DNA from: a virus | Lineage: Duplodnaviria > Caudoviricetes | Direction: 5' to 3' (one strand) | DNA: 38,785 bases | IMG/VR virus record: IMGVR_UViG_3300022177_000034 | Coordinates: 1-38,785 of that record | Shown: piece by piece, positions 1 through 38,785 of the stretch | Layout: the number at the start of each line of letters is the position of its first letter | Numbering within the stretch: position 1 is the first letter of the stretch | Notes under the pieces: generated by a model | Told to the model about the DNA's origin: nothing | Seen by the model: the letters and a program-made list of their open reading frames with translations, nothing else | Databases searched by the model: none | Made by a program: the position numbers and the translations under genes

Positions 1-753
1 CACGGATTCCGCAAGGGGTCTATTAAGGTCAATCAGACATTTTCTATATCTGCCCAGGATGCGGCGGTCGAACGTTTAGTTAATCCGGAACTCCGTGCTT
101 TAACTGACAGCGGTGATTATCTGTTTATTGATAATCATTATGTCTATAATGCTCCGCTTTACGTTCAGGCAGGTGAAAACGGCAAGCTTGAACTAACCGA
201 TTATGCGCGCTCCCACATGGATGAATGCTGCCTTGTCTTTGACATGACCGTTACGAGCAAGGTGGCGGCCAAATACCATACGGAGTGTTTCTTGAACCGT
301 GAACCGAGTGATATAACCTTCGAAGTCAAATATCATAACGGTTACCAGAATGCACCGCAGGATCGCCAAGTGGCAATGCGGAAAAAGCAGCAGGAAGAGT
401 ACATTGCTGTCCGAAAGCAGATGACCGATAACCCTGAACAGTGCATGAAGCTACTATTAGACTGGCGCGGTATGAAATATACTGATTTGGGCGATGCAAT
501 TGATCGTGACCCAAAGACAATAAGCCGTATCGTTAGGGGTGAAACCGCTCCATCTGTTGAAACAGCGGCACTTATTTGCTTTGGACTGCACTTGCCACCT
601 ATCTTAAGTGAAAAACTTATGGAGGTGTTGAACTGTAAGTTGCAGCCGATGAAAATGGAGCATCAATGGATAAAAGAAGCTCTTCTGCTGAAGTATCCGG
701 AGCCATTATGGGTAATTCAAGAGTACTTGGCACCATATGGGGTAGTAATATAA
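1..753 (+). CDS. C-terminal part of a large regulator with a C-terminal XRE HTH (probably ImmA/IrrE-family fusion); truncated by the window edge
   Basis: Frame is open from base 1 (HGFRKGSIKVNQTFSIS...) into ORF 217..753. HTH: MKYTDLGDAIDRDPKTISRIVRGETAPSVETAALICFGL. The ImmA domain is inferred from family resemblance and is not visible. Confidence 0.65.
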   Translation, partial: HGFRKGSIKVNQTFSISAQDAAVERLVNPELRALTDSGDYLFIDNHYVYNAPLYVQAGENGKLELTDYARSHMDECCLVFDMTVTSKVAAKYHTECFLNREPSDITFEVKYHNGYQNAPQDRQVAMRKKQQEEYIAVRKQMTDNPEQCMKLLLDWRGMKYTDLGDAIDRDPKTISRIVRGETAPSVETAALICFGLHLPPILSEKLMEVLNCKLQPMKMEHQWIKEALLLKYPEPLWVIQEYLAPYGVVI

Positions 754-773
754 AAAATATTTTTGCGCAAAAA

Positions 774-790
774 CGGACATGATGTGTCCG
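774..790. promoter_or_regulatory. Palindromic operator-like site CGGACA-N5-TGTCCG (copy 1)
   Basis: Perfect 6-bp inverted repeat; 14 of 15 core bases recur at 2190-2204. Confidence 0.55.
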
Positions 791-799
791 CTGTTATCA

Positions 800-837
800 A
801 AGGACCCGTGCAATGATGCATGGGTCCTTCTTTTTAT
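800..837 (+). terminator. Intrinsic terminator
   Basis: AAGGACCCGTGCA-ATGA-TGCATGGGTCCTT stem followed by CTTTTTAT. Confidence 0.7.
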
Positions 838-866
838 GGTTCAAAACACATCCGCGTTTTACTACC

Positions 867-903
867 TTGAACCATTGACATTCTAGGGTTCAAAATGTAT
901 ATT
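867..903 (+). promoter_or_regulatory. SigA promoter overlapped by an inverted repeat
   Basis: TTGACA 875-880, 17-nt spacer, TATATT 898-903. TTGAACC (867-873) and GGTTCAA (887-893) flank the -35. Confidence 0.7.
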
Positions 904-935
904 ATAAGTACAAGATGGAAAACGGAGGTATGACT

Positions 936-1889
936 ATGTCACGTCAGTTCGATGAATATATGGAAGGTCGATTCGACCTTCACGACAAAGAATATGCGCT
1001 TATTGAGCCGGGAAATGCAGATGAGTTGGTAAAGGCATTAGAGGTAAAATCTGCCTTGCAGACATACATAGACGGCCTTATGCATGATGAGGAGTCAAGC
1101 GCATGGTGCGACTTGCTTCAGCGGCAAGAGGACTATATCAAGGAATATGTCGATTCCTTAGGGGACTTTGATAATAGCACCCTTTCCAATAACATCGCAT
1201 TTCTTGTTAAGAAAAATAGAATGAGAGTAGGCGAACTTGAAGATATGCTCGGAATAAGTGCGGGGTACATTTCACGCACGGTTAAAGAAGACTCTAAAAA
1301 GAAAATGAGCGTTGATATTGTATGGAAAATCGCCCGGTTATTTGATACAGACATCAGAACTCTGACTGAATCACAAATGTGGATTTCTCACAGCAATACG
1401 GAGCTGTTAGTTAAGTTTCTTCAAAGGTTGTATCAAGACACAAAAGATAATTTTTTCGCATGGGAAAACGATGGCGGAGTAATGGTTGTCCTTAACGAGC
1501 GATATGAAAAAATGGGGCTTATCACCACAGATGACGAGGAGACAGCCGTCTATCATCCTAATCATCTGAATCAGGCACTTAAATGGATCCTCTCTAAGGA
1601 TGTTGTTTCCCTTGAGAGCTTTGAAGGTAAGAAAGACCTAGTCATTATTCCTTTCAAGGTAGAAGGCAAGGAAGATTTGCAAGGCTATGATTTCCTTTTC
1701 GTCTGGGAGAGTAATGGTCAGTGGCTTTGGGAAAAAGTGTTCTATACAAACGATGATCCTTTTGGAGCATTGCATGAGAATGCCGATAAACTCTATCGTT
1801 TAATCGAGGATATGGAATACGATGCCAAGCTTGCCCCTAATATTCATCAACTCATTTCTAGCTATGTGAAAGGGGGCCGACCTGAATGA
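936..1889 (+). CDS. XRE-family HTH-containing protein with uncharacterised N- and C-terminal domains
   Basis: RBS GGAGG 924-928 before ATG 936. Central HTH MRVGELEDMLGISAGYISRTVK...SVDIVWKIARLF. Confidence 0.7.
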   Translation: MSRQFDEYMEGRFDLHDKEYALIEPGNADELVKALEVKSALQTYIDGLMHDEESSAWCDLLQRQEDYIKEYVDSLGDFDNSTLSNNIAFLVKKNRMRVGELEDMLGISAGYISRTVKEDSKKKMSVDIVWKIARLFDTDIRTLTESQMWISHSNTELLVKFLQRLYQDTKDNFFAWENDGGVMVVLNERYEKMGLITTDDEETAVYHPNHLNQALKWILSKDVVSLESFEGKKDLVIIPFKVEGKEDLQGYDFLFVWESNGQWLWEKVFYTNDDPFGALHENADKLYRLIEDMEYDAKLAPNIHQLISSYVKGGRPE

Positions 1890-2065
1890 TAAAACGCCCC
1901 ATTCGAAACCTGCACAGTGACAAGCCAACACCGCCCCGTTTTTGCGATGTGGTGATTGAAGACGGCAAGATCTTCCTTGAGAAAAAGTCAGATAAGAACA
2001 AGTATGAAAAGATCCCCTGGGAGGATGTTGTCTACCAGGTAGAAACGGCAAAAGCTGTAAACTAA
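1886..2065 (+). CDS. 59-aa hypothetical protein (absent from ORF track)
   Basis: ATGA overlap with upstream stop, RBS GAAAGGGGG. MIKRPIRNLHSDKPTPPRFCDVVIEDGKIFLEKKSDKNKYEKIPWEDVVYQVETAKAVN*. Confidence 0.65.
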   Translation: MIKRPIRNLHSDKPTPPRFCDVVIEDGKIFLEKKSDKNKYEKIPWEDVVYQVETAKAVN

Positions 2066-2116
2066 TAATAAAAGAAACTACCGCACCCTGTCCCGTAATC
2101 AATCGTGGAACTAATC

Positions 2117-2170
2117 GCCGGAGTTATCTAGGTAAGCCATAAAGGCTGAAAAGATAACTCCGGCTTTTTT
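2117..2170 (+). terminator. Intrinsic terminator with 13-bp stem and nested hairpin
   Basis: GCCGGAGTTATCT / AGATAACTCCGGC followed by TTTTTT. Confidence 0.75.
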
Positions 2171-2189
2171 ATTTGTATGGGTTTTGACG

Positions 2190-2204
2190 GGACATGGTGT
2201 GTCC
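2190..2204. promoter_or_regulatory. Palindromic operator-like site GGACA-N5-TGTCC (copy 2)
   Basis: GGACATGGTGTGTCC vs GGACATGATGTGTCC at 775-789; lies upstream of an extended -10 (TG-C-TAAATT, 2224-2232). Confidence 0.55.
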
Positions 2205-2274
2205 ATTTTAAAGAAAATTTCAGTGCTAAATTAATTTATAGATAAGCAGCAATGTTTTCTAAATAATATCTCAA

Positions 2275-2460
2275 TGTCCGAGATGCGCATCAGGACGGCG
2301 GGATGCAAAAGAGTTCAGACCCAGCATTAAAAACTGTGTCACGAATGAAGATGCACCCACCGTGATTTCGTGCGCCCATTTTTCGGACAAGCGAAGTCTG
2401 TGGACATCTTCCCCACAGGCTCTTTTTGTGTCCCACCGTCAATACCTCGGACGGAAAGGA
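2275..2460 (+). ncRNA. Putative structured cis-regulatory leader RNA (attenuator/switch) of the sigma-like gene
   Basis: Long complementary segments 2294-2313/2420-2440; 2275-2282 can pair with 2382-2389 or 2446-2453; terminator-like hairpin 2396-2420 followed by TCTTTTT. Confidence 0.55.
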
Positions 2461-2469
2461 CGCAAAAAA

Positions 2470-2862
2470 GTGAAAATCAAGTACAAAAAGGCTAATGGGA
2501 CAATCATCGAACTGGAGGTATCCGAAGAGGTCGGGACCCTCTATCTAGAGTCAATTGAAGATGAAAAGAAAAATGATCGCAAAAATTCACGCCCTAATCG
2601 CCACTCACAGCTTTCTACCTTTGAATACGAAGACATCCGCTATTTCAGCGATGGCACTGACCTACTTGCGGATTTAATCGAATCCGAGGTTATCAGTCAC
2701 GCCATGTCCTTCCTGAATGAACGCCAGCAATACCTGATTCGCAAGTGTCTACTGGAGGGATGGTCATATACCGACCTTGCCGCCGCTGAAGGCAAGGATG
2801 AATCTGCCATCCGCCATGCTGTTGATCGTGCCAAAAAGAAGCTTAGAAAATTTCTTGAATAG
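2470..2862 (+). CDS. Sigma70 region-4 domain transcription regulator (phage sigma-like factor)
   Basis: RBS GAAAGGA then GTG 2470. LNERQQYLIRKCLLEGWSYTDLAAAEGKDESAIRHAVDRAKKKLRK is a region-4 HTH. Confidence 0.8.
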   Translation: MKIKYKKANGTIIELEVSEEVGTLYLESIEDEKKNDRKNSRPNRHSQLSTFEYEDIRYFSDGTDLLADLIESEVISHAMSFLNERQQYLIRKCLLEGWSYTDLAAAEGKDESAIRHAVDRAKKKLRKFLE

Positions 2863-2928
2863 ACCGTCCGAATCGGCTGTTTCCCCTGGCATATACCAGA
2901 AGGCACAAGAAATAAGCCTTCGGAAAGG
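2863..2928 (+). promoter_or_regulatory. Repeated promoter/hairpin element, copy 1
   Basis: ACCGTCCGA-N15-TGGC...GAAGGC-loop-GCCTTCGG-AAAGG; same architecture at 7739 and 38716. Confidence 0.7.
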
Positions 2929-2941
2929 CAAGGTGATTCAT

Positions 2942-3136
2942 ATGAAGCACACGCTTAGGATCGGTGTTTCTAAGGAACCGCGGGATGGCTGGATTGTTAG
3001 CCGACGTCATGTCACCGTACGGGAGCGTTTGGTTCGCTTCCTGCTGGGAGATAAGCAAAGGCTGACGGTCATCGTCCCCGGCGACAGCGTAAAGTCGCTA
3101 TCCATCGTTGAGGAGGGGGATGAAAACCGTGGGTAA
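2942..3136 (+). CDS. Small phage hypothetical protein
   Basis: RBS AAGGTGA before ATG 2942 (MKHTLRIGVSKEP...LTVIVPGDSV). Confidence 0.7.
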   Translation: MKHTLRIGVSKEPRDGWIVSRRHVTVRERLVRFLLGDKQRLTVIVPGDSVKSLSIVEEGDENRG

Positions 3137-3452
3137 AACCAAGCTGCTGCTGGATGTTGCAGCTAATCTAAGTAACCTGGCAGACAGCATTTGGGCTGTG
3201 GCCGAAGCGATGGCGGGCAACGAACCTGTCCAAGAGGTCCAACCTGAAAGGCCAGCACCAGTTAAGGAAGAGAGGCCTGCTGCCAAGGCAGTTGCTCTGG
3301 AGCAAGTAAGAGCAGCACTGGCTGACAAAAGCCAGCAAGGGTTTACGGCAGATGTTAGGGCTCTGCTTGAAAAGTACGGCGCACCAAAACTCAGCCAGAT
3401 AGACCCGGCGAACTATGCGGCGCTATTAGCGGACGCGGAGGGGCTGAAATGA
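3129..3452 (+). CDS. Phage hypothetical protein of the DUF2800/DUF2815 replication cluster
   Basis: RBS AGGAGG; MGKTKLLLDV...LEQVRAALADKS...YGAPKLSQIDPANY; ATGA-coupled to next gene. Start could be ATG 3120. Confidence 0.7.
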   Translation: MGKTKLLLDVAANLSNLADSIWAVAEAMAGNEPVQEVQPERPAPVKEERPAAKAVALEQVRAALADKSQQGFTADVRALLEKYGAPKLSQIDPANYAALLADAEGLK

Positions 3453-4585
3453 ACGGAGACAAACAACACGCTCTGCTGTCAGCTTCTGGAGCCCATCGTT
3501 GGATGAACTGCACCCCGTCGGCGCGGCTGGAGCGGGAGTTCGAGGACAACAGCGGGGAATCCGCCGCCGAGGGGACTGCCGCACACGCTCTTGCGGAACA
3601 CAAGCTGCGCCGGGCGTTTAAGATGCGCTCCAAGAAGCCGGTGTCCAAGTACGACTCCGACGAAATGGACAGCTACACGGACGGCTATGTGGAGTTCATC
3701 CAGGAACTCGTCGCTCGAGCAAAGCAGGAGTGCAGTGACCCAGTCGTGCTGGTCGAGCAGCGCCTGGACTTCTCAAAATTCGTGCCGGGCGGCTTCGGTA
3801 CGGGGGACTGCATGATTATTGCGGATGGGACGCTCCACATAATTGACCTCAAGTATGGCCAGGGCGTTCTGGTGGACGCGGAGGACAATCCGCAGATGAA
3901 ACTGTACGCCCTCGGTGCTCTGGAACTCTTCGATGGCATCTACGACATCCTTACGGTGTCCATGACCATTTATCAGCCCCGCCGTGAAAATGTCAGCACC
4001 CACACGGTATTCAAGGAATCGCTGTACCAGTGGGCGGAGGAAGTCCTCAAACCAACGGCAGAGTTAGCTTTCAAAGGTGAAGGCGAGTACGATCCCGGTG
4101 AACATTGCCAGTTTTGCCGGGCGGCAGTGAAGTGCCGGGCACGGGCTGAAGAGAAATTGAACCTGGCCCGATTCGAATTCGCCTTGCCATCGCTGCTTAC
4201 GGACGAGGACATCGAGGAAATACTCGCCCTACTAGATGATCTCACCTCATGGGCGAACGACATCAAGGCATATGCGCTAGAAGCAGCGGTCAGTCATGGC
4301 AAGGATTGGCGCGGCTATAAGCTGGTAGAGGGTCGCTCTAACCGCAGGTACGCCAATGAAGATGCCGTCGCTAAAGCCGCAAAAGATGCAGGCTACCGCG
4401 ACATCTACCGTCAGAGCCTTATTACCCTCACTGAGATGGAGAAGCTGATGAGCAAAGCAAAATTCCAGGAAATCCTTGGTGGTCTCATCGAAAAGCCGCC
4501 AGGAAAACCGACTTTGGTCCCGCTTTCGGACAAGCGCCAGGCAATGAATGCATCTTGCGCAAAAAATGAATTTATGGAGGTTTAA
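3449..4585 (+). CDS. DUF2800 Cas4-like PD-(D/E)XK nuclease
   Basis: HALLSASGAHRW, GTAAH, EQRL, GTGD, IIDLKYG, QMKLYALGA, HCQFC...C motifs. Confidence 0.85.
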   Translation: MNGDKQHALLSASGAHRWMNCTPSARLEREFEDNSGESAAEGTAAHALAEHKLRRAFKMRSKKPVSKYDSDEMDSYTDGYVEFIQELVARAKQECSDPVVLVEQRLDFSKFVPGGFGTGDCMIIADGTLHIIDLKYGQGVLVDAEDNPQMKLYALGALELFDGIYDILTVSMTIYQPRRENVSTHTVFKESLYQWAEEVLKPTAELAFKGEGEYDPGEHCQFCRAAVKCRARAEEKLNLARFEFALPSLLTDEDIEEILALLDDLTSWANDIKAYALEAAVSHGKDWRGYKLVEGRSNRRYANEDAVAKAAKDAGYRDIYRQSLITLTEMEKLMSKAKFQEILGGLIEKPPGKPTLVPLSDKRQAMNASCAKNEFMEV

Positions 4586-4589
4586 TACT

Positions 4590-5168
4590 ATGTCGAACAC
4601 AGCAAACAGAGTAAATCCTAACCCTGGGAAAAACCCTACCAAGGTAATCACCGGCATTGTACGTCTGTCTTTTGCAAACGTGTGGGAACCGAAGTCCATC
4701 AACGGCGGCGCGGAGAAGTATAGTGTCAGCCTGATCATCCCCAAAAGCGATACCAAGACCATCGCGGCCATCAATGCAGCCGTGGATGCGGCTATCGAGG
4801 AAGGTAAAGGCAAATTCGGCGGCAAGATTCCCAATAAAGCGCAGCTAAAACTCCCGCTCCGTGACGGTGACATCGACCGCCCGGATGATGAAGCCTATGC
4901 GGACAGCTACTTCGTGAACGCCAATAGCAACACCGCCCCGCAGATAGTGGATAGACAGGTTAACCCTATCTTTGAACGCTCTGAAATCTATTCTGGCGTT
5001 TACGCAAGAGTCAGCATCAACTTCTATGCCTTCAATTCCAATGGAAATCGCGGAATAGCTTGCGGCTTGGGGAACATTCAAAAAATTAGCGATGGCGAAC
5101 CGCTGGGTGGCAAATCAAATGCCGCAGATGATTTTGCCACCGATGTGGACGATGATTTCCTGTCATGA
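4590..5168 (+). CDS. DUF2815 single-stranded DNA-binding protein
   Basis: RLSFANVWEP, KYSVSLIIPK, YSGVYARVS, GLGNIQK; acidic C-terminus DVDDDFLS; RBS GGAGG. Confidence 0.85.
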   Translation: MSNTANRVNPNPGKNPTKVITGIVRLSFANVWEPKSINGGAEKYSVSLIIPKSDTKTIAAINAAVDAAIEEGKGKFGGKIPNKAQLKLPLRDGDIDRPDDEAYADSYFVNANSNTAPQIVDRQVNPIFERSEIYSGVYARVSINFYAFNSNGNRGIACGLGNIQKISDGEPLGGKSNAADDFATDVDDDFLS

Positions 5169-7099
5169 GAACAGTCAGTATCGATCTAGAAACCTTTAGC
5201 ACGGTAGACCTCGCCAAAAGCGGGGTCTATCGCTATGCTGAATCACCGGATTTTGAAATCCTGTTGTTCGGATACAGTGTTGACGGCGGAGAGGTTCAGG
5301 TTATTGATTTGGCCAATGGCGAACGACTGCCGAATGAAATCAGTAACGCCCTATTAGATGAAAGCATTATTAAATGGGCGCACAACGCACAATTTGAAAG
5401 GATATGTCTGTCCCGCTATCTTGGCCAGTGGTTAAAGCCGGATTCCTGGCGCTGTACGATGGTTTGGGCTGCATATCTCGGTTTGCCTCTGTCGCTGGAG
5501 GGTGTGGCGCTGGTTACAAGCAGTGAAAAGCAAAAACTAACTGAGGGCAAAGAGATGATCCGCTACTTCACCATGCCCGCCAAGCCATCAAAAGCCAACG
5601 GCCAGCGTATACGCAATCTCCCCGAACACGACCCTGAAAAATGGGAACGCTTCAAAGCCTACAATGCTCGCGATGTTGAAACAGAAATGGCAATACAGTC
5701 TAAGCTGGTGAGCTTTCCGGTACCAGAGGATGAGTGGGAAAACTATATCCTCGACCAGGAAATCAATGATCGGGGTATTAAGCTGGACATGACCTTGGTC
5801 AGGCAGGCGATCCGCTGTGATGAGCAGTCGCGGGCGGAATTGACGCGAGTGATGCAAGAGTTGACCGCATTAGAAAATCCCAACTCAGTCGCTCAGATGA
5901 AGTCCTGGCTCGCTGATCATGGTCTCGAAACCGACACGTTGGACAAAGGAGCGGTTAAGGAACTGCTCAAGACCGCACCCCGAAGTCTGGGACGTGTTTT
6001 AGAATTACGGCAGAAGCTAGCCAAGTCCAGCATAAAGAAATACACAGCGATGGCAAACGCAGTCTGCTCCGACGGTAGGGCGCGCGGATTGCTGCAGTTC
6101 TATGGTGCCAATCGAACCGGCCGATTTGCCGGGCGCTTAATTCAGGTGCAAAATCTTCCCCAAAACCACCTGCCCGATCTAGAACAGGCGCGCAGTCTTA
6201 TTCGCTCCGGGCAGTTTGATGCCGCAGAGATGCTCTACGATTCTGTACCCTCTGTTTTATCGGAACTTATCCGCACCGCATTCATCCCGCAATCTGGATT
6301 TAAATTCATCGTTGCAGATTTCAGTGCCATTGAAGCCAGGGTAATAGCCTGGCTGGCGGGGGAAACCTGGCGGAATGAGGTATTTGCCACCCACGGCAAA
6401 ATCTATGAAGCTTCAGCTGCGCAGATGTTCCATGTTCACATTGAAGAGGTTACCAAAGGCAGCCCACTGAGACAAAAAGGCAAGATCGCCGAACTGGCGC
6501 TTGGCTACGGCGGATCAGTCGGCGCTTTGACCGCTATGGGCGCGTTGGAAATGGGGCTGTCTGAAGAGGAACTGCAGCCGCTGGTGACCGCCTGGCGGAA
6601 GGCCAATCCCAACATCGTGCGGTTCTGGTGGGAGGTTGACCGGGCTGCCAAAACAGCGGTCAAGGAACGTACTGCTGCAGAAACACACGGAATTCGTTTT
6701 GAGTACCGCAGCGGAATGCTTTTCATTACCCTGCCATCCGGCAGGAAGCTCTGCTACGTTAAGCCCCGGATTGAATTAAACCGTTTCGGCAGCGAAGCGG
6801 TGACATATGAGGGTATCGGCGCCGCCAAGAAATGGGAGCGTATCGAAAGTTACGGTCCCAAGTTCGTGGAGAACATCGTGCAGGCAGCATCCAGGGATAT
6901 TCTTTGTTATGCCATGCGCCGTTTGGATGCCTTGGGCCACAACATAGTGATGCATTGTCACGACGAGGTTGTAATTGAAGCCACTACCAAAGCATCAGTT
7001 GACGTTATCTGCACCGTTATGGGTGAGACACCTCCTTGGGCAAAAGGACTTCAGCTTCGTGCTGATGGTTATGAATGCCGTTTTTATATGAAGGAGTGA
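5165..7099 (+). CDS. Phage family A DNA polymerase with 3'-5' exonuclease
   Basis: ExoI IDLET, ExoII AHNAQFE, ExoIII YNARDV; TGRF; motif A ADFSAIEARV, motif B RQKGKIAELALGYG, motif C HDE. Confidence 0.92.
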   Translation: MRTVSIDLETFSTVDLAKSGVYRYAESPDFEILLFGYSVDGGEVQVIDLANGERLPNEISNALLDESIIKWAHNAQFERICLSRYLGQWLKPDSWRCTMVWAAYLGLPLSLEGVALVTSSEKQKLTEGKEMIRYFTMPAKPSKANGQRIRNLPEHDPEKWERFKAYNARDVETEMAIQSKLVSFPVPEDEWENYILDQEINDRGIKLDMTLVRQAIRCDEQSRAELTRVMQELTALENPNSVAQMKSWLADHGLETDTLDKGAVKELLKTAPRSLGRVLELRQKLAKSSIKKYTAMANAVCSDGRARGLLQFYGANRTGRFAGRLIQVQNLPQNHLPDLEQARSLIRSGQFDAAEMLYDSVPSVLSELIRTAFIPQSGFKFIVADFSAIEARVIAWLAGETWRNEVFATHGKIYEASAAQMFHVHIEEVTKGSPLRQKGKIAELALGYGGSVGALTAMGALEMGLSEEELQPLVTAWRKANPNIVRFWWEVDRAAKTAVKERTAAETHGIRFEYRSGMLFITLPSGRKLCYVKPRIELNRFGSEAVTYEGIGAAKKWERIESYGPKFVENIVQAASRDILCYAMRRLDALGHNIVMHCHDEVVIEATTKASVDVICTVMGETPPWAKGLQLRADGYECRFYMKE

Positions 7100-7103
7100 T
7101 GGC

Positions 7104-7691
7104 ATGAAAAAGAATTCGAATGAGTATTTGGATTTTGGCAAAGAAACTTTTCTGGTACTTAAGAATGATATTGTCGCTATTGTCTCAACCTCATGTCTGC
7201 CACTAATCCAACACTATACATGGTGCAGGGAAGGTACTGGGTATTTGATGAGTAGAACTTACGGCCACGCTGTTAAATTACATCGCCTTGTTATCGGTGC
7301 AAAGAAAGGCGAGTACGTTGACCATATAGATGGCGACAAAATAAACAATACCCTAAGCAATCTTAGAATATGCACAAAACAGCAGAATGAGTTTAACCAA
7401 AAGCTTAGGACTGACAACACAACTGGTTATCGAGGTGTCAGTTATCATCGGCAGAGCAACAAGTATCGTGCTTGTATCAACATAGGTGGTAAGCAAATTC
7501 ATCTAGGGCTGTTTGAGTCACCGCATGAAGCGGCAAGGGCTTATAACCTAAAAGCCGTTGAGCTTTATGGAGAGTACGCTCGTATAAATAACCTATTTAA
7601 ATATAAGGGTGCGAATCCCCCTCAAAATCACATCAAACAAATTGATAATATGCGCGCTCATTATGGCAAAAGGACTTCAGCTAAGGGCTGA
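7104..7691 (+). CDS. HNH + AP2-domain (homing) endonuclease
   Basis: LHRLV...VDHIDGDKINNTLSNLR (HNH); TGYRGVS...YRACI...HLGLFESPHEAARAYN (AP2); AT-richer than flanks. Confidence 0.85.
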   Translation: MKKNSNEYLDFGKETFLVLKNDIVAIVSTSCLPLIQHYTWCREGTGYLMSRTYGHAVKLHRLVIGAKKGEYVDHIDGDKINNTLSNLRICTKQQNEFNQKLRTDNTTGYRGVSYHRQSNKYRACINIGGKQIHLGLFESPHEAARAYNLKAVELYGEYARINNLFKYKGANPPQNHIKQIDNMRAHYGKRTSAKG

Positions 7692-7725
7692 CGGCTTTGA
7701 GTGCCAGTTTTATAAAAAAGATTAA
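7666..7725 (+). repeat. Duplicate of the last 20 codons of the DNA polymerase gene (cf. 7040-7099)
   Basis: GGCAAAAGGACTTCAGCT identical at 7039-7056 and 7665-7682; AKGLQLRADGFECQFYKKD* vs AKGLQLRADGYECRFYMKE*. Confidence 0.9.
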
Positions 7726-7738
7726 AAAATTATAACGA

Positions 7739-7806
7739 ACCGTCCGATTCCTCTCCCTGCGGTGGCTTATTCCGAAGGCCATAAACAAATTGAGCCTTCG
7801 GAAAGG
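7739..7806 (+). promoter_or_regulatory. Repeated promoter/hairpin element, copy 2
   Basis: ACCGTCCGA-N15-TGGCTTA, TTCCGAAGGC/GCCTTCGGAA stem, then RBS of the antirepressor gene. Confidence 0.7.
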
Positions 7807-7816
7807 ACGGATCCGT

Positions 7817-8644
7817 ATGAACGAATTGCAGGTATTCTCCTATGAAGGGAAAGAGGTCAGGACTATCCATAGGGGTGGCGACACCTGGTGGGTCGCCAAA
7901 GACGTGTGCGATGTTTTTGGTGAGACCAACCGCAACCGTGCCATGCAAACTCTAGATGAGGATGAAAAGGGGTATACGCAAATGACTACCCCCGGCGGAA
8001 TCCAGCGATTTGCCGTGGTAAACGAAGCGGGTCTATATGCCCTGCTCTTTGCCATGCAGCCAACGAAGGCGCGCGGTGTAAGTGATGAGTACATCGCTGA
8101 CAGGGAGCAAAAACTCAGGAGTTTCAAACGCTGGGTCACCCATGAGGTTTTACCGACCATCCGCAAACATGGAGCCTATATCACATCCTCCAAACTGGAA
8201 GAAATCATGAATGATCCTGACTCTTGGATCAAGCTCTTGACTGCTCTCAAAGAGGAACGGCAAGAAAAAGAACGGCTTCAGCTGCAGGCCACCCAAGATA
8301 AGCCTAAGGTGGTTTTTGCCGACGCAGTGTCGGTTTCGGAGGGAACCATTCTTATCGGGGAACTGGCTAAAATCCTCAAAGGTAACGGCATCGAAATCGG
8401 TCAGAACCGTCTGTTTGAAAGGCTCCGCCAGGATGGCTTCCTTATCAAGCGCAAAGGCACCGATTACAATGCGCCGACCCAGAAGGCGATGGAGCTTGGG
8501 CTATTCAAGGTCAAGGAAACCGCTATTACCCATTCGGACGGGCATGTCACTATATCCAAGACTACGAAGGTGACCGGCAAAGGCCAGCAGTATTTTGCTA
8601 ACTACTTTCTCGGCGGAGGGACAGTAAGTGATGGACAAGCTTAA
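7817..8644 (+). CDS. Phage antirepressor, BRO-N + KilAC
   Basis: WWVAKDVCDV, VNEAGLYAL, FKRWVTHEVLPTIRKHGAY; PKVVFADAV, IGQNRLF, VTGKGQQYF. Confidence 0.9.
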   Translation: MNELQVFSYEGKEVRTIHRGGDTWWVAKDVCDVFGETNRNRAMQTLDEDEKGYTQMTTPGGIQRFAVVNEAGLYALLFAMQPTKARGVSDEYIADREQKLRSFKRWVTHEVLPTIRKHGAYITSSKLEEIMNDPDSWIKLLTALKEERQEKERLQLQATQDKPKVVFADAVSVSEGTILIGELAKILKGNGIEIGQNRLFERLRQDGFLIKRKGTDYNAPTQKAMELGLFKVKETAITHSDGHVTISKTTKVTGKGQQYFANYFLGGGTVSDGQA

Positions 8645-9062
8645 TGGTGTAGGATATCCCGATCCCACCGCTGCCGAAGCCTTGACCAATGTGATGCGGG
8701 ATGAAAAAACAAAGGTAAAACAATACCGTCCCCTGGTTTACATTTGTTCTCCCTTTGCAGGGGACACCGAATACAACATAAAACATGCACAAGGCTATTG
8801 CCGGTTTGCGTTCAGCCAGGGGTGTATTCCCCTGGCGCCGCATCTCCACTATCCACAGTTCATGGACGATTCCGATAAGGAAAGTCGGGAAATGGGATTA
8901 TCTTTTGCCCTGATTCTACTTAGCAAATGCGATGCGGTATGGGTATTCGGCGACACTGTCAGCGCCGGGATGAGACGCGAAATCGCCAGGGCGAAACGGC
9001 GCGGGATGTCGATTCGGTATTTCAACAGCAAATGCGAGGAGGACGCGATATGCGAGACTTGA
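8631..9062 (+). CDS. DUF4406-like nucleoside deoxyribosyltransferase-fold protein
   Basis: VYICSPFAGD, PLAPHL, LLSKCDAVWVFG, SAGMRREI. Confidence 0.75.
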   Translation: MDKLNGVGYPDPTAAEALTNVMRDEKTKVKQYRPLVYICSPFAGDTEYNIKHAQGYCRFAFSQGCIPLAPHLHYPQFMDDSDKESREMGLSFALILLSKCDAVWVFGDTVSAGMRREIARAKRRGMSIRYFNSKCEEDAICET

Positions 9063-11389
9063 AGATTTCCTACGGCAACAGTTGCTTCGCCAAGAAGTGG
9101 TCAAACAAGACGATTACCTTTGACGATCTCTGCAAGCGACTGGAAACTACTATCCGCACATCCGAGACTGTCGAGGAATACCCTCGCCTCCCCAAGAAGG
9201 AACGAGACAGGGTAAAAGACAAGGGCGGCCACGTTGGAGGCTGGCTAAGGAATGGGCAGCGCAAGCGAGAGATGGTGGAGTGTCGTTCTATGCTAACCCA
9301 CGACGCTGACCACGCCGCTAAGGATTTCATCGACCGATACGGAATGCTGGGCAGGTACGCTTCCTGTCTATATACCACGCACGGGCATACGCCGGAAGCA
9401 CCGAGGTTGCGTATCATCACACCTCTGACCCGCGACGTAACGCCGGACGAGTATGCCGCCATAACCCGGTTCTTTGCTGATGAGTGGGGTATCGACCAAT
9501 TCGACGAATGCTCCTACCGCCCCCATCAGCTTATGTATTGGCCGACCACACCATCCGACGGAGAATACATCTTCAAACGCTTTGACGGAGAGTGGCTCGA
9601 CCCCGACGAGTATCTGGCGGGGCACCCGAACTGGCGCGACTGTTCCCAGCTTCCCACATCGTCGAGGGAAAGCGCAGTCATCAACCGTGAGATGAAGCAC
9701 CAGAAAGACCCGCTCGAAAAGGAAGGCATTATCGGCGCGTTCAACAACGCCCATTTCCCGATTCAGGATTTCATTGATTCGGAAATGTCGGATACATACG
9801 AGATGTCCTTAATTGGCGGGCGTTATGGGTACAGGCTCGCCGACAGCACAGCGGGCGTGGTCATATATGATGACCGGTTCGTCTATTCCAACCACGCCAG
9901 TGACCCCGCCTACGGGCAGCTGCTGAATGCCTTTGACCTGATGCGGGTTCACCGCTTCGGGCATCTGGACGAGAAGGATGGCATCAAGGCAATGCTCGAC
10001 CTCGCCCGCAGCGAACATGGAGTGAAGGCGTGGCTCGCCAAACAAAGGACGGAGAAGGCGCAAGCCGAATTTGCCGAACCCGCAGACGGCGGCACTGACT
10101 GGCAGCTGCAGCTGGAGGTGGAGAAGAACGGCAAGGTCAAGGACACCCTCGACAATCTGGTGCTTATCCTTGACAACGATCCGAAAGTGGCGGTCGTGGG
10201 CTATAACGAACTGAAAAGCAGCCTTGACTTCATTGCCAAGCCGGCATGGGAGCCGATTAAGTATCCGTCTTGGACGGACAACGACACGTCGCAGCTACGG
10301 GTTTACTTAAGCGATATTTATGGCATCTACTCGCCGAACAAAACCCAGGATGCACTGAACATGGTGGCGGCGAAGCGCAAGCACCATCCAATTCGGGAGT
10401 ACCTTAACTCCCTGCCGACTTGGGACAAAAGGGTGCGCGTGGAGACGCTGCTCATCGATCACCTCGGCGCACAGGACACCATCTACACCAGAGCCGTGAC
10501 GCGCAAAACCATTGTGGCGGCGGTAGCCCGTGTTTTTGTGCCGGGTATAAAGTTCGACAGTGTCCTGGTCATGGATGGACCTCAGGACAAGGGCAAAAGT
10601 ACTTTATTTAACCGGCTTGCGGGCGACAATTGGTTCAACGACGGGCTGACGCTCACGGATATGCAGGATAAGGCCGGCGCGGAGAAGCTGCAGGGCTATT
10701 GGATTCTTGAAATCGGGGAACTGACCGGGATGCGGAAGTCCGACATCGACAGCGTGAAGTCATTCATTAGCCGTCGCGACGATAAGTACCGCGCCAGCTA
10801 CGGACGCGTGGTGGAGAGTCATCCCCGCCAAAGCATCATCGTAGCGACCGTCAACAGCATGGGCGGTTTCCTCCGTGACCCTACGGGCAACCGCCGCTTC
10901 TGGCCGGTAAAGACGCCCGGCGGTACGAGGAAGCATTCGTGGGACATCACCGATGAGGAAGTAAAGCAGATATGGGCGGAGGCGCTTGCGCTCTGGAAGG
11001 CCGGCGAGAAGCTGTATCTGGAGGGCGGCGTCAAGGAGACAGCGGCAGCGGAGCAGAACGCCGCGCTTGAAACCGATCCGCGCGAGGGTCAGGTTCTGGA
11101 CTATCTCGAACAGCTTCTGCCTGAGAACTGGTATGGGATGGATATTTATCGCCGGCGCGAGTTCATCCGCGCCGACGGAGATCCGACCCAACCAAGGGGC
11201 GCAACGAGCCGAAGTTCTGTCTGCACGATGGAAATCTGGTGCGAGTGCTTCGGGAAGGATGCGGCGGCAATCAAGCGAGCGGACAGCTACGAAATAAGCA
11301 CCATACTACGCAAGTTGGGCTGGTCGCAGTCCGAATCGTCTAAACGCATACCGTTATACGGGAAGCAGCGCTTATGGAACAAGCTATGA
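9050..11389 (+). CDS. Primase-like N-terminus + VapE-family helicase
   Basis: RBS GAGGAGG, ATG 9050. DAD and YTTHGH...PRLRII primase-like motifs; Walker A GPQDKGKST, Walker B WILEIGE, DPTGNRRFWP. Confidence 0.88.
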   Translation: MRDLKISYGNSCFAKKWSNKTITFDDLCKRLETTIRTSETVEEYPRLPKKERDRVKDKGGHVGGWLRNGQRKREMVECRSMLTHDADHAAKDFIDRYGMLGRYASCLYTTHGHTPEAPRLRIITPLTRDVTPDEYAAITRFFADEWGIDQFDECSYRPHQLMYWPTTPSDGEYIFKRFDGEWLDPDEYLAGHPNWRDCSQLPTSSRESAVINREMKHQKDPLEKEGIIGAFNNAHFPIQDFIDSEMSDTYEMSLIGGRYGYRLADSTAGVVIYDDRFVYSNHASDPAYGQLLNAFDLMRVHRFGHLDEKDGIKAMLDLARSEHGVKAWLAKQRTEKAQAEFAEPADGGTDWQLQLEVEKNGKVKDTLDNLVLILDNDPKVAVVGYNELKSSLDFIAKPAWEPIKYPSWTDNDTSQLRVYLSDIYGIYSPNKTQDALNMVAAKRKHHPIREYLNSLPTWDKRVRVETLLIDHLGAQDTIYTRAVTRKTIVAAVARVFVPGIKFDSVLVMDGPQDKGKSTLFNRLAGDNWFNDGLTLTDMQDKAGAEKLQGYWILEIGELTGMRKSDIDSVKSFISRRDDKYRASYGRVVESHPRQSIIVATVNSMGGFLRDPTGNRRFWPVKTPGGTRKHSWDITDEEVKQIWAEALALWKAGEKLYLEGGVKETAAAEQNAALETDPREGQVLDYLEQLLPENWYGMDIYRRREFIRADGDPTQPRGATSRSSVCTMEIWCECFGKDAAAIKRADSYEISTILRKLGWSQSESSKRIPLYGKQRLWNKL

Positions 11390-11558
11390 ACGCGTCAATG
11401 CAACAAAGCCTGATTTTACGGAGCTTTGCGAACATAAGGAACAATAGGAACGAAATCTACTATATATTATGTCGGTGTCCTGTAATAGGTATAGACCGTT
11501 CCTGTACCCGCGTGAGGGTATATATAGGAAATCTTGTTCCTTTTCGTTCCTTCGTTCC
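11376..11558. repeat. Convergent GGAAC/GTTCC iteron-like repeats; putative replication origin
   Basis: (G)GAAC at 11376, 11388, 11430, 11438, 11447; GTTCC at 11498, 11536, 11546, 11554; TATATA tracts between them. Confidence 0.55.
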
Positions 11559-11583
11559 ACCAGTTAAACAATGGGAGGTCAAG

Positions 11584-11865
11584 ATGAAGGAAAAGATATT
11601 GGAACGCAAACTCGTGCAGGCGGTCAAGGCGATGGGAGGATTAGCCCCCAAGTTTGTAAGCCCCGGTTTTGACGGAGTGCCGGACCGCTTAATACTGTTA
11701 CCGGGTGGCAGAATTGCCTTTGCAGAAGTTAAAACGACGGGATGCAAACCCCGGCCGTTACAGGTAAAGCGAAAAGGGCAGCTGGAAGCGTTAGGGGTTT
11801 CGGTCTACATCATTGATCACCCGGATCAGATTGGAGGGATGCTGGATGAGATACGAGCCACATAA
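11584..11865 (+). CDS. VRR-NUC domain nuclease
   Basis: MKEKILERKLV...GVPDRLIL...FAEVK...RPLQ; RBS GGGAGG. Confidence 0.88.
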   Translation: MKEKILERKLVQAVKAMGGLAPKFVSPGFDGVPDRLILLPGGRIAFAEVKTTGCKPRPLQVKRKGQLEALGVSVYIIDHPDQIGGMLDEIRAT

Positions 11866-13204
11866 ATACCAGGATTATGCCACCAGATTTATCCTTGAGC
11901 ACCCGATTGCGGCTGTTCTGCTTGAAATGGGATTAGGCAAGAGTGTCATCACTCTTACCGCCATCTTCGATCTTACCCTAGACAGTTTTGAGATCCGAAA
12001 GGTTTTAGTTATTGCTCCGCTACGGGTAGGAATAGGGACTTGGCCAGCTGAAATGAAAAAGTGGGATCACCTAAATGGGCTTACCTGCTCGGTGGCTATC
12101 GGCAGCGAAACCCAGCGGAAAGCTGCGCTTTTGCAACCAGCACAGGTTTATATTATTAACCGGGAAAACATTGACTGGCTGGTGAATAAAAGCCGACTTC
12201 CCTTCGACTATGACATGGTGGTTATTGATGAACTAAGTTCATTTAAGGCTAACAGTTCCAAACGTTTCAAGGCGCTGCGCAAGGTTCGTCCCAGTGTCAA
12301 AAGAGTGGTCGGCCTCACTGGGACGCCTTCCTCCAATGGACTGATAGATTTATGGGCTGAAGTCGGTATTCTTGACATGGGGCAGCGTCTTGGCCGGTAC
12401 ATCACCCATTTCCGCAACAATTACTTTATGCCCGACAAACGCAGCCAGCAGATGGTATTTTCATATAAGCCCCGGCCCGGTGCGGAGGAAGCCATCTATC
12501 AACTGATCTCGGATATTACCATCAGCATGAAAAATACCGATTATCTTAAATTGCCGGAGCTGGTGATAAATGAAATCCCCGTCAGGCTATCTGAAAAAGA
12601 GACCGACTGCTACCAGACAATGAAGCGCGAAATGGTGCTTTCTATCCAAGACAAGGAAATTGATGCGGTTCACGCCGCCGCGCTTTCCGGCAAGCTTCTC
12701 CAGATGGCAAACGGTGCGGTCTATGACGAAAGCGGCGGCGTAGCACATATTCACGACCGCAAGCTGGATGCGCTGGAGGATCTAATCGAAGCAGCCAACG
12801 GCAAGCCGGTTTTAATTGCCTACTGGTTCAAGCACGACCTTAAGCGGATACTGGAGCGTTTTCCCGCCGAGCGGCTGGACAGTACCGGTTCCATAAAGCG
12901 ATGGAATGACGGCGATATCCCGGTGGCCGTTATCCACCCCGCATCGGCGGGTCATGGTTTAAATCTACAATCTGGAGGTTCCACCCTTGTATGGTTCTCC
13001 CTGACTTGGAGCCTGGAACTTTACCAGCAGACCAATGCCAGGCTCTGGCGGCAAGGGCAAAAGGACACCGTTGTTATTCATCACATTATCGCCAAGAGCA
13101 CGATTGACGAACAGGTCATGAAGGCTCTCCGACTAAAGGATAAAACCCAGACCGCCCTCATTGAAGCGGTCAAGGCAAACCTAAACAAGGAGGCGGTCGC
13201 ATGA
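11846..13204 (+). CDS. SNF2-family helicase
   Basis: MGLGKS, VIAP, IDELS, LTGTP, GHGLNLQ, QTNARLWRQGQ. Confidence 0.9.
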   Translation: MRYEPHKYQDYATRFILEHPIAAVLLEMGLGKSVITLTAIFDLTLDSFEIRKVLVIAPLRVGIGTWPAEMKKWDHLNGLTCSVAIGSETQRKAALLQPAQVYIINRENIDWLVNKSRLPFDYDMVVIDELSSFKANSSKRFKALRKVRPSVKRVVGLTGTPSSNGLIDLWAEVGILDMGQRLGRYITHFRNNYFMPDKRSQQMVFSYKPRPGAEEAIYQLISDITISMKNTDYLKLPELVINEIPVRLSEKETDCYQTMKREMVLSIQDKEIDAVHAAALSGKLLQMANGAVYDESGGVAHIHDRKLDALEDLIEAANGKPVLIAYWFKHDLKRILERFPAERLDSTGSIKRWNDGDIPVAVIHPASAGHGLNLQSGGSTLVWFSLTWSLELYQQTNARLWRQGQKDTVVIHHIIAKSTIDEQVMKALRLKDKTQTALIEAVKANLNKEAVA

Positions 13205-13650
13205 TTGCATTAAAATACATCAACAAGAACGCCGCTACCGTAGCCGCCATCCGCGACTATACCAACATGCGGTTCATTATAAATAACACCCCGGAGGAGA
13301 TAAAGGAAGTGTACGAAAAGATGAGTGCACCTAGAACCCCCAAGTTATCAAGGATGCCGTCCGTAAGGAACCCGCAAGCCGGAGCCGACAAACTGGCGGC
13401 GCAGATTGACAAGCTGGACATTCTGCGGGAACGCTACAGCCAGGCTATAGAGTACATGGCGTGGTTCGAGCCTGCCTGGTCAAGCTTGACCGATACTGAG
13501 CAACACTTCCTCTCTGAGTTCTACATGGGCGACAACCAGAAGTCTGGTGCGACCTACCGCCTGATGACTGAACTTAGTTACAGCGAAAGCCACGTGGAAA
13601 GATTACGGAGCAATGCATTAAACCACCTGCGCAGTATGCTGTTCGGATAA
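13201..13650 (+). CDS. ArpU/RinA-like late transcription activator
   Basis: Last early gene before HNH/terminase; C-terminal HTH (LTDTEQHFLSEFY...LSYSESHVERLRSNAL). Confidence 0.65.
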   Translation: MIALKYINKNAATVAAIRDYTNMRFIINNTPEEIKEVYEKMSAPRTPKLSRMPSVRNPQAGADKLAAQIDKLDILRERYSQAIEYMAWFEPAWSSLTDTEQHFLSEFYMGDNQKSGATYRLMTELSYSESHVERLRSNALNHLRSMLFG

Positions 13651-13652
13651 AG

Positions 13653-13697
13653 ATGAGGGAATTATGAGGGAGTGATTGTCTCAGGACCTTGTATAAT
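13653..13697 (+). promoter_or_regulatory. Putative activator-dependent late promoter
   Basis: ATGAGGGA direct repeat (13653, 13664) and TATAAT 13692-13697 without a consensus -35. Confidence 0.55.
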
Positions 13698-13719
13698 AGT
13701 AACATCGAAAGCTGTATCA

Positions 13720-13755
13720 AGAGCCTTCGCGGAGTTACAACCGCGGGGGCTTTTT
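13720..13755 (+). terminator. Intrinsic terminator
   Basis: AGAGCCTTCGCGG / CCGCGGGGGCTTT stem ending in a T run. Confidence 0.65.
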
Positions 13756-13781
13756 GTATGCCAATAACGAGGTGAATTTTA

Positions 13782-14135
13782 ATGCCCTTTAAGCCCAAAC
13801 GACCCTGTTCTCAGCCTGGTTGTCCTAAGCTGACAGACGGCCGGTTTTGCGAGGAACACACAAAAGAAGAGGCAAAACGATATGAAAGATACCAGCGCGA
13901 CCCGGCGATGAAGAAACGCTACAGCAGGACTTGGAAACGGATTCGTGACCGGTACATCAAGGAGCACCCCCTCTGTGAAATGTGTCAAAAGGAAGATAAA
14001 TTGACGCTGGCCGAGGAGGTGCACCATGTTGTGCCGCTTTCGAAGGGAGGAACCCATGCAGAAGAAAATCTGATGGCGTTATGCACCAGATGTCACTCAA
14101 CCATAACAGCTAAGGAAGGTGGACGTTGGGGCTAA
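13782..14135 (+). CDS. Packaging-associated HNH endonuclease
   Basis: PKRPCSQPGCP, PLCEMC, VHHVVPLSKGG, NLMALCTRCH; upstream of TerS. Confidence 0.9.
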   Translation: MPFKPKRPCSQPGCPKLTDGRFCEEHTKEEAKRYERYQRDPAMKKRYSRTWKRIRDRYIKEHPLCEMCQKEDKLTLAEEVHHVVPLSKGGTHAEENLMALCTRCHSTITAKEGGRWG

Positions 14136-14165
14136 GGGCTATGTGCGCTGTAAGGAACGGCAACC

Positions 14166-14456
14166 TTACCTCATGTATCGCTTCAGTTCTTCATAGAAGT
14201 TTTCGCGGGTACCAGCAAGGATTACAACAACGGTTTCGTCATCTTCTTCAACAATGGTGTAGGCCAACTCGTAGTTGGTTTTGTTGTGGAAGATATCGCA
14301 GCAATATATGCCGCTAAGATCACCGGTTTTAGGTTCACCAAAATAGGGATCCATTTGAACCTGATCAATAGCGGCTTGAAATTTATCTTTTAGGGATTTC
14401 TCTTTTAGCTTTTTTAGATAACGGGCAGCAGGAGGCAAAATGATTAATTTGGCCAT
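14166..14456 (-). CDS. RelE/ParE-family toxin
   Basis: AARYLKKLK...DPYFGEPKTGDLSG...YELAY...VILAGTRENFYEELKR; overlaps the antitoxin stop. Confidence 0.8.
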   Translation of the reverse strand: MAKLIILPPAARYLKKLKEKSLKDKFQAAIDQVQMDPYFGEPKTGDLSGIYCCDIFHNKTNYELAYTIVEEDDETVVVILAGTRENFYEELKRYMR

Positions 14457-14830
14457 CACTCTGCCTCCGAACCAAAGACATCTTCATAGCTATCATTTGA
14501 TGCTTGGCCTTTAGCTGCAAGGCGAGCCTCATCAAGCAAGCGTTCTACAGCGGGACGAACTTGGCGGCGAGTTTCTTTAAATTTATCCAGCAGTTCTTGT
14601 CCGGAAAGACCTTGGGTTATTAAATCGGCCAGGATCTGTTCGTCAAATTCTCCGCCGCTTTCCCGAACTGGCCGGATGACGATGGCGTTGTTTTGGATGT
14701 AGCATTCCACTTCCTTATCAATGCCGACGCTGTTATAGAACTCAATCGGTATGGTTATCTGGCGTTTTTGTGATACTGAGATACGTTTTTTTATCATCGG
14801 GTTTTCTCCTTTGGGTTTAACTTGGGACAT
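14456..14830 (-). CDS. AbrB/MazE-family antitoxin
   Basis: KRISVSQKRQITIPIEFY...IVIRP swapped-hairpin motif; RBS AAGGAGG on the minus strand. Confidence 0.8.
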   Translation of the reverse strand: MSQVKPKGENPMIKKRISVSQKRQITIPIEFYNSVGIDKEVECYIQNNAIVIRPVRESGGEFDEQILADLITQGLSGQELLDKFKETRRQVRPAVERLLDEARLAAKGQASNDSYEDVFGSEAE

Positions 14831-14875
14831 TACTGTTCCTCCTTGCTAGTATATGCTGATCCATTAGAAAAAATA

Positions 14876-14921
14876 CAAAGATTCTTTGATTAATAATAGC
14901 AAAGAAACAAAGAAAACTCAA
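14876..14921 (-). promoter_or_regulatory. SigA promoter of the TA operon with CAAAGA operator repeats
   Basis: Minus strand TTGAGT (14921-14916), 17 nt, TATTAT (14898-14893) with TG extension; CAAAGA-T-TCTTTG palindrome 14876-14888; tandem CAAAGAAA 14900-14915. Confidence 0.6.
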
Positions 14922-14925
14922 GGGC

Positions 14926-15020
14926 AGGGGGGAGTCGAATCTCTACAGCCTGTGCCCTGGAGAACGGGCGGCCCCCTTCGCGTGCAAAAATTACAGTTCA
15001 AACGGGGGATTAAGCCCCGC
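14926..15020. other. Probable cos region
   Basis: GC-rich noncoding segment (GAACGGGCGGCCCCCTTCGCGTG) just upstream of TerS in an HNH + P27 TerS phage; position-based inference. Confidence 0.4.
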
Positions 15021-15042
15021 CACAGCTAGGAGGTGAGGGTTT

Positions 15043-15621
15043 GTGGCAAAAGACGGAACCAATAGAGGCGGTCGCCGGGTCCGTGCCGGTGACAAGCCGC
15101 AGCCCCTGGCTGACAAAATCACATCCGGAAAGGCTGCAAAGATTTTAGAAGCCCCGGAACTGCAGCCTGAGTCGATGCTCGAAGCGGAGGAACTTGAGGA
15201 TGCGGCAGATTTATACGGAGAAGACATGCCTGCACCCAGCGATTACCTCAGCGCGAGACAAAAAGACGGTAAGCCGCTGGGCGCTGGCGATCTGTTCAAA
15301 GAAACCTGGAAATGGCTCAAGGACCGCGGCTGTGAGAAGTTCGTCAACCCGCGGCTGATTGAAGCCTATGCCCAGGCGTTTACGCGTTATATCCAGTGTG
15401 AGGAAGCCATCAGCACCTACGGACTTTTAGGCAAGCACCCCACCACGGGCGGCGCGATGGCCAGTCCGTTCGTGCAGATGAGCCAATCATTTCAGAAACA
15501 GGCAAACCTTATCTGGTATGAGATTTTTGACATCGTCAAACAGAATTGCACCACGGCCTTCGTTGGCAATCCCCAGGACGATATCATGGAAGCTTTACTG
15601 TCAGGCAGGAAAGGACGATAA
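15043..15621 (+). CDS. terS: Terminase small subunit (P27 family)
   Basis: MAKDGTNRGGRRVRAG...KHPTTG...SPFV; RBS AGGAGGTG. Confidence 0.85.
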   Translation: MAKDGTNRGGRRVRAGDKPQPLADKITSGKAAKILEAPELQPESMLEAEELEDAADLYGEDMPAPSDYLSARQKDGKPLGAGDLFKETWKWLKDRGCEKFVNPRLIEAYAQAFTRYIQCEEAISTYGLLGKHPTTGGAMASPFVQMSQSFQKQANLIWYEIFDIVKQNCTTAFVGNPQDDIMEALLSGRKGR

Positions 15622-15623
15622 GA

Positions 15624-16859
15624 ATGAACACAACCGAGCGTTTTGAAAAAGTGAATATCGATCGGCTGGTGCCCTATGCCCGAAACGCCCGCACTCACAG
15701 CAAAGAACAGATACTCCAGCTTAGAGCATCACTCCGGGAGTTTGGATTCGTCAACCCGGTCATCGTAGATAAGGATCTTAATGTCATCGCCGGGCATGGG
15801 CGCATCCTGGCTGCCAAGGAGGAAGGCATAGCCGAAGTACCCTGCGTATTTGCGGAACACCTGACCGAAGCCCAGAAGCGGGCCTACATTATAGCCGACA
15901 ACCGGCTGGCCCTGAACGCTGGCTGGGATGATGAAATGCTCTCAGTAGAGATTGCCGATCTGCAGGGCGCGGACTTCGACATCTCCCTCCTCGGTTTTAA
16001 CGACGCGGAACTGAATAAGCTGCTGGGCGCTCTTGAGGATGTGAAGGACGACGACTTTGATGTAGAAGGCGAACTGGCCAAGCCCGCTGTAACAAAGCCA
16101 GGCGACCTGTGGCTTTTAGGACAGCACCGCGTTGTCTGCGGTGACAGCACCCAAGCGGATACCTATACCCTGCTTATGGACGGTAAACTTGCCAACCTGG
16201 TAGTAACCGATCCTCCCTACAACGTTAACTATGAGGGTACGGCGGGCAAGATTAAAAACGATAACATGGCGGACCAGAAGTTCTACCAGTTCCTGCTGGA
16301 AGCTTTCACCCTGACCGAAAAGGCCATGGCCAGGGATGCAAGTATCTATGTATTCCACGCCGACACGGAGGGATTTAATTTCCGTAAAGCATTTAAGGAT
16401 GCGGGATTCTATTTATCAGGAACGTGTATCTGGAAAAAGCAGTCGCTGGTCTTGGGACGTTCCCCTTACCAGTGGCAGCATGAGCCGATATTGTTTGGCT
16501 GGAAAAAAGCCGGCAAACACGCCTGGTACTCCGACCGCAAGCAGTCTACCATCTGGGAGTTCGACAAACCCAGGAAAAACACCGATCATCCGACCATGAA
16601 GCCAGTGCCGCTGGTCGCCTACCCCGTACTAAACTCCAGCATGACGGGCTGTATTGTTCTTGATCCCTTCGGCGGATCGGGCAGCACCCTGATCGCCTGT
16701 GAGCAGACCGGACGGATTTGCCACACCGTGGAACTGGACGAGAAGTTCTGCGATGTTATCGTGAACAGGTACATCGATTTAAAAGGTTCTGACGCTGATG
16801 TTTACCTTTTGCGCGGCGGTCGGAAAACTCCCTTTGAAAGCATGCAAAACATGGTGTAA
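15624..16859 (+). CDS. ParB-like N-terminal domain + N6/N4 DNA methyltransferase
   Basis: LVPYARNARTH, IAGHGR, IADNR; catalytic DPPY, HPTMKP, SAM-binding LDPFGGSGS. Confidence 0.9.
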   Translation: MNTTERFEKVNIDRLVPYARNARTHSKEQILQLRASLREFGFVNPVIVDKDLNVIAGHGRILAAKEEGIAEVPCVFAEHLTEAQKRAYIIADNRLALNAGWDDEMLSVEIADLQGADFDISLLGFNDAELNKLLGALEDVKDDDFDVEGELAKPAVTKPGDLWLLGQHRVVCGDSTQADTYTLLMDGKLANLVVTDPPYNVNYEGTAGKIKNDNMADQKFYQFLLEAFTLTEKAMARDASIYVFHADTEGFNFRKAFKDAGFYLSGTCIWKKQSLVLGRSPYQWQHEPILFGWKKAGKHAWYSDRKQSTIWEFDKPRKNTDHPTMKPVPLVAYPVLNSSMTGCIVLDPFGGSGSTLIACEQTGRICHTVELDEKFCDVIVNRYIDLKGSDADVYLLRGGRKTPFESMQNMV

Positions 16860-16862
16860 AGG

Positions 16863-16906
16863 CTTGCTATTACACCGATCCAGAGTGATGTATATGACTA
16901 CCAAAA
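16863..16906 (+). promoter_or_regulatory. Repeated element CTTGCTAT-N10-CAGAGTGAT, copy A
   Basis: Same boxes and spacing as 17878-17904; both precede ACCAAAA and a GAAAGG RBS. Confidence 0.65.
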
Positions 16907-16925
16907 CAGAAAGGTGGTCGATCCC

Positions 16926-17585
16926 ATGGAATTTAAGTTTAACGTTACCGGTGCTAGGCGCAAAGAGCTAGTTCTGGCCATCAGTGAAATCCTGAATGCT
17001 GCATCGGAATACCAAGGCCCACCGACCTTTGCTTATGTCATAGGCGGGTTTACAGTCAACAAAGAAGGCACCCTCATCATCAGCGAAATCAACAGCGACG
17101 AAGAGCTTGAGCTATTATTATACGAGCTAGACCGGCGCGGACTTCAGTTTGAGGCACCAGACGAGCTGGTTATTGAGATGCCCAAAGAAGGTTTTACCGA
17201 AGCCGCCATTGCTAATCTGGAGCGGCTGGTTAAGAGCAAGGAAATCCTTATCAAAAAAGCCCTGGGCGCAGACCGGTTGCCAATTGAACAGACCGAGGAC
17301 CGACTGCGTTTCCCCTGGTTCTCTGGCAGCCTTACAGCGGAAGAAGTCAGCGCCTATGCCCGTTTCATCGGGGCGCTTTGCGCGATGGCCAAGAACCAAA
17401 AACGGGTAACGGCCACCGAAAAGGCGTATGACAATGAGAAGTACGCCTTTCGCTGTTTTCTGCTACGGCTGGGATTTATCGGGCCGGAATACAAAGAGGA
17501 ACGAAAGATTTTGCTATCCAGGTTAACCGGCAGCGCTGCTTTCAAAAACGGCCAGCGCAGTTCGGAGGAGGTGCCAGAAGCATGA
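16926..17585 (+). CDS. Phage protein of the so-called virulence-related type
   Basis: TGARRKELV, FPWF, NEKYAFRCFLLRLGFIGPEYKEERKILL; C-terminus resembles the amidoligase C-terminus. Confidence 0.7.
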   Translation: MEFKFNVTGARRKELVLAISEILNAASEYQGPPTFAYVIGGFTVNKEGTLIISEINSDEELELLLYELDRRGLQFEAPDELVIEMPKEGFTEAAIANLERLVKSKEILIKKALGADRLPIEQTEDRLRFPWFSGSLTAEEVSAYARFIGALCAMAKNQKRVTATEKAYDNEKYAFRCFLLRLGFIGPEYKEERKILLSRLTGSAAFKNGQRSSEEVPEA

Positions 17586-17872
17586 AGCAGATTCATCCGG
17601 AAATGTTAAAGGCACTCAGGTCATATTATCCTCCTGGTACACGGGTGGAACTAGTTCGCATGGAGGACCCTTACACAAAACTGAAACCCGGCGATCCGGG
17701 TATAGTATCCTTCATCGACGATACCGGCACCGTGTTTGTTGACTGGGATTCCGGCAGCAGGCTAGGGGTCGTATTTGGGAGGATGAAATCAGAAAAATCG
17801 AAGAATAACTGGGGCAACCGTCCGGATAAAAAGACGGATATTTCGGCGTATTTAAACTGTTTATATTGCTAA
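17582..17872 (+). CDS. DUF4314 protein; C-terminus probably frameshifted (alternative stop 17808)
   Basis: YPPGTRVELVRMEDPY...VDWDSGSRLGVVFG; -1 frame continues EDEIRKIEE*. Confidence 0.7.
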   Translation: MKQIHPEMLKALRSYYPPGTRVELVRMEDPYTKLKPGDPGIVSFIDDTGTVFVDWDSGSRLGVVFGRMKSEKSKNNWGNRPDKKTDISAYLNCLYC

Positions 17873-17877
17873 AATCC

Positions 17878-17921
17878 CTTGCTATATAGCCCTTTCAGAG
17901 TGATATATGTACACACCAAAA
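17878..17921 (+). promoter_or_regulatory. Repeated element CTTGCTAT-N10-CAGAGTGAT, copy B
   Basis: Matches copy A; lies upstream of the amidoligase gene. Confidence 0.65.
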
Positions 17922-17949
17922 AAACACACCTGAAAGGAGCTTGGATAGC

Positions 17950-18849
17950 ATGTTCAACACCAAATTCGGAATTGAGATTGAGTTTACCGGGATTACCAGG
18001 AGCCAGGCCGCCGAGATAGCGGCACAGTTTTTTAACGGGAGGATCGAACACTGCCGGGACAGCTACGATACCAAAAAGGTACACACCCCGGATGGACGAA
18101 CCTGGAAGTTTATGAGCGACGCCAGCATCCGCCGGGAGGTAAAGCTGAGCGGCAGAAAAATCAGCGCCGAGCACGAATACAGCGTTGAACTGGTAAGCCC
18201 GGTTTTAAGCTACCGCGAGGACATTGCAACCCTGCAGGAACTGGTCAGAAAGCTTCGCAAAGCCGGAGCATTTACCAACCCCTCCTGCGGGATACACATT
18301 CACCTGAACGGCGCGGACCATACGCCCAGGAGCATTAGGAACTTCATCAACATCATCGCCAGCAAGAACGACCTTTTCTACCAAGCCTTACAGATTGAGA
18401 GAGAGCGAATGAGGTTCTGTAAAAAGATGGATGCTGCCCTGGTAGAAAAGATTAACGCTAGAAGGCCGAAAACCATGCGGGAGCTTGAGGAACTTTGGTA
18501 CGAAGGTTACTGCGAAAGCCGCAGCCGTCATTACCATGAAAGCCGCTACCACTTTTTAAACCTGCACAGCTTTTGGCACGGCAACCACACGGTGGAACTG
18601 CGGGGATTTAACAGCGAACTGCACGCGGGCAAAATCAGAAGCTACATAGTCTTAGCCCTGGCCATGAACCAGCAGGCCTTGACCCAAAAGAGTGCCAGCG
18701 CCAGAAAGCCCCAGGTTGAAAACGAAAAGTTCGCCATGCGGACCTACTTAAACAGGATCGGCTTGATCGGCGAGGAGTTCAAAAACTGCCGCGAGCACCT
18801 TTGCAAACACCTGGGAGGTTCGGCGGCATGGAGGTTTCGGGCGGCTTAA
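17950..18849 (+). CDS. Putative amidoligase (COOH-NH2 ligase family)
   Basis: FGIEIE, DASI, VELVSP, SCGIHIH, RYHFLN, TVELR. Confidence 0.85.
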   Translation: MFNTKFGIEIEFTGITRSQAAEIAAQFFNGRIEHCRDSYDTKKVHTPDGRTWKFMSDASIRREVKLSGRKISAEHEYSVELVSPVLSYREDIATLQELVRKLRKAGAFTNPSCGIHIHLNGADHTPRSIRNFINIIASKNDLFYQALQIERERMRFCKKMDAALVEKINARRPKTMRELEELWYEGYCESRSRHYHESRYHFLNLHSFWHGNHTVELRGFNSELHAGKIRSYIVLALAMNQQALTQKSASARKPQVENEKFAMRTYLNRIGLIGEEFKNCREHLCKHLGGSAAWRFRAA

Positions 18850-18887
18850 GCCGCCACCGAAACCAGCGATAAAGGAGGTTAATACTA

Positions 18888-19346
18888 ATGGATAAGCATA
18901 ACAAACTGTACATCGCCTACGGCTCCAACCTCAATCTTGCGCAGATGGCTGACCGATGCCCAACCGCCAGGGTTATCGGTTCCAGCGAAATGCAAGGCTG
19001 GCAACTCCTGTTCAGGGGTTCACGAACAGGTGCAGTAGCAACGGTGGAGCCTAAAAAGGGCTGCAGCGTCCCGGTCCTGGTCTGGGAGATAACCCCCGCC
19101 GACGAAGCGGCGCTCGACCTATATGAGGGCTGGCCTTTTTTATACCGCAAGGAAACCGTCAGGGTGAAGATTAACGGAAAGACAGTCAAGGCAATGGTAT
19201 ATATCATGAACGAAGGCAGGCCGCCGGGCCAGCCCAGCTGCTATTACTATTCGGTCATCCTGGAAGGCTATAAGGAAGCGGGCTTTGATGTGGATATCCT
19301 GCGCCGGGCAGCCGCCGAATCGGTAGAAATGGAGGAAGCCAGATGA
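18888..19346 (+). CDS. Gamma-glutamylcyclotransferase (AIG2-like)
   Basis: YIAYGSNLN, LDLYEG, YYSVILEGY. Confidence 0.88.
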   Translation: MDKHNKLYIAYGSNLNLAQMADRCPTARVIGSSEMQGWQLLFRGSRTGAVATVEPKKGCSVPVLVWEITPADEAALDLYEGWPFLYRKETVRVKINGKTVKAMVYIMNEGRPPGQPSCYYYSVILEGYKEAGFDVDILRRAAAESVEMEEAR

Positions 19347-19531
19347 ACGAAACCATACGGAGGCAGCTTTTAGCCATCAGGGAAAGCGGGGTCACGAACA
19401 TGTTTGACCTCCCGCGCGTTCAACGGGAAGCATACAGCCGAGACTTTCATGAACTGGTTATTTACCTTAATGACCATAAGCCCGAGTACTGCCGCTTTAT
19501 CCTGACGGGGGAAGAGGCGGAGAGCGAATAA
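19343..19531 (+). CDS. DUF5049 protein
   Basis: QLLAIRESGVTNMFD...FILTGE. Confidence 0.75.
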   Translation: MNETIRRQLLAIRESGVTNMFDLPRVQREAYSRDFHELVIYLNDHKPEYCRFILTGEEAESE

Positions 19532-19559
19532 CCGACAACCAATAAATATACGGGAAACT

Positions 19560-19587
19560 GAGCTTCTTAAGGAGGCTCTTTTCTTTT
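19560..19587 (+). terminator. Intrinsic terminator
   Basis: GAGCTTC-TTAAG-GAGGCTC followed by TTTTCTTTT. Confidence 0.55.
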
Positions 19588-19615
19588 GTCCGCTTAAAGA
19601 GAGGAGGCGGCAAGC

Positions 19616-21217
19616 ATACGAAAACTCAAGAAATACAAGCCGACTTCCTTTATGGCAGCGGATTCAAAATACAGTAAAGATGCTGCCGACTATGCGGTTG
19701 CCTTTATCGAAGCCCTGTGCCACACCAAAGGCTCCTGGGCGGGACAGCCCTTTGAACTGATTGACTGGCAGGAACAGATTATCCGTGACCTGTTCGGCAT
19801 CTTAAAGCCCAACGGTTACCGCCAGTTCAATACTGCATATGTGGAAATACCCAAAAAGATGGGCAAATCGGAACTGGCGGCGGCCATCGCTCTGCTCTTA
19901 ACCTGCGGTGATAATGAGGAACGTGCTGAGGTTTACGGCTGCGCCGCCGATCGCCAGCAGGCGTCCATCGTATTCGAGGTTGCCGCTGATATGGTGCGGA
20001 TGTGCCCGGCTTTAAACCGGCGCGTCAAGCTCTTGGCTTCGACCAAGCGGCTCGTGTATCTGCCGACCAACAGCTTCTACCAGGTACTTTCGGCAGAAGC
20101 CTACTCCAAGCACGGCTTCAACATCCATGGCGTGGTGTTTGATGAACTGCACACCCAGCCAAATAGGAAGCTGTTTGACGTCATGACCAAAGGCTCCGGC
20201 GACGCCAGAATGCAGCCGCTCTACTTCCTCATAACCACAGCGGGCGATAACGTCAACAGTATTTGCTATGAGGTGCACCAAAAAGCCAAAGACCTGCTGA
20301 ACGGCCGGAAGCACGACGCGACTTTTTATCCTTTAATCTACGGAGCAGAGGAAGAAGACGATTGGACTGACCCTAAAGTCTGGAAAAAAGTCAATCCTTC
20401 GTTAGGAATAACCGTGGGCATCGACAAGATAAAAGTCGCCTGTGAGAGCGCGCGGCAAAACCCGGCCGAGGAAAACAGCTTCCGGCAGCTTAGACTCAAC
20501 CAATGGGTCAAACAGTCTGTTCGCTGGATGCCCATGGAGAAATGGGATAAATGCGCTTTCCCGGTTGATGCGGAAAGTCTCAAGGGCCGTATCTGCTACG
20601 GCGGGTTGGACTTGTCCAGCACTACTGATATTACAGCTTTTGTGTTGGTCTTTCCCCCGGTTGATGAGGACGATAAATTTCATATCCTTCCCTACTTCTG
20701 GATACCGGAGGATAACCTCGACCTGCGGGTACGGCGCGATCATGTGAACTATGACCTTTGGCATAAGCAGGGATTCCTGAAAACCACGGAAGGCAATGTG
20801 GTGCATTACGGCTTCATTGAAAGCTTTATCGAGGAACTCGGTACTCAGTACAACATCAGAGAAATTGCCTTTGACCGCTGGGGAGCGGTGCAGATGACAC
20901 AGAACTTAGAAGGGCTAGGCTTTACGGTGGTACCGTTTGGACAAGGCTTCAAGGATATGTCCCCACCGACCAAGGAACTGATGAAGCTAACCCTGGAGGA
21001 AAAGATCGCCCATGGCGGTCAGCCGGTCCTGCGCTGGATGATGGATAACATTTTTATCCGCACAGATCCAGCTGGCAATATCAAACCCGACAAAGAAAAG
21101 TCTACCGAGAAGATTGACGGAGCGGTGGCAACGATAATGGCGCTGGATAGAGCACTACGGAATGGCGGGAGCCACGAAACTTCGATATATGACAAGAGAG
21201 GCTTAATTGTTCTATAA
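19616..21217 (+). CDS. terL: Terminase large subunit; probable ATA start (first ATG is 19652)
   Basis: IPKKMGKSE Walker A, VFDELH Walker B, ITTAG, GGLDLSS nuclease, KIDG; RBS GAGGAGG 8 nt before in-frame ATA. Confidence 0.92.
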   Translation: MRKLKKYKPTSFMAADSKYSKDAADYAVAFIEALCHTKGSWAGQPFELIDWQEQIIRDLFGILKPNGYRQFNTAYVEIPKKMGKSELAAAIALLLTCGDNEERAEVYGCAADRQQASIVFEVAADMVRMCPALNRRVKLLASTKRLVYLPTNSFYQVLSAEAYSKHGFNIHGVVFDELHTQPNRKLFDVMTKGSGDARMQPLYFLITTAGDNVNSICYEVHQKAKDLLNGRKHDATFYPLIYGAEEEDDWTDPKVWKKVNPSLGITVGIDKIKVACESARQNPAEENSFRQLRLNQWVKQSVRWMPMEKWDKCAFPVDAESLKGRICYGGLDLSSTTDITAFVLVFPPVDEDDKFHILPYFWIPEDNLDLRVRRDHVNYDLWHKQGFLKTTEGNVVHYGFIESFIEELGTQYNIREIAFDRWGAVQMTQNLEGLGFTVVPFGQGFKDMSPPTKELMKLTLEEKIAHGGQPVLRWMMDNIFIRTDPAGNIKPDKEKSTEKIDGAVATIMALDRALRNGGSHETSIYDKRGLIVL

Positions 21218-21249
21218 TTATCTTTTAAGATGTATTCGAGGTGGAACCG

Positions 21250-22356
21250 TTGTTAGAGGCACTAAAGCAAAAAGCAAAGCAGTTAAAAAGAGAAATATAC
21301 ACGATATTTTGGGTTTACACGCATGAAGGTGTGCCCTGGTATAAAAAATTATTTCTTTTACTTATTATTGCTTATGCGCTGAGTCCAATAGATCTAATTC
21401 CTGATTTTATTCCTGTTTTAGGATTGTTAGATGACCTTATTATAGTTCCTCTAGGAATTTATATAGCCATGAAAATGATTCCTAAAGATATTTGGGATGA
21501 AAGCCGGCGCAAAGTTGATGAAGGACTTGAAATCAATAAAAGTTATGGGCTATACGGTGCGGGTTTCATTACGGCAGTATGGCTGCTTGGATTATTTTGG
21601 ATTTTCAAAACCCTGTTTGGTAATTTGATAGATTTTAATTTGCTCAAAATGTTATCTCTTTTCCTTGGAAGTTTTTTAGCAGCGTTGATATCTGGAGCGG
21701 CCGGCTTTGGGGGAGCGTTACTGCTCTTGCCGGTACTTTCTTGGACGATAGGCCCGCTTGCGGCGGTTCCGGTTTTGACAATAGCGCAGTTAATCGGCAA
21801 CTTGTCCAGAGTTTATGCAGGCTTCAAAGAAATAAGCTGGAAGCCGGTAATGGTCTTTATCGCCACGGCTGTTCCATTTTCAGTTATCGGTGCTTTGTCT
21901 TTTGTCTCTCTGCCGAAGGAACTGATTATGCGCATCATTGGCGCTTGCATAGTAATTTTTGCCCTGCTTAAGTATTACAAAATATTGAAGTTTAATCCCG
22001 GCAATAAAACCCTGTTAGCAGGCGGCGGGGTAACCGGTTTGCTTTCCGGGCTTGTCGGAAGCGCAGGGCCAATCGGAGCAGCCGTATTTCTATCGCTGAA
22101 CCTTTCGCCCATGGGATACATTGCCAGCGAAGCTGTAACTGCTACAGTGATGCATATATTTAAGACCATTATTTATCAAAAATATGTGAACATAGGCATA
22201 ACAGAAGTTGGGCTAGCGTTAGGTATGGGAGTGTTCATGGTGCTTGGGACAATGGCAGGCAAAAAAATCATAGAGAAGATGGATAGAGAGAAATTCACCG
22301 TCTTTGTTACGGTTTTGCTCGGGGTAATCGGCATCATTATGATTATTACAGGATAA
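21250..22356 (+). CDS. YkvA(DUF1232)-TSUP (TauE/SafE sulfite exporter) fusion membrane protein; moron
   Basis: YALSPIDLIPDFIPVLGLLDD (YkvA); LAALISGAAGFGGALL and LSGLVGSAGP TSUP repeats; AT-rich; TATAAT at 21213; RBS GAGGTG before TTG 21250. Confidence 0.8.
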   Translation: MLEALKQKAKQLKREIYTIFWVYTHEGVPWYKKLFLLLIIAYALSPIDLIPDFIPVLGLLDDLIIVPLGIYIAMKMIPKDIWDESRRKVDEGLEINKSYGLYGAGFITAVWLLGLFWIFKTLFGNLIDFNLLKMLSLFLGSFLAALISGAAGFGGALLLLPVLSWTIGPLAAVPVLTIAQLIGNLSRVYAGFKEISWKPVMVFIATAVPFSVIGALSFVSLPKELIMRIIGACIVIFALLKYYKILKFNPGNKTLLAGGGVTGLLSGLVGSAGPIGAAVFLSLNLSPMGYIASEAVTATVMHIFKTIIYQKYVNIGITEVGLALGMGVFMVLGTMAGKKIIEKMDREKFTVFVTVLLGVIGIIMIITG

Positions 22357-22383
22357 AGACAATCCAATAATTCAAGACCATAC

Positions 22384-22411
22384 AAGCATCTGGTGTACCA
22401 GGTGCTTTTTT
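22384..22411 (+). terminator. Intrinsic terminator of the moron
   Basis: AAGCATCTGG-TGTA-CCAGGTGCTT followed by TTTT. Confidence 0.75.
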
Positions 22412-22438
22412 CATGCCTTTTTTTAGGAGGATGAGATA

Positions 22439-23734
22439 ATGAATATTCCGTTCCTGACGAGATTTTTCCAAACAAGGGCCAGTCCTAAGAATGCTTTTTG
22501 GGCTAGTCCATATAGCTTTTTCTTCGGCAGTACCTCAAGCGGCAAAACGGTCAATGAGCTCACAGCCATGCAGACCACCGCTGTGTATGCCAGTGTAAGA
22601 ATACTGGCCGAGACTATTGCCAGCCTGCCGCTGCACACATATAAATACACATCTGGCGGCAAAGAGAAGGCTGTGAGCCACCAATTATATTACCTGCTCC
22701 ATGACGAGCCTAACCCGGAGATGACTTCATTTGTGTTCAGAGAGACACTGATGAGTCATCTTTTATTATGGGGAAATGCTTATGCCCAGATTATCCGGGA
22801 CGGCAGGGGCAAGGTACTGACTCTGTATCCGCTGCTGCCCGACCGGATGACTGTGGACAGGACTTCCAGCGGACAGCTCTATTACGAGTACCGAAAGGAT
22901 ACCGGATATGTAATCTTGCGGCCGGAAGAGGTTCTGCACATACCGGGCCTGGGGTTTGACGGTTTGATTGGTTATTCGCCCATCGCAATGGCCAAAAATG
23001 CTATTGGTATGGCGATTGCTACTGAGGAATACGGGGCCAAGTTTTTCGCCAATGGGGCCAATCCGGGGGGCGTCCTGGAACATCCCGGGGTAGTAAAAGA
23101 TCCAGCCCGAATCCGGGAAAGTTGGAACGCTGTCTACCAGGGCAGCGGCAATGCCCACCGGGTAGCAGTGCTTGAAGAAGGTATGAAGTTTCAGCCCATA
23201 GGAATACCGCCGGAGCAGGCGCAGTTTTTAGAAACCCGAAAATTCCAAATCAACGAGATCGCCAGAATCTTTAGAATACCGCCGCACATGATCGGTGATC
23301 TAGAAAAGTCTAGCTTCTCTAATATAGAGCAGCAGAGTCTGGAATTTGTGAAATACACGCTCGATCCCTGGGTAGTGCGCTGGGAGCAGGCTATGCAAAG
23401 AGCGCTCTTATCCTCGGGTGAGAAGAAAGATTACTTTATCAAATTCAATGTGGACGGACTCTTGCGGGGAGATTACCAGAGCCGGATGAACGGATACGCG
23501 GTAGGCCGGCAGAATGGCTGGATGTCTGCTAACGACATCCGGGAACTGGAGAATTTAAACCGGATTCCCGAGGAACTGGGCGGCGATCTATACCTCATTA
23601 ACGGCAATATGACCAAGCTGGCCGAGGCCGGGATATTTGCCAATAAGAACAACAATGAAACGGGGGTGGGAAACCTTGAAGAGAAAATTCTGGAACTGGG
23701 TCAGGAACGAGGAAGGCCGAACTCTGTATCTTGA
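22439..23734 (+). CDS. HK97-family portal protein
   Basis: AVYASVRILAETIASLPL, EPNPEMT, GNAY, IARIFRIPP, SFSNIEQQ. Confidence 0.93.
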   Translation: MNIPFLTRFFQTRASPKNAFWASPYSFFFGSTSSGKTVNELTAMQTTAVYASVRILAETIASLPLHTYKYTSGGKEKAVSHQLYYLLHDEPNPEMTSFVFRETLMSHLLLWGNAYAQIIRDGRGKVLTLYPLLPDRMTVDRTSSGQLYYEYRKDTGYVILRPEEVLHIPGLGFDGLIGYSPIAMAKNAIGMAIATEEYGAKFFANGANPGGVLEHPGVVKDPARIRESWNAVYQGSGNAHRVAVLEEGMKFQPIGIPPEQAQFLETRKFQINEIARIFRIPPHMIGDLEKSSFSNIEQQSLEFVKYTLDPWVVRWEQAMQRALLSSGEKKDYFIKFNVDGLLRGDYQSRMNGYAVGRQNGWMSANDIRELENLNRIPEELGGDLYLINGNMTKLAEAGIFANKNNNETGVGNLEEKILELGQERGRPNSVS

Positions 23735-24365
23735 CGGAGCCATTGCCGAGGAAACCTGGTTCGGCGATGAGATAACACCGAAACAATTTAAAAACGAGCT
23801 TTTAGGCGAAAACGGCGACATCACCGTCTGGATCAACTCCCCGGGCGGTGATGTTTTTTGTGCCAGTCAGATCTACAACATGCTGATGGATTACCCGGGC
23901 AAGGTCACGGTAAAAATTGATGGGCTTGCGGCCAGTGCCGCCTCGGTAATTGCCATGGCGGGCGGGGAAGTGTTCATGTCGCCGGTATCCATGATGATGA
24001 TCCACAATCCCATGACCATAGCTTTCGGTGACAGCGGGGAGATGGAAAAGGCCATCGCCATGTTAGGTCAAGTGAAGGAGAGCATCATCAACGCTTACGA
24101 ACTGAAAACCGGTCTTTCCCGAGCCAAGCTGTCGCGCCTCATGGATGCGGAGAGCTGGTTCAATGCAAAAAAGGCAGTGGAGTTGGGGTTTGCCGACGCG
24201 ATTCTGTTTACTTCGACTAATGAGTCCAGTCCGGACAATGAAGGCCTCATTTTCAGTAACCTGGCGGTGGTCAACTCGCTAATTAATAAGCTGCCGCGTC
24301 AGGAAAAGAAACCCGGATCAGCCATAACCATATTGGACAAGAGGCTTAACCTCTTGAAATTGTAA
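23676..24365 (+). CDS. ClpP-type prohead protease
   Basis: INSPGGDV, GLAASAASVI, MMIHNP, ESWFNAKKAVELGFAD; TTG start (MKRKFWNW). Confidence 0.9.
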   Translation: MKRKFWNWVRNEEGRTLYLDGAIAEETWFGDEITPKQFKNELLGENGDITVWINSPGGDVFCASQIYNMLMDYPGKVTVKIDGLAASAASVIAMAGGEVFMSPVSMMMIHNPMTIAFGDSGEMEKAIAMLGQVKESIINAYELKTGLSRAKLSRLMDAESWFNAKKAVELGFADAILFTSTNESSPDNEGLIFSNLAVVNSLINKLPRQEKKPGSAITILDKRLNLLKL

Positions 24366-24379
24366 GGAGGGATTTGTTA

Positions 24380-25573
24380 ATGAGCAAAATATTGGATCTG
24401 CGGGAGAAACGAGCCCAGGCCTGGGAAACCGCCAAGGCATTTCTGGATTCCAAAAGGGGCAGCGACGGTTTGATATCCGCAGAGGATACCGCGGTTTATG
24501 AAAAGATGGAAGCGGACGTAGTAAACCTGGGTAGGGAAATCGACCGGCTGGAGAGACAGCAAGCTATGGACCTGGAACTGGCCAAACCGCTGAACTCACC
24601 GATTTTGGCCAAGCCTTCAGTAAACGGAGAACAGAAAACCGGCCGGGCCAGCGACGAATACAAACAGGCTTTTTGGAAAACCATGCGCAGTAAAAACAGC
24701 TTCGAAGTGCAGAATGCATTGCAGATCGGCACTGACAGCGAGGGTGGCTATCTGGTGCCGGACGAGTTTGAAAGAACCCTAATCGAAGCCCTGCAGGAAG
24801 AAAACATTTTTAGGCAATTAGCCAACATAATCACCACCTCTTCAGGCGACCGGAAGATTCCGGTAGTGGCCAGCAAAGGGACTGCTTCCTGGGTGGATGA
24901 AGAAGGAGCCATCCCGGAATCAGACGATGCCTTCGGGCAGGTTTCCATCGGTGCCTATAAACTGGCTACCATGATCAAGGTTTCCGAGGAACTGTTAAAT
25001 GACAGCGTTTTTAATCTCGAATCATATATTGCCAAAGAGTTTGCCAGGAGAATCGGGGCCAAAGAGGAAGAAGCCTTTTTCGTTGGGGATGGCAGCGGCA
25101 AACCGACTGGCATATTAAATGCTACCGGCGGGGCGGATCTAGGCATAACGGCTGCTTCTGCAACTGCGATCACCGTGGACGAGGTCATGGATTTGTTCTA
25201 CAGCCTGAAATCACCGTATCGCAAAAGCGCTGTCTTTGTAATGAATGATGCCACGGTCAAGGCTATCCGCAAGCTTAAGGACGGCAACGGACAGTACCTG
25301 TGGCAGCCATCGATTACTGCCGGCCAGCCGGATACGATTTTGAACCGGCCGGTTAAGACCTCGGCTTATGTGCCGACCATTGCATCAGCCAAAAAGACCA
25401 TCGCTTTCGGCGATTTAGGCTACTACTGGGTGGCGGATAGACAGGGCAGGTCGTTCCAGAGACTCAACGAGCTTTATGCGGCTACCGGGCAAGTGGGCTT
25501 TAAGGCCACTCAGAGGGTGGACGGCAAGCTGATCCTGGCCGAAGCCATCAAAGTGCTGCAGATGAAAGCGTAG
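24380..25573 (+). CDS. HK97-fold major capsid protein
   Basis: N-terminal coiled-coil delta domain; EGGYLVP, WVDEEG, VSEELLNDS, GDGSGKPTG, KDGNGQYLW. Confidence 0.93.
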   Translation: MSKILDLREKRAQAWETAKAFLDSKRGSDGLISAEDTAVYEKMEADVVNLGREIDRLERQQAMDLELAKPLNSPILAKPSVNGEQKTGRASDEYKQAFWKTMRSKNSFEVQNALQIGTDSEGGYLVPDEFERTLIEALQEENIFRQLANIITTSSGDRKIPVVASKGTASWVDEEGAIPESDDAFGQVSIGAYKLATMIKVSEELLNDSVFNLESYIAKEFARRIGAKEEEAFFVGDGSGKPTGILNATGGADLGITAASATAITVDEVMDLFYSLKSPYRKSAVFVMNDATVKAIRKLKDGNGQYLWQPSITAGQPDTILNRPVKTSAYVPTIASAKKTIAFGDLGYYWVADRQGRSFQRLNELYAATGQVGFKATQRVDGKLILAEAIKVLQMKA

Positions 25574-25584
25574 GTGAGACTTAA

Positions 25585-25917
25585 ATGAGCAATGTTAAAA
25601 ACTATACCGAGCAGGGCGGAGAGAAGACCGTCATTGGGGGAGAACTCGAGATTGCGGTAGGTGGCAAGCTGGCTGTTGCTGCAGGGGCAGTCGTGGAGGG
25701 GGTTGTAAGCGCTCCGGTAGTGGATGCGCTGAATTCAACCTCCACTACCAGCGCCCTGTCGGCCAATCAGGGTAAAGTCCTAAATGATGCCCTAGCTGCC
25801 AAGACCGCTGCCAACCAGTCAGACAGTACGGCTGCAGACGTGGCCGGTTTGGTGACCGATTTCAACGCTCTCTTAGCCAAGCTCATCGCGTCTGGTTTAA
25901 TGGCAGCCGCTGAGTAA
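25585..25917 (+). CDS. Head fibre/decoration protein
   Basis: KNYTEQGG, VVDALNSTSTTSALSANQGKVL, DFNALLAKL; follows the capsid gene. Confidence 0.7.
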   Translation: MSNVKNYTEQGGEKTVIGGELEIAVGGKLAVAAGAVVEGVVSAPVVDALNSTSTTSALSANQGKVLNDALAAKTAANQSDSTAADVAGLVTDFNALLAKLIASGLMAAAE

Positions 25918-26057
25918 TTACTTTATAAAGTAGTATTTGTTCCGTACATTGAGAATGGTAGAATTAGATGATTCTTGTTGTGCAAGGAGACAAACGAGGT
26001 TTGTCTACGAGGTATAAATGAATTTAAAAATATCATTTAATGGAGGAACGAATATTA

Positions 26058-26537
26058 ATGGCGGAGATGGTTGTGATTTTTGGGAATGAGCCAATTGAAG
26101 CTAAAGTTGCGCTTTGTCCTGTCTGTCAAAGGCCTGGACAAAAGGTTAACCAGAGGACTGTGCGCAACTTGCTCAAACAAGCAGTAAATGGGTCTATTGC
26201 AGATGCGGACTATTTTATCTGCTTGTCGCGGGAATGCCCAACTTCCTACTATGCGAAAGAAGGGATATCTTTCAATAAAGAAGATCTTACCGTCCCAATA
26301 TGGTTTAAGGAAGAATCTCCCTCCCCAATTTGCTACTGCAAAGATGTTACGGATGAAGAAATACTCGATCACGTTGTAAACAAGCAGTGTTGCACCAATA
26401 TTGAAGAAATACAGGCCCATACAGGAGCCAATACCGGGAAGGAGTGTGCAACGAAAAATTCAACCGGCCGGTGATGTGGTCCGGTAGTGCAATCGGTGAT
26501 TGCACAGGGTCTAAGAGTTTTAAGAAAAGATGATTAA
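26058..26537 (+). CDS. Putative selenoprotein: CopZ-N-like Zn domain + BFD-like [2Fe-2S] domain (Csac_0668-like), UGA 26472-26474 read as Sec
   Basis: CPVC, C-x4-C, ICYC, C-x3-NSTGR-UGA-C; read-through gives CGPVVQSVIAQGLRVLRKDD then TAA TAG; RBS GGAGG. Confidence 0.75.
26475..26513 (+). promoter_or_regulatory. Bacterial SECIS-like hairpin
   Basis: Perfect GTGCAATC-GGT-GATTGCAC (26487-26505); apical G about 21 nt 3' of the UGA. Confidence 0.7.
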
Positions 26538-26606
26538 TAGTCATATCGAAGCTTTTAGAGACTAACGGCAGGAAATAAGCTATAACACTAAAAGTAAATG
26601 GCAGAT

Positions 26607-26636
26607 AGAGCACAACCTCTGAGGGGTTGTGCTTTA
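26607..26636 (+). terminator. Terminator-like hairpin after the moron
   Basis: AGAGCACAACCTC-TGA-GGGGTTGTGCTTT. Confidence 0.6.
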
Positions 26637-26674
26637 ATCTTGCCATGGTTATGTCTGAAAGGAGGGTGGGCGTA

Positions 26675-26950
26675 TTGGTCGTTACCCTGGAGGAAGCCAA
26701 GCTGTATCTGAAAGTTGACGGTGATGAGGACGATACGCTCATCACAGATCTCATTTATGCAGCCGAGGAACTCAGCCAGGATATCCTGCGCTGTCCGTTG
26801 ACCGATTTTACTCTAGTGCCTGAAACCGTTAAGCAAGCAGTTCTCTATGCCATCGGCAATATCTACGAACAGAGGGAAACTGTGGACATGACCGCCGTAA
26901 TTGCGGTTATGGCCAGGCTCCTGTTTGCCTACCGCAGGGAGGGGTGGTAA
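26675..26950 (+). CDS. Head-tail connector (HK97 gp6-like)
   Basis: VTLEEAKLYLKVDGDEDD, VKQAVL, IYEQRE; RBS GAAAGGAGG. Confidence 0.88.
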   Translation: MVVTLEEAKLYLKVDGDEDDTLITDLIYAAEELSQDILRCPLTDFTLVPETVKQAVLYAIGNIYEQRETVDMTAVIAVMARLLFAYRREGW

Positions 26951-26952
26951 GG

Positions 26953-27297
26953 GTGAAGAATCGCAACCGGGTGAGTTTTGGGGAACTGCAGCAGCGCGTT
27001 TCGCTGCATAGTAAAACCATCACCAAAGCCGAAGGCATACCTCAGGAGAACTGGACTACGGTTGCCACGGTCTGGGCAGCGATAGCAGACCTATCAGGCA
27101 AGGAGTACATTCAGGCTGCCAGTATCCAGTCCGAGGTTACCACCCGGATCAAGATTCGGTTCCGCACCGGGATAACTCCGGCAATGCGGGTTCTTTATGG
27201 CACCCGGGTGTTTGCTATTCTATCTGTTATTGATAAAGATGAGCGGCACCGCGAAATTGAACTGATGTGCAGGGAGGTGATCCCGGGTGGCGGGTAA
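26953..27297 (+). CDS. Head closure protein (SPP1 gp16-like)
   Basis: GELQQRV, VWAAI...LSGKE, IRFRTGITPAMRV. Confidence 0.85.
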   Translation: MKNRNRVSFGELQQRVSLHSKTITKAEGIPQENWTTVATVWAAIADLSGKEYIQAASIQSEVTTRIKIRFRTGITPAMRVLYGTRVFAILSVIDKDERHREIELMCREVIPGGG

Positions 27298-27670
27298 TCT
27301 GACTTTGGAAGGTATGGAAGATATACTTACCCGGCTTAAAGAATTAGGGCAAAGAGCCGGTCCGTTGGAAAACCAGGCTCTCCATGCTGGAGCCAAAATT
27401 GTACAGGCCCATGCCAGCCAGAGAGCGCCCCGAAGTGAAACAGACGGGGAGCATCTGGCCGACAACATTGTCATATCCGAGGCTAAACAAGGAGAAGGGA
27501 TAAAATACATCGAGGTGGGGCCGAGCGCTCCCTTTTTTTATGGCAAATTTCTGGAGTATGGCACCACCAAGATGGCCGCCCGGCCCTTCCTGGGTCCGGC
27601 TAAAGCGCAAAGCCGGAAAGAGGTGCTGGAAACCATCAAGCAGACTCTGAAAGAGGGGCTGGGCTTATGA
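27287..27670 (+). CDS. HK97 gp10-like neck protein
   Basis: FYGKFLEYGTTKMAARPFLGPA. Confidence 0.88.
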   Translation: MAGNLTLEGMEDILTRLKELGQRAGPLENQALHAGAKIVQAHASQRAPRSETDGEHLADNIVISEAKQGEGIKYIEVGPSAPFFYGKFLEYGTTKMAARPFLGPAKAQSRKEVLETIKQTLKEGLGL

Positions 27671-28026
27671 TCAATGTCAAACCGGAAGTGCTGACAGCCT
27701 TGGAAGGAAATTCGGATCTGAATACTCTGCTTGGCGGGCCTTACATCTACCAACTGAAAGCACCGGAAGGATTAGATAAATACATCACATTGTTTGAGTT
27801 AGCTAATTTCGATTCCGCTTGGGCCGATGACACTGCCCTTCTGGCAGAGGTTCACCTGCAGGTGGATGTATGGGTAAAAGCGTCCAGTACCTCGGCCATT
27901 GCGGCTGAGGTGGATAAAACCATGAAGGTGCTGGGCTATAAAAGAACCGGCAGCGCCGATCTGTATGAAGATGACACCAAAATATTTCACAAGGCACTCA
28001 GATATGTAACTGAGCGCCCACTCTAA
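27667..28026 (+). CDS. Tail completion/terminator protein
   Basis: QVDVW, DLYEDDTKIFHKALRY; precedes the tail tube gene. Confidence 0.75.
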   Translation: MINVKPEVLTALEGNSDLNTLLGGPYIYQLKAPEGLDKYITLFELANFDSAWADDTALLAEVHLQVDVWVKASSTSAIAAEVDKTMKVLGYKRTGSADLYEDDTKIFHKALRYVTERPL

Positions 28027-28039
28027 GGAGGGATAAAAT

Positions 28040-28924
28040 ATGGCCGGCATCCAAGTGGGCCTAAACAGCCTATATTATGCAATCTTGACCAGCGACTCGC
28101 CTTCGGGGGCGGTCTACAACAGCCCGGTAGCTATTGCTGGGGCTATCAATGCCAAGATAAATCCCAAAAGTAATACTGAAACCCTGTATTGTGACGACGG
28201 CCCAGACGAAACCGTAACCTCACTAGGTGAGATCGATGTGGAGTTCGAGGCCAAGGATATTGACCTCAATACCCAGGCAGCCTTGTTGGGACACACTGTA
28301 GTGGGCGGGGTCTTGACCAAGAAGTCGACCGATACCGCTCCTTATCTGGCTCTGGGATTCAAGTCCCGGAAGAGCACTGGCAAGTACCGCTATGTGTGGC
28401 TGTTCAAAGGCAAATTTGCCCTGCAGGAGCAGGATTACCAGACCCAGGAGGATAAGCCCAAGTTTCAGACCCCCAAAATCAAAGGGACTTTCATCAAGCG
28501 TAGCTATGATGACGCCTGGCAGAAGCTGGGCGATGAAGATCATCCCGACTGGGTGGCGGATACAGGAACCAACTGGTTTACAGCGGTAGATGGGGCTGCG
28601 CCTAGCGCCTTAACCGTCAGTTTAGTACCCACTGACGGAGCAACCGGGGTCGCGGTTGGGGCTAACCTGACCTGGACCTTCAATAACGCCATACAGGTGA
28701 GCGATATGACTGCGGCCAACTTCCTGCTCTTAAGTGCCAGTGACGGGTTGGAGGTGGCCGGCGCGCTGTCTATTGATACGGCTCATAAAGTGGTGACTTT
28801 CAACCCCAGTGAAGATTTGGACCCCTCTACCGCCTACCTTATGGTCTGTACCCTGGGGATTAGAGATATCTACGGCCAGAGCTTAGCGGCCAACAGCGTT
28901 GGAAACTTCACCACGGCCGCCTAA
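28040..28924 (+). CDS. Major tail protein (phi13-like) with C-terminal Ig-like domain
   Basis: GLNSLYYA, LYCDDG, YVWLFKGKF; PTDGATGV...TFN...FTT Ig-like end. Confidence 0.88.
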   Translation: MAGIQVGLNSLYYAILTSDSPSGAVYNSPVAIAGAINAKINPKSNTETLYCDDGPDETVTSLGEIDVEFEAKDIDLNTQAALLGHTVVGGVLTKKSTDTAPYLALGFKSRKSTGKYRYVWLFKGKFALQEQDYQTQEDKPKFQTPKIKGTFIKRSYDDAWQKLGDEDHPDWVADTGTNWFTAVDGAAPSALTVSLVPTDGATGVAVGANLTWTFNNAIQVSDMTAANFLLLSASDGLEVAGALSIDTAHKVVTFNPSEDLDPSTAYLMVCTLGIRDIYGQSLAANSVGNFTTAA

Positions 28925-28936
28925 AGGAGGAGGGGT

Positions 28937-29260
28937 ATGATGGAAAACCCGACTATTACGTTAAAAGGCAAGACCTACACCGCGCCAGCGCCTAAAGTCA
29001 AGCTCTGGCGCGAGGTGACCAAATTCAAGGAGCAATTCAGCGGTACCGCCCAAGGTGATCAGGAAGCCTTGAGCGAGATGGAGCGTTTGATTGCGGCGGC
29101 CTTCAACCATCCAGACATAAGCGCAGAGGTCATCGAAGAGGAACTGGACTTGGATGAGTTTGTGCCGCTGTTTTACCAGATCGCCGGCTGGGTGGCGGAG
29201 GTAGTCAGCCGGAAGATGAGAGAACTCCCAAACGGACTGGAGCCGACGGACCGGACCTAA
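28937..29260 (+). CDS. Tail assembly chaperone (gpG-like)
   Basis: Between major tail and tape measure genes; slippery site CCCAAAC at 29227-29233. Confidence 0.8.
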   Translation: MMENPTITLKGKTYTAPAPKVKLWREVTKFKEQFSGTAQGDQEALSEMERLIAAAFNHPDISAEVIEEELDLDEFVPLFYQIAGWVAEVVSRKMRELPNGLEPTDRT

Positions 29261-29442
29261 ACAGTCTGTCGGCTTACCAGATGGTGGTGTATTTCTACCT
29301 AAGCCTGGCTAAAAACTACCACTGGATCCCAGAACAGATTGACACTATGGAGATCGAGATGTTCTGGGATTTGCTCATTGTGGGCGCAATGGTTATTGAG
29401 ACTGAGGAAAATCCGTCCGGGTACATTGATGAGATTTGGTGA
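29233..29442 (+). CDS. gpT-like extension reached by -1 frameshift (G-T fusion 28937-29442)
   Basis: -1 frame is open: RTGADGPDLNSLSAYQMVVYFYLSLAKNYHWIPEQIDTMEIEMFWDLL...IDEIW*. Confidence 0.75.
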   Translation, partial: RTGADGPDLNSLSAYQMVVYFYLSLAKNYHWIPEQIDTMEIEMFWDLLIVGAMVIETEENPSGYIDEIW

Positions 29443-29457
29443 GGGAGGTGAGAACAG

Positions 29458-32400
29458 TTGGCAGAAACTATCGGCGAACTGCTGGTCAAGATCGGACTGG
29501 ACAATACTGGCTTTAATCAGGGCATGAAGGAGTTGGACCAGTCTTTAAAACTAGCTAAAGCTGAGTTCCAGGCCGCCGCCGCCAAGATGGGCGACATGGG
29601 CAGTGCCGCCGACCAGCTGAAACTAAAAGTTGATTACTTGAACAAGCAAGCTGAGTTGCAAAGGCAGAAGGTTGCCGCTTTAAAAGATGCCTATGACAAA
29701 GCGGCAGGTAGTACCGAGCAGGATGCGGCGGCGGTGGAAAAACTGCAGATAAAAATGCTGCAGGCCGAAAAGGTTCTGGCCAATATGGAAAACTCCCTCA
29801 AAAAGACGGTCAGGGAACTGGAACTGCAAGCTTCAGCCTGGACCCAGCTAGCCAAGAAAGCCGAGGACGCCAGCCAAAAACTAAAAAATGCCGGTAATAG
29901 TATCACCAGCGCCGGGCAAGGCCTGTCCCTGACGCTTACCGCACCGATTGTGGCCGCCGGCGGCGCTGCGGTGAAGCTGGCGTCGGATACCAATGAAGCC
30001 CTCAACAAGGTGGAAGTAGCCTTTAAGGACAACGCACAGGGAATCAAGGATTGGAGCGATACTACCCTGGAACGCTTCGGCATTGCCCAGGGGACCGCGC
30101 TCGACATGGCTTCTACCTACGGTGATATGGCCACCAGTATGGGTCTTAACACAGAGCAGGCGGAAGTAATGAGCAAAACCCTGGTGGGGCTGGCCGGCGA
30201 TCTGTCCAGTTTTAAGAACATTAAGATCGACATAGCGGATACCGCCTTAAAATCAGTGTTTACCGGTGAGACGGAATCCTTAAAACAACTTGGTATTGTC
30301 ATGACCCAAACCAACCTGCAGGAATACGCCTACAGCCAGGGTATCCGGAAGAAGATCCAGGAAATGAGCCAGGCTGAACAGACTCAGCTGCGGTACAACT
30401 ATGTCCTGGCCATGACCAAAAACGCCCAGGGAGATTTCGAGCGGACCGGAGCGGGAACGGCCAACCAGATGCGGGTTTTCTCCGAAAGCCTGAAAGAACT
30501 GGGAGCAACCATGGGCCAGCATATACTGCCGGTCATAACGCCTTTGATACAAAAATTAAATGAACTGGTCCAGAAATTCGGGGATTTGAGTCCCAGTGCA
30601 CAGAAGACCATCCTGGTTGTGGCGGGGGTGGCAGCGGCCATCGGCCCGGTGATACTGATTATCGGCCAGCTGGTGACGGCCGCCGGGGCCATCTCTGGTG
30701 TAGTCGGTGCTGCTGCGGCAGCCATCGCCAGTGCCGGCGGGGTTACCGCAGCGTTAGGAGCGGCTATTACCGCTTTGACTGGTCCCATTGGAATTGCTGT
30801 AGCCGTTATTGCAGGGCTGGTTTTAGCGGTCAAGGAACTATGGCAAAACAACGAGAGCTTTCGGACTGTAGTCAAGGAGGTTTGGTCTGATATACAGGCG
30901 ATTATCACTCAGGCCGGTATTGCCATCCAGACCTTCTGGAACAAATGGGGCAATGACCTGACCGCAGTATTCTCAAACATCTGGAACATTATCAAAACGG
31001 TTTTTCAGACGGTGGCACAAGTGATTATTAACCTGTTCGGATTTTTTCTGGATGTTTTGCAGGGGGACTGGCAAGGAGCCTGGGAGCATATAAAAAACAT
31101 CTTCGTTTCCCTATGGAACGGTATCAAAATAGTGGTGGTCAACGCATTTGAGGGATTAAGAACCCTGCACAACACCTTGCTGGAAATTGGAGCCCATATA
31201 ATTCAGGGTCTGATTGACGGGATTAACGAGCGGATCGGCCGAGTCAGAGAGATTGCCGGTGAAGTAGCCGAAGCCGTAAAGGGCAAGATCAAAGAGGCCT
31301 TGTCCATCCAGTCGCCTTCGCAAGTCATGCACGAATACGGCCTAAACATTAGCGAAGGCTTGAGTCTAGGCATGCGGGAAGGGCTGTCCTTTGTGGAAGG
31401 ATCGGTATCGGACATCATCGCCGCCCTGGTCGATATGCGGAACAGCCTGGAAAAAATCCAAGCAGAAACCAACAGAGAGCTACTGGAAGCCGAGCAGACC
31501 TATGCCGACCAGTGCCGGGAGGTCCGAACCAAACTGGCTCAGGACGAAATCGCCCTGCAGCAGGAACTGTCCGACAAGCTGGCCCAGATTAGTGTGGCCG
31601 GCCTGGAGAGAGAAGCCCAGGCGATTGATGCCTATAAACAGAGCTACGCGGCCAAGGTGGAGTCCATCAAGAACCAGTTGGGGCTGTTTGATGAAGTGAA
31701 GCCCCAGAAAGTATCGGGCAAATCCTTGTTAGGCAATTTGGACGACCAAGTTAGCCAGTTTGACAGCTGGCAGGCCAATTTAAAGTCACTGGCTGCTAAG
31801 GGAGTTGACCAGGGACTCATTGACGAGCTACGGCAAATGGGGGTCAAGGCGGCTCCCCAGATCGCAGCCTTAAACACCCTGACCACTGAAGAACTGGGTA
31901 AATATGTGAGTCTGTGGAAAACCAAAAACGCTCAGGCCCGGGCTGAAGCCAATATCGAGATGCGGCAGGCGCGGGTTGATTTAGGTCAGCGCTTGAGTGA
32001 GATCAGGACGGAAACCCAGAATCAGCTGACTCAGCAGACTATCGAAATGCAGAACAAACTGATGGAGATGAAAGCAAAGGCCGACGAGGAACTGGCTAAG
32101 TATAAAAAGGCTTGGGAAGAAAAGAATGGTGAAATCAAAAAGAACGCCGCTGAAACAATCGCCGCTATCGAAAAGAAGTATGAAGAGATAGTCAAGAAAT
32201 CAGCCGGGTACGGAATACAGGCCATGAGTGAGTTAATCCGGGGCATAAGGTCCAGGATGAGCGATTTGCAGGACGCCATGGATGAAGTAAGGAGCATAAT
32301 GGGTTCCGGTATGGATCCCAATCAGCGCAACTCCCCGTCACTGGTGGATAAGATAAAAACCGGGGTGGCTGATATAACGGCTATCTACAGCACATTAAAA

Positions 32401-32601
32401 AGCAACCTAAGCAATCTTGGCCTGCAAACTACCTTGCCAGGAATTGCCCCGATAGCCTTGGGAGCAGTTGCGGGGAGTACAACTAACAGCAGTTCCACCA
32501 CCGTCAACAGGATCAGCATAACGGTTAATGGCGGAACTTCTGACGCCGGAGAGCAAATCTACCGCACCTTGCTTGCCAAGGGGGTGCGCTTCAGTGGCTA
32601 A
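29458..32601 (+). CDS. Tape measure protein
   Basis: 1047 aa, helical; IGELLVKIGLD start, hydrophobic Ala/Gly segment, Trp repeats, IQSPSQV. Confidence 0.92.
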   Translation: MAETIGELLVKIGLDNTGFNQGMKELDQSLKLAKAEFQAAAAKMGDMGSAADQLKLKVDYLNKQAELQRQKVAALKDAYDKAAGSTEQDAAAVEKLQIKMLQAEKVLANMENSLKKTVRELELQASAWTQLAKKAEDASQKLKNAGNSITSAGQGLSLTLTAPIVAAGGAAVKLASDTNEALNKVEVAFKDNAQGIKDWSDTTLERFGIAQGTALDMASTYGDMATSMGLNTEQAEVMSKTLVGLAGDLSSFKNIKIDIADTALKSVFTGETESLKQLGIVMTQTNLQEYAYSQGIRKKIQEMSQAEQTQLRYNYVLAMTKNAQGDFERTGAGTANQMRVFSESLKELGATMGQHILPVITPLIQKLNELVQKFGDLSPSAQKTILVVAGVAAAIGPVILIIGQLVTAAGAISGVVGAAAAAIASAGGVTAALGAAITALTGPIGIAVAVIAGLVLAVKELWQNNESFRTVVKEVWSDIQAIITQAGIAIQTFWNKWGNDLTAVFSNIWNIIKTVFQTVAQVIINLFGFFLDVLQGDWQGAWEHIKNIFVSLWNGIKIVVVNAFEGLRTLHNTLLEIGAHIIQGLIDGINERIGRVREIAGEVAEAVKGKIKEALSIQSPSQVMHEYGLNISEGLSLGMREGLSFVEGSVSDIIAALVDMRNSLEKIQAETNRELLEAEQTYADQCREVRTKLAQDEIALQQELSDKLAQISVAGLEREAQAIDAYKQSYAAKVESIKNQLGLFDEVKPQKVSGKSLLGNLDDQVSQFDSWQANLKSLAAKGVDQGLIDELRQMGVKAAPQIAALNTLTTEELGKYVSLWKTKNAQARAEANIEMRQARVDLGQRLSEIRTETQNQLTQQTIEMQNKLMEMKAKADEELAKYKKAWEEKNGEIKKNAAETIAAIEKKYEEIVKKSAGYGIQAMSELIRGIRSRMSDLQDAMDEVRSIMGSGMDPNQRNSPSLVDKIKTGVADITAIYSTLKSNLSNLGLQTTLPGIAPIALGAVAGSTTNSSSTTVNRISITVNGGTSDAGEQIYRTLLAKGVRFSG

Positions 32602-34006
32602 AACTCTGAGGATTGCCGGGATTGATCGATGGGCTGACTACCGCCGGGGAAGCCTTAACATAAGCCAGATGCTTACCTACCAGGCAGACGGCTGTTCTTT
32701 TGCAGTCAAGGGTGATAAGCCTTTGCAGGGCAGCGAAATAATCATCGAAGACACTGCCCTTACAGAACCCCGGCTTTTCGCGGGTATTATCGACCGGGTG
32801 GAGCTGATTTACAGTAAGGCCCCGCTGGTGTGGAAAGCCGATTGCCAGGACTACACCCTGCAGATGAATAAAAAGCTGGTGGTTGAAAGCTACCTGGGAT
32901 GGAGCGCTGACGCAATCGTACGGGATATATTGAATAAATACTGCCCGGATTTTTCAGCTGCAGGGGTAGAAAACGGTGCTCCGGTAATCGAATCTACCGG
33001 CACCGACTTTAACTACATAATGCCGTCCGATTGCATGAAGTGGCTGTGCGACTACATCGGCTGGCAGTGGTATGTGGACCATTACAAAGTGGTCCATTTT
33101 TTTGACCCCGGCGAACTGGGCTCTGCCGCTCCCATGACCCTGCAGCCCGGAGGACGGTTCAGCAACTTCAAAGTCAGCATCGACCATCAGGGACTGCGCA
33201 ACCGTGTTTATATATTGGGCGGCAGTATGCTGTCCGATTCGCAGACTATAGAGTGGAAAACAGACGGCGCGGCCCGCATCTGGGTGCTGCCCTGGACACC
33301 ACAGGAATGCAGTCTGCAGGTGGGCGGAGTAGACTATAGTCTCGGTCTTGAAGGTACAGATGAGGAAGACAGCAAGGACTATATGGTGAATGTCAATGAC
33401 GGCTACTTGCGCTGCTCGGCTGCTACGGATACGCCTTCAAGCGGACTGACCATGTCACTGACCGCCAGACAGAGCATAGACGTCATTACCGTAGTCGACG
33501 ACCTGGCCAGCCAGGCAACCATCGCTGCACTAGAAGGCGGAGACGGGGTGTATGAACACCAAATCAAGGACGACACCCTGGTAACTATTGAAGCGGCTGA
33601 ATCGGCCGGCAATGCGGATCTGCGTGACTGGGCCAACCCCAAGACCAGCGGCAGTTTTACTACCTCAGTACCCGGTTGGGCACCCGGTCAGCTTGTAGTC
33701 ATCGAGCTGCCCGAACGGGGCGTTAACACTGTATTCCTGGTGCAGAAGGTAGGGATATCCTTAAGTGAAGCGGGACGTTGGGTTTTTACCGTGGAATTCG
33801 GGGGCCGCCTTCTAGGGATTGCCGATTTTCTTAAGGCACTGGTTTCGGCGCAGCAGAAGAAAAAAATGAATGATACCAAGCTAATCCATAAGTTTGTTTA
33901 CGGAACAGAAGCAATATCGCTTACTGACGCGCTGCTTACGACAGTCAGGAACCGGCCCTGGGTAGTCGAAGGCTGCCAAAGCAGCGCATTAATGATAGGG
34001 GGTTAA
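32594..34006 (+). CDS. Tail hub/baseplate structural protein
   Basis: Directly after TMP; LFAGIID, WQWYVD, LRNRVYILGG, PGQLV hub-like pattern. Confidence 0.65.
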   Translation: MAKTLRIAGIDRWADYRRGSLNISQMLTYQADGCSFAVKGDKPLQGSEIIIEDTALTEPRLFAGIIDRVELIYSKAPLVWKADCQDYTLQMNKKLVVESYLGWSADAIVRDILNKYCPDFSAAGVENGAPVIESTGTDFNYIMPSDCMKWLCDYIGWQWYVDHYKVVHFFDPGELGSAAPMTLQPGGRFSNFKVSIDHQGLRNRVYILGGSMLSDSQTIEWKTDGAARIWVLPWTPQECSLQVGGVDYSLGLEGTDEEDSKDYMVNVNDGYLRCSAATDTPSSGLTMSLTARQSIDVITVVDDLASQATIAALEGGDGVYEHQIKDDTLVTIEAAESAGNADLRDWANPKTSGSFTTSVPGWAPGQLVVIELPERGVNTVFLVQKVGISLSEAGRWVFTVEFGGRLLGIADFLKALVSAQQKKKMNDTKLIHKFVYGTEAISLTDALLTTVRNRPWVVEGCQSSALMIGG

Positions 34007-34010
34007 ATTT

Positions 34011-34622
34011 ATGGCTGGCGGATATATTCAAGTCCCACCCGACAGTACCGGAAAAAAGCTGAACGCGCGCTACCGGGCTATTGAAGGCGGGGCGGGTTAT
34101 GAGCAGTATGTAGCCTGGCATGGGCTGCCTACCTTTTACTGTTTAGCGCCAAGTGTGGCCTTGGCTCAGAACGAGCATTTATTTTCCATATATAACGATG
34201 CTGGCAGCGGGTATCTGATCAGGGTACCCAGGCTTTCGGTTGTCAACATGTCTCTGACAGCAATTACTGGCGTAGGAGTAGAACTGGATTTTATGCGTAC
34301 CACCAGCCAGAGCGGCGGAACTGTTATTACCCCGCAGAAGGCTGACACGGCGGATGCAAACCTGGATGCCGGTATTCACATTGCCACCGGTGCCACCATT
34401 GCTGAGGGGGCTTTAATGTGGCCGGTAACTCTTAATAATGATGAGATACCCCTCACACTTAATGCCACACCTTTAATGGATTTCAACATGATACCCAGGG
34501 GGATAGACATTAAACCCTTGTGTATCAGGCCGGGTGAAGGTTTTAGTATTAAACAGATTACCAATACCGTAGTCGGCCTTTGGTCGGTACTGGCGGTCAT
34601 AACAGCCGAGGATGGCGCTTAG
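34011..34622 (+). CDS. Putative tail-tip structural protein
   Basis: 203-aa beta-rich ORF with RBS in the tail operon. Confidence 0.5.
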   Translation: MAGGYIQVPPDSTGKKLNARYRAIEGGAGYEQYVAWHGLPTFYCLAPSVALAQNEHLFSIYNDAGSGYLIRVPRLSVVNMSLTAITGVGVELDFMRTTSQSGGTVITPQKADTADANLDAGIHIATGATIAEGALMWPVTLNNDEIPLTLNATPLMDFNMIPRGIDIKPLCIRPGEGFSIKQITNTVVGLWSVLAVITAEDGA

Positions 34623-34633
34623 GAGGAACACCT

Positions 34634-34975
34634 ATGTCAATGATATGGGAAATGCATAAGTGGGGGCTTACTTCTATTCCTCAACCGGAAAGCACGGCCA
34701 TAACAACTATCGGCAGTTTAGCCCGTATCTATCCCCAAACTCAAGCCATGTCTCTGCCCCGGGGTCTGCAGATCTCTGTGAGTGCTAATGGCAGCCAGTG
34801 GAGCCAATGGGCGGATATAGACTTTTCCAAAGCGGTTACGGTACCATACCCGGGTTTTATCAAATTCAGGGCTTTTCAAAAGGCTGCGGTGCAGGTATTT
34901 AACTACAAATCACCTGAAGAAGCGGATTCAGTTGTCGGCCTGACCGTAGTATTGGGCCAGTATGGGGTGGTGTAA
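34634..34975 (+). CDS. Hypothetical tail protein
   Basis: RBS AGGAGG before ATG 34634. Confidence 0.55.
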   Translation: MSMIWEMHKWGLTSIPQPESTAITTIGSLARIYPQTQAMSLPRGLQISVSANGSQWSQWADIDFSKAVTVPYPGFIKFRAFQKAAVQVFNYKSPEEADSVVGLTVVLGQYGVV

Positions 34976-34978
34976 GTT

Positions 34979-35389
34979 ATGAAGGAAACCATGAGACTGA
35001 AATCGGAGTGGTATTTGGAATATGAAGACGGAACAGTAATTGGACCATTGCAAAACTATGTAACCAGTGCCGGATTGGGTATAGCCGCTCAGAAGGTAGC
35101 GGGACTGTCCAGTCCCTACCTAGTTATTGGCGATGATCTGGCCGAAGGGGATACCATTACTGAGGTTTTCCGCAAAGCAGTATCGGTTGTGACCCAATCG
35201 GGAAATAACATAAGGCTTAGGACCGTGCTCTTGGCAGGAGAGGGCAACGGACAGCATCAAAAGACTTGTATTTTTGTAAGTGCGACCGATGCCCCCGGCT
35301 CAGGCACTATGTTTAATCTTTTAAAGGTGCCTTGGGGGAAGGAAAATCAGATGATCTTAACAGTGGAATGCAGGCTGACGCTGCAGTAG
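34979..35389 (+). CDS. Hypothetical tail/baseplate protein
   Basis: NYVTSAG...YLVIGD...EVFRK pattern seen in tail-fibre attachment proteins. Confidence 0.55.
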   Translation: MKETMRLKSEWYLEYEDGTVIGPLQNYVTSAGLGIAAQKVAGLSSPYLVIGDDLAEGDTITEVFRKAVSVVTQSGNNIRLRTVLLAGEGNGQHQKTCIFVSATDAPGSGTMFNLLKVPWGKENQMILTVECRLTLQ

Positions 35390-35401
35390 GGGGTGGATGA
35401 T

Positions 35402-36133
35402 ATGCTGTTTGCGGCCGAAAGCGACCAGACGGTTATAGATGAAAACCTGGCCAACTCGTCTGTTATCATGCAGGAGTTCTCGCATATTTACGAAGGAACT
35501 GCATTTGACGGAAAAAATGGAGCTGGCGTAGCTGAATATGACTCTGCCGGCTATGATCATGCCGTGAGGTTCAAGGCTGATGCATCGGCTGCTATCGCCA
35601 GGGTTGCATTTGAAATTATCAAACATGGACAGGGTGCAGATCTCCTGCTGGAACTCCGGGAGGGATTCAATCCGGACGGATCAGCATTGGGATCGCTGCT
35701 GAGGTACATGGTCCTTCCGCAAGAATTTATGCCGGCGGTCAAAACATCATTCAGTATCCCCTTGGATATTTCTGATCTAGTTAATGGGGCCTACTACTGG
35801 CTGATCGTGAAAAAGGGCGGGGATGCGGACAACCATTTTCACATGCACGGGGAAACCATCCAGGACTCTTTATACCCGACCTATAAAAGGGCGGGTGACA
35901 GCGGTGTGTGGACAGCGGAAAATGCTATCCACTTCAGCGTATATAACGGGGAGACCGGTAATTTGCTGCATGGCATCTACGGCTACAACGCTGTTACCTG
36001 GCTCGTTTGGGATGGCGATCTAATCTCCAAGGCGTACCGGTACTTGCCTCCTGCTTCCGGTTTTACCGGTGGGGTCAGGCAGATCAAGATCTATCAGTGG
36101 TCAGGTGAGATTTTGAAGCGGGGGGTGGTGTAA
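35402..36133 (+). CDS. Hypothetical tail-tip protein (beta-sandwich-like)
   Basis: RBS AGGGGG; GAYYWLIV motif; coupled to next ORF. Confidence 0.55.
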   Translation: MLFAAESDQTVIDENLANSSVIMQEFSHIYEGTAFDGKNGAGVAEYDSAGYDHAVRFKADASAAIARVAFEIIKHGQGADLLLELREGFNPDGSALGSLLRYMVLPQEFMPAVKTSFSIPLDISDLVNGAYYWLIVKKGGDADNHFHMHGETIQDSLYPTYKRAGDSGVWTAENAIHFSVYNGETGNLLHGIYGYNAVTWLVWDGDLISKAYRYLPPASGFTGGVRQIKIYQWSGEILKRGVV

Positions 36134-36663
36134 TGTTTGGTTCAGAAGAAATACTGGCCTTTATCCGCAGGCAGGTCGGAGTTAGAACCGATGCCGATGA
36201 TTCGGCGGGTAGCCTGCATGCCAAAATCGGCAACCTGAAAGATGTTTTGCAAAATTATATAAAGAACTATACCATCATGCAATTAAGCACTATATCCTCA
36301 AACACCGGCAACTGGAGCAGTACTGAGCAAAGCGTGACTATCACTTATAACGGTGCAGGTATTCTGAGGAATATCTATATTCAAGCCAACGGTTCCTCCT
36401 CATGGACCAGCAGATGTCGGGCAACTGTTGCCATAGATGGTGAGCCTTTACCTTATTTCGGTTCTGTCCTTGGCAGTTTAACCTGGACCACCTCATCTGC
36501 TTTTTATATACATTCCGATTCGCTGGGAAGGCTGAATGCTGTTGATGGCAAAACCAACTTGGACATCCCCTTTCGTTCTTCTATATCGGTGACTATATAT
36601 TTTTCTGTTACCAGCGGAGGTGGTGGGTCTATGATCGGCAATCTGGAAATCTGTAAATATTAG
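36133..36663 (+). CDS. Putative receptor-binding/fibre protein
   Basis: N-terminal GSLHAKI helical segment, Ser/Thr-rich beta C-terminus. Confidence 0.45.
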   Translation: MFGSEEILAFIRRQVGVRTDADDSAGSLHAKIGNLKDVLQNYIKNYTIMQLSTISSNTGNWSSTEQSVTITYNGAGILRNIYIQANGSSSWTSRCRATVAIDGEPLPYFGSVLGSLTWTTSSAFYIHSDSLGRLNAVDGKTNLDIPFRSSISVTIYFSVTSGGGGSMIGNLEICKY

Positions 36664-36678
36664 GCGAAGGGGGTTAAG

Positions 36679-37107
36679 ATGTCGATGTTTTTGGTATATA
36701 ACAAGGCTGATGGTTTAGTAGTCCAAGCATCTGAGAATGAACCGATGCTGACTAAAGACCAGGATGTGGTCTTTGCCCATGACCCTGAACTCAATTTATC
36801 CAATTATGAAGCTATACGGGTTGTAGCCAAAGAAGGCTGTCACTTGGAGATAAAACCAAATGCCGGATGGCAAAACCGAGTAATGGGCAGCAATAATATC
36901 ACGCTGGATGAAAAAGTTGCCCGGCTAGAACATTACAACCTGGTACTGATGGAGGGTGTGGCCAAGCTCTCGGAAGCAACTCCCGGCGCAGTTAGCCCAG
37001 AGTTGATGGCTGAATTGGTGCTGGCCGGAAAAAGAACGATTGATAAGGTGCCACCTGATATCAAGGAGGATGTGTCTAACAGGATTAAGGCTGCCAGCGA
37101 TTTATAG
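36679..37107 (+). CDS. Putative tail fibre chaperone-like protein
   Basis: Last tail gene; C-terminal AELVLAGKRTIDKVP motif. Confidence 0.45.
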   Translation: MSMFLVYNKADGLVVQASENEPMLTKDQDVVFAHDPELNLSNYEAIRVVAKEGCHLEIKPNAGWQNRVMGSNNITLDEKVARLEHYNLVLMEGVAKLSEATPGAVSPELMAELVLAGKRTIDKVPPDIKEDVSNRIKAASDL

Positions 37108-37130
37108 GCAGCTTACAATAGACTACGGAA

Positions 37131-37152
37131 TGGGCCTTAGGCTCTTTTTTTT
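37131..37152 (+). terminator. Intrinsic terminator
   Basis: GGGCC-TTA-GGCTC followed by a T run. Confidence 0.5.
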
Positions 37153-37201
37153 ATGGCCAAAATCACCGGGGGTAAATCAGATATGGAAAGGGGAGTGAGG
37201 G

Positions 37202-37483
37202 ATGGACAATCTAGCGCTGCTGGGAGCCATAGGGACAGTATGCTCGGTTGCCTTTGGGTACGTTGGGTACCAGCAAGGGATAAAAAATGCTTGTAAAGAT
37301 GAAGGCCAAGAAAGTGGAGAACTGAAAGCAGACATCAAATACATCAAGAGCGGGATCGACGACATTAAGATCGATCTTAAAGTTCAGGAAAAAAGAGTAA
37401 ATGAACTTTCCGAGCGGGTAACCAGGGTAGAAGAGTCCACCCGGCAAGCCCATAAGCGCATTGATGAGATCAAGGACAGTTAG
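37202..37483 (+). CDS. Membrane-anchored coiled-coil lysis-associated protein
   Basis: One N-terminal TM; RVTRVEESTRQAHKRID. Confidence 0.6.
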   Translation: MDNLALLGAIGTVCSVAFGYVGYQQGIKNACKDEGQESGELKADIKYIKSGIDDIKIDLKVQEKRVNELSERVTRVEESTRQAHKRIDEIKDS

Positions 37484-37491
37484 GAGGCAGC

Positions 37492-37752
37492 ATGACTTTC
37501 TCAAAATTTATCGTCACTTTGTTACTCATTAACGGCATCATCTGGACCTACTTGTCTTATTATCTGGCCTATCTGGGGAGAGACCAAATAGCGGAGACGT
37601 TAAGTTCCGCCGTATTGGTTCAAATCCTGGGTGTGGTGGTCGTGTATTCGGCTAAGGCGCTGTTTGAAAACCTGAGCAAAAACAACAACTGGCCGGATAA
37701 GACAGCTAAGACCGTAAAGAAGGAGGAGGTTACCACTTATGAGCAGCCCTAG
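37492..37752 (+). CDS. Holin-like two-TM protein
   Basis: Two hydrophobic helices, charged C-terminus; overlaps the lysin start. Confidence 0.55.
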   Translation: MTFSKFIVTLLLINGIIWTYLSYYLAYLGRDQIAETLSSAVLVQILGVVVVYSAKALFENLSKNNNWPDKTAKTVKKEEVTTYEQP

Positions 37753-38419
37753 TGTATATTTGTCGGCCTCATCCCAGGAAAACAATCTTGGAATTGACGG
37801 GGTTTCCGAGGAAGCCAGAATGAACGCACTGGTTCGTGATGTGGGTAATATCTTGACCAGTCGAGGTATAACCGTTTACTACAACGATCCAGCATGGAGT
37901 TTGTCGAAAATTGTGAACGACAGTAACGCCAAGAAACCAGATCTGCACATAGCAGTCCATACCAACGCCGGGGGCGGTACCGGCACCGAAACTTGGTGTT
38001 ATGGCATCTCGGGCACAAACAGCGCCGCCTTCGGATCCAAACTGCAAGCAGCCCTGGTCGGTACACTGGAACTCAGAGACAGGGGCATAAAAGACAGTTC
38101 GGTACCTGGGTTCAGATGGGCTGAGGTGGTCAATACCAATGCTACCTCGGTACTGACCGAGTTGTTCTTTCATGACAACGCGGAGGACATTGAGCGTTAT
38201 AACCAGAGGTACCAGCGGGTGGCTGCATCAATGGCGGACGCCATCTCCGAGTGGTTTAATCTATCAACTCCGAACCGGGTCCAGATCCTGGCCGGCGGGG
38301 CAACTATAGATGCGGTAATAATCGATAACAGATCTTATGCGCCGGTGCGCCAGCTGGCTGAAGCCCTGGGACACACAGTAGATTGGATCGAGAGTACCAG
38401 AACGGTGGTAGTGAGATAG
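37739..38419 (+). CDS. Endolysin, N-acetylmuramoyl-L-alanine amidase (Amidase_3) with C-terminal copper-amine-oxidase-N-like domain
   Basis: SEE, DLHIAVHTNA, GTETW, SVLTELFFHDN; YAPVRQLAEALGHTVDW. Confidence 0.85.
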   Translation: MSSPSVYLSASSQENNLGIDGVSEEARMNALVRDVGNILTSRGITVYYNDPAWSLSKIVNDSNAKKPDLHIAVHTNAGGGTGTETWCYGISGTNSAAFGSKLQAALVGTLELRDRGIKDSSVPGFRWAEVVNTNATSVLTELFFHDNAEDIERYNQRYQRVAASMADAISEWFNLSTPNRVQILAGGATIDAVIIDNRSYAPVRQLAEALGHTVDWIESTRTVVVR

Positions 38420-38440
38420 CATATAGAAAGGAAGGATAAG

Positions 38441-38626
38441 ATGAGACCATTTTTTGAAAGATTAAAGAGCCGTAAATTTCTAACCGCATTGGCCAGTGCG
38501 GTTTTTATTATTATCAATGAAGGGTTGGGAGCGCCAGTAAACCGTGAGGCATATGCTTGGATCTCCGGAACCATTATCGCCTTTATTTTGGGCGAAAGCT
38601 ATGTGGACGGCAAGGCAGCCGAATAG
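38441..38626 (+). CDS. Holin-like small membrane protein
   Basis: LKSRKFL, two TMs, YVDG. Confidence 0.6.
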   Translation: MRPFFERLKSRKFLTALASAVFIIINEGLGAPVNREAYAWISGTIIAFILGESYVDGKAAE

Positions 38627-38667
38627 AAAACAAAAATGAAAATACCTGTGATTTGGTCATGAAAGAT

Positions 38668-38710
38668 GGTCCGTGGAGCAAATCAATGCGCTCCACGGGC
38701 CTTTTTTTGT
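38668..38710 (+). terminator. Intrinsic terminator ending the late operon
   Basis: GGTCCGTGGAGC / GCTCCACGGGCC followed by TTTTTTT. Confidence 0.8.
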
Positions 38711-38715
38711 TTGAA

Positions 38716-38780
38716 ACCGTCCGATTATTACTCCTCCTGTGGCTTAAACCGAGGGCTTGTTGATTTGCCTTCGGAGGAGG
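38716..38780 (+). promoter_or_regulatory. Repeated promoter/hairpin element, copy 3
   Basis: ACCGTCCGA-N15-TGGCTTA, CCGAGGGC/GCCTTCGG stem, RBS GGAGGAGG for a gene beyond the window. Confidence 0.7.
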
Positions 38781-38785
38781 AATCG

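Follow-up and report, generated by a model that had tools for sequence, protein, structure and literature searches.

A sigma-like gene in a phage genome is preceded by an untranslated RNA of about 200 bases, which is likely a default-off switch, given that this leader is conserved in many phages and genomes of Bacillota and that two rival sets of its base pairs have evolved together. In the two-state, default-off architecture by itself we place high confidence. The window, i.e., the whole stretch of DNA analysed (38,785 nucleotides), corresponds to a linear virus record (38.8 kb) with genes for a DUF2800 protein, a ssDNA-binding protein, DNA polymerase A, an antirepressor, VapE, terminase and endolysin. 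The coordinates of the leader and its surroundings are collected in Table 1.

Table 1 Features of the leader, its promoter region and the downstream gene (window positions)
Feature	Position	Strand	Evidence or remark
Terminator-like hairpin and T-run closing the upstream operon	2117..2170	+	Sequence; similar hairpin in NatCom_2329
Palindrome GGACA-N5-TGTCC	2190..2204	.	Centred about -42 from the predicted start
Extended -10-like element TG-n-TAAATT	2224..2232	+	Predicted transcription start about 2238-2241
Short 5' hairpin, then A-rich linker	2240..2260	+	Sequence; varies among homologues (upstream listing)
P0, small hairpin that forms first, with W exposed in its loop; the module's 5' boundary	2268..2284	+
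Segment W	2275..2282	+	Partners 2382-2389 (OFF) or 2446-2453 (ON)
Possible uORF without SD, 15 aa in the window, not universal	2283..2330	+
Segment X, switch arm	2294..2313	+	Partners Y (OFF, anti-antiterminator) or 2420-2440 (ON)
Apical stem-loop	2313..2346	+	Largely kept in both states; variable sequence, co-varying pairs
Segment Y	2347..2363	+	Partners X (OFF) or terminator loop and 5' arm (ON, antiterminator)
Conserved U-run directly after the long stem	2379..2383	+	Candidate polymerase pause (inferred)
H2, hairpin resembling an intrinsic terminator (stem 9-10 bp, loop 9 nt), with U-tract	2395..2427	+
Segment X'2, anti-RBS strand	2420..2440	+	Partners RBS region (OFF, hairpin 2423-2468) or X (ON)
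Segment W'2, immediately 5' of the SD	2446..2453	+
Shine-Dalgarno region, AAGGA at 2456-2460	2454..2460	+	Paired in the OFF fold
Sigma-70 region 4 gene, GTG start, 130 aa	2470..2862	+	PF08281, E 6e-7
Phage-specific promoter-like motif before the replication operon	2863..2893	+	Further copies 7739-7769, 38716-38746

The stretch from 2260 to 2480 folds with -77.7 kcal/mol (z -6.0), and none of 200 shuffles was equally stable. In the minimum free energy (MFE) structure of the full-length leader, H1 (2275-2389) is followed by H2 (2395-2421, U-tract to 2427) and H3 (2423-2468), the last of which sequesters the Shine-Dalgarno (SD) sequence of the gene starting with GTG at 2470. H3, the actual mask of the ribosome-binding site (RBS), was missing from an initial annotation made from the sequence alone; all motifs that this annotation named do lie where it had put them (2294, 2420, 2275, 2382, 2446, 2396, 2413, 2421, 2405, 2347 and 2316), and the extension of the W pairing was located by sequence at 2285 (GCGCA) and 2371 (TGCGC). 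The long-range pairings that it had singled out belong to a rival fold. That between 2294-2313 and 2420-2440 is real and co-varies, and it is found in the MFE structure of window transcripts ending at about 2440-2460 and not in that of the full length. Both alternative partners proposed for 2275-2282 proved genuine, with the distal pairing reduced to a core of 4-5 bp in most homologues, and the pairing of the terminator loop with GAAGATG (2347-2353) is likewise present and co-varying. A further proposed pairing, of CAGAC with the terminator arm, did not hold up as a conserved element: its alignment columns are 82% paired, and it is in competition with the apical stem, whose pairs co-vary.

Besides the segments of Table 1, Z denotes the 5' arm and loop of the terminator and Z' its partner arm. 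The OFF set then comprises W.W'1 together with X.Y, Z.Z' and X'2.RBS, and the ON set W.W'2, X.X'2 and Y.Z. From 5' to 3', X.Y, Y.Z and Z.Z' are overlapping, mutually exclusive helices, each of them conserved or co-varying.

The terminator-like appearance of the 2396-2420 hairpin and its U-tract, also suggested initially, is borne out by the homologues: H2 (2395-2421) is 96% paired across 39 of them, and at least five U lie within the 8 nt after it in 22 of 24 representatives, consistent with a putative intrinsic terminator. A simple terminator scan of the window did not call H2, because its loop has 9 nt and the scan allows 8. A clear terminator hairpin is absent in a few members (L221, L222, L230 and L235). 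Two of these (L221:1501-1671 and L235:1501-1694) are shortened, apparently without the hairpin, and retain the pairing of the 5' arm with the anti-RBS strand; they are possibly translation-only versions. The U-run after the long stem (at least four T) occurs in 20/23 representatives, as compared with 0-3/23 in five other windows, and in all 12 hold-outs, even where the adjacent helix is lost. It may be a polymerase pause, and the strict NusG pause motif TTNTTT is seen in 4/23 representatives and is absent from the window.

Homologous leaders were collected by pattern scans, which yielded 24, 61, 66 and 11 stretches. Of these, 8 were discarded as chance matches and 3 as truncated loci; without duplicates, the set comprised 103 distinct leaders. 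The chance matches were L102, L109 and L110 among the 61 stretches and five of the 11. With a covariance model, diverged members were found at E 0.01 in at least 9/150, at least 18/151 and at least 6/150 genomes, and at E 0.001 in at least 6/151 and at least 10/102 (centres included); these counts are floors, since 16-24 candidates were scored per genome. The weak model hits L207, L208, L220, L223 and L224 were judged spurious, as hairpins unrelated to the leader. Leader-model hits, weak ones included, thus fall in roughly 4-12% of the sampled genomes per group, and the leader is present in phi1605, Javan630 and two Ca. Heliusvirales phages. Conservation sets in sharply at 2268, and the DNA 5' of this position is variable. 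The leader is a portable module, found behind varied promoters and before varied genes: its downstream ORFs fall into 16 clusters, and 123 of the 129 complete ones match the region-4 profile (reversed controls, 0). No upstream gene is common to more than 30 of 138 leader loci, nor did we find a dedicated partner protein within about 1.3 kb upstream. Small proteins of 59-61 aa without a Pfam or PHROG match (20/138 loci) and a basic peptide of 49 aa (30/138) are often encoded 5' of the leader, at 1886-2065 in the window and 84-105 nt before the leader in L027-type loci. One genome (G004) holds four leader copies of three subfamilies, each with its own gene (L194, L198, L199 and L200). At two loci (L229 and L240) the gene after the leader is broken early, and at a third (L092:1615-2817) it runs into a polymerase-like C-terminus, which suggests decayed elements. 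At L229, a pemK RNA motif (RF02913; L229:2446-2503) lies about 750 nt 3' of the diverged leader.

Both pair sets are conserved and co-vary among these homologues. In a MAFFT alignment of 39 leaders, the OFF pairs are 87.4% paired and 24/56 have changed on both sides (1/500 shuffles), and the ON pairs are 91.1% paired with 10/29 changed on both sides (0/500 shuffles); pair-type counts were not above shuffles (448/500 for OFF and 163/500 for ON). Within the apical stem-loop, both sides have changed in 7/10 pairs. An RNAalifold consensus on the 39 sequences came out mixed and partly wrong, because the two folds compete, and the named structures were used instead. Partner swaps were done with 23 representatives of less than 80% identity (mean 53%), drawn from an alignment in which the OFF fold alone had guided the fit. 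For each of six pairings, own partners bind better than foreign ones (p 5e-5 each): X.X'2 (-24.0 vs -17.5 kcal/mol), Y.Z (-14.7 vs -10.2), W.W'2 (-8.1 vs -6.7), X.Y (-12.1 vs -8.9), X'2.RBS (-19.2 vs -15.0) and W.W'1 (-6.7 vs -4.8). P0 behaves similarly, with -2.3 kcal/mol for cognate and -1.3 for non-cognate partners (p 5e-5), at a weak energy. Five control pairings gave no own-partner advantage (p 0.08-0.53); kinship can inflate shuffle and partner-swap tests, and it would act on the control pairings too. Judged from these comparisons of sequences, both folds are under selection. The simplest alternative holds that terminator and RBS hairpin statically dampen the gene and that the alternative pairings arise as a side effect of repeated complementarity. 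The OFF fold is indeed always the computed ground state, and some alternative pairing is necessary because X and the RBS region complement the same strand. However, Y.Z and W.W'2 co-vary though the OFF pairs do not imply them, and X on average favours its distal partner (-24.0) over Y (-12.1), so that we consider static repression highly improbable.

The default state, the ON state and the effect of masking X were computed, and all energies are nearest-neighbour predictions. The MFE structure is OFF in 23/24 representatives, the best RBS-free fold is ON in 22/24, and ON lies above OFF by a median of 9.5 kcal/mol. Among 12 hold-outs, four of which are close kin of one representative, the distal helix is absent from the MFE structure in all 12 and formed in 10 once the RBS is freed, and Y.Z appears in 7/12 RBS-free folds. 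At lengths just before SD synthesis, ON is the MFE structure in 24/24. This last result, and the lack of a partner gene travelling with the leader, would agree with a ligand-free kinetic valve, in which a few transcripts read through and refold to ON before the SD is made, so that polymerase speed, pausing and promoter strength matter. Such a valve seems quite improbable to us: the computed barrier from OFF to ON has a median of 18 kcal/mol (an overestimate, as pseudoknotted paths were disallowed), and if leak alone mattered, one would hardly expect an antiterminator that co-varies.

When X is masked in the nascent RNA, Y.Z forms in 21/24 representatives vs 2/24 unmasked. At the full terminator length, the antiterminator prevails under masking in only 8/24; it so seldom beats the finished terminator that antitermination would need to be kinetic. 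Lasting masking of X, moreover, leaves the SD free in only 1/24. Taken together, these two results imply that a trigger must block X briefly and then release it. We therefore favour, at about even confidence, a combined transcription and translation attenuator, OFF by default, that is flipped ON by a trans factor sitting briefly on X. In the OFF course, W and X would pair with their near partners in H1 (the anti-antiterminator) and the terminator H2 would form, while any read-through RNA would hide the SD in H3, a second, translational lock. In the ON course, arm X would be occupied for a short time by the trigger, for which an RNA-binding protein of the host, or one that is not dedicated to the leader, is the likeliest candidate. 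If X stayed open while the polymerase paused at the first U-run, Y could pair with the loop and 5' arm of the terminator, and the released X and W could then pair with the anti-RBS strand and the pre-SD bases and so free the SD. A single early decision would in this way unlock transcription as well as translation. Termination, the pause, the trigger and a part in induction are the postulated elements of this scheme; sequence, conservation, co-variation and gene association are observed. The initial annotation had offered an attenuator, a riboswitch or an antisense-controlled leader. An attenuator-like leader with two states stands, by conservation, by co-variation of both states and by the folding of the hold-outs, and the other two versions gain no support. 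Against a metabolite riboswitch, the conserved bases lie in multiply paired strands without a conserved unpaired pocket, the downstream genes are sigma-like and there is no Rfam hit. Against antisense control, no minus-strand -10 is conserved (a -10-like hexamer occurs at one place in at most 9/24 leaders in a simple scan) and no partner in the window rises clearly above background. For trans RNAs encoded elsewhere in the window, the best duplexes with Y, Z and X'2 were below those of a shuffled window; the best with X reached -29.3 vs -27.1 for the shuffled one (one shuffle only), on the minus strand near 11750. Among trigger candidates in the window and homologues, there was no fixed partner gene, SD-led uORF, antisense promoter or favourable self-RNA duplex.

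A ribosome could also be what covers X. It would load or stall on the short uORF at 2283, flip the switch and so report the translation state of the host. Of the 97 close homologues, 93 have a start codon at this site (ATG 43, GTG 45, TTG 5) and retain Ile and Arg at positions 3-4 via synonymous codons, a ribosome-sized mask reaching codon 4 brings about Y.Z in 22/34 diverse members, and the vmlR leader is a precedent for ribosome-triggered attenuation (PMC9226507). Yet the start codon is missing in 9 of the 34 diverse members (present in 25/34), none of the 34 has an SD before it, the peptides, of 2 to 69 aa, have no sequence in common, and Y.Z forms in only 8/34 when the mask covers just the start codon. 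The variable bases of the uORF also fall on unpaired positions, and structure alone can therefore explain their variation. On balance, we regard a ribosome trigger as unlikely.

The trans factor could instead be the leader's own RNA, as in IsrK of Gifsy-1 (PMC4825925). The terminated RNA of about 160 nt, or a piece of it bearing X, would activate the read-through mRNA in trans and set a dose threshold. The module is self-contained and portable, and X, W and Y, the complements of the anti-RBS strand and the terminator, are all contained in its short form. This short RNA, however, adopts the long hairpin in 24/24, frees the SD in only 3/24 when co-folded with the full-length RNA, and has a predicted loop-bulge kissing site of at least 3 nt in only 7/24. 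Self-activation would need RNA processing as well; it strikes us as quite improbable, and a host or non-dedicated protein sitting briefly on X remains our preferred trigger.

Upstream of the leader, the palindrome of Table 1 is likely the binding site, as predicted, of a dimeric regulator. It recurs in 24/124 distinct upstream regions, in most of which the extended -10 stands (by eye) at a nearly fixed distance from it; this spacing is compatible with a class II activator site and with a repressor operator. A second copy of the palindrome (775-789), with an extended -10-like element equally far behind it, comes after an XRE-bearing gene (phrog_4031) that is cut by the window start. Another inverted repeat (about 2089-2095 with 2188-2194) encloses the terminator-like hairpin of the upstream operon, and the stretch 2085-2195 is conserved in two Ruminococcus phages. 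With a promoter upstream of the module and a predicted start near 2240, the computation does not point to a transcription start beyond about 2400, which the initial annotation had named as telling against its leader. RNA contigs from four runs include three near-identical ones of the upstream genes (ends at 2049, 2084 and 2108), one that covers 2821-3080 and none over the leader; as their ends differ and such contigs drop short RNAs, they are no evidence either way.

The product of the downstream gene has a C-terminal sigma-70 region 4 helix-turn-helix, and region 2 was not detected in it. Its sequence matches in the PDB are to C-terminal parts of sigma factors only, and its structural model consists of a beta-hairpin, a long helix and the helix-turn-helix (pLDDT 81, pTM 0.45). 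The phage-specific promoter-like motif matches the window three times (0/100 shuffles), directly behind the sigma-like gene, ahead of that for the antirepressor and at the window end, and in homologues its upstream half changes with the family of the sigma-like protein (by eye). From this pattern we infer that the sigma-like protein would activate the motif promoters. Each copy is followed by a small hairpin, and the third, after the endolysin gene, points off the end of the record. The motif was not found upstream of the leader, and on this ground we set aside the idea that the sigma-like protein regulates the promoter of its own leader. The phage is probably temperate, as its relatives in bacterial genomes are described as prophages, and the threefold occurrence of the phage-specific motif suggests that the leader may be linked to prophage induction. 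The leader would then be a second lock against leaky transcription behind a regulator-bound promoter, and such control of leak would keep the sigma-like activator of the replication genes unmade. Elsewhere in the window, an HNH-AP2 endonuclease gene (7104-7691) directly follows that of DNA polymerase, and genes for an amidoligase and a gamma-glutamyl cyclotransferase (16914-19346) lie between those of the small and large terminase.

Close relatives of the sigma-like protein are not always preceded by this leader. Among 23 viral loci with such a relative and upstream DNA, six have it and the others have unrelated leaders, at least four further structured leaders in all, mutually unrelated (L004, L008 and L018, about 160 nt before the gene; L010 and L012; L014, L016, L021 and L023; L017). 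Those of these other leaders that were scanned against Rfam gave no match. Most of the 12 that were folded, two of them as incomplete stretches, hide the RBS, and three (L004, L021 and L023) clearly offer the same rescue by a 5' arm. A bolder reading is that a portable RNA-only device decides lytic entry in temperate Bacillota phages. It would be swapped between promoters and sigma-like genes, would sense host translation or transcript dose, and would antiterminate and free the ribosome site with a single switch. As unrelated leader families, the DUF2800 RNA included, share the slot, such a device would form a convergent and so far unrecognised RNA layer of the lysis-lysogeny decision, a possibility to which we give only tentative credence. 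The gene that the leader precedes is likely to encode the master activator in a widespread group of phages. Control of lysis and lysogeny in Bacillota is usually ascribed to proteins; if the leader gates activation, an RNA checkpoint would be added to it in gut and environmental Bacillota, and cross-talk between co-resident elements is conceivable where one genome holds several copies (G004). As each of the two folds is specified down to the single base in a module that is portable, a simple reporter can serve in the search for the trigger.

The window has no Rfam match at the gathering threshold, a check that had been proposed at the outset, and a search of 1900-3100 at E up to 10 returned three unrelated chance hits only. 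The leaders of 20 and 17 loci gave none (pemK RNA and tRNA lie elsewhere in these loci), and the IsrK, C4 and CI models matched neither the window nor the leaders of the 37 loci scanned. The DUF2800 RNA (RF02960, typed Cis-reg) resembles our leader in being a structured leader in the same slot, and the window also carries a DUF2800 gene 3' of the leader. The best RF02960 hit, in L246, stands before an ORF that resembles (by eye) the same sigma-like class and is followed by an RBS hairpin. More broadly, the DUF2800 RNA and its weaker relatives (L246:109-269 and L247-L253) precede ORFs whose ends carry a sigma-region-4-like helix-turn-helix (by eye), each with an RBS-hiding hairpin 3' of the RF02960 model end. 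Nevertheless, a search of the window with RF02960 found nothing up to E 10 (gathering threshold 60.2 bits), the leader model R1 reaches at most 12 bits on eight RF02960 loci, the two models match different places in 151 genomes, and the consensus folds differ. The DUF2800 RNA fills the same slot and is not homologous to this leader; its slot, so far unexplained, gains a testable role. RF02960 stems, we presume, from a survey of 224 motifs. The main text of that survey (PMC5737381) does not mention DUF2800, and its supplement may describe this or a related motif. By title and opening of the abstract, no published description of the element or mechanism was found; the main text of the Heliusvirales paper (PMC11283538) is without the terms 'sigma', 'repressor', 'DUF2800' and 'non-coding'.

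Likenesses of single parts are found in several known RNAs. In the repZ pseudoknot of IncI-alpha plasmids, a 5' loop (here P0/W) pairs just before a sequestered SD (PMC8383071); unlike there, no antisense RNA was found here, a terminator and antiterminator are added, and P0 is energetically weak. IsrK of Gifsy-1 and the CI RNA of P4 are, according to PMC4825925, phage leaders with an internal terminator and two alternative folds, the short form being complementary to the downstream translation start region. In contrast to the IsrK type, our leader has no Rfam match, co-folding does not favour its action in trans, and host phylum and target gene are different. The C4 RNA of P1 presumably shares the likenesses of IsrK and P4 CI. 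The closest parallel in logic is the vmlR leader of B. subtilis, whose four-part attenuator was established experimentally (PMC9226507). Both are about 200 nt long, with an anti-antiterminator hairpin, a terminator, an SD-hiding hairpin and a default OFF state, and in both the induced fold combines an antiterminator with a long-range SD-freeing pairing; we claim no sequence homology. The trigger of vmlR itself is a ribosome stalled on an SD-led uORF, with a TTNTTT pause (PMC9226507), whereas our leader lacks an SD-led uORF (0/34), seldom has TTNTTT (4/23) and gates a phage sigma-region-4-like gene. We conclude that the leader represents a genuine and so far uncatalogued family of RNAs, which likely acts as a known type of attenuator does, in a new setting.
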